Part shown: positions 1 to 64,000 of the stretch, in pieces
Numbering within the stretch: position 1 is the stretch's first letter
Layout of the letters: each line of letters starts with the position of its first letter
Source of the DNA: an uncultured Acidobacteriota bacterium
GTDB lineage: Bacteria > Acidobacteriota > Terriglobia > Acidiferrales > UBA7541
NCBI GenBank assembly: GCA_963788255.1
Contig: CAWBGC010000017.1
Coordinates: 1,050 to 65,049 of the forward strand
Length of the DNA stretch: 64,000 nt
Reading direction: 5' to 3'
Position numbers and translations under genes: made by a program
Notes under the pieces: model-generated
The model's input: only the letters and a program-made list of their open reading frames with translations
The model's database searches: none
Told to the model about the DNA's origin: nothing

Positions 1-90
1 ATCGTCGTTGGGAAGCTGCGGGGCAGCCTCGGTACCACTGATCGTGAGCGCCGACAGAAGAGCAACGCAAATCAGTCTTGGCCGAACCAT
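1..90 (-). CDS. N-terminal fragment of a secreted protein whose body lies beyond the left edge
   Basis: The reverse complement of 1-90 reads MVRPRLICVALLSALTISGTEAAPQLPNDD, with the ATG at 90-88. The hydrophobic stretch looks like a signal peptide. The rest of the gene is outside the window. Confidence 0.3.
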   Translation of the reverse strand, partial: MVRPRLICVALLSALTISGTEAAPQLPNDD

Positions 91-939
91 ACACTCCTTC
101 TAGCATTAATCAACGGAAGTCCTCCTTGCAATTTTCAGACCGCATTCGTCGGAATCTGTGGGCATTCAGGATGCAGGACTTCGAGCTCGGCTGGGCGGCC
201 CACCCCGAATCGAAGCTGCCTTTGCCATTCGCATGTGGAGGGGCGACCCTCCATCTATCGAACCCGAACTAGTGGTAACTCCTGGTAAACGCGCAAACCG
301 GACAAATGGATTTCGCCCCCTGTTTTCGGACAGCCCATTTGATTTCTGGCGCTGACGGCGGTGACCGCTCGCAAAATGCGAAATCGAAAGAATGTGAAAT
401 CCCGCGCACAAAGCCCGCGCAAGATTTAATGATTGGTCCGATTTGCCGCATGTCACTGCAAACAGGAGAGATAGGAAATCGCTCTCGGGAGAGTAATGTT
501 CTCCCAATTCAAAAATTGGTGATCCCGTTTTATCTCGTTAAACGAAGCTGCTCGCTGTGAAATCTCCGTCGGAATTTTAATTCCGTTAAAATGCCCGCCG
601 CCCGTCCGCCGCCAATAGCGATTGCACCACAATTGTGCAAAAAGGGCAGTTTCGCTCCCGCCTATCTCCTATCCCGTCAACGCGTGGAAGAGATGGCGGA
701 GCCAAGGAGAACGGAGCCTTGCGGACCAAATTCCCAGTTCGCTTGTGAGCGGATTCGATTTGCCGGGCTTCCTCAAGCGCTCGTTGAATACCCGCCGAGT
801 GTCGGCGCGACCTTGCGTTCTCCGCATTCCAAATCGAATTAATAAAAACTTTGAATTGGAGTTAATAAATTCCTTATGGCTAATTTACAACTCCCTTACG
901 GGGGCTTCGCTAGCGTCATTGTTCATGGGGGGTGTAACG

Positions 940-3900
940 ATGAAAAAGTTCTGCCGACTTCCTGGATTGGCCGTTCTTGCGTTGCTTGCGCTTTCAACGC
1001 AGTGGGCCATGCGTCTTGACGCGCAGTCCACTTTCGGAAGCCTGCGAGGGTTGACGATAGATTCTACCGGGTCGGCTGTGCCGGCTGCAGAGATTACAGT
1101 CCAAGGTCTGGATGACAACAGCGAGCACAAGGTGGTTACGGGCGACGATGGCGTTTTTGAGATTGAAAACCTGAAGCCCGGGAACTACCGCGTGGTTGGC
1201 CACAAACCGGGGTTTGCGGATGCGCTTGTCCCGCAGTTCGCACTGGAAGCCCGCCAGGACCTTCGCGTGACTCTGACGTTTACTGTCGCGAGTCAAGCCC
1301 AGACGGTCGAGGTGAGTGCCGCCGCCGAACAAATCAACACCGAGAACGGCACCATCGCCGCCAGTTTGGAAAATCAACAGCTCACTCAACTTCCGCTCAA
1401 CTCCCGGGCGGTTTCCACGAGCCCGCTGGCAGCGCTGGCACTTTCGCCGGAGGTTCAGTACGACTCGCAGGGAAACATCTCTGTAGGAGGAGCGAACTCC
1501 TCGATGGTGGGTTATTCCGTGGATGGCGTCTCGACGGCAAACGTGCGGCAGAATGGAGCCCTCCAGGATGCCTACCCTTCCTCCGAAGGAATCGAGGAAC
1601 TCAAGATCACCGCGTTCAACAACAACGCCGAATTCGCGCAGGTTGGCGATGTAACCTTCACGACCAAAAGCGGCACCAATAAGTTTCACGGCGGGATCTT
1701 CGAATATTTGCAAAACGATGCCTTCGACGCCAAGCCGCTCAATTTTGACGAGAAAGCGCCCAAGCGTTTCAACACGTTCGGCGGCAGCCTGGGCGGCCCC
1801 GTGACCATTCCCAAGCTCTTCCATGGCGGCGATAAGACGTTTTTCTTTTTCGACTATGAAGGGAATCGCAAGAGCATCTCCGCTACCGAGCAGTATCTGG
1901 TGCCGACCCAGGCGGAAAGGAACGGCGATCTGAATGGGTTCGTCACTGCGAGCGATCCGACGCCCTTCACGAATCCCACGACGGGGCAGCCCTCCGCTGC
2001 TTTAATCGATCCGACAACCGGCCTGCAGTTCATGGGCTGTAATGGCGGCCAGCCGAACGTGATTTGCAACTCGGGCACCGGCAACCGAATCAGCGCGGTG
2101 ACCCAGAGTCTGTTGAATTACTATCCGCTGCCAAATGCGAACCTGAACGTGGCCAATCCTTCCTTCAATTACGAAACGCTCGTGCCCACTCCTGCTGAAA
2201 CGAATGGTTGGGACCTCAGGCTCGACCGGAACCTTACCGCTAAGCAGCAGATCTTCGCCCGCTTCAGTTGGAAGAATCTGCTGACCGACGCTGCCAATCC
2301 TCTTCTGCCCAATGATGTAGACACCGAGCACAATCGCAGCCTCCTTGCTTCGTACAACTACGCGATTAGTCCCAAATGGGTGAATGAATTCCGCTTCGGG
2401 TTCACCAATGCTCTGACGAGCGTGGACTTTCCGATTCTCGGAAGCGCCGCGATCTCTCAGCTTGGCTTGCAAGGAATCGATATAAGCCAGCACCCAACGG
2501 GGGAGGCCTTCCCAACGTTCAATTTCAGCGACGGTAGCGGGTTCACCCCGATCGGGCGAGACAGAACAGGAATCACGCAGTCCGAAACGCTCGAGTTTAC
2601 AGATAACCTGACTCGTCAGATGGGCAAGCACGCCCTGCGTTTCGGCGTGGATATACGCCGGGTCAACTACCAGGACCTGATGTTCTTCCTGCCATCGGAT
2701 GACTTTGGCTTGTTCACATTCAATCAGGGCGTGTTCACCGGAAGTTCTTTCGGTGACGCACTTTTGGGGATGCCGAACACATCGTTTTTCGCCATCACCA
2801 GCCCTCAGGTGAACGCTCGGGCGTTCCAATACGGCGTATACGCCCAGGACGAATGGCAGGTCAACGACCGCATCACTTTGAATTTCGGGCTCCGATGGGA
2901 ACTGCTTCCGCCCTTTGTGGAAAATGTGGGAGATTTGGGCAGCTTCGATCCACGCAACAACAGCGTTTTAGTCCCTGATCTTTTGTCGAAGACTCTCGCG
3001 AATTCGCCCGCCTACCAGCAGGTGTACGAAGGATTTCTGGAGTCGTTCAATGCCTGCTCGCTGGGACAAGGCGGCCCATGCTCCAACGTGCTGACCGCCA
3101 GCCAGGATCATCTGCCTCAGGGGCTCCGGCAGTTGTATCTGCGTGATTTCGATCCGCGAGTCAGCCTGGCGTTCCGTCCGTTTCGCGACAACAAGACCGT
3201 CCTGCGCGCGGGGTTCGGCATCTTCACGATCTCCACGCTCGGTCCCATGTCGTTCAATAACGCGGGCAACCCGCTCTCTGTGGTGCACACGTATACGAAC
3301 AACGTGAGCGGGCAGCCGCAATTCCAATTTCCTGCCACGGCGCCTTCGACCCAAACTGTCGTCTACGGCGGAGGCACGCTGGACCAAGCCAACGATCCGC
3401 TTTTCCGGGATCCCCAAGCGGCGCAATGGAATGTCACCCTCGAGCGCCAAGTGAGCGAGAGCACGCTGCTGCGCGTCAGTTACGTGGGAATGAACTCGTA
3501 CCGGCTGGCGGTGACCGAGGACCTGAACCAAGTCCATCCCAGCACCACGCCGTATGCGGCAAGCAATACGCCCTATCCCAACTGGTTTACGTTGCTCTCC
3601 ACCGAAAATGCGGGCTTCGCGAATTATCAAGCAGTCCAAGTGGAAGCAAATCACAAAATGGGGAAGGGAGTATTCTTCCAGGCGAATTACACGCTGGCCA
3701 GAAATCTGAGCGACGCGCAAGGCGATGCTCCCAGCGGGTTTGCCAGCGAGGTAGCCTACGGACTCGCGGTTTCGAATCGCTTCGATCTCGCCGCGGACCG
3801 CGGCAACGTGGAGGGGACGCCGCGTCATCGCCTGCAACTCAACGGAATCTACCAGATTCCCGTGGGATCGGGCCGCAAGTGGCTCAACGGCTCGGGGTGG

Positions 3901-4392
3901 CAGAACCTGCTGATCGGGGGCTGGGAAGCCAGCACTGTCACCCTGCTGCAAACAGGGCCGTGGCTTACGCCCACAATCAGTCCGGCGCTCGACCAATCCA
4001 ATACGGACATCGCCAACCGAGGCACGTTGCTCCGGCCGGATTGCGTCGGAAACCCGATCCCGGCGCAACGGACCACCGCCGAGTATTTCAACATCAACGC
4101 TTTTGCTCCGACGCCCACGAACGCGGGACGCATCGGAAACTGCGGAGTGGGGATATTGGAAGGTCCGGGCACAATCGCGGTCTCGGCCGGTTTGCAGAAG
4201 TCGTTCGCTCTGGGCGAAAAGGTGAAGCTGCGGTTCGAATCGACCTTCACAAACGTCCTGAACCACACGAACTACGCCCCGCCTGCGGTGGACATCAGCA
4301 ACCCGCAGACTTTTGGCGCGCTGCAATCCAATCAAACGTCGGCCAACGCAGGACCGCGAACCGGACAAGTGGCCCTGCGCCTGGATTTTTGA
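940..4392 (+). CDS. TonB-dependent receptor with an N-terminal carboxypeptidase-regulatory-like domain
   Basis: The in-frame ATG at 940 begins MKKFCRLPGLAVLALLALSTQWAMRLDAQ, a signal peptide. It is followed by GLTIDSTGSAVPAAEITV...NLKPGNYRV, which is CarboxypepD_reg-like. A long beta-barrel body ends in an aromatic residue (...ALRLDF). The part of the ORF upstream of 940 has no signal peptide. Confidence 0.9.
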   Translation: MKKFCRLPGLAVLALLALSTQWAMRLDAQSTFGSLRGLTIDSTGSAVPAAEITVQGLDDNSEHKVVTGDDGVFEIENLKPGNYRVVGHKPGFADALVPQFALEARQDLRVTLTFTVASQAQTVEVSAAAEQINTENGTIAASLENQQLTQLPLNSRAVSTSPLAALALSPEVQYDSQGNISVGGANSSMVGYSVDGVSTANVRQNGALQDAYPSSEGIEELKITAFNNNAEFAQVGDVTFTTKSGTNKFHGGIFEYLQNDAFDAKPLNFDEKAPKRFNTFGGSLGGPVTIPKLFHGGDKTFFFFDYEGNRKSISATEQYLVPTQAERNGDLNGFVTASDPTPFTNPTTGQPSAALIDPTTGLQFMGCNGGQPNVICNSGTGNRISAVTQSLLNYYPLPNANLNVANPSFNYETLVPTPAETNGWDLRLDRNLTAKQQIFARFSWKNLLTDAANPLLPNDVDTEHNRSLLASYNYAISPKWVNEFRFGFTNALTSVDFPILGSAAISQLGLQGIDISQHPTGEAFPTFNFSDGSGFTPIGRDRTGITQSETLEFTDNLTRQMGKHALRFGVDIRRVNYQDLMFFLPSDDFGLFTFNQGVFTGSSFGDALLGMPNTSFFAITSPQVNARAFQYGVYAQDEWQVNDRITLNFGLRWELLPPFVENVGDLGSFDPRNNSVLVPDLLSKTLANSPAYQQVYEGFLESFNACSLGQGGPCSNVLTASQDHLPQGLRQLYLRDFDPRVSLAFRPFRDNKTVLRAGFGIFTISTLGPMSFNNAGNPLSVVHTYTNNVSGQPQFQFPATAPSTQTVVYGGGTLDQANDPLFRDPQAAQWNVTLERQVSESTLLRVSYVGMNSYRLAVTEDLNQVHPSTTPYAASNTPYPNWFTLLSTENAGFANYQAVQVEANHKMGKGVFFQANYTLARNLSDAQGDAPSGFASEVAYGLAVSNRFDLAADRGNVEGTPRHRLQLNGIYQIPVGSGRKWLNGSGWQNLLIGGWEASTVTLLQTGPWLTPTISPALDQSNTDIANRGTLLRPDCVGNPIPAQRTTAEYFNINAFAPTPTNAGRIGNCGVGILEGPGTIAVSAGLQKSFALGEKVKLRFESTFTNVLNHTNYAPPAVDISNPQTFGALQSNQTSANAGPRTGQVALRLDF

Positions 4393-4511
4393 ATCACGGT
4401 AATTCACGATTTGCGGCGGACTGGGATCTTATCGTGCGAGCGGACTCCTCACGAAAACAGTTTGCCGGTTATCCGGCTCGGCGGAAACGGCCCCACTGAC
4501 GGTACAGCCGC

Positions 4512-5069
4512 TCAGGGATTCTCTGGGGAAAGCTTGAAGGAGCCGAAGAACCTCTGCGTGTCCGCATCGTCTTCTTCCGCGGGACGGGCGACAGCGAGTA
4601 TGTAGAGCCGCCGGCCGATGATGAAGATCCTGCCCTCCATAAGGCCGTCGTCGCTGGTGGTGGACTTGAAGGTTTGTGTGTACTGACCGGCCGACTTAGA
4701 AGCCTGTGAGCTCAGCAATTTTCCATCAGCCTGATCAATGAGGCCGTCGCGGCTTCCAGCCATCGTCATCTGTGCATCCTCTTCGTCCGCAGGCGTGTAG
4801 CTGAGATCCCAGTAATCGCAGAAGAAGTAGGAGGTCGGGCTTTTCGCGGTCGCGAAATGAAAAGTAGTCGGAGGCTTGCCAGTTTCCGATACCGCATCAT
4901 GCTCCTCGAGATCCGGTTCGACGGGCATGAGAATGGTGAAACTGCCGTCCGGGGCGGAGAATTTAATCCACCCGGATCCAGGCGCCCAGGCGCGGTAACC
5001 GAGCAAGCCGACGATGCTAAGGAGGACCAGTCCCCCGACGGTCGCCGCGAATCGCGCAGGCTTTGCCAT
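4512..5069 (-). CDS. Hypothetical membrane-anchored or secreted protein
   Basis: A 185-aa ORF with an N-terminal anchor (MAKPARFAATVGGLVLLSIVGLLGY). I recognise no family. Confidence 0.55.
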   Translation of the reverse strand: MAKPARFAATVGGLVLLSIVGLLGYRAWAPGSGWIKFSAPDGSFTILMPVEPDLEEHDAVSETGKPPTTFHFATAKSPTSYFFCDYWDLSYTPADEEDAQMTMAGSRDGLIDQADGKLLSSQASKSAGQYTQTFKSTTSDDGLMEGRIFIIGRRLYILAVARPAEEDDADTQRFFGSFKLSPENP

Positions 5070-5206
5070 AAATCAATTGTATGGGACCGTGCCGCGGCCG
5101 GCGGTGCGGCGAGCGTAGTAGTTGACCAATCGGGAAACCGGGGCGGGCCGGTTGGAAGCGTCCGGACGGTGTAGGATAGCGGGTGCCGAATAGGAGTGAG
5201 GCACCG

Positions 5207-5596
5207 ATGAACGTGGACGACTTCCGACGGATTGCACTTAGCTTTGAGGGCGCCGAAGAGAGTTCGCACATGGGCCAGCCCGACTTCCGTGTGGGCGGCA
5301 GAATTTTTGCGACGCTGGCCTCCGCAAAGCAAGGCTACGGGAACTTGAGGCTCACACTGGAGCAGCAGGCGGCGTTCGTGGAAGAACTCCCGGAAGTCTT
5401 TCTTCCCATCGCGGGCGGCTGGGGACGCATGGGAATGACGCATATCCGGCTGGCCGCAGCGGGAGAGGATGTGTTGACCGGCGCACTGCACACGGCATGG
5501 AAGCTGCGCGTGGAGAAGAACGCAAAGTCGGGGCGGAAGAAGGGCGGCGCAATGAAGCGGATGCGTGCCGCGAAGACACGCCGCAAGAAGCGGTGA
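5207..5596 (+). CDS. MmcQ/YjbR-family protein with a basic C-terminal tail
   Basis: MNVDDFRRIALSFEGAEESSHMGQPDFRVGGRIFATL resembles the YjbR/MmcQ fold family. A GGAG lies about 10 nt upstream of the ATG at 5207. Confidence 0.55.
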   Translation: MNVDDFRRIALSFEGAEESSHMGQPDFRVGGRIFATLASAKQGYGNLRLTLEQQAAFVEELPEVFLPIAGGWGRMGMTHIRLAAAGEDVLTGALHTAWKLRVEKNAKSGRKKGGAMKRMRAAKTRRKKR

Positions 5597-5673
5597 CGGA
5601 CTCCCGCAGAGTCTTTTCTGCAAGAAATCCGAATTAGCCTAGCTGCTCTCGAAGCCGGAGTCTTGCACCACGC

Positions 5674-6759
5674 TTATTGGCCGGCTGAGGCGGAGACGGG
5701 CTGTTCCGGGTAGTAGCCGTCGCGGGCTTGAACGGCCAAGTCTTTCTGCTTGGTTGTGAGATGAATCTTGCGGTAGTCGGCGCTATTGGGGGATTTGTCG
5801 GGGACGTAGCCGAGAATATATTGGTCGCGCAATGCCTGTTCGATTTGAGAGTAAATCTGATCGACCGGCAGCTTTTTGGAGACTTCGTATAGGCGGCCGC
5901 CTGTTTCCCTGGAGATCCGGTCGAGGATTTTCTTGCCGTCGGGACGCTCTTCTTGCTGCGGGTATCGGTGCCCACCTCCGCCACCGTGGCCGCCCCAACC
6001 GCCGTGACCTCCGTGCCCGCCGTAGGGTTCGTCGCTCTTGAACAGGATGGAATAGACGACCGTGTTGGCGCGCTGGGCGGATTCGATGGCGCTCGAGACA
6101 GTTTCCTTGCTACCCCGGTCGACTCCATCGGAAAGAATAATCAGTGCTTTCCGGCCCTGCTGCTTTTTCATGAGTTCGTCGGAGGCGAGATAAACCGCGT
6201 CGTAGAGCAGCGTGCCGGCGCCGTGGTGATGTCCGCCGCCTTCGCTTGCATCCTCCAGCTCCGGGGTTTGCAGCAGGTCGAGAGCGGATTCCAGTTTCTT
6301 TCGGGATGAGGTGAGATTTTGCAGTAGCTCGACCTCATGGTCGAAGTGAATCAGGAAAGCCTGGTCTTTCTTGTCTTCACGCAGCGTGTGATCGACAAAA
6401 CTCGAGCTCGCGCTGCGTTCCTGATCGAGAACACGCCGCTGGCTGAGGCTGGTATCCACCAGCAAGCCCACGGTGAGCGGGAGGTCATTTTCGCGTGCGA
6501 AGTAAGTGATGGCCTGCGGGCGGCCGTCTTCGTCGAGCGAGAAATCGTCTTTCGTCAAATTCGAGACGATTTGGGCGTGCTTGTCGCGGACGGTGGCAAA
6601 CACGGTCACCAAGTTCGTTACGACGGATATCTGTGGCTGTTGCTGGGCGAAGATGGGCGCGGCCGGCACAAGCGCCAGCACCGCCGCTAGCAGGAGCGAA
6701 AGCGTGCGCGCCAGCTTCGACGGCGACTTTCCCGCGCGGATTTCAGCAACCCAGTTCAT
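5674..6759 (-). CDS. VWA domain protein (acidobacterial VWFA-related type), signal-anchored
   Basis: The internal ATG at 6759 gives MNWVAEIRAGKSPSKLARTLSLLLAAVLALVPAAPIFAQQ. The body has VWA/MIDAS-like features (LLVDTSLSQ ... ALIILSDGVD). The upstream part of the 498-aa ORF looks non-coding. Confidence 0.75.
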   Translation of the reverse strand: MNWVAEIRAGKSPSKLARTLSLLLAAVLALVPAAPIFAQQQPQISVVTNLVTVFATVRDKHAQIVSNLTKDDFSLDEDGRPQAITYFARENDLPLTVGLLVDTSLSQRRVLDQERSASSSFVDHTLREDKKDQAFLIHFDHEVELLQNLTSSRKKLESALDLLQTPELEDASEGGGHHHGAGTLLYDAVYLASDELMKKQQGRKALIILSDGVDRGSKETVSSAIESAQRANTVVYSILFKSDEPYGGHGGHGGWGGHGGGGGHRYPQQEERPDGKKILDRISRETGGRLYEVSKKLPVDQIYSQIEQALRDQYILGYVPDKSPNSADYRKIHLTTKQKDLAVQARDGYYPEQPVSASAGQ

Positions 6760-6969
6760 GCCCAGACTAACCAACACCCAATAATGATTCCATTTCGCCA
6801 GGGCGAGAGTTCCCAAATCTGAAGCCAGTGATATGATGCGCGCTCCGCTCGCTGTGATCGACGGCACACGAGCAACGCGCGCGCCCTTTCCAGAAGAGAA
6901 GAACGGAAAGGATGCGGGAGCCTGTAGATCAAATTCGAGCAGATGGAGAGCTTTCCGGAGGGGACACCG

Positions 6970-7986
6970 ATGAGACTTCGCATGTTGGCGGGAGCACTGG
7001 CGGTGGCGTTGGTCGCGAGCGTGGCCGCGGCTCAGGATCAGACGCCGCGCGTGGTCAAGTACGAGCCGACGTTTGCGACCGTGAAGTTTGATTTTGGGCC
7101 GGGCGAGCCGGTGGCGCGAGTCGGCTCGGGGGAAGTTCTCGAAACCGACACGCTGAATTGTACGGCTCACTGTGCAGGAATCCCGGCGGACAAGCTGGAA
7201 CTGGCGCGAAACTCAAACCTGCTGACCGGGCCGTTCTACGTCGAGGGCGCGCAGCCGGGCGACGCGCTGGCCATCGAGTTCCTGGAGATGCACCCGAACG
7301 GGGACGGAGAGGGCGGGATTGCGCCGGGCTTTGGCGCGATCAGCTCGAGCAACTACACGCCGATGCTGAACCCGCCGTTGGCGAGGCGAAGCTGGGCCTA
7401 TCCGATCCATCTTGATGAGGGGACGGCAACCTACACTGCGCACGATTCGGATTTTTCGGTAAAGATTCCGCTGCGCCCGTTTCTGGGTTGTGTGGGGGTG
7501 GCGCCCGCACTGGACGAAACGCGGGACTCGCTGGTGCCGGCGGAATTCGGCGGAAACATGGACGCGTCGGAATCGAGCGTGGGGAACACACTGTATTTGC
7601 CCGTAAACGTACCGGGGGCGCTGCTCTACTTGGGCGACGGACACGCGGCCATGGGAGACGGCGAAATCGGCGGTACCGCGATCGAGGTGCCCATGCACGT
7701 GCGCGTGCGGTTGCGCCTGATCAAGGGACGGAAGATCGAGTGGCCGCGCTGGGAAAACCAAAACGAGCTGATGGCGGCGGGCATCTACCGGCCGCTCGAC
7801 GACTGCCTGCGGATCGCGTTTACGCAATTGGTTCACTGGATTCACACCGATTACGGCCTGTCGGAACTGGATGCGTACGAGCTGCTTTCAAAAGTGGCGA
7901 CGATTCACGTGGCGGAAATGGTGGACCCGAATTACGTGGTGGTGGCCAAGATTGACAAGAAGTACCTGCCGGCTAAGAAGGATTGA
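6970..7986 (+). CDS. Acetamidase/formamidase (FmdA/AmdA) family protein with a signal peptide
   Basis: MRLRMLAGALAVALVASVAAAQDQ is a signal peptide. The body (GPFYVEGAQPGDALAIEF ... GGNMD ... GDGHAAMGDGEIGGTAIE) matches the family signature as I remember it. Confidence 0.7.
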   Translation: MRLRMLAGALAVALVASVAAAQDQTPRVVKYEPTFATVKFDFGPGEPVARVGSGEVLETDTLNCTAHCAGIPADKLELARNSNLLTGPFYVEGAQPGDALAIEFLEMHPNGDGEGGIAPGFGAISSSNYTPMLNPPLARRSWAYPIHLDEGTATYTAHDSDFSVKIPLRPFLGCVGVAPALDETRDSLVPAEFGGNMDASESSVGNTLYLPVNVPGALLYLGDGHAAMGDGEIGGTAIEVPMHVRVRLRLIKGRKIEWPRWENQNELMAAGIYRPLDDCLRIAFTQLVHWIHTDYGLSELDAYELLSKVATIHVAEMVDPNYVVVAKIDKKYLPAKKD

Positions 7987-8038
7987 GGCAATTCACTTGC
8001 CGAATGGGAAAAGCCTAGCGAGATGAACGGGACACAGG

Positions 8039-8434
8039 CTACCAAATGCGGCGCACGCCGTAGTCGTCGAAGAGTTTGTCCTTGCTGATGACGGCCAGAT
8101 TCTCAGCCTGCGCTTGGGCGGCGAGCATGCGATCGAACGGGTCTTTGTGCGGCCCCTTCAGAAGACCCGCGCGGATGGCGTGGTCCGCGGAGATCGGTAG
8201 CTCAGAGAATCCTTCCTCCTTCAATTCGTAGCAAAAATCCGCAACAAGAGGGCCTGCCTCAAGCTTGCCCGCTCTGGCCTTAATGGCAATCTCCCAGGCG
8301 GAAGCGGCTGAGACGAGCACGGTGGTTTCCTGGTTTTGTATGGCGTTGCGCGCCCGGCGCGACAATTTGGATTCTCCCGCGAGCCACCAAAGCAAAGCGT
8401 GGGTATCGAGAAGGACCTTCACTCGATGCCCCAT
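8039..8434 (-). CDS. vapC: Type II toxin, PIN domain (VapC family)
   Basis: The N-terminus LLDTHALLWW, an acidic residue pattern typical of PIN domains, and the ending ...ISKDKLFDDYGVRRIW support the call. It overlaps the upstream antitoxin gene by 16 nt. Confidence 0.85.
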   Translation of the reverse strand: MGHRVKVLLDTHALLWWLAGESKLSRRARNAIQNQETTVLVSAASAWEIAIKARAGKLEAGPLVADFCYELKEEGFSELPISADHAIRAGLLKGPHKDPFDRMLAAQAQAENLAVISKDKLFDDYGVRRIW

Positions 8435-8649
8435 TTCGCCAATTCCGCTTTGGACATGGGTTCGAAGAAGGCGCGCGGGACGCGGATCTTTCCTTTCAGC
8501 CGACCGGAGACGCGCTTCTTGCGCGACGTGGCCAACGGGACGAGCCTGGCGACCGGCTGTTTGCCGCGAGCGATGACCACGTCGCCGCCCTCGCAGGCTT
8601 CTTCAATCAAACGGGAGAGGTTCGTCTTGGCCTTATGAATCGTGTACAT
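8419..8649 (-). CDS. Type II antitoxin, Phd/YefM family
   Basis: MYTIHKAKTNLSRLIEEACEGGDVVIARGKQPVARLVP is a classic Phd/YefM N-terminus. The gene sits immediately upstream of the PIN gene and overlaps it. Confidence 0.85.
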   Translation of the reverse strand: MYTIHKAKTNLSRLIEEACEGGDVVIARGKQPVARLVPLATSRKKRVSGRLKGKIRVPRAFFEPMSKAELAKWGIE

Positions 8650-8692
8650 AATTAGCTAAGTATATTAGCTAAGCCAGGCAGCGTCAAGAGGG

Positions 8693-9082
8693 CTACTGAG
8701 GCTTCGCGTTCGCGCGCATCCAGGCAGCGAAGGCGATTTCATCAAGGGTTCCGGCGGCGAGACTCAGGATGGCTTGTGCGGCATCTTCTTCAGTGGCCGT
8801 GAAACGATAGCCGTTCATCTCGAGGAAGAGCACGCCGAGGAGGAAGCCAACGCGTTTGTTTCCATCGAGAAAGGGATGATTGCGGATAATGCCGACGGTG
8901 TAGGCAGCAGCCAATTCGATGATGCCGACGTCATCGCGATCAGCGTGGAGTTGCCGCGGCCGGGCCAGGGCGGATTCAAGCAGGCCCGGATCGCGCACAC
9001 CCGCCGCGCCGCCATCGATGCCGAGCAGACGCTGATGCAGGGCGAGGGCATCGCGCTCCTCGATCCAGACGGGATCTCTCAC
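8693..9082 (-). CDS. doc: Doc (death-on-curing) toxin, Fic/Doc family
   Basis: The Doc-type Fic motif HPFLDGNKRVG is present. There is a 4-nt overlap with the upstream antitoxin gene. Confidence 0.85.
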   Translation of the reverse strand: MRDPVWIEERDALALHQRLLGIDGGAAGVRDPGLLESALARPRQLHADRDDVGIIELAAAYTVGIIRNHPFLDGNKRVGFLLGVLFLEMNGYRFTATEEDAAQAILSLAAGTLDEIAFAAWMRANAKPQ

Positions 9083-9306
9083 TTGGAAAGCGCGTGCAGG
9101 GTGTTGCGGTAGCGGCTGATGATGTCCTCGGCCTTTTCCATCTTGCTTTTGAAAGCGGGATCGTAGGGCGTGAGTTGATAGGCGCCGTCCGGTGCTTCGA
9201 TCAAGTAAAGGCGGTCGCCTTCGCCTGCACGCAGGCGCGTCGCGGCCTCTTTGGGTAAAACGACGCCGAGCGAATTGCCGATCTTGCGAACCTTGAGTTC
9301 CAGCAA
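9079..9306 (-). CDS. AbrB/MazE/SpoVT-type antitoxin paired with Doc
   Basis: MLELKVRKIGNSLGVVLPKEAATRL is a swapped-hairpin (AbrB-like) DNA-binding motif. It is translationally coupled to doc. Confidence 0.8.
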   Translation of the reverse strand: MLELKVRKIGNSLGVVLPKEAATRLRAGEGDRLYLIEAPDGAYQLTPYDPAFKSKMEKAEDIISRYRNTLHALSK

Positions 9307-9549
9307 ATGGATCTCCTTTCTGTTATAACAATTGTAGCAACGTGCGGCTGATCGCGCAAGTCACTTCGCGAGAATCAGCTACACCAAATGGCGAGCAGCA
9401 CGAGCGGGAGGGGGGCTGATGCCACACGCGCCCGCCTGCGCACGTCGGGCAGAAGCGTTGACACCTCTCGGCGCGACCGTATAATCGTTTGTTGGCCCAG
9501 TCCCCGCCCGCACCCCCCGAGCGGCCCGAAAGTTGGAGGCACGCACAGC

Positions 9550-11187
9550 TTGAATTGGATTTACACCTTTGCCGTGTGGGTCACGACGCTGGATGGTCCA
9601 CTGTCGAATTACTGGCGGAGGCTGACCGACCGCACCTTTTCGGGCGTCTACCAAGCCAATGCGTTCGATCTGGCCATCATGCTGCCGTATTTCCTGGTGA
9701 TGGCGATCCTGGCGACCTACGGAATCCATCGCTACGCGCTGGTCTACAACTATTTCAAGAATCGCAAAAACGTTCCCGGGCCGCTGCCGGAAATCCATGA
9801 ATGGCCGCGGGTGACGGTGCAACTGCCGATATACAACGAACGATACGTGATCGAGAGGCTGGTGGAATGCGTGGCGCAGTTCGACTACCCGCGCGAGCTG
9901 CTGGATATTCAGGTGCTCGACGATTCGACGGACGAGACGCAGCAGGTGGCGCGAGATTGCGTCGAGCGGTACGAGGCGCTGGGCGTGCCGATTTCGTACA
10001 TCCATCGCGACAACCGCGAGGGGTTCAAGGCCGGGGCGCTGCAGGAAGGATTGAAGTCGGCGAAAGGAGAATTCGTCGCGATCTTCGACGCGGACTTCAT
10101 GCCCCCGGCGGACTTCCTGCGGCGCACAGTGCCCTATTTCACGGAGCCGAAGCTGGCGATGGTCCAGACGCGGTGGAGCTACGTCAACCGGAACTATTCG
10201 GCGCTCACGGAAGTGGAAGCGATCTTACTGGACGGGCATTTCGCGATTGAGCATTGTTCGAGGTACCGCAGCGGGCTGTTTTTCAATTTCAACGGGACGG
10301 GCGGCATCTGGAGGCGCAGTGCGATCGAAGACGCCGGCGGTTGGCAGCACGATACGCTGACCGAAGACACCGACCTTTCCTATCGCGCGCAGATGCGGGG
10401 CTGGCAGTTTCTTTACCTGCCAGACATCGAGTGCCCCTCGGAATTGCCGGTGGAGATGAACGCGTTCAAGTCGCAGCAGGCGCGATGGGCCAAGGGGCTG
10501 ATGCAGACGGCGAAGAAAATTCTGCCGCAGGTGATGCGGTCGAAGGTGTCGAGCGAAGTAAAGGCGGAGGCGTTCTTCCACCTGACGGCAAACATCAGCT
10601 ACCCACTGATGGTGTTTCTGTCCATCATACTGCTGCCGGCGATGATCGTGCGGTTCTACCAAGGCTGGCTGCAGGTGATGGTGATCGACCTGCCGCTGTT
10701 CCTGGCGTCAACGTGCTCGATTTCGTCGTTTTACCTGGCGGCCGAGCGCGCGCTGTATCCGAAGACATGGAAACGGACGTTTCTGTATCTTCCGTTCGTG
10801 ATGGCAGTGGGCATCGGGCTTTCCGTGCGGAACGCGATGGCGGTGCTGGAAGCGATTTTCGGCGTGAAATCGGAATTCGTGCGCACGCCGAAATACCGCG
10901 TCGAAGGGAAGACGAAGCAAGAGACGTCGTGGGCGAAGAAAACCTACCGGAAGAAGGCGGGCTGGATGCCGTTCGCCGAGGTGATGCTGGGGCTTTACTT
11001 CGTGGCCACCGTCGCTTATGCGTTTCAAAACGAAAACTACGCGACGATGCCGTTTCTTCTGCTGTTCGTTTGGGGCTACCTCTACACGGGGCTGATGTCG
11101 TTGGCGCAGACGTACCTGGAGCGGCTGAGGTTCAGCGCCGAACCGGGGGAAGTCCGGCCCGCCTCGACCGGGGTGCCGGGGTTTTAG
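9550..11187 (+). CDS. Processive family-2 glycosyltransferase (cellulose-synthase-like, multi-TM)
   Basis: Motifs seen are VQLPIYNE, VLDDSTD, IFDADF, TEDTDLSYR and the Q-x-x-RW motif QQARW, plus C-terminal TM helices. The start is uncertain. I chose the TTG at 9550, which follows a GGAGG at 9534-9538. The ORF-track start at 9388 encodes a non-protein-like leader. Confidence 0.8.
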   Translation: MNWIYTFAVWVTTLDGPLSNYWRRLTDRTFSGVYQANAFDLAIMLPYFLVMAILATYGIHRYALVYNYFKNRKNVPGPLPEIHEWPRVTVQLPIYNERYVIERLVECVAQFDYPRELLDIQVLDDSTDETQQVARDCVERYEALGVPISYIHRDNREGFKAGALQEGLKSAKGEFVAIFDADFMPPADFLRRTVPYFTEPKLAMVQTRWSYVNRNYSALTEVEAILLDGHFAIEHCSRYRSGLFFNFNGTGGIWRRSAIEDAGGWQHDTLTEDTDLSYRAQMRGWQFLYLPDIECPSELPVEMNAFKSQQARWAKGLMQTAKKILPQVMRSKVSSEVKAEAFFHLTANISYPLMVFLSIILLPAMIVRFYQGWLQVMVIDLPLFLASTCSISSFYLAAERALYPKTWKRTFLYLPFVMAVGIGLSVRNAMAVLEAIFGVKSEFVRTPKYRVEGKTKQETSWAKKTYRKKAGWMPFAEVMLGLYFVATVAYAFQNENYATMPFLLLFVWGYLYTGLMSLAQTYLERLRFSAEPGEVRPASTGVPGF

Positions 11188-11254
11188 CGGCCGCACCCGC
11201 ATGCGTCAGTTATTACTCCCTCCGATTGCGTCGAATCATTCCAAGGAGCATTCC

Positions 11255-12610
11255 ATGAGACTTCGGAGTCTGGGGGTGTGGTGCGGATTGTTGCTAGTGG
11301 GGAGCGCGTTTGCGGCGGTGGTGGCACACGCGCGGTTCCCGCAGCCGAAGGAGGAATATCAGGCTCGACGCGCGAAGTTGCGCGCGACCGTGGATGGGCC
11401 GATCGTGCTCTTCGGCTACACCGGGCAGGAGGATGCTTCCGAAGTCGCCGTGTTCTTTCAGGAGCCGAATTTCTATTACTTGAGCGGCCATGACGAGCCG
11501 GGAGCGGCTTTGGTCTTAATACCCGATGCGCCCGCGGGGAAAGCGTACGAAGGACCGCATGAGATTCTATATCTGCCCGCGCGCAACCTGAGCCACGAAC
11601 AGTGGGAAGGGCCGAAAATTGGGCCGGAAGATCCAGGGGTCGCGGGCAAGACCGGCTTCGAAGCAGTCGAGCCGTTAAAGAATCTGAAGGGCAATCTGCA
11701 AAAGCTCGCCAAGACGTATTCGAATTTTTACACCGTGCTGCCTCCTGGGCACGAAGGGGGCTATCCGCACTTCACGGAATCGGCGGCGACGATTCGCGCC
11801 GCGCTGCCGAAGATGAAATTGAAGGATATCGCTCCAGCGATTTACGCCATGCGCCAGGTGAAGTCCGCAGGCGAGCTGGCGCTGTTGCAAAAGGCCATCG
11901 ATCTATCGGTGGACGCGCACCTGGATGCGATGAAACAGATGCGCCCGGGTTTGTTTGAATATCAGATCGCCGCGCGGATGAAGGAAATCCACGAATGGGG
12001 TGGCTGCGCGCGGGAAGCGTATGCGCCAATCGTGGGCGCGGGATTGAATTCCACCGTCCTGCACTACAGTGCGCTGGACAGCGAAATCCAGGACGGGGAC
12101 GTGGTGGTGATTGACGTTGGCGGGGAATATGGCGGGTACGCTGCGGACATCACCCGCACGCTGCCCGCAAACGGAAAATTCTCGGAGCGGCAGCGTGAGA
12201 TCTACGAAATCGTCCTGGGAGCGCAGAATGCGGCCATCGCGGCGATCAAGCCCGGCGCAAAATTGTACGACGGCCCCGGCAGCTTGATGCAAATCAGCTA
12301 CAACTACATCAACACGCACGGGCGGGATCAGCAGGGAGAGCCGCTCGGGAAATATTACATTCACGGCGTGAGCCACCATCTGGGCCTGGACGTGCATGAT
12401 CCAGGAGACCGCAACCGTCCACTGGAGGCGGGGATGGTGGTGACCGTCGAGCCGGGGATCTATATTCCCGAGGAAAAATTGGGTGTGCGGATCGAGGACG
12501 ACGTGCTGGTCACGCAGGACGGTTCGCAGATTCTGACGGCGCGGCTGCCGCGCAACGTGGACGAGATTGAAAAGCTAATGGCTGAGGGACGTACGAATCC
12601 TACGCAATAG
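11255..12610 (+). CDS. pepP: Xaa-Pro aminopeptidase (M24B family) with a signal peptide
   Basis: AAGGAG precedes the ATG at 11255, and MRLRSLGVWCGLLLVGSAFAAVVAHA is a signal peptide. The M24 metal-ligand context is present (VVIDVGGEYGGYAADITRT ... HGVSHHLGLDVHD ... VEPGIY ... RIEDDV). Confidence 0.85.
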   Translation: MRLRSLGVWCGLLLVGSAFAAVVAHARFPQPKEEYQARRAKLRATVDGPIVLFGYTGQEDASEVAVFFQEPNFYYLSGHDEPGAALVLIPDAPAGKAYEGPHEILYLPARNLSHEQWEGPKIGPEDPGVAGKTGFEAVEPLKNLKGNLQKLAKTYSNFYTVLPPGHEGGYPHFTESAATIRAALPKMKLKDIAPAIYAMRQVKSAGELALLQKAIDLSVDAHLDAMKQMRPGLFEYQIAARMKEIHEWGGCAREAYAPIVGAGLNSTVLHYSALDSEIQDGDVVVIDVGGEYGGYAADITRTLPANGKFSERQREIYEIVLGAQNAAIAAIKPGAKLYDGPGSLMQISYNYINTHGRDQQGEPLGKYYIHGVSHHLGLDVHDPGDRNRPLEAGMVVTVEPGIYIPEEKLGVRIEDDVLVTQDGSQILTARLPRNVDEIEKLMAEGRTNPTQ

Positions 12611-12688
12611 TGACTCAGGCGCGGAATTCGGCTACATCGGGAGTTGTTCTCGTTCAGAATGATTGGTGACACTCGATAGAGTGTCGCC

Positions 12689-13699
12689 ATGCAAATACAT
12701 GGGGGAAGGGTACCCAAAGCGCGAGAGCTCTCGCGCTTTGGGTACGAGCTGAGCCGGACCGCCCAGCTCCGGTTGGTCTGGATGAGTCACTATCTCCGCC
12801 ACGGTCGCAAGGCGGCGTTCACCTGCCGTCACTTCGGGATCAGCCGGCAGACGTTCTATCGCTGGTGGCGCCGCTACGACCCTCACAATCTCACCAGCTT
12901 GGAAGACCGCTCGCACCGTCCGCATCGGCGGCGCCAGCCGACCTGGACCGCCTCGCAGAGTGAAGCCGTGCTGGCTCTGCGGCGCGAGTATCCCCGCTGG
13001 GGAAAGGACAAACTGGTCGTGTTGCTCCGCCGCAAGAATCTCCGGCTCTCCACCTCCATGGTGGGCCGGATCCTGAGCGATCTGAAACGTCGTGGCGTGC
13101 TGGTGGAAACTCCCTGGAAGGTACCAACCCGTCGCCGCAAGATGCGCGGCCGTCCCTGGGCCCGGCGAAAGCCCCGTTTTTGGCCCATTCGACAGCCGGG
13201 GGATCTGGTCCAACTCGACACCAAAGAGGTGCGACCCGCGCGCGGAGTGGTGCTGAAACACTTCTCGGCTCGCGATATGATCACTCGTTGGGATGTGCTC
13301 GAAGTGCATGAACGCGCTACCTCACTCGCCGCGGCGCACTTCCTGGACACGCTGGTTGATCGCATGCCCTTCCCCATCGCCGCTCTGCAGGTGGATGGCG
13401 GCAGCGAATTCGCTGCTGAATTCGAGTTGGCTTGCCAGCAACGAAACTTGCCGCTCTTCGTGCTCCCGCCGCGCTCTCCAAAACTCAACGGTCAGGTCGA
13501 ACGGTCTCATCGCACTCATCACGAGGAGTTCTACCAGGTGATCCCGCAGAGCTGGAACGTTGCGCAACTCAATCCTCAGCTTCGTCGCTGGGAACACATC
13601 TACAACACCGTGCGCCCTCACCAGGCGCTCCGCTACCTCACCCCGCTCGAATTCCTCGAGCGCTGGAAATCTCAACAAAAGAAAGCCGAGTGTCACTAA
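12689..13699 (+). CDS. IS481-family transposase (HTH plus rve/DDE integrase core)
   Basis: The N-terminal HTH reads FGISRQTFYRWWRRY. The core has LVQLDTKEV ... LQVDGGSEF ... PRSPKLNGQVERSH (D, D, E spacing). The stop codon lies inside the right inverted repeat. Confidence 0.85.
   Translation: MQIHGGRVPKARELSRFGYELSRTAQLRLVWMSHYLRHGRKAAFTCRHFGISRQTFYRWWRRYDPHNLTSLEDRSHRPHRRRQPTWTASQSEAVLALRREYPRWGKDKLVVLLRRKNLRLSTSMVGRILSDLKRRGVLVETPWKVPTRRRKMRGRPWARRKPRFWPIRQPGDLVQLDTKEVRPARGVVLKHFSARDMITRWDVLEVHERATSLAAAHFLDTLVDRMPFPIAALQVDGGSEFAAEFELACQQRNLPLFVLPPRSPKLNGQVERSHRTHHEEFYQVIPQSWNVAQLNPQLRRWEHIYNTVRPHQALRYLTPLEFLERWKSQQKKAECH
12710..12745. repeat. 36-bp perfect palindrome inside the 5' end of the transposase ORF
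   Basis: GTACCCAAAGCGCGAGAG/CTCTCGCGCTTTGGGTAC, centred on GAGCTC. A second 7-bp-stem hairpin (GACACTC-GATA-GAGTGTC, 12669-12686) lies between the left inverted repeat and the ATG. Confidence 0.9.
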
Positions 13700-13721
13700 T
13701 CATGTGGACGAGTACAGGGGT

Positions 13722-13751
13722 TTGACCGGGTGCGCGGAGGGCCGATATAAT
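13722..13751 (+). promoter_or_regulatory. Candidate sigma-70 promoter for the EF-P gene
   Basis: TTGACC (13722-13727), an 18-nt spacer, then a perfect TATAAT (13746-13751). It lies about 105 nt upstream of the EF-P start and only 19 nt outside the IS right end. Confidence 0.5.
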
Positions 13752-13857
13752 GGGTGTTTGCGCTTGGTGCGAAGGGCGAGCTGAGCGAGGCGCCCGCAGC
13801 TTTTGACGCCGAAGAAAGTCCTCCGGGAACACCCCGAGAAGAGTTCAGGAGCAGGCC

Positions 13858-14418
13858 GTGATTAAAGCAACCCTTTTGCGCGCGGGAATGATCATCAAGC
13901 ACGAAGGCGATCTCTTCGTGGTCTACAGCGTGGACCACCGCACGCCGGGCAACAAGCGCGCCGCCATGCAAACAAAGATGCGCAACATCCGTACCGGCTC
14001 GATGATCGATTACCGCTTCCGCGCCGAGGAAACCATCGATAAAGTCACCGTGGACGAAATCAAGTTCGAGTACCTCTACAGCGACGGCGAAGGCCACCAT
14101 TTCATGAACACGGAAAATTACGAGCAGTTGGCGCTGCAGAACGACATCGTGGGTGACGCGAAGGACTACCTGATTCCCAACATGCCCGTGAGCATCGAGT
14201 ATTACGACAACAAGCCGATCGGCGTGCTGGTGCCGGATACTGTCGATCTGACCGTGGTCGAAACCGAGCCGAGCATCCAGAAGGCGACGGCGAGCGCCGT
14301 GATGAAGCCGGCGAAGCTCGAGACCGGGCTGGTGGTGAACGTCCCGCCGTTCGTCGGCACGGGCGACAAAATCAAAGTGGATACTTCGGAAGCGCGCTAC
14401 ATCCAGCGCGTACAGTAG
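13858..14418 (+). CDS. efp: Elongation factor P family protein with EfpL/YeiP-like loop and C-domain features
   Basis: There is full-length similarity to EF-P (three-domain length, ...VVETEPS...KPAKLETGLVVNVPPFVGTGDKIKVDTSEARYIQRV). The start is GTG. The loop reads TPGNKRA rather than KPGKGQA. Confidence 0.9.
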   Translation: MIKATLLRAGMIIKHEGDLFVVYSVDHRTPGNKRAAMQTKMRNIRTGSMIDYRFRAEETIDKVTVDEIKFEYLYSDGEGHHFMNTENYEQLALQNDIVGDAKDYLIPNMPVSIEYYDNKPIGVLVPDTVDLTVVETEPSIQKATASAVMKPAKLETGLVVNVPPFVGTGDKIKVDTSEARYIQRVQ

Positions 14419-14488
14419 CAGTTTCCACGCTTTCAACCACCCCGTTGCCTCGCCTCAGTAGTGACTCGCGTATTCGTACAGCAGGATG

Positions 14489-15808
14489 CTAATGGGCGGC
14501 GGAGGATTTTGCGCCGAAGACGCGCCGGAAGATAGCGTCAACGGCGCACAACTGGCGCTGCAGATCGAATGTGTGCGCGAGGGCTTTTTCGTCAAGGAAT
14601 TTGCGGATGGAAGTGTCGGCGGAGACGCGGTCTTGGAAACTGGTTTCCGATTCCCAGGCCGCCATGGCGTGCGCCTGCACCCACTTGTAGGCGTCCTCGC
14701 GGGGCGCGCCCTGCTCCACAAGATCCTGCAAAAGCTGGCCGGAAAAAACCAGGCCGTGCGTGGCATTCAAATTCCGCAGCATGCGTTCGGGGAACACGCG
14801 CATGTTGGCGACGATCTCCGTGGTGCGGTGGAGCATGTAGTGCGTAAGGATCGTGGAATCGGGGAGAATCACGCGCTCGACGGAGCTGTGCGAGATATCG
14901 CGCTCGTGCCAGAGCGCGATGTTTTCGAACGACGCGGTGGCATTGGCGCGGACCACACGGGCGAGGCCGCAGATCTGCTCGCTGGATACGGGATTGCGCT
15001 TGTGAGGCATGGCGGAGCTGCCGCGTTGTTCGCCGCCGAAGGGCTCCTCGACCTCGCGGACTTCGGTGCGCTGGAGATGCCGAATCTCCAGAGCGACGCG
15101 CTCGAGCGAAGCAGCGACGATGGCGAGCGCGGAAAGATACTGCGCGTGGCGGTCGCGCTCGATGACTTGGGAAGTGATGGGCGCAGTGGCAAGCCCGAGG
15201 CGCTGGCAGATTTTCTGCTCGATTTCGGGGCCGAGATGCGTGCAAGTGCCGACGGCACCGGAGATTTTTCCCACGGCCATTTCGCCCGCAGCGGATTGGA
15301 ACCGCACGGCATCGCGGCGGTTTTCAGCGTACCAATTGGCGATTTTTAGGCCGAAGGTGATCGGCTCGGCATGAATTCCGTGCGTGCGGCCGATTTCGGG
15401 CGTGTCCTTGAACTCCCAGGCGCGTTTTTCGAGGACTTCGCCGAAGCGTTCTATGGCTTTTTCGATCAGCGCGGAGGCTTCGCGGACGATCAGCGCCTGC
15501 GCGGTGTCGACAACGTCGTTGGAGGTGAGGCCGTAGTGCAGCCAGCGCGCGGCTTCAGGATCCCCGACGGATTCCTGCACGGCGATGGTGAAGGCGATGA
15601 CGTCGTGGCGGACCTTGGCCTCCAGGTCGTTGATGCGCGCTACGTCGACGCGGGCGTGTTCGCGCAGCTTCGCGGCCGCTTCGCGCGGAACGATGCCGGC
15701 TTCCGCGAGCGTTTCCGTGGCGGCCAGCTCGACTTCGAGCCACTTCTGGAATTTGTTCTCCTCGCTCCAGACGCGGCCCATTTCCGGGCGGGTGTAGCGG
15801 ACGATCAA
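14489..15808 (-). CDS. purB: Adenylosuccinate lyase
   Basis: The N-terminus is MIVRYTRPEMGRVWSEENKFQKWLEVELA. The fumarate-lyase signature region GSSAMPHKRNP is present. Length is 439 aa. Confidence 0.95.
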   Translation of the reverse strand: MIVRYTRPEMGRVWSEENKFQKWLEVELAATETLAEAGIVPREAAAKLREHARVDVARINDLEAKVRHDVIAFTIAVQESVGDPEAARWLHYGLTSNDVVDTAQALIVREASALIEKAIERFGEVLEKRAWEFKDTPEIGRTHGIHAEPITFGLKIANWYAENRRDAVRFQSAAGEMAVGKISGAVGTCTHLGPEIEQKICQRLGLATAPITSQVIERDRHAQYLSALAIVAASLERVALEIRHLQRTEVREVEEPFGGEQRGSSAMPHKRNPVSSEQICGLARVVRANATASFENIALWHERDISHSSVERVILPDSTILTHYMLHRTTEIVANMRVFPERMLRNLNATHGLVFSGQLLQDLVEQGAPREDAYKWVQAHAMAAWESETSFQDRVSADTSIRKFLDEKALAHTFDLQRQLCAVDAIFRRVFGAKSSAAH

Positions 15809-15968
15809 GATCGGCTCCTCGGGTCTACTTCTTGAAAGCAGCAGGGAACTTACCTACTCCATGATACCTGAAATATGGCTGCCTTCCCGGCCGAATGAAG
15901 GCTTGGACGCTGGTTGCAAGCTCAAGAACCGTCCTTGCGGAGGGCGAGCCAGGCCGCGGTGGCACGGT

Positions 15969-16241
15969 TCAAGCCCTTCGGCGGCGGGACTGGCCTTCCA
16001 TGGCGGCTCGGAGGAGCTTGTTGATGCGGGTCTGGTAGCCGCGGCCTTGGGATTTCAGCCAAGCGAGCAGGTCGGCGTCCAGCCGAATGGTGAGAGATTT
16101 CTTGATGGGGCGATAGTATTTGCCGATCACGGCGCGGCTCCAATCGCGTACCTCCGGGATGTCGGAGAAATCGATTTGGCCGTCGCGCAGCGCGGCCAGT
16201 GCGCGGAGTTCCTTTTTTAGTTTCTTAGATGGCTTGGTCAT
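15969..16241 (-). CDS. brnA: BrnA-type antitoxin
   Basis: ...DFSDIPE...KKSLTIRLDADLLAWLKSQGRGYQTRINKLLRAAM is BrnA-like. The gene overlaps the upstream BrnT gene by 17 nt. Confidence 0.8.
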   Translation of the reverse strand: MTKPSKKLKKELRALAALRDGQIDFSDIPEVRDWSRAVIGKYYRPIKKSLTIRLDADLLAWLKSQGRGYQTRINKLLRAAMEGQSRRRRA

Positions 16242-16509
16242 AGGCTTTTCTCTCCCGGGGTGTCGCTTTTCGCGCGGAGATGATACGGATCACTTCTTCG
16301 CCGTCCTCTTCGTGCGCAGTGTGGGCCACCAGAAGAATCGCAATCCCGCCTGCAAGCCCGATTGTGTGCCAGCGCTCCTCCCCGTCCACGATCCGATCCA
16401 GTTGGCTGAGAGCGTGGGGATCATCAAATACGAGCATTGCGGCGTCGAAGCTGATGCGATGCTTGGCAAGATTGCGGCGGCTCTTTTCCTCGTCCCAAAC
16501 GAATCTCAT
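16225..16509 (-). CDS. brnT: BrnT-type toxin (DUF497 ribonuclease)
   Basis: The ATG at 16509 gives MRFVWDEEKSRRNLAKHRISFDAAMLVFDDP...IRIISARKATPRERKAY, a typical DUF497/BrnT pattern. Confidence 0.8.
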   Translation of the reverse strand: MRFVWDEEKSRRNLAKHRISFDAAMLVFDDPHALSQLDRIVDGEERWHTIGLAGGIAILLVAHTAHEEDGEEVIRIISARKATPRERKAYDQAI

Positions 16510-16615
16510 TTTCGCAACTACATTACGATAGCTACATATTAGTATGTATGAATGGAAAAAGCAAGAGCCGCCCAGCAATGAGGAAGGCGCTCATGGCAAC
16601 GATAGGCGGGGCGGC

Positions 16616-17377
16616 CTACAGCTCAAACGGGCCGAGGGGAACGTGCTGGGAGGCGATGTGGAGCGAGCCGCGGAAGGCGCAATCGGAGGCGCGGCGGCCG
16701 AGGGCTTCTTCGGCGGAGATGCGCGCGAGGTCGGGCGTGTTGTTCTGCTCCGAGAGATGCGCGAGGACGAGGTGGCGCGCGCGGGCATCGAAAACATCCG
16801 CGTCGGCGAGGAATTCGCTGACGATCGTGTTGGAAAGATGTCCGGTGCGGCTCATGACGCGCTGCTTGATGTACCAGGGGTACGGGCCGACCTTGAGCAT
16901 CTCGAGATCGTGATTCGATTCGAGGACCAGGAAATCGGCTTCGCGGAGGTGGACCTTCACAAGCTCGGGAAGATAACCGAGGTCGGTGACGATGGCGACC
17001 TTCGTGCCGTTGGCGCGGAAGGAGTAGCCGACCGGGTCGGCAGCGTCGTGCGGGATCGAGAAGGGATTGACTTCGATGTCGCCGATTTCAAAGCGCAAGC
17101 CAGGACGGATGTACTGAACGCGCGCGGGATGTTTTGCGGGCGTGTCCGCATACATTTTGATTATTTCGCGGTGGGTGGGCTCGGTGAGGTAGGCGGTGCA
17201 ATCCCAGTGTCGCGCCATTTGCGCAAGGCCGCTGGAATGGTCCGAGTGTTCGTGGGTGATGAGGATGGCGTCCACATGCTCGGGATGATTGCGGCCAAGC
17301 GCCTCAAAGCGGCGCCACATTTCTTTGCGGCCCAGACCGGCGTCGATGAGGAGAGTGGTGCGCCCGGTTTCGAGCAA
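16616..17377 (-). CDS. MBL-fold metallo-hydrolase (start unresolved; probably extends to about 17428-17443)
   Basis: The HxHxDH motif ITHEHSDHSSG is present. The conserved first beta-strand (RISFRISILASGSAGNST) is encoded in frame upstream of the first canonical start codon (TTG at 17377). See findings. Confidence 0.8.
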   Translation of the reverse strand: MLETGRTTLLIDAGLGRKEMWRRFEALGRNHPEHVDAILITHEHSDHSSGLAQMARHWDCTAYLTEPTHREIIKMYADTPAKHPARVQYIRPGLRFEIGDIEVNPFSIPHDAADPVGYSFRANGTKVAIVTDLGYLPELVKVHLREADFLVLESNHDLEMLKVGPYPWYIKQRVMSRTGHLSNTIVSEFLADADVFDARARHLVLAHLSEQNNTPDLARISAEEALGRRASDCAFRGSLHIASQHVPLGPFEL

Positions 17378-17592
17378 CGTGGAGTTGCCCGCGCTGCCCG
17401 AGGCGAGAATGGAGATACGGAACGAGATGCGGCGGCTCTCCGACTACCGCGAAGGATGATGGCAAACTGGCGCGGCGGCGTCAAAGGAAAAAAGGTGGGC
17501 TACAGAAAAAATGAAGCAAGGAACAGTGCACAAAAGAGTGAGCCGGGACGGGGACGCGCCCGACGAGGTATCTCAGGATCCTCTGGAGGTTG

Positions 17593-18870
17593 CTAAAGCG
17601 TAAGGTTTTCGCGGGTGAGCTGGAAGCCGTCGAGATTGCCGACAACAGAGGCGGCGATCCGATTCGGCTGGAAGAATTCCCGGGCGACTTGCTGGACGTC
17701 TTCCGGGGTGACTTTTTCGAGCAGGGCGATCAATTCCTTCGGTGTGAAATGACGGTTGAAGTAAATGTGATAGCGGGCGAGGCTGTTCATGCGCTGGCCT
17801 GTGCCCTCGAGCGCCAGCAGCGTGGCGCCCTTCAGGTGATCCATTGCGCGGCGCAGTTCTTCGGCGTCGAGCGGCTCATCACGCATCAAGCGAAATTCAT
17901 CCAGAATCGACCGGACCACTTGCGCGGCGGTTTCGAGCGAAGTTCCGGCGTAGACCGACAACATCCCCGTATCGCGATAGGAATTCATCTCGCTGAAAAT
18001 CGCGTAGGCCAATCCCTGGCGCTCGCGAATGTTCTGGAACAGACGCGAGGACATCCCGCCGCCCAGAATGTTGTTGAGCACGGAGACGGCAAAGCGGCGG
18101 TGATCCGTCATGGGCAGAGCGGGCACGCCGATACAAATGTGAACTTGTTCGAGTTCGTGCTTGGTGCGCAGCGTGACATGCGGGACGGCATGCGGTTGAG
18201 GATCGGCGAGGCCGTCCTCAGCGGGCGCGAGTTTCGCGAAGCGGTCAGTGACAAGGTCAAGTAACTGCGCGTGGGTCAAGTGGCCGGCCGCTGTGACGAC
18301 CAGGTTGTTCGGCGCGTACCATTTTCGGAACCACGATTCGAGCGTCTTGCGATCGAACGCCGACACGGTCTCCGGCGTGCCGAGGATGGGCTTGCCGAGC
18401 GAATGCGAGTTCCAGAAATTCTGCGTGAAGAGTTCGTGGACAAGGTCTTCGGGATTGTCCTGAGTCATGCGAATTTCTTCGAGGATGACGGATTGTTCGC
18501 GTTCGATGTCCTCGGGAGCAAACTTAGGCTCGAGGACCATATCCGCGAGGACGTCAAAGGCTTTCGAGAGGTGTTCGTCGAGTACACGCGTGTTGAAGCA
18601 GACCATTTCCTTCGAGGTGAAAGCATCGAGCATTCCCCCGACACGGTCCACTTCGCGCGCGATGTCTTCGGCGGTCCGGCGGCGCGTGCCCTTGAAAACC
18701 ATGTGCTCGATGAAGTGCGAAATGCCGTTGAGCTCGGCGGGCTCGCGACGGGAACCCGAGCGCAGCCAAATCCCCACGGAGACGGAGTGAACGTGCTCCA
18801 TCGGCTCCGTAATGACCACGAGGCCATTGGGAAGAGTTTCCTTCTGCACGTTGTGTGGGATTTCCGCCAT
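17593..18870 (-). CDS. M16-family zinc peptidase (pitrilysin/insulinase-like)
   Basis: The inverted zinc motif HFIEHMVFKGT (HxxEH) is present. The ATG at 18870 gives MAEIPHNVQKETLPNGLVV. Confidence 0.85.
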   Translation of the reverse strand: MAEIPHNVQKETLPNGLVVITEPMEHVHSVSVGIWLRSGSRREPAELNGISHFIEHMVFKGTRRRTAEDIAREVDRVGGMLDAFTSKEMVCFNTRVLDEHLSKAFDVLADMVLEPKFAPEDIEREQSVILEEIRMTQDNPEDLVHELFTQNFWNSHSLGKPILGTPETVSAFDRKTLESWFRKWYAPNNLVVTAAGHLTHAQLLDLVTDRFAKLAPAEDGLADPQPHAVPHVTLRTKHELEQVHICIGVPALPMTDHRRFAVSVLNNILGGGMSSRLFQNIRERQGLAYAIFSEMNSYRDTGMLSVYAGTSLETAAQVVRSILDEFRLMRDEPLDAEELRRAMDHLKGATLLALEGTGQRMNSLARYHIYFNRHFTPKELIALLEKVTPEDVQQVAREFFQPNRIAASVVGNLDGFQLTRENLTL

Positions 18871-18965
18871 GACTTCTCTATTTTCGCACGCGCGCACGGA
18901 AAATGAAATTTCCGGCGCGGCGAGAGTTTCCAAAGCTTTCGAAAGCAAACGCAGCCGCGAGACCG

Positions 18966-19580
18966 CTACATCAGCTTTTCATTCGGGGAGAGCTTGCCAT
19001 ATTCGCTCGAGTAGCTCAGCGGAACGTCGGAATAGGCGCCTTTTTCGAGAAGATAGACCTCGCAGCTCGAATAAGGGTAAGAATAAATGTGCAGGCTCGT
19101 GGCGCGCTGGCCGAACTCGGCGAGATTCTGCACCTGATGGACCGGCTCTTCGGGCTGAACCACGCCGGGTTGATCGGGATCCATGTCGTAGAAGTCGGTG
19201 GGAACGAGCTTGCAGGTGCCGCGCGCTGCGTCGCGAGACTCCACGTGGAAATTCTGCACGCGCAGGCGGCCAATGGGTGTGGTCATCCAGCAATTCTGGC
19301 CGCGGTGATTGTGGACGCGGCTGACCTGCCCGACTTCCCAGCAAATGGCCATGACCTCGAAGAGTTCGCATTTGAAGATGAGGTTCCGCGTGTAATGGCT
19401 CTTGGCATAGAAAAGATAAGGCGCGAGCGTCTCCGGGCGGACAGCTTTTTGCTGCGTGAATTCGAAGACGCGCGGGATCTTGAATTCGTTCTTGGGGATC
19501 GCCGAAAGCTGTTTCACCCAATCATCGATTGAAAGTACTTCCACCGGCGCGCCTCCTTCCGTATGTGAAGATCGGTTCAA
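18966..19580 (-). CDS. Cupin protein resembling the cysteine dioxygenase type I family
   Basis: ...YTRNLIFKCELFEVMAICWEVGQVSRVHNHRGQNCW... resembles the CDO cupin core as I remember it. Confidence 0.5.
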   Translation of the reverse strand: MNRSSHTEGGAPVEVLSIDDWVKQLSAIPKNEFKIPRVFEFTQQKAVRPETLAPYLFYAKSHYTRNLIFKCELFEVMAICWEVGQVSRVHNHRGQNCWMTTPIGRLRVQNFHVESRDAARGTCKLVPTDFYDMDPDQPGVVQPEEPVHQVQNLAEFGQRATSLHIYSYPYSSCEVYLLEKGAYSDVPLSYSSEYGKLSPNEKLM

Positions 19581-19623
19581 AACAGCCCATTATAACGCGC
19601 CGGGATTGGACGGACGGTGAAAA

Positions 19624-20778
19624 ATGGAGTCGCGCGAGCGTGCTATGATGGAATGCAAGATGGTCCCGCAGAAATCCAGCACGGCTGCCAATCTGCTTGG
19701 AAAATCGGTCGGTGAGCTGCGCGCGTATCTCGAATCGCTCGGCGAGCCAGCGTACCGCGGCGCTCAGATTTATCACGTGCTTTACGCCGAGCGGCGATTT
19801 GAACTCGCTGCGATGACGAATCTGCCGGCTGCGTTGCGAGAGCGGCTGGCGCGAGGGGCGTCGATAGCGCTGCCAGAGATCGTCCGGCGCTACCAGTCGT
19901 CGGACGGGACCATTCGATATGTGCTGGCGCTCGCGCCGGGGGAACTCGCGCACGGAGCGAGCGCCGCAAAGCCCGCCACGATTGAGGCTGTTTTCATGCC
20001 GGAGGAAAAGCGGCAAACGATTTGCATTTCAACGCAAGCAGGCTGCGCCGTGGATTGCCATTTCTGCCTGACGGCCACGTTGGGCCTGATTCGCAACCTC
20101 ACAGCAGGCGAGATTCTCGGAGAAGCGCTGGTTGCGTTGGATGAAAATCGCGCCGGGCTGAAGCCGCAAACAAACGTGGTGCTCATGGGCCAGGGAGAAC
20201 CGCTGTTGAACTACGATGCGGTGCTGGCGGCGCTGCGAATCCTGATGGACCCGGAGGGAATGGGCATTTCGCCGAAGCACGTCACGCTTTCGACCAGTGG
20301 GATTGTGCCGGGCATCGAACGCCTCGGACAAGAAAAGGTGCGGCCGAAGCTGGCGATTTCTCTGAATGCTTCCTCGAACGAGCAGCGAGACCAGATCATG
20401 CCAATCAATCGCAAATACCCGCTGGAGAAGCTGCTCGATGCGTGCCGGAATTACCCGCTGCGGCCATGGGAGCGGCTAACATTTGAGTACGTGGTGCTCG
20501 GTGGTTTCAACGACACGGCGGAGGACGCGCGGCGCGTAGTGAGATTGCTCGCGAATTTGCGCGCGAAAGTAAATCTGATTCCATGGAACCCAGGTGAACT
20601 TCCGTATGAAAGGCCGGAGGCGGCGCGTGTGGAGGAATTCCGGAGGATTCTGGCCGATAAAGGCCTGCCCGTCTTTATAAGATATTCGCGCGGGCAAGAC
20701 GTGATGGCGGCGTGCGGGCAGTTGGCACTGGCGGAGCTTGCTGCGCCGCCGATCGCTCAAATTTCGCCCGCATTGTAG
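19624..20778 (+). CDS. rlmN: 23S rRNA/tRNA adenine-C2 methyltransferase RlmN (radical SAM)
   Basis: NLLGKSVGELRAYLESLGEPAYRGAQIYHVLY, the radical-SAM cluster motif AGCAVDCHFC, and GEPLLNYD are present. The start could be one of several nearby Met codons. Confidence 0.9.
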   Translation: MESRERAMMECKMVPQKSSTAANLLGKSVGELRAYLESLGEPAYRGAQIYHVLYAERRFELAAMTNLPAALRERLARGASIALPEIVRRYQSSDGTIRYVLALAPGELAHGASAAKPATIEAVFMPEEKRQTICISTQAGCAVDCHFCLTATLGLIRNLTAGEILGEALVALDENRAGLKPQTNVVLMGQGEPLLNYDAVLAALRILMDPEGMGISPKHVTLSTSGIVPGIERLGQEKVRPKLAISLNASSNEQRDQIMPINRKYPLEKLLDACRNYPLRPWERLTFEYVVLGGFNDTAEDARRVVRLLANLRAKVNLIPWNPGELPYERPEAARVEEFRRILADKGLPVFIRYSRGQDVMAACGQLALAELAAPPIAQISPAL

Positions 20779-20817
20779 AGGGAGGGATGCAGAGAGGCGC
20801 GCTCCCACGAATTCATC

Positions 20818-21807
20818 TCACGGTTTGATTCCGATAACGGCCATCATGCGGCCCGTGGCGCGTTCGCGGCGATAGCTGAAAAACAGATCGGTACGGCAGG
20901 CGGTGCAGTAGCTGGAAGAGGAAATGTTTTCGGGCGCGACGCCGGCGCCAACAAGGATTGCACGATTGGCGGCGATGAGATCGAGTTGAACTCGCGGCGG
21001 CGGAGACGCGTGCCCCGGCGGCTTCATCGTGAGCCAGGGAAGCCAGTTTGGATCGGCATCGCGGGGATCGTCTGAGGTGAGGGCATCGAATGGCCCGTCG
21101 AACCAATCGCGCGCGGCGGGAAATTGGCCAGCAAATTCCTTCACCACGTCAGGGCCGACTTCATAGCAACAGCGGCCAATGCCCGGGCCGAGCGCGGCAA
21201 TCACATCTTGCGGCTGTGTCCCGAACTCCATATGCATTCGCCCGAGGGTTTTCTCCGTGATGCGACGGATCGTGCCGCGCCAGCCGGCATGGACGGCAGC
21301 GACGGCGCGATGCTTCGCGTCAGCCAGGAGGATGGGAATGCAGTCGGCAGTTTGCACGGCCAGGAGGATGCCGGGCTGGCGTGTGAGGAGGGCGTCGCCT
21401 TGCAGCGGGGTCTCGTGAGACGAGGCCGGCGAGGAATCTACGCGGTGAATAATATCCGAATGAATCTGCCGCAATACGACCACTCGCATTTTCTCTCTGC
21501 CAATGGCGCGAGTAAATTTCAGTCGGTTGGCGAGCACGGAATCGCGAAGGTCCCAATCGGTGAACCCTAGGTTCAAGACCCTCTCGCTGCCTTTTTTTCC
21601 CTCGCGGACTGCCTCCAGCTTACTTTCGCCGCCGGGGCGCGTGCTGAATCCGTGGATAAGCCAAGGGAGGCGAGCCGGCGCAGGCGCCTGAAGGATTTTC
21701 AGGCCGCCCGCGCGCCGAAATTTCCATTTTGCCGGCGCGGTCGCCCGGGGACGCGTGGCGACGCGCCTCCGAGTCACCGATTTTCTCTTTGTACCGGTCG
21801 TAGCCAT
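20818..21807 (-). CDS. pgeF: Laccase-domain/YfiH (PgeF) family protein
   Basis: HGFSTRPGG ... LNLGF ... VVLRQIHSD ... TADCIPILL ... HAGWRGT are family motifs. The start is uncertain (21807 or 21864). Confidence 0.8.
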   Translation of the reverse strand: MATTGTKRKSVTRRRVATRPRATAPAKWKFRRAGGLKILQAPAPARLPWLIHGFSTRPGGESKLEAVREGKKGSERVLNLGFTDWDLRDSVLANRLKFTRAIGREKMRVVVLRQIHSDIIHRVDSSPASSHETPLQGDALLTRQPGILLAVQTADCIPILLADAKHRAVAAVHAGWRGTIRRITEKTLGRMHMEFGTQPQDVIAALGPGIGRCCYEVGPDVVKEFAGQFPAARDWFDGPFDALTSDDPRDADPNWLPWLTMKPPGHASPPPRVQLDLIAANRAILVGAGVAPENISSSSYCTACRTDLFFSYRRERATGRMMAVIGIKP

Positions 21808-22016
21808 ATCAAAATTCAATTCAATGATAGGGCAAGGATGTATGCAAGTAGGGAGATTCTTCAATTGTCGCGTAGCCGCGGCTACGACCCTGTCTTCGCG
21901 CGATGCACTCCACGGATGACACCGTTCGCCGCGTCGTCAGGTATAATCCGGATTCCTCGCGGTTCCGCGACAACCAGAAATCTCAGCATGGCGCCGCGCA
22001 AGCGGCTGGGGGCCGA

Positions 22017-22394
22017 GTGATCGTCGGATTGGGACTAGACATCGCCGAAGTCGAACGAATCGAGGCCGCGATAAAGCGGCACGGCGCGCCATTCCTCGAG
22101 CGGCTCTACACGCCCGAAGAAATGGCGTATTGCGAGAAGCACCGGAACAAGTACGAGCGCTACGCCGCGCGCTTCGCGGCAAAAGAAGCAGCCATGAAAG
22201 CCTTGGGGACAGGCTGGAGCGGCGGGGTGCGGTGGCGGGATATTGAGGTTGTACGCGCTACAAGCGGCAAACCTTCGCTGCAACTGCATGGTGAAGCACA
22301 CAATATGGCCATGAAACTCGGCGTGAAGAACATCGCGCTGACCATCACGCACAGCGGGAACCTGGCACTCGCGGAGGTCATTTTTGAGGATTAG
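22017..22394 (+). CDS. acpS: Holo-[acyl-carrier-protein] synthase
   Basis: The GTG at 22017 gives VIVGLGLDIAEVERIE...FAAKEAAMKALG...SLQLHG...ITHSGNLALAEVIFE. Confidence 0.9.
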   Translation: MIVGLGLDIAEVERIEAAIKRHGAPFLERLYTPEEMAYCEKHRNKYERYAARFAAKEAAMKALGTGWSGGVRWRDIEVVRATSGKPSLQLHGEAHNMAMKLGVKNIALTITHSGNLALAEVIFED

Positions 22395-22624
22395 GCCACA
22401 CCGCCATCCCCCTCGATTCCCGTAACTCGGCTTGCCTATGATCAGGGCCGCACAGATCTTGTGTCCGAATCGGAGACGTGCTTGTCCCAAATCCGCGCAG
22501 TGAAGTCTCTGAAAGAATGGCCACACTCTCGATAAGTTATTTAGGCGTAAGAAGTTAAGCTGAGTTTCCCGGAAGGAATCCCACTTGCGCAAAGGCACGA
22601 GATATCTCCCACTGAGGTGCCTAG

Positions 22625-25036
22625 ATGGCTAGCCTGTGGCAGGACCTGCGTTACGGCTTTCGAACGCTCGCGAAGAGCCCTGGATTCACGATAATTGCCG
22701 CAGTGATGCTGGCGCTCGGCATGGGCGCAAACACTGCCATTTTCAGCGTCGTGCATGCCGCGCTTCTGACTCCCGTGCGCATTCCCGATCCCGACCGAGT
22801 GGTGATGGTGTGGACGGAAAACGCGGAACGCGGATGGCACCACCTACCCGCGTCTGTTCCGGATTACTTGGATTGGAAAAATGACAGCGGAGTTTTTTCG
22901 AAACTCGGAGCTTTCGTTGACGCCGGATTCAACGTGGGTTTACCGGATCACGCGGAGCGAATCAGCGGGATATCCGGCAACAGCGATCTCTTCGAGGTGC
23001 TGAAGGTGAAGCCGCTGCTCGGGCGGCTTTTTCAAGCAGACGACACTCAACCAGGCCATGAGAATGTGGCGATTTTGACTTACGGGCTTTGGAATGGGTC
23101 ATTTAGCGCCGATCGCGGAATCATCGGCCGAAGCGTGCTGATAGACGGAACGCCGCACACGATTATCGGCGTGTTGCCCAAGGATTTTCCAAAGTTCGGC
23201 GACGAGAAGATTTTTTGCCCATTGGTTTTTGCACTGGACCGCGTCAACGATCGCGGCAGCCGCTATTTCGGCGTCATTGGCAGACTCCAGCCGGATATCA
23301 GCGTCGCGGGCGCCCAGAATAGAATGGCGGAGCTGAGCGACCGCCTCGCAAAGCAATTTCCCGTAGAGGATGCGGGAGGTTCCGTGCGGCTTCAGCCGCT
23401 TGAAGAGGCCTATGTGGAAGACGTGCAAGCCTTGCTGCTCATACTGTTCGGCGTGGTTGGGTTTGTGCTGCTGATTGCCTGCGCAAACGTGGCGAACCTG
23501 CTTCTCGCGCGCGGCACATCGCGCGAGAAAGAAATGGCCATCCGAGCGGCGCTGGGAGCGTCCCGCTGGGCTCTCGCCCGCCAGACCATTTCCGAAAGCG
23601 TTCTGCTGGCGCTGATGGGTGGCGCCCTGGGAATCCTGCCTGCGGGATGGGGCATGGAATTTGTTTCCTCGTTCGGATTGGACCTGCCCAATGCAGACCT
23701 CATCCGGCTCGACGCGCCCGTTCTTGGGTTTGCGGTGCTTCTGTCGGTCTTGACGGGAGTGCTATTTGGGCTCGCGCCAGCGTGGAAGGCGTGGAAGACA
23801 GACTTGAATGACGCTCTGAAATCAGGCGCAGCGTTTATAGGTCTGCCCTCACGCCAAAGGTTGCGGGGGATTTTCGTTGTAAGCCAAATCGCATTGACCT
23901 TGGTGCTGCTCGTCGGAGCAGGCTTGATGTTGCAAAGCTTTTTCCGGCTGCAGAATTCTTCCTCTGGCTTTGGGACTCGCAACGCTTTCGCGATGACAAT
24001 CGCTCTTTCCGAGCGGCAATACTCGACGCCGGAAAGGCAGCAGGGGTTCCTGGAACAGGTGCTTCAGCGCGCGCAAGTAGTGCCCGGAGTGCAGGTCGTG
24101 GGCGCTACGGACGCTCTCCCAACGAGCGATGACGTCCATGGCACGGGACTGCATTTTCCGGACCGCCCGAAGCCGGCTCCCAGCGACGTTCCCATTGTGC
24201 TTCGCGATTCCGTTACGCCCGGTTACTTCCGCGCCATGCAAATCCCACTGCTGCGCGGCCGTGAATTCAATGATGCGGACAAGAAGGATTCTCCCCGCGT
24301 GGCCATCGTGGATCAGTGGGCGGCCCAAAAATACTGGCCGAACGACAACCCAGTCGGAAAATTGATCAAGCTGGAAGAAAAGGAGCCGCCGTTTGAAATC
24401 GTGGGGGTCGTCGGTAGCGTCGAGCGCGGGATCGTCATCAAGCTGTTGATCGGCGAAGTCGGGCAGGTCTACCTCCCCTTCGCGCAAATACCGAAGCCCA
24501 TGATTTCGCTGGTGGTGCGATCCGGCATGAATCCGGACGCTCTGATACCTTCGGTCCGAGATGCCGTGAACGGCGTGGACAACAGCCAGCCAATCTTCGA
24601 CGTGCAGACCCTGGCCGCAGCGCGCAAGGCCAACGAGGTTCCACAGCGCCTGGCTGCTTTGGTTCTGAGCGGCTTTGGGTTTGTGGCTCTCTTGCTGGCG
24701 ACGATTGGAATTTACGGCGTGGTGGCCTATACGGTGGGCCAGCGGACCCGAGAAATCGGAATCCGCGTGGCGCTCGGAGCGCAAGCGCGCGACGTCTTGG
24801 GACTGGTCTTAAGGCAAGGGCTTGTCTTAACGGGTGTGGGAGTGGTCATCGGATTGGTGGGGGCGTTGCTGCTGACGCGCGTCCTTTCCAGCCTGCACTT
24901 TGGAGTTCAAGCGAGCGACCCCGCAGTCTATCTGCTGGTCGTTGCACTATTTGTGACGGTATCGCTGCTGGCGACTTGGATACCCGCGCGGCGCGCAATG
25001 CGCGTTGACCCGCTGGTCGCACTGCGCTATGAGTGA
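22625..25036 (+). CDS. Duplicated MacB-like/FtsX ABC permease (ADOP-type orphan permease)
   Basis: An 803-aa protein starting [22 protein letters not shown]. It has two MacB-periplasmic-plus-FtsX modules. This N-terminal signature is typical of acidobacterial duplicated orphan permeases. Confidence 0.85.
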
Positions 25037-26442
25037 ACGGGAATCGCCGCAGGCGGCGAGTCATTGCGGAGCGTAGCGAAGTCCTCCTCGGCCTTTTCTT
25101 GGGAATCTGCGGTGAGCCGAATCTCGCACCACTGGTTCGCGGGAAGCCGGCCTGGGATGCGCGTCTTCAGGTAGTTTCCCGTCAACCCCTCTGTCCAATC
25201 CGGTCCGTATCGTGCCAGCGTGAGCGCGCGAAACGTCTGGCCTGCGAGCGAGGCGCGAAAGCTCTCCACCTTTTTCTGACCGAGTGCCCGCAGGGAGCGT
25301 GCACGCTCGCGGATCGCTTGCGCGGGAACCGAAGCGCCGAGACTCGCCGCTTTCGTCCCGGGACGAGCGGAAAAAGAGAAAACGTGCAAGTAGGTGAAGG
25401 GGAGTCCCTCAATGAATTCCAGCGTCGTCCGAAACTCTTGGTCCGTCTCGCCCGGGAAGCCGACAATAATATCTGCGCCTATCGCTGCGTCGGGCAGCAA
25501 GTGGCGGATCACGCCGATGCGTTCGGCGTAATGTTCGGCGCGGTACCAGCGATGCATGGCGCGTAGAATCCGGTCTGATCCCGATTGCAGCGGGACGTGG
25601 AAATGGCGAGCCAGCCGCCGGGAAGAAGCCACAAGTGAGACGAATTCGCGAGTGATATCCTGCGGCTCGATCGAACTGAAACGCAATTGCTCGAGCCTCG
25701 TTTCGTTTAGAATCCGTTGCACAAGTCTCTCAAGCTCCACACGCGGCTTCAAATCCCTCCCATAACTGCCCAGGTTAATCCCGCTGAGCACAATTTCCTT
25801 CGACCCCGCCTCGACGAGGGCTTGCACTTCTGCGACGACGGCGTCGGGAGGAAGGCTTCGACTGCGGCCGCGAACCAAGGGGATCACGCAGTAGGCGCAA
25901 CGATTATCGCAGCCGTCCTGGATCTTCAAGATCGGCCGGGTGCGATCCGCAGCTCCCAAAGACGCCTGCACAACCGGCATAGTCGTTTGAGCCAGGATGT
26001 CACCGGTCAGGATTTTTGCGGGGCCGCGCTCCAGCGACAGGGAATCACAATTGAGTCGGGCGAGAGGCACAAAATCCCGAGCTTCTGAATCGACGGCCTG
26101 CGTCGCGATTTCGCGGAGCATTTCCGGAATATCAGTCTGATGTGAATTTCCGACGACCCAGGCCACGCCTTTCAGAGCCGCCAGTTCTTCCGGAGCCCGC
26201 TGCGCATAGCAGCCGGTGACAAGTATTCGTGCCTCCGGATTGGCCCGGTGAATTTTCCGCACCACCTCGCGCGCCTGTGAATCCGCCGCGGCAGTAACGG
26301 TGCAAGTGTTCAGCACCACGACGTCGGCGCAAGTATGGGCAGGGGAGAGCGCCCACCCGCCTGCCAGCAATTGGCCGCGAAGGGCGGCGGCGTCAGCCTC
26401 GGTGGCGCGACAGCCGAAATTCTCGATGGAGAAAGTTCTCAT
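25027..26442 (-). CDS. mtaB: MiaB-like radical-SAM methylthiotransferase (MtaB-type)
   Basis: The ATG at 26442 gives [21 protein letters not shown]. The radical-SAM motif is GCDNRCAYC. The 3' end overlaps the convergent permease gene by 10 nt. Confidence 0.8.
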
Positions 26443-26555
26443 TTTGTGAAGATGGTTCCCCGGCACTTGCGGTGCGAAACCGAAATTATAGCAGCGGTTG
26501 GCGTGCAATTTGAGGATGCAACAACAAATCCAGGGGGCGCTGCGTCATCCGGAGT

Positions 26556-27230
26556 TCAATCCCCGCGGTGGCGCTGGTAACAGAGGAGAATCAAGTCGGC
26601 TCGCCGCCGAACGCCGAATTTGGCGAGCAAATTGGAGACATGAAATTTCACCGTGCGCTCCGATATATTCAGCCTGTCGGCGACTTCCTTGTTCGCCAGA
26701 TTCTCGAGCAAACCACTCAAAACTTCCTGCTCGCGACGGCTGAGTTCGCTGGGGGAATCGGCTCGCAGGCGGCGTCCCTGCGTCGTGCTCAGAATGGAGT
26801 CAACGAAGCGGGAGAGAACGTTGCGCGCGACCCAGATTCCTCCCGCGGCTACCTGCGGCAGAGCGCGGGCAAGTTGCAGGCGCGCCTCCTCGTAGGTCAG
26901 GATTCCTTTCACTCCCTGACGAAGCAGGGCGTAGCTCTCCTGTTCCTTGAGCGCGTCCCCGACGACCAGAATGCGGGCGTTCTCGTTGCTGTCGAGGATA
27001 TTGCCTAATAGCGCCCCCGTGGCTTGGCGCGCCGCGTGGGCGTCCACGACGTAGACGGTCGCACGCGGTACCTGCAAATTGCGTAAGTCCGGCGCCAGCA
27101 TGGAATCGAGCTGCTTTGAAGAAATAGCGAAGCCCGAATCCTCAAGCAAACGATGGAATTCGTCCAGCACCATCGGATGCGGCGAGAGGAGGCAGACCTT
27201 CAGGCTCGTTTTCACAGGCGCCTTTGCCAT
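26556..27230 (-). CDS. LuxR-family transcriptional regulator with a degenerate (pseudo-)receiver domain
   Basis: The C-terminal HTH reads LSRREQEVLSGLLENLANKEVADRLNISERTVKFHVSNLLAKFGV. The N-terminal receiver-like fold lacks the acidic pair: VCLLSPHP where DD is expected. Confidence 0.75.
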   Translation of the reverse strand: MAKAPVKTSLKVCLLSPHPMVLDEFHRLLEDSGFAISSKQLDSMLAPDLRNLQVPRATVYVVDAHAARQATGALLGNILDSNENARILVVGDALKEQESYALLRQGVKGILTYEEARLQLARALPQVAAGGIWVARNVLSRFVDSILSTTQGRRLRADSPSELSRREQEVLSGLLENLANKEVADRLNISERTVKFHVSNLLAKFGVRRRADLILLCYQRHRGD

Positions 27231-27574
27231 CGTAAAATAGGCTAGCGGAATTGGTTCCCAGGGGCAAGGAAGACGAAAGGTTTGATTTCATACCAGATAC
27301 GGGCACAAGGTGAGGAAGGTACAAGGCCAGAAGGCGCCAAGTGAGCAAGAGGTTCGGCGCAGGCAGCTTTCCCGCGCCTCTCCGGCCAGATCAAATCCTT
27401 TTGGTGCCAATTAAGCCGGATCCTGCTGCGTCCGCGCGGCGGTCGCTTTGCACCGCAAGGGCCTCGGCTTCCTGGCTCTTGGCTTGCTCGCATTCATCAC
27501 ATTTTAGAAACACGGGAGAGGCGTAGTTACCACGTCGATTTCTGGAATTGTGAACAGAATGGGAGGCCGAACTT

Positions 27575-28651
27575 CTAGTCTGCCTGCGAGGCGGATCGCA
27601 ACGGGACGCCGGTGCTTGGCTCGGCCTTTTGTTGTGGGCGCCGCGCGGGAAGGCCAGCTTGGCGAACCTTATAGAGCAAAGCACGATAGCTGATCTTCAA
27701 GACCTCCGCGGTTTTGCGGCGATTCCAATGATTGGCTTGGAGAACTTTCAGAATCACATCATGCTCCATCCGGCGTGTCACCTGTTGCGCGATCCGCTTC
27801 AGAGGGATATTGCCCTCTTCGTTCGCTTCATAGGAAATGCTGACAGGTCTCTTCTCGGGACGGTCGCTATAGAAGGCCTCCTCCGAGCCCAGGATCACGT
27901 AACGAGCCATGCAGTTCTCCAGCTCACGCACATTGCCCGGCCAATCTCGCTGTTGGAGGATCTGGACCGTTTCCCGGGAGGGTGGTGGTGCGTCGCACTT
28001 GAAGCGGCGGTTGAACTGCAGCCGCAGGTACTCAACCAGGTAGGGAATGTCTTCCCGGCGATCGCGAAGCGCCGGGAGCGAAATGCTGATCACGTTGATT
28101 CGGTAAAAGAGATCGGAGCGAAATCTGCCGGTTTGGATTTCGTGGGGAAGTTGCCGGTTGGTTGCGCAGACGACGCGCGCGTCCATGAGCTTTTCTTCAT
28201 GATCACCAATGCGCGTGTAGTGGCCATCTTGCAGAACATGGAGGAGCTTGGCTTGCAGGCTTGCATCGAGTTCCGCAATCTCATCCATGAAGAGAGTCCC
28301 GCCGGACGCAAATTCCATACGGCCAGGCTTCGCCGTGTTCGCGCCCGTGAATGCCCCCTTCTGGTATCCGAACAATTCGCTCTCAAGCAGCGTGCCTGGG
28401 ATTGCGGGGCAATTGACCTTCACAAATGGCCCGGTGCACCACGGGGAACGCTGATGGATGAAGCGGGCCAGAACCTCTTTTCCCGTCCCGCTTTCACCAA
28501 GGATCAAGATGGGTACATTCAGGCCCGCCGCTCGTTCCACGCGTTGACGCACCAATTGCATCAACTCGGAAGGCCCGAAATAAATATCGTCGGGCGGAAG
28601 TTCCGCGCCGTTAGCCGACGTTCCAAATCTAGCTTCAGGTAATGAGGCCAT
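27575..28651 (-). CDS. Sigma-54-dependent activator (bEBP) lacking any N-terminal sensory domain
   Basis: Walker A GESGTGKE, the GAFTGA loop (KGAFTGAN), and a C-terminal Fis-type HTH (TAEVLKISYRALLYKV) are present. Only about 35 aa precede the AAA+ core. Confidence 0.9.
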   Translation of the reverse strand: MASLPEARFGTSANGAELPPDDIYFGPSELMQLVRQRVERAAGLNVPILILGESGTGKEVLARFIHQRSPWCTGPFVKVNCPAIPGTLLESELFGYQKGAFTGANTAKPGRMEFASGGTLFMDEIAELDASLQAKLLHVLQDGHYTRIGDHEEKLMDARVVCATNRQLPHEIQTGRFRSDLFYRINVISISLPALRDRREDIPYLVEYLRLQFNRRFKCDAPPPSRETVQILQQRDWPGNVRELENCMARYVILGSEEAFYSDRPEKRPVSISYEANEEGNIPLKRIAQQVTRRMEHDVILKVLQANHWNRRKTAEVLKISYRALLYKVRQAGLPARRPQQKAEPSTGVPLRSASQAD

Positions 28652-28701
28652 AAAGGGTCAAGGCGAAGTCCCGAATTCCAAAGAACTCCTGACAATTACT
28701 T

Positions 28702-28717
28702 TGCACATGGCCCGCCA
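28702..28717 (-). promoter_or_regulatory. Candidate sigma-54 (-24/-12) promoter upstream of the sensor-less bEBP gene
   Basis: The minus strand reads TGGCGG-GCCAT-GTGCA, with correct GG-N10-GC spacing. The GC lies about 50 nt upstream of the start at 28651. This is a partial consensus match only. Confidence 0.25.
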
Positions 28718-29260
28718 AACGAATTGGCCAACGGCTTTCCTAAGTTCTCTATGTGCAGAGACCTGCTTCTGGATAACTCATTTATTTTCATATGTATATA
28801 ACCGCCTTGTGAGGTAGTACTACAAACCCGAGAATGAATTGGTGTTTTTCTATTCCTGCAAAGGACCAGAAAATGATTGGCACTTTTCGGAAGGTCATTT
28901 CCCTACGTTATGCCAGCGGGGCTCACTATGCGGACTCCCTTTACAATTTGAGTTCAGGCACGGAAATGCCAGTCGCTTGCACCCTGGAGATCACCTGCAG
29001 CGTTGAGTGATTCGAGAAAACAGCATGCGTTGCACCCCTCGTTCGTCCCGTTTGGGATAGGGTAGGAAGGTACATCCAGTCCACCTTCCAAGAGTGGACG
29101 TGCATCGTCTAGCCCTTATGAAATCTCAATAGGGCATGAACATGATGGGATAAATTGAAGTAAGCCTGAAAGGGAAATGGGGAGAGGGAAGTGATCCGAG
29201 GGCCGATTCCGAATGAAAGAGACAGCCCCCGGTTAAGAACGCTTTTACGTCACCGGGACG

Positions 29261-29599
29261 TTAAACGCGTGACGCCTCGCCGCGAATAATGTCGTATCGC
29301 TCGATAACCGCAGCAACTCCGATGGATTCGTGTTCTTCATCTTGTTGCTTATCGATGCGAACAACACGCCCGTGGGCACGGACAAAAACTTCTGTTCCAC
29401 GCGTAATCTCTGCCGGCAGTGTGAGTGTGAAATCCACTTCCGTGCCGGGAGCGAGTTCCTTCTGCATGGTGAAATAGACGCCGCGTGTCGAGATGTCCCG
29501 AGTCTGACCGCTGTGGGCCCCGGGTTCTCGGTTGATTGGCAGGCGGACATTCACGGGTAGTGACAGGTCGTACCGGCGGGCCATTCGACGCTCCGTCAT
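29261..29599 (-). CDS. Single-domain PilZ protein (c-di-GMP receptor)
   Basis: The RxxxR motif (ERRMARRY) and the D-x-S-x-x-G motif (RDISTRGVYF) are at the canonical spacing. Length is 112 aa. Confidence 0.8.
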   Translation of the reverse strand: MTERRMARRYDLSLPVNVRLPINREPGAHSGQTRDISTRGVYFTMQKELAPGTEVDFTLTLPAEITRGTEVFVRAHGRVVRIDKQQDEEHESIGVAAVIERYDIIRGEASRV

Positions 29600-29655
29600 T
29601 CCCGATGCCCCATCAAGACAGGATTGAAGTTCACAGCTTCCCCCTCAGGGTATTT

Positions 29656-29671
29656 AGCAATCCCTCTTCCA
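29656..29671 (-). promoter_or_regulatory. Candidate sigma-54 (-24/-12) promoter upstream of the PilZ gene
   Basis: The minus strand reads TGGAAG-AGGGA-TTGCT, with correct GG-N10-GC spacing and a perfect TTGCT -12 element. It lies about 57 nt upstream of the ATG at 29599. Confidence 0.3.
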
Positions 29672-30076
29672 AAGATACACGCCCTTCATGCCTGATGGCC
29701 CGCCTCAAGTATTGCTTGAGGCCTCGCGCGATCCTGTACTGCCAAAAAACGGCATGCCAAACAACTCCTTTGAAAACAGCAACAAACGTTTCATTTCAAT
29801 CTTGTTTGGCAGGATCAAGGGCCGTTCCTCATTCGAGGAACTTCGCGGTGCGCCCTGTACCGGGGCGGAATACTAGTCTAAGCCAAGTGTTATGGGTAGT
29901 GGTATTTCGCTGGATGTGCTCTAGTTATGCAACTCTTTGCAGAGGTCTAGAACTCCGAAAACTTTGGCGTACTCCTTAGGTGGCTGATAGCGGAACCTCA
30001 CCCACTGGTCTGTTAGGAGTGCCGAGTCTCGGAACCAAGTCAATTCAAAAACAGCGGCCCCAGCGCCAAGCCTGGT

Positions 30077-31582
30077 TCAGGAACTCCGGATTGCCGAAGG
30101 AGCGGCATCTTTCGGAGTAGCTTTTTCAGCCTGCTCCTTTTCCGCAGCCGCCAATTTCGCCGCTTGCTTTGCTGCAGCAGAGCGGGAGCCGCGTCCGGAA
30201 TCAAGATTGAATTGTCGCATTTTGTAGAGCAATGCTTTGTAACTGATCCCCAGCATGCGCGCGGCATCTTTGCGGCACCAGTTTGTTTTCTCCAATGCGT
30301 CCGCGATTGCCTCCATCTCTGCTTCATCTTTCAAGCCGCGGACAAGTGCCTTGAGGCCCTGTTCTTTCGGGGCCGGAGTTTCCTCGCGAGGGGCCATCCG
30401 TTGCTGCTGCCCGGTCATTTCCAGAAGCTCGCGGAAGCTGCCCTCATCATCTTCCAGAATCACATACCGTTTGACAAAGTTTTCGAGCTCCCGGAGGTTT
30501 CCGGGCCACGGATAGCGCAGGGCTGCCTCCAGGAGATGCTTGGAGGGGTCGGGGGCCGCCTTCTGGTATTTCTCGCTGTACTTCACCAGAAAATGGCGGA
30601 ACAGGAGCGGAATTTCCGTTGTCCGCTCGCGCAGCGGTGGAATGTGAAGGGAAAGCACGTTCAAGCGATAGTAAAGATCCTCACGGAATCGGCCGGAGCG
30701 CATCGCTTCCTTCACGTCCATGTTCGTTGCCGCAAGAACGCGAACGTCCACGTTTACCACCGCACGCGCTCCCAGGCGGGAATATTGGCCATCCTGGAGA
30801 ACGTGCAAGAGCTTGGCCTGCAAGTGCGGGCTCATTTCCGCAATCTCATCCAGAAAAATCGTCCCCTTATTCGCCAGCTCGAACTTGCCGGGTTTCGAGC
30901 GTACGGCCCCGGTGAACGCGCCTTGCTCGTAACCAAAAAGTTCCGATTCCAGCAGTTCTCCCGGGAGAGCGGCGCAGTTCACTTTGGTGAAGGCCTGTTG
31001 GCGGCGCGTCGAACGGAGATGAATCATGCGCGCGACCACTTCCTTGCCGACGCCGCTTTCGCCGCTGATGAATACCGGCACATCCACGGGAGCGATTTGC
31101 AGAATCTGTTGCCGGATTTTCAGCATCTGCGGGCTGGCGGCAAGAAAGGAAAGATCCTCGGTCAATGCTTCGCAATACTCGCGCAGCGCCTGGTTCTCCG
31201 AACGAAGCTGTTGTTTCTGGCGGCACTTCAGGAAAGCTGCGTCGAGTTCCGGCTTCTCGAACGGTTTCGTAAGGTAATCCAGTGCCCCCAGCCGGATCGC
31301 CTCCACAACCGTGGTCACTTCATTCGAGCAGGAAAGCATAATCACATTCAGCGTGCGATCGATCTGCATCAGTTGCCGCAGCGTTTCCAATCCGTCGATC
31401 TCAGGCATCAGCACGTCGAGGACGATGAAATTAGGTCGTTCGCCTGCGCCCACGCGTCCCAAGGCTTCCTTGCCGCTCGCCACCGTCTCGACGTCGAAGC
31501 CATCCACCTCGAGCAGCGTCTGCAGGTACTTGCGAATGCTCGGTTCGTCATCGACTACAAGAATTTTTTCTTTGTCCGCCAT
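30077..31582 (-). CDS. NtrC-family sigma-54-dependent response regulator (REC, AAA+, Fis HTH, Lys/Ala-rich tail)
   Basis: REC features are ILVVDDEPSIRKYL ... IVLDVLMP. AAA+ features are GESGVGKE and GAFTGA. The HTH is AARMLGISYKALLYKM. The tail reads AAKQAAKLAAAEKEQAEKATPK. Confidence 0.9.
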   Translation of the reverse strand: MADKEKILVVDDEPSIRKYLQTLLEVDGFDVETVASGKEALGRVGAGERPNFIVLDVLMPEIDGLETLRQLMQIDRTLNVIMLSCSNEVTTVVEAIRLGALDYLTKPFEKPELDAAFLKCRQKQQLRSENQALREYCEALTEDLSFLAASPQMLKIRQQILQIAPVDVPVFISGESGVGKEVVARMIHLRSTRRQQAFTKVNCAALPGELLESELFGYEQGAFTGAVRSKPGKFELANKGTIFLDEIAEMSPHLQAKLLHVLQDGQYSRLGARAVVNVDVRVLAATNMDVKEAMRSGRFREDLYYRLNVLSLHIPPLRERTTEIPLLFRHFLVKYSEKYQKAAPDPSKHLLEAALRYPWPGNLRELENFVKRYVILEDDEGSFRELLEMTGQQQRMAPREETPAPKEQGLKALVRGLKDEAEMEAIADALEKTNWCRKDAARMLGISYKALLYKMRQFNLDSGRGSRSAAAKQAAKLAAAEKEQAEKATPKDAAPSAIRSS

Positions 31583-31618
31583 CTTTTTTCCTAGGGAGCG
31601 GAAATGGTCCGCTCATGA

Positions 31619-32824
31619 CTATTCGAGGTTGATCGGTAGGAGAAAGGAGAATGAGCTCCCGCGTCCCACTTCGCTGTCGACCCATACTTTTCCGCGATGC
31701 GCTTGAATCAACCGTTTCGTGATGGCCAATCCCAACCCCATCCCGGAGGAGGAGGGATCCACCCGCACAAACTCTTCAAATATTTCCTGATGAAATTCTG
31801 CCGCGATCCCGCTCCCTGTATCGGTCACGGACACCAACACGCTGTTGACACGCGGGGTGATATCACGGCGTCGCTCCTCGGAAGCCGGAGCTTCCGATGT
31901 GCGCCTTTCCCAAAAATGTGGTTGCGCCAGCAATGTGATGCTGCCCCCCGCAGGAGTGTGCTTCAGCGCATTATCCAGCAAGTTGGCCATGCATTGTTGC
32001 ACTTTCTGGTAGTCGAATTTGATTTGCGGCAATTCCGGATGCAACTTGACATCCAAGCGGACTTTGGCGCGCTGAAAGGTATCTTGCCAGCGGCAGGTCA
32101 AGTCGTTGATGCAGTCTCGGAGATCATTTTCGCGTAACTGCAGAACCAGCTTTCCGCTCTCCAACGCTGAATAATTCAAAAACATCGAGACAAGCCGCAC
32201 CAGACGGTCGCAACTCTCCTTGGATTCTTGCAGGATTTCCCGCTGGCGTTCGCTGACCTTCCCCAAAGACCCGGAAAGCAACAATTCGTAATAGCCCTTC
32301 ATCACGGCAAGGGGAGTTTTCAATTCATGGGCGGCCGACGCAAGAAACACGGTCTTCTGGCGATTCACTTCCTGCAAACGGAGATATGCGGCCAGCAGGT
32401 TCCGGTAGGTAATTTCCCGTTCCTGCATCAACTCCTGAACCGTCTGGCGCATTTCCGCCTCGTCGGCAGGGACTTCCGGGGGCAAGGGTTCGACGTAGAC
32501 GACCAGCCAATCAGGTTCCGGAAGCCATCGGATTCGCGCGCGACTTTTTCCTTCCGCGTTGTCGAGCGGTAAGATCACTTCCTGGTCCCCGCTCTCCAGT
32601 TGACGCAGGATTTCCTCGCGTTCCGCGTGCAGGATGTCTGGGAAGAGATTCGCCTTTGGCTGCGAGTCCAGCGCCTGCGCATGTAATTTGTCTTGCGCGT
32701 GCAGATTTGTGAACAGGAGCCGCCCCGCCCGATCGGACACAATCATGGGACGTTCGAGAGCATCCAGCAGGCTGGCGACCAGTTGGAAAACCGCCTGACT
32801 GTTGGTTTGCTGATCGGTTGTCAT
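31619..32824 (-). CDS. Cytoplasmic sensor histidine kinase (PAS-like N-terminus, HisKA, HATPase_c)
   Basis: The H-box is ASAAHELKTPLAV, the N-box is DNALKHTP, and the G-boxes are DTGSGI ... GMGLGLAI. There is no TM segment. It lies 36 nt upstream of the response regulator gene. The ATG at 32824 is preferred over the TTG at 32836. Confidence 0.85.
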   Translation of the reverse strand: MTTDQQTNSQAVFQLVASLLDALERPMIVSDRAGRLLFTNLHAQDKLHAQALDSQPKANLFPDILHAEREEILRQLESGDQEVILPLDNAEGKSRARIRWLPEPDWLVVYVEPLPPEVPADEAEMRQTVQELMQEREITYRNLLAAYLRLQEVNRQKTVFLASAAHELKTPLAVMKGYYELLLSGSLGKVSERQREILQESKESCDRLVRLVSMFLNYSALESGKLVLQLRENDLRDCINDLTCRWQDTFQRAKVRLDVKLHPELPQIKFDYQKVQQCMANLLDNALKHTPAGGSITLLAQPHFWERRTSEAPASEERRRDITPRVNSVLVSVTDTGSGIAAEFHQEIFEEFVRVDPSSSGMGLGLAITKRLIQAHRGKVWVDSEVGRGSSFSFLLPINLE

Positions 32825-33114
32825 AGTCTTCTGCAACGGCCGCTCCCCGGAGCCACAAAGACGAACATAGAGACACCCATCTCCTGTTCTTTCAAGAACC
32901 TGAGTCTGGGATGCGCTCGAAGAAGGGGTATGCTCGCAAAGGGAACAATAAGTGTCAATGGTAAATGCGTCCTAGGTTTGCACAATCCGGGAAGTGCATT
33001 GGAGTAATTTTGCACAAGAAGAATCAACGCATCCCAATTTCTCATTTTTAGACCATCCTAATGCATTGCTGCAATTGGACTTAAATAATTTCGACCGTAA
33101 CCATCCGACTTGCA

Positions 33115-33519
33115 ATGAAATTGCGAACCTATTTGAGTACTATAACTGGGGTACTGATGGGAGCTCGAGAAAACCCGATCTACCGCCGGCTGGCCATGCA
33201 ATCCCTTCATGACGAGCGCAGAAGGTTCCAGCGGATGCACCTCCAGGTCCCTCTGTTCATCCGCGGCAGGGACGCGCATGGTGAGCAGTTCCTGGAGCTC
33301 GCTAAGACCCTGGATATAAGTGGGTTAGGAGCGTTCCTGACCTGTCCCAGAGCCCTTGCTGTCAACGAGGTAGTCACGCTTACGATTCCGGCCCCCTCCA
33401 TCACCTCATCTGCCTTGATACCTGCGGGGATGCCGCCCATTCAGGCTCGCGTGAAGAGGCAACAAGAGGCCGGCGACGTCCACCTGGTCGGTGTTGAATT
33501 CCTCAAGCCCATCGGATAG
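33115..33519 (+). CDS. Single-domain PilZ protein
   Basis: RRRFQRMHL and LDISGLGAFL are PilZ motifs. The start is uncertain; Met codons at 33115, 33157 and 33196 are all possible. Confidence 0.75.
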   Translation: MKLRTYLSTITGVLMGARENPIYRRLAMQSLHDERRRFQRMHLQVPLFIRGRDAHGEQFLELAKTLDISGLGAFLTCPRALAVNEVVTLTIPAPSITSSALIPAGMPPIQARVKRQQEAGDVHLVGVEFLKPIG

Positions 33520-33693
33520 GTGGTTACCTGCCCTGTCTGCCCTGCTGCATACAGGTGAACATAAAGTGGAATCCGTTTTCCCCCTGTTTCGACGCCAGCC
33601 ACCACTGCCCGGTTTACTTTCGCTCCAAATAGTGTAATTTTATGTCTCGCAGTAAGTTACAGGATTTCCCGCGGGTGCATTCTTGTCTGGGAT

Positions 33694-33709
33694 TGGACTG
33701 TCCCTTGCT
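33694..33709 (+). promoter_or_regulatory. Candidate sigma-54 (-24/-12) promoter upstream of the GGDEF-PilZ gene
   Basis: TGGACT-GTCCC-TTGCT on the plus strand, with correct GG-N10-GC spacing and a perfect -12 TTGCT. It lies about 67 nt upstream of the ATG at 33776. Confidence 0.25.
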
Positions 33710-33775
33710 CTGGGTAAAGTACCCCGCAGGTGCCCCTGATTTCAGGGTCATATAGAATCTATTCGGAACCCATTG

Positions 33776-34990
33776 ATGCCCCAGTCCGGCGAAGTTTCTC
33801 AGCCGCAGCCCTCGGCCGAAGATTCCTTCCTCGATCTGTTGGTCGAGACCCTGGAAGGGCTTGACGAATCTGTCCGCGGACAGTTCCTGCGGCAATTCTT
33901 CCGCACGATCGCGCAAATCGATCTCACCGACGCGCAAAGCAACGAATACTGGAGCCGCATCCTTCAGCGCCGCAACGAGCTCACGGAAAGCCTCAAGAGA
34001 AAAATCTCGCTGAAGACGGCCATGCTGGACGTGCTGGCATCCACCAGCTTCCTTCGCGTTCCCATCCTCATGGAGTACGACGATTTCAAGAAGCTGCAAA
34101 TCAATGCAGCTACGGACGCGCTTACGGGGCTCTACAATCGCCGCCTCTTCGACGAATATTTCGACAAGGAAATGAACCGCGCCAAACGCTACGGCCAGCA
34201 CCTCGCCGTGGTGATTCTCGACCTGCACAAGCTGAAGGAAGTGAACGACCGCCGGGGCCACTTGCAGGGCGACCAGGTGCTGCAGCTTGCCGCCACCACG
34301 CTTCGCAAGACGCTCCGCGCTTCTGACTTCGCCTTTCGCATCGGCGGCGATGAATTCGCGCTGCTCCTGCCGCAGACCGACCCAGAACAGGCCGTCACTT
34401 TGTGCCGCCGCGTGCGCGCGCAGTACGAATCCGAAATCCGCCCGCTCAAGCTCGAAGTGGGCGTGACGCTCGATTTCGGCGTCGCCGTCCATCCGCAGGA
34501 TGGAGAGGAAAAGAGCGCCCTGATAGATTTGGCGGACAAGCGGCTATACGAATTGAAACTCGCCGGCCGCGCTTCCTCTCGTGTCATCGCGCTCGAACCG
34601 CCTGCCGCCCGCGAAGCCGCCGCGCCCGTCCCTCGAGAAATTGTTCCTCCCCGTGAAGCGCCGAAGCCCATCGCCGCCGTTCCGCCGGCCACCAGCGCCA
34701 TCCCACAGCCGGCGCCCTACGCTGAACAGCGGAAATGGGAAAGGGTTTCGCTTGTGGGTACGAAGGCCTACGCCATCCTCGGCGATGCCGCCCAGAAAAA
34801 CGCGCGCGTGATCGATCTCAGCTACGGCGGCGTCGCCGTCCTGCTCGACAAGCCCGAAGAGTTCCCCGAGCAGTTCAACGCCGTGCTGCACGTCCCGATT
34901 CTGCCGCCCGTGCGCGTGGTGCTGCGCAAGGCCTACGTTATGTTGACCGAAGGCGGGCGCACCCGCGTCGGCTGCTCGTTCGTTTCCTGA
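33776..34990 (+). CDS. Diguanylate cyclase (GGDEF with RxxD I-site) fused to a C-terminal PilZ domain
   Basis: The GGDEF active site is RIGGDEFALLL, with RASD five residues upstream (the I-site). After a Pro/Ala-rich linker, the PilZ motifs are QRKWERV and IDLSYGGVAV. Confidence 0.85.
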   Translation: MPQSGEVSQPQPSAEDSFLDLLVETLEGLDESVRGQFLRQFFRTIAQIDLTDAQSNEYWSRILQRRNELTESLKRKISLKTAMLDVLASTSFLRVPILMEYDDFKKLQINAATDALTGLYNRRLFDEYFDKEMNRAKRYGQHLAVVILDLHKLKEVNDRRGHLQGDQVLQLAATTLRKTLRASDFAFRIGGDEFALLLPQTDPEQAVTLCRRVRAQYESEIRPLKLEVGVTLDFGVAVHPQDGEEKSALIDLADKRLYELKLAGRASSRVIALEPPAAREAAAPVPREIVPPREAPKPIAAVPPATSAIPQPAPYAEQRKWERVSLVGTKAYAILGDAAQKNARVIDLSYGGVAVLLDKPEEFPEQFNAVLHVPILPPVRVVLRKAYVMLTEGGRTRVGCSFVS

Positions 34991-35116
34991 ATTTTTCCCC
35001 GCCCCACGACAATCCAGACATAGAAACTTGGGTAGAGAGAGCCCCTCAATCAGGCCGATTCTCAGCGGTGACGACCATGGCGGCGAATAAATTCCGAAGG
35101 AGGGGGCCCTCCATTT

Positions 35117-35202
35117 GTTGCGATTAGAACGAGCGCCGGCCTTTTGTATTCTATAACTTACGCGCATTTCTAATATACCCTGGTTGCGATTAGAAATGGC
35201 GC
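35117..35202. repeat. 13-bp direct repeat pair plus an overlapping bulged hairpin in ORF-free DNA
   Basis: GTTGCGATTAGAA occurs at 35117-35129 and at 35183-35195. A hairpin forms between GCGCATTTCTAAT (35162-35174) and ATTAGAAATGGCGC (35189-35202): 13 bp with one bulge and a 14-nt loop. Confidence 0.8.
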
Positions 35203-35565
35203 GACCCGCGAATCGTGGCACGCGACCCGTGACCGCGATAGGCGGTAAGCGGAGTACATGCTGCAATAAAGTCAGCGCAAAGGAAGGCCCGCCAGCCGTC
35301 GTTATGGGGCGGGCAAGTTCGCCGGTAGACGGCGAAGCGGTCCGGCACGACTGCGGCATGGTGGGGTGACCGCGCGGCACCGGCGGAAATCGGCCGAGTT
35401 GAAATGCGCCGTACATGTTGCAGAGAAAATGGTAGAGGAAGGCGAAAAAAAAATTGAACTGTACGAAAGGACAAGAGAAGTACAAGGACCAGTACCCTGT
35501 ACCAAATGCGGAGGAGAGGCGACGGCGAAAGTGGAAAAGTGAAACTGGAAAATGGAAAAGGCGCG

Positions 35566-35630
35566 GAGGGCGGACGCATGAAGCGTGGAAGACGCATTGT
35601 GCGATTTTGGGTGCGCGGGTTTGCTGAGAG
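35566..35630. repeat. Copy A of an imperfect, module-shuffled direct repeat flanking the vapB/vapC' cassette
   Basis: The blocks are AAAGGCGCG, GAGGGCGGACGCA (35566-35578), CGTGGAAGACG (35584-35594) and ...TTGTGCG...TTTGGG. The same blocks recur at 35971-36060. Confidence 0.7.
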
Positions 35631-35687
35631 CTTGCCAAGAGCTGTCGTAGCACGTAAAACGGGACAGAGCGTGGACGCGTGCAAACC

Positions 35688-35918
35688 ATGAAGAAGATCA
35701 CGTTAAGACTCGACGCGGATGTTTTGCGGAAAGCTCGCATTCTGGCGGCCGAAGAAGGCACTTCGGTCAGCGGCTTGCTGGCCGCAAAGTTGGATGAATT
35801 GGTGCGACAGCGCAAGGGATACGACCGCTCGCGAAGGCGCGCCGTTGCGCGGCTCCGCAAAGGATTCGATCTCGGCTGGAGACGCCCTGGTTCACGCGAC
35901 GAACTTCATGAGCGATAG
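35688..35918 (+). CDS. Ribbon-helix-helix (CopG/VapB-like) antitoxin
   Basis: MKKITLRLDADVLRKARILAAEEGTSVSGLLAAKLDELV is a typical RHH beta-alpha-alpha motif. The stop overlaps the ATG of the downstream PIN remnant. Confidence 0.75.
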   Translation: MKKITLRLDADVLRKARILAAEEGTSVSGLLAAKLDELVRQRKGYDRSRRRAVARLRKGFDLGWRRPGSRDELHER

Positions 35919-36141
35919 GTTCTTCGTGGACACGAACATTCTGGTGTACGCACACGACCGGGCGGCAGGGGCGCGAAGGGTCGGACACGTTGTGCGGGAA
36001 GAGGGCGGACGCAAAAGGCGCGAAAACGTGGAAGACGTGTTTCGTGGGTTTGGGCTCGCTGCGGGCGGGGCGGTTTCACGGGGGGGCGAAATCCACTATC
36101 CCTCGAAAAGCGCAGGAGTGGTGCGCCAGCCTAAACTGTAG
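35908..36141 (+). pseudogene. Truncated PIN-domain (VapC) toxin remnant
   Basis: The first ~22 codons (MSDRFFVDTNILVYAHDRAAG) are a textbook PIN N-terminus. After about 35975 the frame runs into repeat copy B and encodes non-PIN, low-complexity sequence. The total is 77 aa, against about 130 aa for an intact VapC. Confidence 0.65.
35971..36060. repeat. Copy B of the module-shuffled direct repeat
   Basis: GAGGGCGGACGCA (36001-36013), AAAGGCGCG, CGTGGAAGACG (36027-36037) and ...TTTGGG are present. They are preceded by a degenerate extra copy (GAAGGGTCGGACACGTTGTGCGGG). Confidence 0.7.
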
Positions 36142-36817
36142 TCCATCGCCAGTTAGATCGGTAGATTACTCGGTTGTTCCACGTAACAGCCTCCCACATA
36201 TCTCTTCCATTCGTTGTTTTGACCGGGTCGAGCATTGCCTGAAAGACTTGAGGTGTGATGTATGTTGGATATGCGGGTGGAAGCGTCGCGAGTTTTGCCG
36301 CGTAATTCGCGGCACGGCCAACCCAGACGAGGTCGTTGGAGCCTCGGATGCCCGTTCTCGCCACAAATAGCTTGCTCGTGTCGATGCCGACGACGTGGCT
36401 TGGCGCGTAGGCCGTTTGTGGATATTGCTTTCGCAGGGCGGGAATAATGATCTCCTGTCTGGCGAAATTGATTTTCAATGCGCTTCGAACCGCCGCGGTG
36501 TTTTTGGCTCCTTCAATGTAGACCGCCATTATCCGATCGCCATCGTACGCAGTGATGACGCCGCCCTCGGAGGCTATGACCTTGGCCGCGCAGTGCAGGT
36601 AGGTCTTATAGATTTCGGCCGCAAACGTGTTCTTGTGTCCGTCAACTAGTCCTGTCGAATCGGCCATATCCGCGTATAGCACTGTCCCGTCGAGATTCAC
36701 GGCGTCGTTGGAGAGCTTGATGCTCTCGTCGTCAGGTACCACGTTTCCGTCGCGCTCTGTCCAGACACTTCTAAAGATGAGGGAAACTTCGCTCTGGAGG
36801 TCTTCTTTCAGGCCCAT
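36131..36817 (-). CDS. Class III nucleotidyl cyclase domain protein, Pycsar PycC-like
   Basis: The metal-binding Asp contexts are VLYADMADSTGL and AYDGDRIMAVY. The distal catalytic region is GIDTSKLFVARTGIRGSNDLVWVGRAANYAAKL. It is a single-domain 228-aa protein with a GGAG 6 nt upstream of the ATG at 36817. It is adjacent to a small TM protein. Confidence 0.7.
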   Translation of the reverse strand: MGLKEDLQSEVSLIFRSVWTERDGNVVPDDESIKLSNDAVNLDGTVLYADMADSTGLVDGHKNTFAAEIYKTYLHCAAKVIASEGGVITAYDGDRIMAVYIEGAKNTAAVRSALKINFARQEIIIPALRKQYPQTAYAPSHVVGIDTSKLFVARTGIRGSNDLVWVGRAANYAAKLATLPPAYPTYITPQVFQAMLDPVKTTNGRDMWEAVTWNNRVIYRSNWRWTTV

Positions 36818-36871
36818 GTGTGACTCCACTCCTTTGGTCTTGCGGGTAAACGGGTGCTGCTAACTGCCCCT

Positions 36872-36930
36872 CCCGAATATAGGAGTATAATCTCTTCGGA
36901 TTCGGGCAAGGAATGCTGAGTCGGGCAAGG
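36872..36930. promoter_or_regulatory. Shared divergent control region: TATAAT box inside a 7-bp inverted repeat, plus a 10-bp direct repeat
   Basis: CCCGAAT (36872-36878) and ATTCGGG (36900-36906) flank TATAAT (36886-36891). TCGGGCAAGG occurs at 36902-36911 and again at 36921-36930. Confidence 0.4.
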
Positions 36931-36961
36931 GTATGAACTGGCCGGACGGGTACAAGCTTTC

Positions 36962-37459
36962 GTGAACGAAGACGAGAAGGTTCGGATTGCTGAATTGAAC
37001 CTTAGCCGGCTCTTGGACTGGGTTGGTCGAATAGACGCGAAATCATCCGTCGTCCTAGGAATTAATACGGCGATGCTCGGAGTGCTGGCGGGATTGGCTC
37101 CGAGGTCGCGCATTTGGGAAGGAGGGACCATTCTATTGGCGGCGATTAGTCTGCTTTTTCAATCTGCGAGTCTATTTTGCGTTTACCTTGTGAACTATCC
37201 GCAGACGAAGGGGCCAGCAACGTCTCTCAATTTCTTTGGCGGGATCGCCAATCGTACTTTTCGGGAATACAACGCCGCATTCATGAAACTTTCCGGTTCG
37301 GATTACTTAAGTGATTTGCTGGAGCAGTGTCATCGCAACGCCGAAATAGTGAGCCGAAAGTTCTCTGCGTTGAAATGGGCCTACCGATTCTTGCTGGTTG
37401 GTGTCGTCCCTTGGGTGCTCTGCCTTTATTACTTTAGAGGTGTTACCCATTCGAGCTGA
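36962..37459 (+). CDS. Small 3-TM protein resembling the Pycsar effector family (PycTM/DUF5706-like)
   Basis: A 165-aa protein starting at GTG. The N-terminal helix ends in ...RIDAKSSVVLGINTAMLGVLAGLA (TM1). TM2 is TILLAAISLLFQSASLFCVYLV. A soluble segment follows with SLNFFGGIANRTFREY. TM3 is FLLVGVVPWVLCLYYF. The family assignment is from memory, not from a search. Confidence 0.55.
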   Translation: MNEDEKVRIAELNLSRLLDWVGRIDAKSSVVLGINTAMLGVLAGLAPRSRIWEGGTILLAAISLLFQSASLFCVYLVNYPQTKGPATSLNFFGGIANRTFREYNAAFMKLSGSDYLSDLLEQCHRNAEIVSRKFSALKWAYRFLLVGVVPWVLCLYYFRGVTHSS

Positions 37460-37597
37460 ATTTGGCAACAAGGGCGTGCATGGACATGAGTAAGTGATAC
37501 TACGCATTGGAAATGAATCTGCGGCGGTCGTCCAAGGTTGTTTGGGTTGGTCGTTTTTTTTCGCCCAGCTGGTCCGGTACCTGCCTGACAAATCCTC

Positions 37598-39082
37598 CTA
37601 CAGTTGCCCCAACGTGCGTTTTAATTCATCAAGAAGGCGTAATTGAGCGGCTGAGAAATCTGCGGGGCCGCATTCAGCCACGGACGGCTTGCCAACATAC
37701 TTTCTGAGTATCGATGCGCCGCGGCGTCGCTTCTTTGCGGCTTCACGCGCGTCGCCGTGATCTAGGTCGTGGCGCAGATGGTTCCGAAGGAACTTTACGT
37801 CCATTGCAAGAGGTGGGGGAGGGGATGGGAGCCGGTTGCAGTCTCCGGTCCCTTCGTAGACGATGAAATAAAGAGAATCGACGAGGTCGCCAAAATCCTT
37901 GCCGCTCCTGCAGACCGAAGCGAGCTTCTTAATCGCGCGCGCTGACTTGTTCGTCAGTTTGAACGTGTCTTCGCCCGTTTTCGAACTCGATCGCTCATTC
38001 ACAGCGTAGATCAGCGAGCTTATCTCCTCTGCCGTGTTATCGAGGGCGCTGGAGTTAGTGCCCGTGTTCGATTCTGCGCGAAGTACAGCATTAAAACCGG
38101 GGTCAAATGTGACCAGACGCTGGCTCAAAATGCTGAGCCGTTTGCCAATCGAGTCGCCACCTGTGGAACCGTAGCTGATTGCCTCCTGGTAGGCCAGGAG
38201 ATCTGTGTTGGTCGCCTGCGCTCCCTTTTCGACCTCTGTCGTGAGGTCCTCAAAGAACTTACGTATGAAAGCGCCGAATAGTGGGGCTGTCGCGCGTGGG
38301 ACATTGGCCTCAACGACTCTGGCGGCGAGCATGCATACTGAGAGGACACTCGCGCGGTTGCGTAGTTCAGCGGCTTCTTTGGGGAGTGCGAAGTCCAGGT
38401 ACCTAAGTGCAGATTTGATGCGCTTACCTATCGCGCTAGCGGAATCGAATGTTCGGTTGTCACGTAGGAATGCTTCAAGTTGCGAAAAACGCATTTGAGG
38501 CTGCACTCCCCGGGCCTCGATAAATAGCCACTTGGTGGCAATGTCGAAGTGCGCATACCTCGTGTCGCGGACTCCAATTTTTCTTCGAAAGTAGGGCTGG
38601 TCGGCAATCCAATGAGAGAAGTCGCGGGCCTCGCCCCCAAGGGCGTTGAGTTTCTCGGCCGTGGTGAGGGGCGTGCCAAGCTGGAGGCGGACAAAAAGGT
38701 CCTCAAGTTCGTCGTCCGTTGCGTCTTCGATTTCTTCGATATCGATTTCAAAATCATCGAAGGCGTCGGAGTAGTCTGGCTTTAGCTTGGGGTAGGTCGC
38801 ACCGCCGTACCTGCGGGCGACAGAGGATTCCAGAGTAAGCTTTCCGTCATAAAACTCGAATATTGCGGCCAGCCTTTGCTGGCCATCCACGCATTCGAAG
38901 GAACTTTCGTCGACTCTTCGAAAGTAGAATTTGGGAAGATGCCAGCCCTTCAGAATCGTGTCGATGAGCTTTCGTTTTTGCTCTTCCGTCCAAACCTCCT
39001 CTCGCTGGAAGTCTGGGGTGTCGATGCGGTCGCGGCGCTTATAAATCTTGTCGAGCGCACGGCGTCTTAGTTCCATCTTCAT
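37598..39082 (-). CDS. DUF262 (GmrSD N-terminal/ParB-like) domain protein with a HEPN-like C-terminal region and no DUF1524 nuclease domain
   Basis: The N-terminus has FQREEVWTEEQKRKLIDTILKGWHLPKFYF ... CVDGQQRLAAIFEF (the DGQQR motif). The C-terminus has FLRNHLRHDLDHG (R-x4-H). The start is uncertain (39082, 39076 or 39109). Confidence 0.7.
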   Translation of the reverse strand: MKMELRRRALDKIYKRRDRIDTPDFQREEVWTEEQKRKLIDTILKGWHLPKFYFRRVDESSFECVDGQQRLAAIFEFYDGKLTLESSVARRYGGATYPKLKPDYSDAFDDFEIDIEEIEDATDDELEDLFVRLQLGTPLTTAEKLNALGGEARDFSHWIADQPYFRRKIGVRDTRYAHFDIATKWLFIEARGVQPQMRFSQLEAFLRDNRTFDSASAIGKRIKSALRYLDFALPKEAAELRNRASVLSVCMLAARVVEANVPRATAPLFGAFIRKFFEDLTTEVEKGAQATNTDLLAYQEAISYGSTGGDSIGKRLSILSQRLVTFDPGFNAVLRAESNTGTNSSALDNTAEEISSLIYAVNERSSSKTGEDTFKLTNKSARAIKKLASVCRSGKDFGDLVDSLYFIVYEGTGDCNRLPSPPPPLAMDVKFLRNHLRHDLDHGDAREAAKKRRRGASILRKYVGKPSVAECGPADFSAAQLRLLDELKRTLGQL

Positions 39083-39479
39083 ACTGTTTTGAGGATAACA
39101 TAACTGCACCGTAAGCTATGAAACTGCAGCTCGATATTGAACGCCCTGGATTGGGGCGGGGGAGTGCGGCTGCCCCTTCCGAGACGAGCGTTCCTTTCCT
39201 TGCGTCATGGCGCGTTCGTCCGGTGCAGCTGACTCTGTGCAAGCAAGCGGGACAACGGCGGGGAAGGAGCCCCTCGACTTCGGTCGAGACACATTCGTTG
39301 GGTGCGGATTCGCAGCGTGAATCGTTTGCGGGGCTGGGGGAATCTAAGTGGGCGAGCCAAGGAAAATGCGGTATCATGAAAGTTTGGCGCTGGCCTAGCG
39401 ACGCGAGCGTGCCGAGCTACAACGATTCACGAGACGAAAGCGGCAATCGCGCAGACCGGCCGGCCGACAGGAGCCTCAC

Positions 39480-39707
39480 GTGAAAGAAGGAATTCACCCC
39501 GATTATCATGCCGTGAAGGTGCACTGCGCCTGCGGCAACGTCTTCGATACGCGCTCGACGTTCAAGGGCAGCATGATCCGCGTGGAAATCTGCTCGAACT
39601 GCCACCCGTTTTTCACCGGGAAGCAGAAGCTGATTGACACGGCGGGCCGCGTGGAGCGCTTCCAGAAGAAGTACGCCGACAAAGCCGCTTCGATGAAGAA
39701 GAAGTAG
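39480..39707 (+). CDS. rpmE: 50S ribosomal protein L31
   Basis: The protein (GTG start) reads [27 protein letters not shown]...[13 protein letters not shown]...[10 protein letters not shown]. Confidence 0.95.
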
Positions 39708-39776
39708 CGGCGAAGCGGACCCGGAATCTAGACCCGAGCGTGCTGTCCCGCAAATAGATGGCAAGTGTATTTTGGC

Positions 39777-39833
39777 CTCAGGGGCTGAAGCCCCATTGCA
39801 TTCGCGGCATTCATGTCGGAGCTGAAGCTCCGA
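39777..39833 (+). terminator. Twin GC-rich hairpins with TGAA loops downstream of rpmE (REP-like element or terminator)
   Basis: GGGGC-TGAA-GCCCC (39781-39794) and TCGGAGC-TGAA-GCTCCGA (39816-39833). There is no strong T-tract, so the terminator function is uncertain. Confidence 0.35.
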
Positions 39834-39972
39834 CCCCCTAAGAACAATTGCAGCAAATTTGCGGGGCATAGCAGTAGAGCGCCTGAATGGCGCTAGCGGA
39901 GGAGTGTGCGCGGCGACGCAAACACCGATGCGCTGCGCGGCGCACAAGACGGTGTACAATGCGTGGAAGCAA

Positions 39973-41553
39973 ATGGCCACGCAATTGTCTCCTTCAGCGG
40001 ACACGCCGCCTGGAACGCAAGTAGAGAGCGCCGCGCCGCGCGTCACGCTGCGGAATCATTTTGCGCATCCTTTTGATTCCGCGATCGCGGCGGCCCGCAC
40101 GTGCTACTCGCCGCGGCTGATCGGCCCCGAGGAAATCACCGAAAAGCAGCGCGTGACGGTGGGCTCGGCGACATATTACGGCGGGCATCACACCGTCTTC
40201 CAGCACGCGCACTTTGAATTTGGGCTCGAAAATGTGAGCCGGCAGTTTGTGTGGTCGTTCCTGCACGCGCATCCCTTCTACAATTCCGAACAGCAGAGCC
40301 AGCGTTACGTGCGGCTGGACCGCCCGCAAGCGTACGTCCCGCCCGAGAGCGCGGAATTCGGAGCCGGCGAGCGGGCGATTTACGAGAAAGCGATCGCGCG
40401 CGCGTGGGAGGATTACCGCGAGCTGACGCGCGTGCTCGAGCCGGCGGCGCGCGAAATCCTGGGCGATATCTGGCACGTCAGCGAGATGTCGCACCCGAAG
40501 CGGACACAGAAAGTGGCACGGCAATCGGAGAAGCGGGCGATCGAGGTGGCACGCTACGTCCTGCCGGTGGCGGCGTTTACGACGATGGTACACACGCTTT
40601 CCGGGATCGTGCTGCACCGGCTGTGGCGGATGCAGGCGGCGAGCGACACGCCATCGGAGGCGCGGCTGGTGGTGGGAGAGATGGTCGCGCGCGTCCGCGA
40701 AGTGGACCCACAGTTTTTCGACCGCTTCCAGAACGAGCCGATGGAGGAGCCTCCCGAATGGCAGCGGGCAGCGCGCGACGGAGAATCGTTCGCCCGGGAA
40801 TTCGACGCGCGGCTGGCGGGGTTGACCTCGCGGCTCATCGATTATTCTCCGCGCGCGATTGCGTCGATGGCGGAGGCGTATCGAGCGGTTGTGGGCGCGA
40901 CGGCGGCGGAATGTCCGGACGGCGAAGCGCTGGACGTGCTGCTGAATCCGGCGCGCAATCCCTATCGCCGGGAAACGCTGGACATCGGCGTACACGCACC
41001 GCTGATGCGCGCGCTGCAGCACGCGAATTTCACGTTTGCAAAGCGAATCAGCCACACGGCGGACAGCCAGGATCAGCGGCACCGCATGGTGCCCGGTTCG
41101 CGGCCGCTTTTGACGCTGGCGGATACGCGCTCGCCCGACTTCATCACGCCGATGCTGATTCGGGACAATCCGCGCGCACTGGAAATCTACGAGCAAGCGA
41201 TGAAGGAAGCCTGGGACGCAAAGAATGAATTGCTGGCTCGTGGCGTGCCACTGGAATTTGCGCTGTATTTGCTGCCGAACGCCAAGGCCATTCGGCTGGT
41301 GGAATCGGGATCGCTGCTGCACCTGCTGCACAAATGGACAATGCGAACCTGCTTCAACGCGCAAGAGGAAATTTATCAAGCTTCGATCGAAGAGGTGGAA
41401 CAGGTGCGCGGCGTATTCCCCGAGCTGGCGCGCTACATCGGGCCGCCGTGCTATCTGCGCGCGGGGATCTCGACGCCGATTTGCACGGAAGGCTCGCACT
41501 TTTGCGGCGTGAAGGTGTGGGTGGATTTTCCGAACGTGCAGCGGCGGATATGA
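39973..41553 (+). CDS. Tandem-domain ThyX-like (flavin-dependent thymidylate synthase family) protein
   Basis: The first half carries ...HHTVFQHAHFEF...FLHAHPFYNSEQQSQRYV (ThyX-like, S-x-RY retained). The second half carries ...HTADSQDQRHRMVPGS (RHR retained). At 526 aa it is about twice the normal ThyX length. Confidence 0.65.
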   Translation: MATQLSPSADTPPGTQVESAAPRVTLRNHFAHPFDSAIAAARTCYSPRLIGPEEITEKQRVTVGSATYYGGHHTVFQHAHFEFGLENVSRQFVWSFLHAHPFYNSEQQSQRYVRLDRPQAYVPPESAEFGAGERAIYEKAIARAWEDYRELTRVLEPAAREILGDIWHVSEMSHPKRTQKVARQSEKRAIEVARYVLPVAAFTTMVHTLSGIVLHRLWRMQAASDTPSEARLVVGEMVARVREVDPQFFDRFQNEPMEEPPEWQRAARDGESFAREFDARLAGLTSRLIDYSPRAIASMAEAYRAVVGATAAECPDGEALDVLLNPARNPYRRETLDIGVHAPLMRALQHANFTFAKRISHTADSQDQRHRMVPGSRPLLTLADTRSPDFITPMLIRDNPRALEIYEQAMKEAWDAKNELLARGVPLEFALYLLPNAKAIRLVESGSLLHLLHKWTMRTCFNAQEEIYQASIEEVEQVRGVFPELARYIGPPCYLRAGISTPICTEGSHFCGVKVWVDFPNVQRRI

Positions 41554-41565
41554 ACACGAGCCGGG

Positions 41566-42864
41566 CTAGCGCTTGAAGACGTGCGTGATGTTGGGCGAGA
41601 CGAGCTCGTAACGGATGCCGCGCCATCGGATCTGCTTCGTCAGAAGCGACGCAATAAAATTCCACGAATATAGAAAAGGTACGACGGGCGCGAGCACGGT
41701 CCACACCCAGCTCCATTCCTGGAGCTTGGCTTTCCATTCGGGGAGCAACTCGTTGAGGGCGATGGTCCGCATGGCACCCTTCATGGCTGCCAGCAAGGGA
41801 ATCGCGAGCGCCATCAATACGAGTTGGAACCAGGGATCACCCGAGACCATGGATGCGATGATGACGATCGCTGCGTAGATCAGCGTGAGCGAGTACCCCA
41901 GGTGCGCGGCGGCGCCGAGCATCCATCGCCGCGGCGAATAGACGCGCGTGATCAGGATTTGGCGGTTGGTGAACTCGAGCAGGGCGCTGCCGGTCCAGGG
42001 ATGAAGCGTGACGGCAAGGCATTCGGGGCAGAAGACAATTGACTTGCCCGCTTGCTCGAGCGCATGAGTCATCGCGAAATCATCGCTGGCCGCCCCATGC
42101 CAAGCTTCGAGGACATTGACATCGGCGAATGTCTTCCGCCGGATGGCCGTGCCGCCGCCCCAGCAGAAATTTTCGCGTGGGCGTCCCAACATCGTCGCGA
42201 TGGCGGCGTTCCACGCCGATGCGAGAGCACTGGAAAGTCCGCCGGCGCCGATGCTGCGGCTGGGGATGAACCAGCGGTACGTGGTTGTGGCGCCGATGCG
42301 ACCATCCTGGAGCGGAGCGATCAGTTTGGTGAGCCAGCCGTGAGGCAGTCGCACGTCCGAATCCGTGAATACGAGGGCTTCGAATTTTTCGGGAAGCGAT
42401 TCGACGGCGCGCCGCAGGTTGAAAACCTTCTCGCTGCAATCCTCCGGCGGCCCGGCGATTACGATGTGGACCGGCCGCTGCGTCGCCGCCTTGACGCGTT
42501 CGATGATTTTCAATGCAGGATCGAGGCTCGTCGCCAACGAGAAATAGATCTCGTAGTTCGGATAATCAAATTTTGTGAGCGCCGTGAGGTTGTCTTCAAG
42601 CCCCAACTCGACGCCCTTGCACGGACAAATGACGGCCGCTACGGGCGCGTAAAAGCCTGCGTGCGACCCGAGCCTTCTGCGCACCATGCGGAGCCACTCA
42701 AAGCCTTCCCACAGCGAATAAAGCCCGAGTGCGATTTGGAGGATGACGAGAAGATAGAAGATAGAGTCCACGGGAGCGAGGTTAGCAAAAAGCGTCCCGA
42801 AGCGGCACAGCGAAGCGTGTTGACTTGCCGAACTCGCAACGGTAGACTCCCTCGCAATTCTCAA
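41566..42864 (-). CDS. Membrane glycosyltransferase, GT2/GT21 (ceramide glucosyltransferase-like)
   Basis: An N-terminal TM helix, then VICPCKG...DYPNYEIYF...FTDSDV (D-x-D), then GGGTAIRR...SDDF and C-terminal TM helices. The start is uncertain. Confidence 0.65.
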   Translation of the reverse strand: MRIARESTVASSASQHASLCRFGTLFANLAPVDSIFYLLVILQIALGLYSLWEGFEWLRMVRRRLGSHAGFYAPVAAVICPCKGVELGLEDNLTALTKFDYPNYEIYFSLATSLDPALKIIERVKAATQRPVHIVIAGPPEDCSEKVFNLRRAVESLPEKFEALVFTDSDVRLPHGWLTKLIAPLQDGRIGATTTYRWFIPSRSIGAGGLSSALASAWNAAIATMLGRPRENFCWGGGTAIRRKTFADVNVLEAWHGAASDDFAMTHALEQAGKSIVFCPECLAVTLHPWTGSALLEFTNRQILITRVYSPRRWMLGAAAHLGYSLTLIYAAIVIIASMVSGDPWFQLVLMALAIPLLAAMKGAMRTIALNELLPEWKAKLQEWSWVWTVLAPVVPFLYSWNFIASLLTKQIRWRGIRYELVSPNITHVFKR

Positions 42865-42902
42865 GGCTTTTTCCCAATGCTTGCTTAACCTGGAGGGATC
42901 AC

Positions 42903-43979
42903 ATGTCCACCACCGCGCCTCAACCCATCAATCAGGCCAAATTGCACGAATTCGTGATGAAAGCAGTGGGAGAGATGGGAGCCGCTATGAATGCGGCGCT
43001 CATCTTAATTGGGGACAAACTCGGGCTGTACAAGGCGATGTCCGGGGCCGGGCCGATGACGTCGGCGGAGCTCGCTGCAAAAACGAAGACGGCAGAGCGA
43101 TACGTCCGTGAGTGGCTGGCCGCACAGGCGGCCGGTGGATTCGTCGCCTACGACGCGTCGACCGGGCGTTATACGCTGCCGCCTGAACAGGCGATGGCAC
43201 TGGCCGACGAACACAGTCCCGTCTTTCTGCCAGGCTTCTTCGACATCGTTGCCGCCTGCGTGAAAGATGAGCCAAGAATCACCGAAGCATTCCGCACCGG
43301 AAAAGGAGTTGGCTGGCACGAACACGACCAGAGCCTCTTCGCCGGGACGGAGAGATTCTTTCGCCCGAACTATCGTGCACACTTGGTGGGCGAGTGGATT
43401 CCCGCGCTGCACGACGTCGAACCCAAATTGAAGGCCGGCGTGCGCGTGGCCGACGTGGGCTGCGGACTGGGAACTTCGACGATCCTGATGGCACAAGCGT
43501 ACCCGAGGTCCAGCTTTGTGGGATTTGATTACCATCCCCGTTCCATCGAGATGGCGCGCGAGGCTGCGGCGAGGGAGAACTTGTCGGATCGCGTCCAGTT
43601 TGAAGTATCGACTGCAAGACACTATCCCGGCACCGGCTATCAGTTCGTTGCGTTCTTCGATTGCCTGCACGACATGGGCGATCCGGAAGGTGCGGCGCGG
43701 CACGTTCGTGAAACGCTGGATCCACAGGGAGCGTGGATGATCGTGGAGCCTTTCGCGCACGACAAACTGGAAGACAATCTGAATCCCATCGGGCGCGTCT
43801 TTTATGCGGCCTCGACCATGCTCTGCACACCCGCCTCGCTTTCGCAAGAGGTGGCCCTGGGACTCGGAGCACAGGCGGGCGAGGGCCGGCTTGCAACGCT
43901 GCTCCGCTCCGCAGGATTCACACGCGTGCGGCGCGCTGCCGAAACACCCTTCAACATCGTTCTGGAAGCAAGGCCGTAG
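42903..43979 (+). CDS. Class I SAM-dependent methyltransferase with an N-terminal winged-helix-like domain
   Basis: SAM motif I reads VADVGCGLGTSTILMAQ. The downstream FDCLHDMGDP is motif-II/III-like. Confidence 0.75.
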   Translation: MSTTAPQPINQAKLHEFVMKAVGEMGAAMNAALILIGDKLGLYKAMSGAGPMTSAELAAKTKTAERYVREWLAAQAAGGFVAYDASTGRYTLPPEQAMALADEHSPVFLPGFFDIVAACVKDEPRITEAFRTGKGVGWHEHDQSLFAGTERFFRPNYRAHLVGEWIPALHDVEPKLKAGVRVADVGCGLGTSTILMAQAYPRSSFVGFDYHPRSIEMAREAAARENLSDRVQFEVSTARHYPGTGYQFVAFFDCLHDMGDPEGAARHVRETLDPQGAWMIVEPFAHDKLEDNLNPIGRVFYAASTMLCTPASLSQEVALGLGAQAGEGRLATLLRSAGFTRVRRAAETPFNIVLEARP

Positions 43980-43998
43980 GAGACCGGCAGGCCTGGGA

Positions 43999-44670
43999 TC
44001 AGTTGGCGCGGCGGCGAGAGAAAACCGTCCGCAGGACGCGGTCGGCGGCAGCGTTGAGTTCGAGTTGGAATCTCCCGGCCGCGCGGCGGGCTTGCTCCAT
44101 CAGCGAGGGATCCAACAACAGCGCCACGCGATCCACAAAGGGACCGGAGGCTCCCGCTTGCGGCCGGTGCGCCGCCGGGCGCCGGGGTTGGGACCCCGCC
44201 AGCTTTTCGTACACATCGAGGTCGCGCCAGAATTCCCGCGCGTCATCATCGGTCCAGTCCAGCGCCTGACCGAGGGCTACGAAGAACTCTTCGCGGAAGA
44301 GGTCGAGTAGAGGGATCGCGAGGTCCCAGGAAGCCTTCCTGGCCGTATTCTTTTTCTTCTTTCCACGCGCCTTCTTCCCGCGCTTTTTCGGCCGCTTTGG
44401 TTTCCGGGAGAGTCCCACGGTCACGCGCACCTTCAATCGTTTCGGAAGCGCACCTTCAATCCGCAGAACCATTGCCAGGATTGCTTCGCGGCGGATGGTC
44501 TGAAGCTGTTCGCGATAATGGGAGGGCTGGTCAGCGCGCCCGGGACGGCGGTACTCGGCAGCGTACATGTCGAGGAAGCGCGGAACCAATTCGTCGCGGT
44601 CCAGCCGCGACAACAGCACTGCCGCGGCTTCCCGCGCGCGTATGACGAGTTCTCGTGGCCGATAGGGCAT
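43999..44670 (-). CDS. Hypothetical protein with a central Lys/Arg-rich tract
   Basis: The ATG at 44670 gives MPYRPRELVIRAREAA.... The central tract is SRKPKRPKKRGKKARGKKKKNTARK. I recognise no family. Confidence 0.45.
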   Translation of the reverse strand: MPYRPRELVIRAREAAAVLLSRLDRDELVPRFLDMYAAEYRRPGRADQPSHYREQLQTIRREAILAMVLRIEGALPKRLKVRVTVGLSRKPKRPKKRGKKARGKKKKNTARKASWDLAIPLLDLFREEFFVALGQALDWTDDDAREFWRDLDVYEKLAGSQPRRPAAHRPQAGASGPFVDRVALLLDPSLMEQARRAAGRFQLELNAAADRVLRTVFSRRRAN

Positions 44671-44802
44671 CGGAGAATTTCTAGCTGTACTTGAATCCGG
44701 CGCGCGCCGCAACGGGAAACCTTGCGTTTGCTACCAAAGAAAAAGGCCCGGAAGATTTCTCCCGGGCCTCATGGCAGTTCTTGCTTCTCAAACTTCTGAG
44801 CT

Positions 44803-47223
44803 TTAGTGAACGGGTCCCACCACGGGACGGTCTTCTCCCAACTGGCCGCCCGGCGCGGGCCTCGCGGGTTTCCTCTCGAATTTGCCGAGCGCAATTTCAA
44901 GCGCCTGCTCTGCCGTGCGCACGAAGTGAACTTGCACTCCCTCGAGCATGTGTGGCGGCAGGTCTTCCTTCACGTTCGGCTCATTTTCCGAAGGCAGGAT
45001 GACCTCACGGATTCCGGCGCGTTTTGCTCCGAGCACCTTTTCCTTGATTCCTCCCACCGGCAGCACGATTCCGGAGAGCGAGATTTCTCCGGTCATTGCA
45101 ACGCGCGGCCGCACGGCACGACCCGTCAGGAGGCTGACCAGCGCCGTGACCATCGCTATGCCCGCCGAGGGGCCGTCTTTCGGAACCGCGCCCGAAGGGA
45201 CGTGGACGTGCAGATCGTGTTTGCGGAAGAAGTCCGGGTCGATGCCATAGCGGTCGGCGTTGGCTCGAACCCAGGAAAGTGCGGCGCGCATGGACTCCTG
45301 CATGACTTCGCCAAGATGGCCCGTCATGGTGAACGACTTTCCGCCCCGCATTTTGGTGGCTTCGATGAAGACGATATCGCCGCCGACGGGCGTCCACACA
45401 AGCCCCACGGAGACACCGGGCTGCTGGACGCGCTCCTCCACCTCTTTTTCGAGGTGGACCTTAGGGATGCCGAGCGCTTCACGGATCACCTCGGGCGTCA
45501 CGACGAGTTTTTCCAGCTTGCCCTCCGCCAGACGCCGCGCTTGTTTGCGCACCAGCGTGCCGATTTCCCGCTCGAGGTTCCGGACGCCTGCCTCGCGCGT
45601 GTAGTGGCGTATCAGGTCGTGCAGGGCCTCGTCCGTGAATTCGATCTGCTCGCCGAGCTTGATACCGTGTTCCTTCGTCTGGCGCTCGATGAGAAACCGC
45701 TTGGCAATGTGAATCTTCTCTTCCTCGGTGTAGCCGGGGAGTTCGATGATCTCCATGCGGTCGCGCAGCGGATCCGGGATGGGATCCAGCCAATTCGCCG
45801 TGGTGATGAACAGCACCTTGGAGAGATCAAACGGAACGTCAAGATAGTGGTCGCGAAACGTCGAGTTTTGCTCGGGGTCAAGCACTTCCATGAGCGCCGC
45901 CGCCGGATCGCCGCGGAAGTCGCGGCCGAGCTTGTCAACCTCGTCCAGCATCAAGACCGGGTCCATCGTCTCGGCACGGCGCAGACCTTGAATGATTTGT
46001 CCCGGCAATGCGCCGATGTAGGTGCGCCGATGGCCGCGGATTTCGGCTTCATCGTGCATTCCGCCGAGCGAGATGCGATGGAATTTGCGTCCCAGCGCAC
46101 GCGCGATCGATTTTCCGAGCGACGTCTTGCCCACTCCGGGGGGACCCACGAAGCAAAGGATCGGACCTTTCATCCCCGGCTGGAGCTTTTTCACCGCCAG
46201 GAAATCGAGGATGCGCTCCTTCACTTTTTCCAGGTCGTAGTGATCCTCATCGAGGATCGCCTGCGCTTTTGCGATGTTGATTTCTTCGATGCCGGAGACC
46301 TTGTTCCAGGGCAGCGAGGTCATCCATTCCAAGTACGTGCGCGAGACCATGTACTCGGCCGATGCCGGGGTCATCTTCGCCAGCCGCTTCAGCTCGCGGT
46401 CACATTCCTTTTTCGCGTCGGCGGACATTCCCGACTCTTCGACCTTCTTGCGCAGCTCTTCCACCTCCGTGGCGCTATCCTCGGATTCTCCCAGCTCCTT
46501 TTGAATCACCTTCATCTGCTCGCGGAGGAGATATTCCCGCTGGCTCTGGCTGACCTGCTCCTGCACCTGGTCGTGGATCTTGTTGCGCAGTTCGAGGACT
46601 TCTTTCTCTTTCGAGAGTTCGTTGATCAGGATTTCGAGCCTCTTCCTCACGCTGAAGGTTTCGAGCAGCTCCTGGCGGACGATCGAATTGAGCGACGGCA
46701 ACGTGGAGGCGACAAAATCGGCCAGCCGCGCCGGCGAATCCTGGTTCATGACTTCGGCTTGCAAGTCGTCGGAAAGCTGAGGGGAACGCGCCACCACTTC
46801 GCGGAACAACTCTTGAACGTTGCGCTCCAGCGCGGTTAGTTCCGTGTCGTGCTGATCTTCCAGATTGGGCTGCTCCTCGATGCGCGCGCGGAGAAATGGC
46901 TTGAACCCGACAACCTCCACGACGCGTATGCGGGCCACTCCCTCCAGGAACGCCACCACGGTTCCGTTCGGTGTGCGAACCATTTTGTGAACTTTCGCCA
47001 ACGTTCCGACGCTGTGCAAATCTGTCCCGGTGGGAACCTCTACGCGTGGATCCAACTGCGCGACGACTCCCAACATCCTGTCAGGGCCCTGGAGAGAATC
47101 CAAAAGGGCAAGGGAACTTTCGCGACCCACGGGCAGGGGCATGACTTGCCCCGGAAAAAGCACGGTGTCGCGCACGGGAAGTATAGGAAGCTCTTGTGGT
47201 TCAACTTTAAGCTGTCTAGCCAA
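44803..47223 (-). CDS. lon: ATP-dependent Lon protease
   Basis: The LON N-domain begins LPILPVRDTVLFPG. Walker A is GPPGVGKTS. The catalytic Ser context is PKDGPSAGIAM. The start is assigned to the TTG at 47223, which follows AAGGGGG. The ORF-track start is the TTG at 47250. Confidence 0.95.
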   Translation of the reverse strand: MARQLKVEPQELPILPVRDTVLFPGQVMPLPVGRESSLALLDSLQGPDRMLGVVAQLDPRVEVPTGTDLHSVGTLAKVHKMVRTPNGTVVAFLEGVARIRVVEVVGFKPFLRARIEEQPNLEDQHDTELTALERNVQELFREVVARSPQLSDDLQAEVMNQDSPARLADFVASTLPSLNSIVRQELLETFSVRKRLEILINELSKEKEVLELRNKIHDQVQEQVSQSQREYLLREQMKVIQKELGESEDSATEVEELRKKVEESGMSADAKKECDRELKRLAKMTPASAEYMVSRTYLEWMTSLPWNKVSGIEEINIAKAQAILDEDHYDLEKVKERILDFLAVKKLQPGMKGPILCFVGPPGVGKTSLGKSIARALGRKFHRISLGGMHDEAEIRGHRRTYIGALPGQIIQGLRRAETMDPVLMLDEVDKLGRDFRGDPAAALMEVLDPEQNSTFRDHYLDVPFDLSKVLFITTANWLDPIPDPLRDRMEIIELPGYTEEEKIHIAKRFLIERQTKEHGIKLGEQIEFTDEALHDLIRHYTREAGVRNLEREIGTLVRKQARRLAEGKLEKLVVTPEVIREALGIPKVHLEKEVEERVQQPGVSVGLVWTPVGGDIVFIEATKMRGGKSFTMTGHLGEVMQESMRAALSWVRANADRYGIDPDFFRKHDLHVHVPSGAVPKDGPSAGIAMVTALVSLLTGRAVRPRVAMTGEISLSGIVLPVGGIKEKVLGAKRAGIREVILPSENEPNVKEDLPPHMLEGVQVHFVRTAEQALEIALGKFERKPARPAPGGQLGEDRPVVGPVH

Positions 47224-47349
47224 ATTGACCCCCTTAGCTGGCCAGTGCAAGTGAGACCTTCAATCACCGTATCGGCTGGCTGCCCGGTTAGATGCGAGAA
47301 GGGCGCAAAAGGATTTGCAACTATTCGTACTCTACTATAAGACAACATG

Positions 47350-47378
47350 AGTATATTACACTAATATTCTGTTTTCAA
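47350..47378 (-). promoter_or_regulatory. Candidate sigma-70-type promoter for lon
   Basis: The minus strand reads TTGAAA (47378-47373), a 17-nt spacer, then TATACT (47355-47350). It lies in an AT-rich region about 125 nt upstream of the lon start. Confidence 0.3.
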
Positions 47379-47476
47379 CTTTAATTGGACTGCCCTTGTG
47401 CAATCCTGCTATACGGGTAGCGATGTTCATGCAGTCGCCTTGCCGTCATAATATTATGAAAATAAAGGCTATATTG

Positions 47477-48835
47477 CTACTTTGGGGAAGTGAAGTTCGC
47501 ACGAATCAATTCGACAGCGTCTGCGTGGGTCTTGATACTCCCCTCCAACTGGGCCTCCTCTATAGCCTCCAGCATTTGCTTGAAACCTGGGCCAGGTACG
47601 AATCCGAGGCCTTTCAAGTCGTCCCCAGTTAGCAGCCTGGGAGGGTGAATCACCTCGGGAGGGGTCTCCGCGATGAAGCGCCGAACGAGCTCATAGTTTT
47701 CGAGATTGCGATGGCTTGAAAGGCAGTCCAGCCGGTGCAGTTCCAGGTGTTCTTCGAATCGGGTCAGGCGGACGAACCGTTTCAGAGTGGAAATCTTCAT
47801 CCGCGGCACATCCTTGAAGCGCAGGTGGTTTGCCACCAGCGCGGCGATCTGCTCGGTGTCCTCGTTGGAGAAGCGCAACCTGCGGCAAATGGCCTCCGCC
47901 ATTCGCACGCCAACCTCCACATGCTGGTCGAAACGGATGCGGCCATCGGGGCCGTCCGGAGGCGTGAAGGTTGGCGGCTTCCCCACGTCATGCAGGAGAA
48001 CACCCCACGCCAGCGTCGGCGAACAGCCCGGAGAGAGCGCCTCCAGCATCAGCAAAGTATGAGCCCAAACATCGCCTTCGGGATGGAACTGAGGTGGCTG
48101 TTCCACGCCTTTCAATTGCGAAATCTCCGGCAAGACTTCCTGCAAGAGACCCGCCTCATCGAGAAGTTCAAATCCGCGGCGTGCCGCTCCCTCGGTGAGT
48201 ATCTTCGTCAATTCATCGCGGATGCGTTCCGCGGAAACCTGGCAGATATCTGGGGCCAACGTACGAATAGCCTCAAACGTGGCGGCATGAATCGCGTACC
48301 GAAAGCGCGCCGCAAAACGCACGGCTCGAAGCATGCGCAGCTTGTCCTCTCGAAACCGCTCTTCCGGCCGGCCGATGGCGCGAACGATCCCGGCTCGCAA
48401 ATCGTCTCGCCCGCCCACGAAATCCAGCACTTCGTTCGATTCGGGGTCCAGAAGAAGAGCGTTGATCGTGAAATCGCGCCGGAGAACGTCTTCTTGCGCC
48501 GTTTTCGAAAAGGCGACATGGTCCGGGTGGCGCCCGTCGGAATAGCCCAAGTCAGCGCGAAACGTGGCGACTTCCACCTGCGCGGATTCATTGGCATCGG
48601 CACCGCCGGGGAACGACTCCTGCGTAACAAGAATGACTCCGAATTGCGCGCCGACGGCGAGGCTGTGTTGGAAGAGCTGCTGCACGCGATCCGGAGTCGC
48701 ATCCGTTGCAACGTCGTAATCCGCGGGCTCGCGCCCGAGCAGAATATCGCGGGCACATCCGCCGACGAGGTAGGCTTGGTGGCCGGCCTGGCGCAACTTG
48801 CGGCAGATTCGATCGGCGAGTTGCCGCGGGTTCAT
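47477..48835 (-). CDS. cca: CCA-adding tRNA nucleotidyltransferase / poly(A) polymerase family with an HD domain
   Basis: The N-terminus has AYLVGGCARDILLGREPADYDVAT. The HD region has LLHDVGKP. Confidence 0.85.
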   Translation of the reverse strand: MNPRQLADRICRKLRQAGHQAYLVGGCARDILLGREPADYDVATDATPDRVQQLFQHSLAVGAQFGVILVTQESFPGGADANESAQVEVATFRADLGYSDGRHPDHVAFSKTAQEDVLRRDFTINALLLDPESNEVLDFVGGRDDLRAGIVRAIGRPEERFREDKLRMLRAVRFAARFRYAIHAATFEAIRTLAPDICQVSAERIRDELTKILTEGAARRGFELLDEAGLLQEVLPEISQLKGVEQPPQFHPEGDVWAHTLLMLEALSPGCSPTLAWGVLLHDVGKPPTFTPPDGPDGRIRFDQHVEVGVRMAEAICRRLRFSNEDTEQIAALVANHLRFKDVPRMKISTLKRFVRLTRFEEHLELHRLDCLSSHRNLENYELVRRFIAETPPEVIHPPRLLTGDDLKGLGFVPGPGFKQMLEAIEEAQLEGSIKTHADAVELIRANFTSPK

Positions 48836-48922
48836 ATGCGGATTATGCGGGAAAAGAGCGAGCGTGGGAAGTTGGGGGTGCGGCGAGCTATCCGGAACCG
48901 CACAACGGCTCGCGCTCTCAGG

Positions 48923-50095
48923 CTACGCGCCCACACGCAGGACAAGGCAGGTGATGTCGTCGTGCTGGCGCGCATAGCCGACGAAGGAATTGACTTCCGT
49001 CATTACGCGCTTCAGCATTTCATCCGCGCTTTCCGGTGGCGACGTTTGTATGCACGGAATCAGCCGCTTCTCTCCATATTCTTCACCATGGTCATCCACC
49101 GCTTCCACCACTCCGTCGGTGAAAATGAAGAGCAAATCGCCGGGCTGAAACTGAGCGCGGCCGGACGGAAAAGACAACTCGCTTTCCGTAAAGAGCGGCA
49201 ATCCGAGCGGCGGGCCCCCCGTAGATAACCGCTCGATGGACCCTGTAGAGCGGCGGAGGATTGGATCGTTGTGTCCCGCGTTGACGTAGCGCATTTCACG
49301 CGTTTGCGGATTGACCTCCGCCAAAAACGCCGTGGTGAATCGGCGTCCATCCAGGCTGTGCGCCCGGCAATAGCGGTCCAGGCCAATCACCAACTCCTCG
49401 AGGGTAGCGGTGGTGGCCGTCAAGGCCCGCAGGCTCGCCTGAAACGTTGCCATCAGAAGAGCCGCTGGGACGCTCTTTCCGGCCACGTCCGCGACCACTA
49501 GGAACAGCGGCTTCGCGTCCGAATCATGCGGCGGCAGAGGGCGAAGGAATGCGTCGTAATAGTCGCCCGCCACCGTGTTTTGTGGCCGTGTGGCAAAGGC
49601 GATGTCCATTCCCGAAAGGTGCGGCGGATGATCGGGGACGAGCCACTGCTGAATCTCCCGCGCAATTTCCAGATCCCGCTTCATCGTCACGCGGTCCGCG
49701 AGCTCGAGGGCTAAGAGGACAAATAATAGAAGTGCGCCGAGGCCGCCGAGCTGCATGCTGAATTCCCCGCCGCCCCAATGCACGTCGGGCTGCAGGAGCA
49801 GCAAGACGATGGCGACCAGAAGAACCACGCGCCGAGCCGGCGTGAGTTTCATGAGCAAGGCTTGAAACAACGCCGACGCGCCCAGCAAGATTCTCTTGAA
49901 TTTGCTTTTTTCGCGCCCGATCTCGTCCCAATTCACATCTTTGGAATATAGTCCGTAGCTCACCTTCGCTTCGGACAAGAATTGCCCCCAGAGCTGCTGC
50001 ATTTCGAGGCCTTCGGTGATTCGCGTCCAGAAACCTCGCAAGCGCCGGCCGGCATGATTCGCAGCTTGTTGCGCGGGATTGGGTGTAGCGGACAT
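48923..50095 (-). CDS. Membrane-anchored PP2C-type (SpoIIE domain) serine phosphatase
   Basis: Two TM helices precede IAREIQQWLVP...TVAGDYYDAF...VVADVAGKSVPAALLMA...FTDGVVEA. The ATG at 50095 is chosen. Confidence 0.8.
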   Translation of the reverse strand: MSATPNPAQQAANHAGRRLRGFWTRITEGLEMQQLWGQFLSEAKVSYGLYSKDVNWDEIGREKSKFKRILLGASALFQALLMKLTPARRVVLLVAIVLLLLQPDVHWGGGEFSMQLGGLGALLLFVLLALELADRVTMKRDLEIAREIQQWLVPDHPPHLSGMDIAFATRPQNTVAGDYYDAFLRPLPPHDSDAKPLFLVVADVAGKSVPAALLMATFQASLRALTATTATLEELVIGLDRYCRAHSLDGRRFTTAFLAEVNPQTREMRYVNAGHNDPILRRSTGSIERLSTGGPPLGLPLFTESELSFPSGRAQFQPGDLLFIFTDGVVEAVDDHGEEYGEKRLIPCIQTSPPESADEMLKRVMTEVNSFVGYARQHDDITCLVLRVGA

Positions 50096-50138
50096 TAGCA
50101 CCGAGATTATACGGCAGGTTGGCAGCTCGACGACGGCG

Positions 50139-51374
50139 TCAGTCGCGATGATCGCGCAACGGCAGCGATCCGCCAAGTTGCACCTTCGAGAACCCGAAAC
50201 GGTCGCGCAGCGAATCGGTGGCCTTGGCAAGACGTTCGAGCTTGTCCCGCCGGCCGGGATCGAGCAGTTCAAGCTGTCCGGACCCTGCTGAAAAAGAAGA
50301 AAGCGCAACGCCCACCAGCCGCATCATTGCGGCAGCATCCCAGGCTCGTGAAAATAATTCCCGGATGGCTTTCAGGAAGATCTCGTCGAGATCCGAAGGT
50401 GCGCTCAAAGTCTGACTTCGCGTGATGGTCGCGAAATTTGCGTAGCGCAACGTGAGCGTCACGGTGCGCGCATGCAGGCCTGCATCACGCAGGCGCTTGG
50501 AAGCTTTCTGGCAAAGATAACTGAGAGTGGCTTCCAGGCGAACGCGGTCGTTTGTGTCCTCGCCGAAAGTCTGATTGTGCGAGATCGACTTCGGCTCCGC
50601 GTCAACGAAAAATTCGTAGGAATCAATGCCGCGCGCCTTGCGGAACAGCGCCGTTCCCCAGCGTCCAAAGGTTTCTTCCAAGCGCTCGAGCGGAACTTCC
50701 TGCAAGCGCGCCACGGTTTCAATGCCGAGATTCTTCAGCGCCGCTTCGGTCACGCGGCCGATTCCGGGTATTCGTCGGACGCTGAGCGGGGCCAGAAAAG
50801 CCGATTCGCTTCCCGGTGCAACCCAAACGAGCCCGCGCGGTTTCGCCTGCTCGCTTGCCACCTTCGCGATCAGCCTCGTCGTGCCGAGGCCTCCCGAACA
50901 AGGCAGGCTTGTATTCGCAGTGATTTCGCGCAGCAGATTGTGCGCGGCGGCAAACGGAGGGCCATGCAAGCGCTCCGTACCGGCCAGATCGAGATACGCT
51001 TCATCAATCGAAGCCATCTCGACGATGGGAGAATACTTCGCCAAGATGGAAGCCACGCGGTCGCTCCAATGTCCGTAAAGCTCGTGATGGCCATCGAGGA
51101 ACACCGCCTGCGGGCACAATTTTGCCGCAGTCCGCAGCGGCATCGCTGAATGAATCCCGTAGCGCCGCGCTTCGTAGCTTGCCGAAGAAACCACGCCGCG
51201 CTGGTCGCGTTGCCCGCCCACGACCACGGGCAACCCTTTGAGGTCCGGCCGCGCCAGCAGCTCGACGGAAACAAAGAACGCGTCCATGTCGACGTGAAGG
51301 ATCGAAGCGGTGGAATTTTCGATGGCGTCCACCGTGGGGTCGCGCTTGGCGCGGAACTGGGCCAGCTTGGGCAT
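50139..51374 (-). CDS. dinB: DNA polymerase IV (Y-family)
   Basis: ILHVDMDAFFVSVE ... ASIDEAYLDL ... the little-finger region are present. Length is 411 aa. Confidence 0.9.
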   Translation of the reverse strand: MPKLAQFRAKRDPTVDAIENSTASILHVDMDAFFVSVELLARPDLKGLPVVVGGQRDQRGVVSSASYEARRYGIHSAMPLRTAAKLCPQAVFLDGHHELYGHWSDRVASILAKYSPIVEMASIDEAYLDLAGTERLHGPPFAAAHNLLREITANTSLPCSGGLGTTRLIAKVASEQAKPRGLVWVAPGSESAFLAPLSVRRIPGIGRVTEAALKNLGIETVARLQEVPLERLEETFGRWGTALFRKARGIDSYEFFVDAEPKSISHNQTFGEDTNDRVRLEATLSYLCQKASKRLRDAGLHARTVTLTLRYANFATITRSQTLSAPSDLDEIFLKAIRELFSRAWDAAAMMRLVGVALSSFSAGSGQLELLDPGRRDKLERLAKATDSLRDRFGFSKVQLGGSLPLRDHRD

Positions 51375-51569
51375 CGGGATTTGCCGTCAACTATACAACG
51401 AGAGCGTCCGTGGTTTGGAATCGCGAGCCATCGCAAAATCGTTCGATTCGCTCCGGTTCGCCAGTTGCGCTTAGACCGCAGCAATCCCCGTGGCCCATAG
51501 CAAGGCCGAATATGGCCTCGCTGCTTCTTGTAGGACTGATTTTGATTGATTGTTGGTTGCCGGGAGCTG

Positions 51570-52094
51570 CTAGCTAGTCCCGAGGTACATCACGTGAACG
51601 TAAGTACCGAGCCTCACGTTATAGGCGAGGTACCAGCCGACGTGATCCGGGTCCTCATAGATCACGATCTGATCGGAGTCCCAGAGCCAGTCGCTGCAGA
51701 AACCCACGTCGAAGTCGGCGACGTTGAAGAAGAAACCGCCGAACCAGAAACGGCTCGGGCCGCCTCCCACAAGTCTCCAGACATGGCCGCGGCCAAATCC
51801 GCCCGTGAAACGTCCATGTTCCCAAGGGTGGTCCAGATGGTAGTGGGGATCGTTCGGGCCGGTATCATGTCCGATCCATTTGCCATTCGAATGAACGTGA
51901 GGGACGTTGGGGTGTCCGGCCTTGTCGCTGAAGTTGCGGGGTTCCGCGGGAGGTTTTTTCGTAGCTCGAACGGGAGCAGGTCCATGAGCGGGAATTTTTC
52001 CGCCAACATCATGGGCGCTCTCGTGCTTTGCCTGTGCCGATGCCGGAAATGCAAAAAGCAAAAGCCCGACAGCGAGTCCGAAGAGCTTTTTCAT
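51570..52094 (-). CDS. Secreted His-rich hypothetical protein
   Basis: The signal peptide is [22 protein letters not shown]. The mature part carries many His residues ([17 protein letters not shown]...[13 protein letters not shown]). Confidence 0.6.
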
Positions 52095-52262
52095 GGCAGC
52101 CTCCGCGCATAATCTAGCACATACACGTGACTTTTTCGCCGGACGGGTTTTGGTATGAAATTGTGTGGCCGAGCCTCAGGGGCCCTTCGCCAGATATTCA
52201 TGGAGCGCGTTGTGGGCGGGCATTTGCTCGGAAGAAAGCCGCGGAGCGCTCGACAGTTCGGG

Positions 52263-53234
52263 CTATACGCGCTGGGCAGAAAGGACGCGGGGGATGCCTG
52301 CGAGGTCATTTGTGATTCTTAGGTTCGCCCAACCTGACTGCGCCAAGAAAATTTTACGGACGTATTCAGCCGAATCGTAGCCGAGCTCGAGCACTAATAT
52401 TCCGCCGGGACTGGGCTTCGCGCCATCCGATACATGACGCAACAGTGTTCCTGCCTGTTCGATCAGGCGTGCATAGATTTCAATGCCTGTGAGCCCGCCG
52501 AAAAGTGCCGCGTGCGGCTCGTGGTCCCGGACTTCGCGCGGAAGCTCGCCCGCTTCGCTCCGCGCCACGTAGGGCGGGTTGCTGACGATCAGATCGAATG
52601 GACACGCATCTTGATCCGCGGCACTTGCTGCGCGACGAACAGGTTCCAGCAAATCACCTTGGGCAAATTGAATGCGGTCCGCTACGCCATGACGCGCGGC
52701 ATTGCGGCGTGCCACCTCAAGCGCCTCTGCCGAAATATCCGTCGCGACAATTTCCGCGTGGGGCAATTCATGCGCCAGGGCCACGGCCAGGCACCCCGAG
52801 CCTGTGCCCACGTCCGCCACGCGCAGCGGCGGACTCGGCGCTCCCGTTGCGAGATCGACTTGGATTCCACGCTCGCCCAGCCGCTCAAGCGCCACCTCGA
52901 TCACGTGCTCCGTCTCCGGCCTCGGGATCAGCACGGCTGGAGCGACCTCGAATTCAAGGCCCCAGAATTCCTGCTTGCCTGTAAGGTATTGCACCGGCTC
53001 GCCGGCCGACCGGCGTGCGACAAGCACGAAGTATTTCTCGCATTCTCCCGGCCCCAGTTCGGCCTCGGGATGCGCGTAAATCCAGGTGCGATCTCGCCCC
53101 ATCGCGTGCATCAGCAAAAGCTCGGCGGCAAGCGTATGCGAGGGGACATTTGCAGCGCGCAGCCGAGCCATCCCCTCCTTCAGCGCCGCGCGGATATCGC
53201 CGGCTTGCATCGCAATTTTTTCTGTCTGCGTCAT
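52263..53234 (-). CDS. prmC: Release-factor glutamine N5-methyltransferase
   Basis: The SAM motif VADVGTGSGCLAV and the catalytic NPPY motif (IVSNPPYV) are present. It lies directly downstream of prfA. Confidence 0.9.
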   Translation of the reverse strand: MTQTEKIAMQAGDIRAALKEGMARLRAANVPSHTLAAELLLMHAMGRDRTWIYAHPEAELGPGECEKYFVLVARRSAGEPVQYLTGKQEFWGLEFEVAPAVLIPRPETEHVIEVALERLGERGIQVDLATGAPSPPLRVADVGTGSGCLAVALAHELPHAEIVATDISAEALEVARRNAARHGVADRIQFAQGDLLEPVRRAASAADQDACPFDLIVSNPPYVARSEAGELPREVRDHEPHAALFGGLTGIEIYARLIEQAGTLLRHVSDGAKPSPGGILVLELGYDSAEYVRKIFLAQSGWANLRITNDLAGIPRVLSAQRV

Positions 53235-53289
53235 TTTCAGGCTCGTTGCCGTTCCGGCCCCGGACGCTCTCGCTCCCGCGCCTTGCAAC

Positions 53290-54381
53290 TCACACCTCCA
53301 CAAGCTCCTGATTCAACCGCTCCGACTCGAAATGCGTGACCAGTGCGTCCACCAATGGCCCGAGCTTTCCTTCCATCACTTGGTCGAGCTGATGCAATGT
53401 GAAATTGATGCGGTGGTCTGTCACCCGGTTCTGGGGGAAATTGTACGTGCGGATTTTCTCGGAGCGGTCGCCCGTCTTGATCTGCCCGCGCCGCTCGGCG
53501 GCGATCGCCTCGTGCTGCTTCGACTGCTCCATCTCGTAAAGCCTTGCGCGCAGCACGCGCATGGCCTTGGCGCGATTTTTGATCTGCGATTTTTCGTCCT
53601 GCTGCGACACCACCAGCCCGCTCGGAATGTGGGTGATGCGCACCGCCGAGTACGTCGTGTTCACCGATTGTCCGCCGGGGCCGGACGAACAAAACGTGTC
53701 GATGCGCAAGTCCTTTGCCTCGATCTTGATGTCGATGTCGTCCGCTTCTGGCAGCACGGCCACGGTGGCCGCCGAAGTGTGAATGCGCCCCTGCTGCTCC
53801 GTCGCAGGAACGCGTTGCACGCGATGCACTCCGCTCTCGTATTTCAGCTTCGAATACACCTTGTTCCCCTGAATCGCCGCGACGATTTCCTTCACCCCGC
53901 CGATCGAGGAAGCCGAGCTCTCCAACACTTCCACGCGCCAGCCCTGCGATTCGGCGTAGCGCGAGTACATTCGGAAAAGCTCGCCGGCGAAAAGGGAAGC
54001 CTCGTCGCCGCCGGTTCCCGCGCGAATTTCGACGATCACGTTTTTCTCGTCGTTCGGGTCTTTGGGCACCAGCAGCAGCTTCAATTCGCGCTCCACGGTT
54101 TCGCGACGCGTTTCGAGTGTGTGCTCTTCGTCCCGCGCCATCTGTTTCATCTCGGCATCGTCCGATTCGGCCAGCAGTTGCTTCGCGCCCTGCAGCCCCT
54201 TCTCGATTTCCTTCCATTCGCGGTATTTGGCCACGATTTCGCCCAACTCGGAGTGCGCCTTTGCGAGCTTCTGGTAGCGCCCTGAATCGGCGTGCGCTTC
54301 GGGCGAGGAAAGCTGTTGCGTCATCTCTTCGTACCGCGATTCGATCTGGTTGAGTTTTTCAAAAAGCGTCAAATTCGCCAT
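53290..54381 (-). CDS. prfA: Peptide chain release factor 1
   Basis: The N-terminus is [25 protein letters not shown]. The PxT-type recognition region and the GGQ motif ([11 protein letters not shown]) are present. Confidence 0.95.
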
Positions 54382-54662
54382 GGCAAAGCCTCAAAAGAGC
54401 AGAGAATCGAAAAGGGAAATCGGAAAATGGAAACAACTCGGAGGCAGCATCGCCCGGTCCGGGCGGGAGAGCAATCGCTAATAAAACGCAGCGTACATCG
54501 CGCCCATTAGAATAGCCGCAAACCTGACTAAAAGTCAAAAGGCCGCGGCCTATTCGAGAATCCACCCACCGAGACATAATTGCTACAACATACACAAAAT
54601 AATGGACAATACCTATATAACAGGTTATGATATATGACTTGCCTGAAGGAGAGCGTAAAGCC

Positions 54663-55160
54663 ATGCCCGTATCCTCAGACTCCAAAGTCAAAGTTGCCGA
54701 CGAAGTTTGGATCGCCACCGCTTTGCTCCACCGTGAGCATCCCAAGCGCGCGGATTTTCTCGTTTACGAAATCGTTGAACGCGCCGCAAAAGAATCGCTT
54801 GCCGGAAGCAATCGGCCGGGAGTGTACGTGCACGTGATTCAGCACTGCGTTGCGAACCGCGCGCCGAACCCAGGCCGCTATCGGATGTTGTTCGAAACAG
54901 CCCCTGGGAGACGGCGCTTGTTTCGCAGAGGCGATCCGTATGATCCCGCGCGCGAGGGCGCAAAGATCACACCAAATCCCCAGGACGTGCCACATGGCTA
55001 CGAGGGTCTACTGAGTTGGTACAGCGATTGGAGCAATGCGGCGACCCGCGCAACGCGGGAGAAGGATCCATTGTTGGCGATGGCTGGGTCCGGAAAGCAA
55101 CTCTGGTCCGACGAGCACGCAGATAACTACGTGCGCCGTCTGCGCGACGGTTGGCAATGA
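54663..55160 (+). CDS. Hypothetical protein, candidate atypical antitoxin for the downstream PIN toxin
   Basis: About 165 aa. Its stop (TGA at 55158-55160) overlaps the ATG (55157-55159) of the PIN gene. I recognise no DNA-binding fold. The C-terminal tail is ...GSGKQLWSDEHADNYVRRLRDGWQ. Confidence 0.5.
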   Translation: MPVSSDSKVKVADEVWIATALLHREHPKRADFLVYEIVERAAKESLAGSNRPGVYVHVIQHCVANRAPNPGRYRMLFETAPGRRRLFRRGDPYDPAREGAKITPNPQDVPHGYEGLLSWYSDWSNAATRATREKDPLLAMAGSGKQLWSDEHADNYVRRLRDGWQ

Positions 55161-55579
55161 GCAGGATTTTCTGGGACACAAATCTGTTCATTTATCTCTT
55201 CGAGGGCCAAGGCCCGCTTCATGCTCGAACGATTGGATTGCGGCAAGCCATGCTGGACCGGGGCGACCAACTGGTGACTTCTGCGCTTACGCTCGGCGAG
55301 ATTCTGGTGAAACCGGTCGAGCGCGGAAACCTGGAACTCGCGAGAGAATACGAGGAAGCGATCACGTCGACATCCTTAATGATCTCCTTCGATATCCGGG
55401 CGGCGAGGATATACGCGTCGCTGCGCTGCGATCGTTCGATTCGGGCACCCGATGCCGTGCAACTCGCCTGTGCGGCTGCCGCAGGCGTCGACCTTTTCAT
55501 TACGAACGATGAGCGGCTGGGCACCAAGCAGGTCGATGGTATCCAATTCATCGTGCCGCTCGAACGAGCGCCACTTTGA
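55157..55579 (+). CDS. vapC: PIN-domain toxin (VapC family)
   Basis: MSRIFWDTNLFIYLFEG ... TSALTLGEIL ... DAVQLACAAAAGVDLFITNDERL shows the conserved D, E, D, D/N pattern. Confidence 0.85.
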   Translation: MSRIFWDTNLFIYLFEGQGPLHARTIGLRQAMLDRGDQLVTSALTLGEILVKPVERGNLELAREYEEAITSTSLMISFDIRAARIYASLRCDRSIRAPDAVQLACAAAAGVDLFITNDERLGTKQVDGIQFIVPLERAPL

Positions 55580-55647
55580 GCATCGCCTGAGCGAAACCCA
55601 AGTGTCACCGGTGTGGCTCTTTGCGGGATGGGCGGCGGTGTACTACG

Positions 55648-56757
55648 ATGAGCCTCACGATGGCTGATGCGACAACCTCCAACGCGAAAAACGGTGCGGG
55701 CGAAATGCTCTGGGGCTTCTGGTATCCCGCGCTGCGCAGCGACCAACTCCACGGCCGCAAGCTCGCGCGCGCATTGCTCCTCGGGGTTCCGCTCGTCCTC
55801 GGCCGCGACACGCATGGCAAACCCTTCGCGCTTCGTGACGTTTGTCCTCATCGCGCCTTTCCGCTCTCCTTTGGCCAATTCGATGGCGCAAACGTCGAGT
55901 GCGCCTATCACGGATGGCAATTCGACGCACACTCGGGCCAGTGCCGCGCGATCCCTTCGCTGACGCCTGATTCCAAGCTCCGCTGCGACCGCATCTACGC
56001 CGGCGCCTTTCCTTGCGAAGAGCGCGACGGCCACATCTGGGTTTTCGTGGCAAATCCCGAAGGCCGCGCTCCGGAAACTCCCCCGCCGCCTGCTCCCGAG
56101 CTGCCCACCTTCAGCCCGCACTACCGCATCGCGCATCTTTGGGCCGATCTTCCTTGCGGCGTGGACCAGGCCATCATCGGCCTGATGGATCCCGCGCACG
56201 GCCCTTTCGTCCATCAAGCGTGGTGGTGGCGTTCGCGCCACAGCATCCGCGAAAAATCCAAGCAGTTCGAGCCGATCCCCAACGGTTTTCGCATGAGCCC
56301 GCACGCGCCCTCGGCCAATAGCGCTCCCTACAAGATCCTGAAACTCATCACCGGCGCGCCCGCCACCACCATGATCGATTTCGTCCTCCCCAACATGCGC
56401 TTCGAGCAGATTCGCGCGGGGCGATACTGGCTCTCCAGCCGTACCACTGTGACGCCGATCCGCGGCGATTTCTGCCGACTTGATTTCGTCGCCGCCTGGA
56501 ATATTCTCCCGTGGTTCCCCATCATCTCGCTCATCATTCACGTGCTCGGCCCGCGCTTCATCCGCCAGGACACCGAGGTCATCAAGAAGCAGGCGCTGGG
56601 GCTGCAATACGAGGACCGCATGATGCTGGTGGACGACGCCGATCGCCAGGCCCGCTGGTACTTCGAATTGAAGGCCGCCCACATGGAATCCGAGCGCACC
56701 GGCACGCCTCTTCGCCACCCCCTGACCGGCCCTGTCACCCTCCGATGGCGGTCCTGA
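55648..56757 (+). CDS. Rieske [2Fe-2S] non-heme-iron oxygenase (PaO/Tic55-like family)
   Basis: The Rieske motif is CPHRAFPLS...CAYHGWQFD. The downstream mononuclear-iron region has DPAHGPFVH. Confidence 0.8.
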   Translation: MSLTMADATTSNAKNGAGEMLWGFWYPALRSDQLHGRKLARALLLGVPLVLGRDTHGKPFALRDVCPHRAFPLSFGQFDGANVECAYHGWQFDAHSGQCRAIPSLTPDSKLRCDRIYAGAFPCEERDGHIWVFVANPEGRAPETPPPPAPELPTFSPHYRIAHLWADLPCGVDQAIIGLMDPAHGPFVHQAWWWRSRHSIREKSKQFEPIPNGFRMSPHAPSANSAPYKILKLITGAPATTMIDFVLPNMRFEQIRAGRYWLSSRTTVTPIRGDFCRLDFVAAWNILPWFPIISLIIHVLGPRFIRQDTEVIKKQALGLQYEDRMMLVDDADRQARWYFELKAAHMESERTGTPLRHPLTGPVTLRWRS

Positions 56758-56979
56758 AACCCCGGACGACCTTTCGTACCTTTCGCCCCTGAACCAAACT
56801 TGTACTTTCGGCCAGTTGTACCTCCGCCCCTTCGCGGCGCATATTCGCTTCAGCTTGCAGCATCCTTCTCGGGCGATGGACGGGGGCGTTGCCTTAGGCG
56901 GCTTGTCCCTCTCGCCTCGCAGAAGAACAGTGCGCCCAACCCAGCGCGCCACTGAAGCTTTTCAGGCTTGGGAGGCAAA

Positions 56980-58428
56980 ATGGGCATGCGAATGCGGTTT
57001 CTTCCTGTGGTTCCCCTTTTTCTCGGTGGTCTGAGTTTCGCGCCGCTTGTCTCCGCTGCGGGGACTACTCCGGTGGAGTGCGCTGCGAACGACAATCGCG
57101 TCTGGGTCTACGACTCGTTGACGAGTTTCAGCGTGATCCTGCGCCTGCCCTGTGGCGAACAGGTCGAGATCATCAGCCGCGTGAAGGGTTACGTCAAGAT
57201 TCGCACGGCCGACGGCAAGGAAGGCTACGTCCCTGACAGCGCCTTCCCGGATCTACCTCCCTACATCGATCCCAACAGCAATAATCCCACCGAAGGCCTC
57301 GCGAGCTTGATTCGATCCAGACAAAAGATAGCCGCGCACCCTGTCGTCGCTGTGTCCGCTCCGGCGAGCGCACCCAACAGTCCGGTGACGTCCGCTGCGA
57401 TCGTGGCCAATCCGCCTGAATCTTCTCCAGCCGCGCCGCCTGCCATCGCGGCAAGCGCGTCTCCCGTGTCGGAACCAGCAAGCTCAATAGCTGTCCCCGT
57501 TCGCACTCCTGCGGTGGCTTCGGCATCCGCGCCGTCCAATGCGAGCATTCCCGCTGCGGCAGATTCTACGACCGCCGCTGTGCGCGTGAAGCCTGTTTCC
57601 GTCGCACCGAAGAAAGTGAAACCGGCCGCCAAGAAGCCCAGCACGCAGCAGCCTCCGGAGGCGCCGAGCGTTACGCCTTCCATCGCTTCGTCTGACTCGC
57701 CTGCCTCGGTGAACCACTCGCAGGCCAGGTCCGTCGCCGCGCGGTCCAACACTTCAAAGGCTTCGGACAACAATGACGTTCAAGTGGTCGTCCTCTCCTC
57801 CGGTCCGGTGAACACGACTCCGCGAATCGAATCGGCCGTGGAAACGAAACCCGCGGCGGTTGAAGCGAACGCAAAACAACCCATGGCAACTGCAGCTCTC
57901 CGTCCCGTTGCCGATTCGTCCGATTCCGATTCGGAGGACTATCCGGAAATCCGGCCGGAAGACCAAAGCGCCGACCCAGCCTGCCAGATATTCTTCTCCG
58001 CTTACGGTCTGGCTCCGGCTCAGGCCCGCTGGATCGCCCAGGAGCGCAAGAAGAAGTATCCGGGGATTTGCCCCGCTGCGTCTCCCGCCAAGGTGGATTT
58101 CGTGATGATCTTCACGCACGACGTGGATATTTATAACTCCACGCTGCCGGACCCCGTTCACGTGGACAAAAACGGCTTTTCAGATTTCAATCCGGTAACC
58201 ACTGTGGATACGGCCTTGATGCCCCAGGCCGCGGCGGACAAGGCCCATCACCAGTTTGTCTGGGTCTTCCGCACAAAGCGCGGCGCCTTTGACCCGTCTC
58301 GGTTCTCGCCGCGACGCCGTCCACAATTCACCAAGGACGAAGCGAATTCTTTGACTGCTTCGCACGCGGCCGACCGCAGCATCGAGGATGCCTTCCAGTT
58401 TATGGAGGAGCAAGGCACCACGAGATAG
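56980..58428 (+). CDS. Secreted protein: SH3b-like domain, long Ala/Ser/Pro-rich linker, C-terminal globular domain
   Basis: There is a signal peptide (...FLPVVPLFLGGLSFAPLVSA). An SH3-like segment follows (VEIISRVKGYVKIRTADGKEGYVPDSAF). Then comes a low-complexity tract of about 200 aa. Confidence 0.65.
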   Translation: MGMRMRFLPVVPLFLGGLSFAPLVSAAGTTPVECAANDNRVWVYDSLTSFSVILRLPCGEQVEIISRVKGYVKIRTADGKEGYVPDSAFPDLPPYIDPNSNNPTEGLASLIRSRQKIAAHPVVAVSAPASAPNSPVTSAAIVANPPESSPAAPPAIAASASPVSEPASSIAVPVRTPAVASASAPSNASIPAAADSTTAAVRVKPVSVAPKKVKPAAKKPSTQQPPEAPSVTPSIASSDSPASVNHSQARSVAARSNTSKASDNNDVQVVVLSSGPVNTTPRIESAVETKPAAVEANAKQPMATAALRPVADSSDSDSEDYPEIRPEDQSADPACQIFFSAYGLAPAQARWIAQERKKKYPGICPAASPAKVDFVMIFTHDVDIYNSTLPDPVHVDKNGFSDFNPVTTVDTALMPQAAADKAHHQFVWVFRTKRGAFDPSRFSPRRRPQFTKDEANSLTASHAADRSIEDAFQFMEEQGTTR

Positions 58429-58497
58429 CAGCGCCGGTTGCTGCCGCTCAGGCCTAAGAAGTTATTGTGATGATTCCAGTGCGTCGCGCGAGTGGCG

Positions 58498-59130
58498 CTA
58501 ACGGAGCCTGGCCAGATTGAACGTTGTTTCCACGTGTTGGCCGTCCGCCGTGTCCACTTTGATCGTCGCCGGCGCGGAGTCAATTTTCTTCGGGTCGTAA
58601 CGCAGCTCCAGGATCGCTCCCGCCAGTCCAAAGACATTCGCGGATGCATCCGAATAAATCAGATAAACGCTGTGCGACTTTGCTGGAATTGTCTTGTCCT
58701 GGTCCAACTGAACGTGGAAGTCCTGCCACCAATCGGGGACCGGCTGAATGGTCAGCGTCGGGCCGGCCGGACCGGGCTCAGGATACGTCGCCGTAAAATC
58801 GATCTGAACGCGCACCATGAAATCGAGGGGTTTCCCCAGGAATTCCTGCTCGGCCTCCTGAGCGTAATAGCCGGCCTGCCCGCCGCGCTCCACAACCTGA
58901 CTGAAAGGAGTTGACACGCTGACCACTGCCACATGCGGTCCTTTTTTCGGCATCGGCAGGCTATGGCTGTAGGGAAGGAAAAAATCTGCAGTCTGCTCGT
59001 CGTTCCGTGCGCCGATAAAATAGGCCTCGCGGATACTGGTTGACGAAAGCGGATAAAGAAGCGCCATGGCGGGCAGCGCAACTGCCGCCACGAGCAAAAC
59101 CAAGAATCCGATTCGAGCTTTTGTCCTCAT
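58498..59130 (-). CDS. Secreted hypothetical protein
   Basis: The signal peptide is MRTKARIGFLVLLVAAVALPAMA. It lies 60 nt downstream of the membrane protein gene on the same strand. Confidence 0.6.
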   Translation of the reverse strand: MRTKARIGFLVLLVAAVALPAMALLYPLSSTSIREAYFIGARNDEQTADFFLPYSHSLPMPKKGPHVAVVSVSTPFSQVVERGGQAGYYAQEAEQEFLGKPLDFMVRVQIDFTATYPEPGPAGPTLTIQPVPDWWQDFHVQLDQDKTIPAKSHSVYLIYSDASANVFGLAGAILELRYDPKKIDSAPATIKVDTADGQHVETTFNLARLR

Positions 59131-59190
59131 CGCGGCCTTCCACCCTTATGTTTTTAGACGCGGGGAAGGCTGCCGGGTTACCGTCCCAGC

Positions 59191-59973
59191 TCAGCCCGCA
59201 AGGCCGATCAAGAACGGATAGTGCTCCGCGGCACCCATGAAGAACAGCATCGGAAACGACAGCCAGAATCCCACGCGCGAGGCCAGAAAACTCCAGCGCG
59301 CCAGCCGCTCTGCTTCCGTCGGCATCGGCGTTCCATCCGCAGCGCTCGCGCGCGTCCAGGCGATCAGGCGTTTCTGCGCGCGCCACACCACGCCCCAGGT
59401 ATTCAGCAGCATCAGCAAGCCGATTCCGCCGCCCACGCCGATGGCCTGATGCGCGTTCGAGGATTGTGCGCCGGACGCCAAATCGAGCACCACCCAAGAA
59501 GCAGCAACGACGATGATCGCGATGGCGATTGCACGCACCCACGGATTGTTGAGAATTCCACTGCTCGGAATCTGAAATGGATAAATCAGCGCGTAGGCGG
59601 CAAGCCAGACCAGCGTCCACCATCCAAACCAGTGGACGGTGAGCGACGGGTTCCCGGCATTCCGTGCGTCGTCGGAAAGAATGATGGCAAAATAGCGCAG
59701 CCCCACGAGCACCGTGATCAGCGCCGACCAGCGGAACCACCACATCGCCCGCTCCATCAGCAGGGGATAAATCTTTCCGCGCACGGACGCATCGAGCTGC
59801 TTCATCATGGGGAAGCCGACCAGGTTGAAAAAATAGAGCAGCCCGATCCAGATGAATCCCGCCACAAGATGAATCCAGCGCAGCACGATCTGCTCGTTCA
59901 TCGCCGCACTGCTGGAAAAGTTGATCTGCGGCGCAAGGCCATGAAGAAAAACCGACGCGTGAGTGATCATCAT
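59191..59973 (-). CDS. Integral membrane protein with a PuuD-N-terminal-like motif
   Basis: LRWIHLVAGFIWIGLLYFFNLV resembles the membrane domain of urate hydroxylase PuuD-type proteins as I remember it. It has 5-6 TM helices. The start may be the ATG at 59901. Confidence 0.5.
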   Translation of the reverse strand: MMITHASVFLHGLAPQINFSSSAAMNEQIVLRWIHLVAGFIWIGLLYFFNLVGFPMMKQLDASVRGKIYPLLMERAMWWFRWSALITVLVGLRYFAIILSDDARNAGNPSLTVHWFGWWTLVWLAAYALIYPFQIPSSGILNNPWVRAIAIAIIVVAASWVVLDLASGAQSSNAHQAIGVGGGIGLLMLLNTWGVVWRAQKRLIAWTRASAADGTPMPTEAERLARWSFLASRVGFWLSFPMLFFMGAAEHYPFLIGLAG

Positions 59974-60040
59974 TTTTCGGATGCCTCCTGCGCTGCAAAG
60001 ACTCCGGCGGCGCTACGCTATGCGAAGCAAACGCCGGAAG

Positions 60041-61225
60041 TCAATCCGAAGCGTGCAGCCGCGCCAGGGCCCAGCGGGCGTGCTCGGCGATGAGCGCGTC
60101 TTCCGAAGAAACGAGACGCTCGAGCAAGGCGACGACGCGCGCCCCCGCCGGGGATTCGGCCGCAATCCTCGAATTTCCCAGCGCGACACACGCGTTGCGG
60201 ACAATCCCGTGCCACTTCGCCCGCTTCACTGCGCTTCCACGGAATGCTTCGCTGAGTTCCTTTTGATCGAGCGATGCCAGCCACTCCAGCTCCGGCGCGA
60301 AAAGCGATTTGCTGCTTTCCTGTGCCTCCGTTTGATTTTTCCGCGCGGCAGCGAATTCGCGCGGTTGAAATTCCGCGAGGCGAGTTACGGGCGCCTTGCG
60401 ATTCCACGGGCAGACGTCCTGGCAGATATCGCAACCGAAGGCATGGGCGCCGATTTGTGGACGAAGTTCCTCGGGAATCGCGCCGCGCAGCTCGATCGTG
60501 AGATAGGAGATGCAGCGGCGCGCGTCGAGCACGTAGGGTTCGGGGAACGCCTGCGTGGGGCACGCATCGAGGCAGCGCGTGCAGCTTCCGCACAGGTCGG
60601 GCGGCGGTGCCTCGCCCGGCGCAATGCTCGGCGCGAGCTCCAGCGTCGGGAGGATGACTCCGAGAAACAGCCACGAGCCAAGCTGCTGGTTGATCAGGCA
60701 TGTATTCTTCGCAAGCCAGCCGAGGCCGGCATGTTTCGCGGCGACGCGTTCGAGAATCGGGCCCGTGTCCACGTACACGCGGGCTTCGAACGGCTCTTGG
60801 AACTCCGCGCGCATGGCTGCGACAAGCGCGTTGAGTTTCTCGCAGAGGACATCGTGGTAATCGTCGCCCCAGGCGTAGCGCGAAATCCAGCCACGCGGAT
60901 TTTCGCGGTTCGGAGCCGCGGCCGCTTCGGTCGAGTAGGGCTGCGGCGAGTTGTAATTCAGCGCGACGACGATCAGGCTGCGCGCGCCTTCCAGGACGAG
61001 CCGCGGATCTCGCCGGCGAGGATCGTGCAGGTACTTCATCTCTCCCGCGTATCCGCGCGCGAGCCATTCCGGAAGATGGGCGAGATCCTCGAGCGCGCCG
61101 GCAGACGCGACGCCGCTCAAATCGAATCCGAGCGCGCGTGCCCGCTCGGCGATCCAGCGGGACCGTTCCGCGGGAGTCTTGCAGATGCCTGCGCCGTCCT
61201 CGCGATTTGTCCGTTCACCTTGCAA
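60041..61225 (-). CDS. queG: Epoxyqueuosine reductase
   Basis: Two 4Fe-4S motifs (CGSCTRCLDACP, CDICQDVCPWN) are present, along with a cobalamin-domain context and a C-terminal HEAT-like region. Confidence 0.9.
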   Translation of the reverse strand: MQGERTNREDGAGICKTPAERSRWIAERARALGFDLSGVASAGALEDLAHLPEWLARGYAGEMKYLHDPRRRDPRLVLEGARSLIVVALNYNSPQPYSTEAAAAPNRENPRGWISRYAWGDDYHDVLCEKLNALVAAMRAEFQEPFEARVYVDTGPILERVAAKHAGLGWLAKNTCLINQQLGSWLFLGVILPTLELAPSIAPGEAPPPDLCGSCTRCLDACPTQAFPEPYVLDARRCISYLTIELRGAIPEELRPQIGAHAFGCDICQDVCPWNRKAPVTRLAEFQPREFAAARKNQTEAQESSKSLFAPELEWLASLDQKELSEAFRGSAVKRAKWHGIVRNACVALGNSRIAAESPAGARVVALLERLVSSEDALIAEHARWALARLHASD

Positions 61226-61276
61226 ATCCCTTCCTCCATTGGCCTATCTGCCGCGCGACTGTTACAATGATTCGCC

Positions 61277-62374
61277 ATGGCAGACTGGCGGCAAATCCAG
61301 GCGCGCATCCGCAAGGCGAAAAACGCTCCGGACGCGCATGCAAAACTATCCGAACTCTACCAGCGCACGCGCGACGCGATGGTGGCGTGGGAGCTGGCGC
61401 TGCTCGAAGAGAAGGCGCTCGTCCAGAGTGAAGCAGTGAAATGGTACACCATCGCCGCGCAGCGATTCCGCCGCGCCGAATGGAAAAAGAAGGCTGAGGA
61501 GGCGCTGACACGCCTGGGAGCGGAGCTGCCGGTTGCCGCGACGGACCATCCGCCCATCGCGGAAGAGAAACCACAGGCACCGAATTTCCCGGCACAGGAA
61601 GAGGGCGAAACGCCTGCGCAGCTCGCACTCGGTGAAATTTCGGAAGACCATGCGGCCGCTGCGCCATCGGAAACGGAATCCATCGCTTCAGTAGGCGCGG
61701 CAGGCGACGCCTTGCACAAGAAGCGGCGTCGCGGGCGCCGCGGAGGACGCGGCCGGCGGCGCAAAGGTCCTGGAGGCGCGACCGGGCTTCCCTCGCAGGC
61801 TTTCGCGGAATCAGCAGCGCCATCGCACCAGCCGCCCCGCCACGAAGCGCCCAAGCCAGCGGCATTCGAGCGGCCTGCTGTCGAATCGCGCACAGTTCAT
61901 GAGGCGCCGGCCTTGCAGTTACCCTCCGAGCGCACGGCGCACGGACGCGCCGGGGATCCCGCGCTGGCCTCGCGGATGGCGCAACTTGAATCCATGCTGC
62001 GCCGCCTGCTCTCGAGCCCGCTGCATCGGCTGGACCAAAGCGACGAGGCGCCTGCCGGTCCGGGAGTGTTCCTGCTTTCGGACTCCGATCAAATTACGTC
62101 GTACTACATCGAGGCTTGCCAGACGCTCCGCATCGGCCTGGGGAATCTCGCGCGCGGAGGCCGCGGCAGCGCGAAATCGGGCCGCGGTGGCCGAAGCTAC
62201 TCCGATAGCGGCCTGAAAGCCAAGCTGGCCGAACATTTGGGAATCAACGAAACCAAGGTATCGCAGTATTTGAAGGACCACTGCGTTGTCCGGTGGATTC
62301 AGCTCGACGACGACGCCCCGCTGCTGGCGCACTTCGCCATCAGCGTCCTGCGCACGCCCCTCAATCTTGACTAG
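61277..62374 (+). CDS. Hypothetical protein: helical N-terminus, disordered Arg/Gly-rich centre, GIY-YIG-like C-terminal region
   Basis: The centre reads KKRRRGRRGGRGRRRKGPGG. The C-terminal GVFLLSDSDQITSYYIEACQTLRIGLGNLAR resembles the GIY...YIG...R layout, with the YIG Gly replaced. Confidence 0.55.
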   Translation: MADWRQIQARIRKAKNAPDAHAKLSELYQRTRDAMVAWELALLEEKALVQSEAVKWYTIAAQRFRRAEWKKKAEEALTRLGAELPVAATDHPPIAEEKPQAPNFPAQEEGETPAQLALGEISEDHAAAAPSETESIASVGAAGDALHKKRRRGRRGGRGRRRKGPGGATGLPSQAFAESAAPSHQPPRHEAPKPAAFERPAVESRTVHEAPALQLPSERTAHGRAGDPALASRMAQLESMLRRLLSSPLHRLDQSDEAPAGPGVFLLSDSDQITSYYIEACQTLRIGLGNLARGGRGSAKSGRGGRSYSDSGLKAKLAEHLGINETKVSQYLKDHCVVRWIQLDDDAPLLAHFAISVLRTPLNLD

Positions 62375-62485
62375 CCCGTTGGATTCTTCCAGAACTTTTG
62401 TTGACGGCTTCCCGCCGCCATTCTAGTCGTCGGGAATGCAAGCATACGCCGCACTGAAGGCGTCTAAGAATTCCTTTGAAATGCC

Positions 62486-62520
62486 GCAAAAAAGGGCGTC
62501 CGAAAATTGCCGGACGCCCC
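62486..62520 (-). terminator. Rho-independent terminator (minus strand)
   Basis: A 9-bp GC stem forms between GGGCGTCCG (62494-62502) and CGGACGCCC (62511-62519) with an 8-nt loop. On the minus strand it is followed by TTTTTT (the A-run at 62488-62493). Confidence 0.6.
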
Positions 62521-62543
62521 TCTTGCGAGAGCGATTCGCGAAA

Positions 62544-63071
62544 CTAGAACGTCAGGTGCAACTGCAACATCAGGAACCGCGGGCTCCCAATCGTATGTTG
62601 AATCAGTCCCAAGCTGCCCTGGGGCGGGATCGAAGGCGGACCCTCATAGTACGGGAAGAAATCCACGTCGTTGTTGGGCGTGTCGAAATCGGGATGGTTG
62701 AAGATGTTGAACGCGTCAGCTTCGAAGCGCAGGCCGAAGCGCTCCGTGAGAGTGAACTGCTTGGCCAGACTCATATCGAACCGCACCTGGAAAGGACCCC
62801 GGAACGTGTTCCGGCCCGTGGTTCCATAGAGTGACTCGTAGAGGTCGCATCCCGTCGAGTCACAGGGAGGCACTCCGTTCGTGCCGGGGGCGACAAACTG
62901 CGGCAGAAAATCGTTGGCATTGAGCACAGGGTTGTTCGCGTTAACGCCGGTGGTTCCCTGCAGTTCCGCCTGCTTGGGAGTTACGCCGGGGGCGAGAGGG
63001 ACGATGGGGTTCCCAATCTCGTCGAGGGTTCCAAAATACAGGCTGCCCACCGAACTCGGGCAGGGGCGCAT
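62544..63071 (-). pseudogene. C-terminal fragment of a TonB-dependent receptor
   Basis: Only the last ~170 aa of a barrel are present (...RFEADAFNIFNHPDFDTP...LMLQLHLTF, ending in the terminal aromatic). There is no plug or N-terminal barrel upstream. Antitoxin-derived sequence abuts it instead. Confidence 0.65.
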
Positions 63072-63086
63072 CGAAATCCTTACGGG

Positions 63087-63263
63087 TCACTCGAGCCTGC
63101 CGCGCCAAAATCCCGGCCGGCGCGGCTCCTCGCGTGACGGCAGCGGAACGAGCCGGGCGCGCGGCGTGCCGGCCTTGGCAATGACGATCTCCTCGCCCGC
63201 CGCCGCGAGCGCCAGATGCGAGAGCTGGGTCTTGGCCTCGTAGATGTTGACTGTCTGCGCCAT
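63087..63263 (-). CDS. Phd/YefM-family antitoxin, orphan and apparently frameshifted at its C-terminus
   Basis: MAQTVNIYEAKTQLSHLALAAAGEEIVIAKAGTPRARLVP is a Phd N-terminus. The expected tail (...DFDAPLPE) is encoded just downstream in a different frame (63030-63056). No toxin gene follows. Confidence 0.65.
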   Translation of the reverse strand: MAQTVNIYEAKTQLSHLALAAAGEEIVIAKAGTPRARLVPLPSREEPRRPGFWRGRLE

Positions 63264-63273
63264 GCGATTCACT

Positions 63274-63324
63274 GGTCAATTTGGTCAAGATACGTCGGGA
63301 TGGATATTTAGTCAAGTTAGTCAA
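63274..63324. promoter_or_regulatory. Operator-like hexamer repeats upstream of the antitoxin gene
   Basis: GGTCAA-TTT-GGTCAA (63274-63288) and AGTCAA-GTT-AGTCAA (63310-63324). On the coding (minus) strand these read TTGACC/TTGACT, which are also -35-like. Confidence 0.35.
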
Positions 63325-63384
63325 ATATAGCCGCAAGGGTCGGGCTGACCCGCACAAAAAGGCGCGGCCAGCCGAGCAGGCGGA

Positions 63385-63418
63385 CCAAAACGAAGAAAGC
63401 CGGGCGTCATGCCCGGCT
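63385..63418 (-). terminator. Rho-independent terminator downstream of the DUF992-like gene
   Basis: The stem is AGCCGGGC (63398-63405) paired with GCCCGGCT (63411-63418), with loop GTCAT. On the minus strand it is followed by TTTCTTCGTTTT. Confidence 0.6.
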
Positions 63419-63478
63419 TCCCTCAGAATTGCTTGAGCTTGCGACAGGGCAATCCGCGGACCGCCCGCCGAGCTCGCC

Positions 63479-63799
63479 TTACGGCTGGAAGGTAAGGCTG
63501 ATGGCGCCGATGCCTGCGGCGACGTTCACGCCCTGCATGCCCTCGAGGCTTACGGGCTGCAAGGTGAACGAATTGCCGGAGCCACCCACCAACGCATTCG
63601 CGGCGGCGCCGGCACCGACGGATGCGCCGGCGGTCGCGCCGACATACTCGCCGGCGAGGGAGCCGGGCGCGATGGCGGCGGTGGGCGCGAACACCGCCCA
63701 AACGATCACGCCGCCTTCCTGGTAGCCGATGTCGACGCCGTACTTGTTGATGACGCCGGCATAATGCTCGCCGCGATGCCCGGTCGGGCTGAAATTGCA
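63479..63799 (-). CDS. DUF992-like secreted protein, C-terminal two-thirds; start unresolved and possibly frameshifted
   Basis: The in-frame translation CNFSPTGHRGEHYAGVINKYGVDIGYQEGGVIVWAVFAPTAAIAPGSLAGEYVGATAGASVGAGAAANALVGGSGNSFTLQPVSLEGMQGVNVAAGIGAISLTFQP matches the DUF992 pattern as I remember it. There is no canonical start codon in this frame upstream of the GTG at 63709. Confidence 0.45.
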   Translation of the reverse strand, partial: CNFSPTGHRGEHYAGVINKYGVDIGYQEGGVIVWAVFAPTAAIAPGSLAGEYVGATAGASVGAGAAANALVGGSGNSFTLQPVSLEGMQGVNVAAGIGAISLTFQP

Positions 63800-64000
63800 G
63801 CGAGCTGCGGCCGGGGAAGGTCGCGGTACGGCGCGGTCCGCAGCGGCTTCCCGGCGGATGCCAGGTACCTGACCTGAAGGCCGTCGCAGGCCGGGACGGC
63901 GGACGGGCGGCGGGCCGAGTTGGTCGCGAAGATCACCACGCGCACCGACGGGACCGTCCTGACGTCGCCGAGGATGCGCGCGATGCCCTGGTCAAGTGAT

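Follow-up and report, generated by a model that had tools for sequence, protein, structure and literature searches.

The cyclase and effector genes

The locus lies in a window of 64,000 nucleotides (the whole stretch of DNA that was analysed) from an uncultured Acidobacteriota bacterium and is made up of two genes that point away from each other. On the minus strand, pycC (36131-36817) codes for a 228-aa stand-alone Pycsar cyclase, BcPycC-like (clade B) and a predicted uridylate cyclase; on the plus strand, pycTM (36962-37459, GTG start) codes for a 165-aa Pycsar effector with three transmembrane (TM) segments, a member of the Pfam family PycTM (formerly DUF5706). The divergent start codons are separated by a spacer of 144 bp (36818-36961, read from the sequence). 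A preliminary description of the locus had proposed a Pycsar pair; all of the sequence features on which it drew were found again at the same positions, and the model searches given below agree with its assignment for both proteins.

The longest minus-strand open reading frame of the cyclase (36131-36829) begins with GTG and codes for 232 aa. [quoted passage not shown] The protein had been called minimal, but its length is ordinary for the clade, BcPycC having 229 aa.

Identification of the cyclase rested on PADLOC and the PDB. The PADLOC PycC model (PDLC00766) matched with E = 8.4e-96 over 231/232 model positions, and the closest solved structure was that of BcPycC (PDB 7R65; E = 4.9e-61, 52% identity over 222 columns), and this level of identity extends along the whole protein. 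It contains the strings YADMADSTG, YDGDRIMAVY, and GRAANYAAKL. The metal-binding aspartates D50 and D94, the same pair as in BcPycC, form an intact two-metal catalytic centre, and N171 and K175 occupy the transition-state Asn and Lys/Arg positions. Counted along the HMMER alignment, Y48, D92, and R95 correspond to the UTP-pocket residues Y50, D94, and R97 of BcPycC. The aspartate pair and the pocket triad are kept in 160-161 of 161 related cyclases, and together with N171 and K175 the conservation is 158-161/161.

A Pfam search with Guanylate_cyc, which the preliminary description had suggested as a check, did not recover the domain: there was no match to the cyclase at E <= 1 in Pfam, PF00211 included, and no meaningful match in NCBIfam. 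The likeness to class III cyclases is seen only in weak phmmer matches to the PDB, e.g., CyaB (3R5G, E = 9e-5). Among the relatives, P0118 has a precomputed match to PF00211.

The corresponding check of the neighbouring gene gave a clear result, with PF18967 (PycTM) scoring 51.6 bits against a gathering cut-off of 27.2, and the PADLOC PycTM and 2TM effector models matching with E = 1e-35 to 4e-43. Seven related genes begin at the same aligned codon as pycTM, with ATG. Hydrophobic segments on the Kyte-Doolittle scale at residues 28-47, 54-78, and 140-160 correspond to three TM segments. In an AlphaFold2 model built from 33 homologues (pLDDT 91), long helices are predicted at residues 3-45, 54-78, and 112-164; between helices lies a short, helical insert of about 35 residues, which contains SLNFFGGIANRTFREY. 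A Foldseek search of this model against a PDB library that does not yet include the EcPucTM structure returned only helical-bundle noise (best E = 0.5), no solved structure in it being similar.

Both proteins are thus full-length, intact members of their families, with the catalytic and pyrimidine-pocket residues of the cyclase preserved.

Gene order in related loci

We compared the locus with 160 others (L001-L160), 80 from species-representative genomes and 80 from metagenomes, whose cyclases are 55-76% identical to that of the window; PycTM homologues in them were located by an iterative HMM search of all open reading frames. PycTM lies upstream of the cyclase and co-directional with it in 62/160 loci, and a CNBD-TIR effector (PycTIR) is placed in the same way in 56/160. 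The cyclase comes first, followed by PycTM, in 5/160 loci; the two genes are divergent in 7/160 and convergent in 4/160; PycTM is distant in 1/160; and the flank is too short for a judgement in 25/160. Co-directional order is therefore the norm, as had been supposed: of the 134 pairs that are adjacent, 123 have it, 118 of them with the effector first.

An effector is present in every one of the 135 loci with enough flanking sequence, PycTM in 79 and PycTIR in 56. All 56 loci without PycTM have a co-directional upstream gene for a protein of about 302 aa, and these genes form one BLAST similarity cluster; the one representative scanned, from L001, is a CNBD-TIR protein (PF00027 + PF10137), that is, PycTIR. 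The PycC and PycTM families are adjacent in 78/135 related loci with enough flank; their pairing at the present locus is not due to chance. Two extra small genes adjoining pycTM in a further locus, L164, were tested and are not PycTM paralogues.

Two kinds of known system serve for comparison. The Pycsar system of Burkholderia cepacia LK29 combines BcPycC, a clade B enzyme associated with cUMP, with PycTIR, a CNBD-TIR protein, whereas at the present locus the role of effector falls to the three-TM PycTM, whose gene is on the strand opposite to that of the cyclase; the 56 surveyed PycTIR loci have their effector upstream and co-directional, in contrast to the inverted effector of the window. 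Canonical PycTM-PycC operons (e.g., L006, L013, L016, and L022) contain the same two families, likewise with the effector 5' of the cyclase, but in these 62 loci both genes run in one direction and touch or overlap, forming an operon, whereas in the window and seven relatives the effector is inverted and a spacer of 100-147 bp intervenes.

The divergent order, presented in the preliminary description as unusual, is real but not unique to this locus: 7 of the 78 adjacent PycC-PycTM pairs have it, and it is fixed in the whole subclade of the window. A neighbour-joining tree places the divergent cases at no fewer than four positions; the layout has arisen several times and is a recurrent minority one. 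The window groups with L081, L082, and L007, all divergent, and the same order is seen in the four nearest relatives in the database that sit on long contigs (P0004, P0011, P0016, and P0020; 71-80% identical). Within the subclade as a whole (62-80% identity), all 7 of the 7 other loci examined have this order, which the survey of orthologous loci thus shows to be conserved there.

The genes that flank the pair differ from locus to locus among these seven; in the four P loci they are a sigma factor and S16/RimM, YtxH and a helicase, HpaB, and Crp-like regulators. This indicates that the head-to-head pair is an inherited and mobile unit. Cyclase and effector genes are thus passed on together across genomic contexts that are unrelated. 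In divergent loci the effector is always on the 5' side of the cyclase, and a single inversion of the effector gene within a canonical operon accounts for the layout. We found no description of a divergent Pycsar layout in the searchable literature. Pycsar genes typically form an operon, a layout on which the detection models do not insist.

The shared spacer

The spacer holds three elements. A conserved -10-like box, AGTATAATC (36884-36892), reads TATAAT towards pycTM (36886-36891) and TATACT towards pycC. It is bracketed by a 7-bp inverted repeat, CCCGAAT/ATTCGGG (36872-36878 / 36900-36906), and a direct repeat, TCGGGCAAGG, occurs twice at 36902-36911 and 36921-36930. In 2000 dinucleotide-preserving shuffles of the spacer, a 10-nt exact direct repeat was unusual (reached in 0.7% of shuffles), TATAAT on either strand was mildly unusual (3.6%), and a 7-bp inverted repeat was at chance level (18%).

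We aligned the eight divergent spacers, that of the window and those of seven related loci (100-147 bp, n = 7). A single internal block stands out as well conserved: ATTATAC(T/C)C when read on the strand of the cyclase, or GAGTATAAT when read on that of pycTM. All 8/8 divergent loci have a TATACT-like hexamer 45-68 nt before the cyclase ATG; TATAAT is found in exact form 61-72 nt ahead of the pycTM start in 5/8, with near matches in the other three. The cyclase ATG is preceded by a GGAG-type ribosome-binding site. No consistent -35 element was seen across the eight spacers, and a generic sigma-70 promoter scan did not call the box, since there is no good -35 beside it. The box fits a -10 element on both strands. 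An Rfam scan of 35.5-39.6 kb gave nothing near gathering scores.

As the two genes stand head-to-head on opposite strands, effector and cyclase are not co-transcribed here as one operon. With the effector gene inverted and still 5' of the cyclase in this subclade, each gene would be transcribed from its own promoter in the shared spacer of 100-147 bp, organised around one conserved, near-palindromic -10-like box. Two back-to-back constitutive promoters would then replace the operon and its translational coupling, as the anatomy of the spacer suggests. In our view the divergent layout does not imply any new regulatory logic.

A stronger reading would be that inversion of the effector uncouples the expression of PycTM and PycC, so that the subclade sets or induces the effector:cyclase ratio independently; cyclase transcription might, for example, answer infection from a bidirectional promoter with one shared -10 box. 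This would be a layer of transcriptional control undescribed for Pycsar, and we consider it unlikely.

The preliminary description had suggested that the two genes may be regulated separately or by one operator-bound repressor. In a rival reading of this kind, a repressor would bind the repeats around the -10 box and control both genes, jointly or separately, which would likewise add a transcriptional layer to Pycsar. The low frequency of the direct repeat in shuffled spacers speaks for such a regulated variant, as does the presence, in 4/8 divergent spacers, of an inverted repeat beside or across the -10-like box; the sequences of these repeats are unrelated, and as a signal they are marginal. 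Against it, the inverted repeat of the window is what chance would give, and both CCCGAAT/ATTCGGG and the TCGGGCAAGG repeat are absent from 7/7 related divergent spacers, the latter being found only in this window and hence no conserved component of the system. Moreover, the four subclade P loci share no regulator gene next to the pair. Because the repeats are absent in relatives and a conserved regulator gene is lacking, a dedicated operator-bound repressor is unsupported, and we regard this reading as distinctly unlikely.

Predicted product, mechanism, and genomic surroundings

The structure 7R65 represents a clade B PycC from B. cepacia LK29, in which Y50, D94, and R97 are the UTP-recognition residues (PMC11224242), and the methods section of PMC9117128, citing Tal et al. 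2021, uses BcPycC to make cUMP. The preliminary description held that the product could not be deduced from sequence. This appears too pessimistic: since the three UTP-pocket residues of BcPycC are kept in the window cyclase, they point to cUMP, and 3',5'-cUMP can be predicted as the product with moderate confidence.

The alternative would be a purine cyclic nucleotide (cGMP or cAMP), made either by a Pucsar-like system or by a housekeeping signalling pair. Pucsar (PucC with PucTM or PucTIR; cGMP) is a sister branch that also combines a stand-alone cyclase with a three-TM effector, of the pJV1-spdB3 family (bioRxiv 10.64898/2026.08.12.744502), and the window cyclase has weak matches to adenylate cyclases in the PDB (E = 1e-4 to 0.08). 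However, its best matches by far are the PycC models and BcPycC, and the effectors of all 135 related loci with enough flank belong to the two Pycsar types, PycTM and PycTIR. The pocket speaks in the same direction: the Tyr/Asp/Arg triad of BcPycC, described in the same preprint as sterically excluding guanine, is retained in full and is nearly invariant in the clade, so that a restrictive pyrimidine pocket (Y48/D92/R95) stands in contrast to the guanine-compatible pocket reported for Pucsar cyclases (bioRxiv 10.64898/2026.08.12.744502). A purine product is accordingly very unlikely.

We conclude that the locus is very probably a two-gene Pycsar abortive-infection system with a BcPycC-like (clade B) cyclase and a PycTM effector. 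It possesses each sequence-testable hallmark of Pycsar with the exception of the operon layout, which is typical but non-defining.

By extension from experiments on homologues, phage infection would lead a PycC homodimer to cyclise UTP to 3',5'-cUMP, which would bind and activate the three-TM PycTM. The effector is probably an oligomer, by analogy with EcPucTM, a hexameric channel (bioRxiv 10.64898/2026.08.12.744502) and at present the best structural model for PycTM; the pore model is thus drawn from a preprint on a related effector. Activated PycTM would compromise the membrane, and the infected cell would stop growing or die before phage release. Product, trigger, and phenotype of the pair are in this scheme extrapolated from homologues at most 52% identical.

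The region 36.1-39.1 kb has a GC content of 50-57%, compared with 58-68% in the flanks, which fits horizontal acquisition. To the left of the pair lies an intact gene for an RHH antitoxin (35679-35918). Next comes a PIN/VapC-like start (MSDRFFVDTNILVYAHD...), which has no PIN character left past about 24 residues and whose frame terminates 10 nt within the 3' end of the cyclase gene; we infer that the pair may have been inserted into vapC. In a search for an island-free relative, no sequence identical to the antitoxin or the L31 protein of the flanks was on record. A tRNA scan of the whole window found none, and hence there is no obvious integration site.

To the right, on the minus strand, lies a DUF262/GmrSD_N gene (37598-39109), followed by rpmE and a ThyX-type gene. 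The preliminary description had suggested that this gene acts together with the pair. That Pycsar and the DUF262 gene form one three-gene defence system is highly improbable and close to refuted by the context survey: the gene adjoins the pair in the same low-GC block and its N-terminal domain matches defence models (PADLOC NsnA among them, E = 4e-30), but no DUF262 homologue occurs in the other 160 related Pycsar loci scanned, nor by Pfam in the four subclade P loci, its close homologues (79-82% identical) stand in unrelated contexts without a Pycsar system, and the protein is a member of a separate family that is large and well conserved over its full length (754 matches). We treat it as an independent neighbour that makes up, together with the pair, a mini defence island. 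Menshen (NsnABC) was considered for this gene and rejected, as the match to NsnA is confined to the N-terminal ParB/DUF262 domain (residues 8-217) and the NsnB and NsnC partners are absent, the neighbours being pycTM and rpmE.

The locus is thus a typical Pycsar system, unusual only in that its genes point away from each other, and adds an acidobacterial example to a well-characterised defence system; this finding alone opens no new mechanistic question. It does show that Pycsar need not be an operon, the head-to-head layout being stably inherited in one subclade, in this soil-bacterial lineage, and having independent origins elsewhere. Detection pipelines that are operon-based or strand-aware may miss divergent systems, and cloning of a "native operon" from such loci needs to take in the spacer that the genes share. 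On the source contig, the effector is annotated in the public record as a truncated gene of 107 aa, and this could conceal the system from annotation.

Left edge of the island and the genes upstream

At the left edge of the low-GC block, an intact RHH antitoxin gene (35679–35918, + strand) is followed by a truncated VapC/PIN gene (35908–36141, + strand), the ORF of which has a PIN-like N-terminus (MSDRFFVDTNILVYAHD) and is degenerate beyond about 24 residues. This ORF overlaps the 3' end of the cyclase gene pycC, and its stop lies 10 nt inside. The truncated vapC, taken together with the GC dip spanning 36.1–39.1 kb of the window, suggests that vapC was the site into or beside which the Pycsar+DUF262 block was inserted. 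Upstream of the island and close to it, genes encode a stand-alone PilZ protein (33115–33519, + strand) and a GGDEF-PilZ fusion (33773–34990, + strand); these point to c-di-GMP signalling and seem not to be connected with the Pycsar system.

The DUF262 neighbour

The DUF262/GmrSD_N protein (37598–39109, − strand; about 494–503 aa) is uncharacterised and probably constitutes a single-gene defence. The PADLOC match to NsnA (Menshen) involves the N-terminal domain only, and neither NsnB nor NsnC is present beside the gene. No Pfam match was obtained for the C-terminal region of approximately 280 aa, within which we found an RNHLRH motif (Rx4H, HEPN-like). At full length, the protein falls into a large family with more than 50% identity across several phyla and with no characterised member.

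The effector: start codon and model matches

In the public annotation of the 66,981-nt source contig, the effector gene pycTM (36962–37459, + strand) is called with a length of just 107 aa (P0146); this call starts at the TTG codon for Leu59, and both the N-terminal helix and TM1 are missing from it. The GTG start and a length of 165 aa are supported by homologues and by the call in a second assembly (P0295).

PADLOC "Effector, 2TM" models outscored the PycTM-labelled models on this protein (E=3.7e-43 vs. E=1.8e-35). These 2TM models are part of the CBASS effector set, which implies that the PycTM and CBASS 2TM effector sets are overlapping or homologous.

Second cyclases in PycTIR-type loci

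In nine of the related loci of PycTIR type (L008, positions 4675–5349, and eight others), a second PycC-like cyclase gene lies directly downstream of the first, in agreement with the remark on "multiple cyclases" in the Pucsar preprint (bioRxiv 10.64898/2026.08.12.744502).
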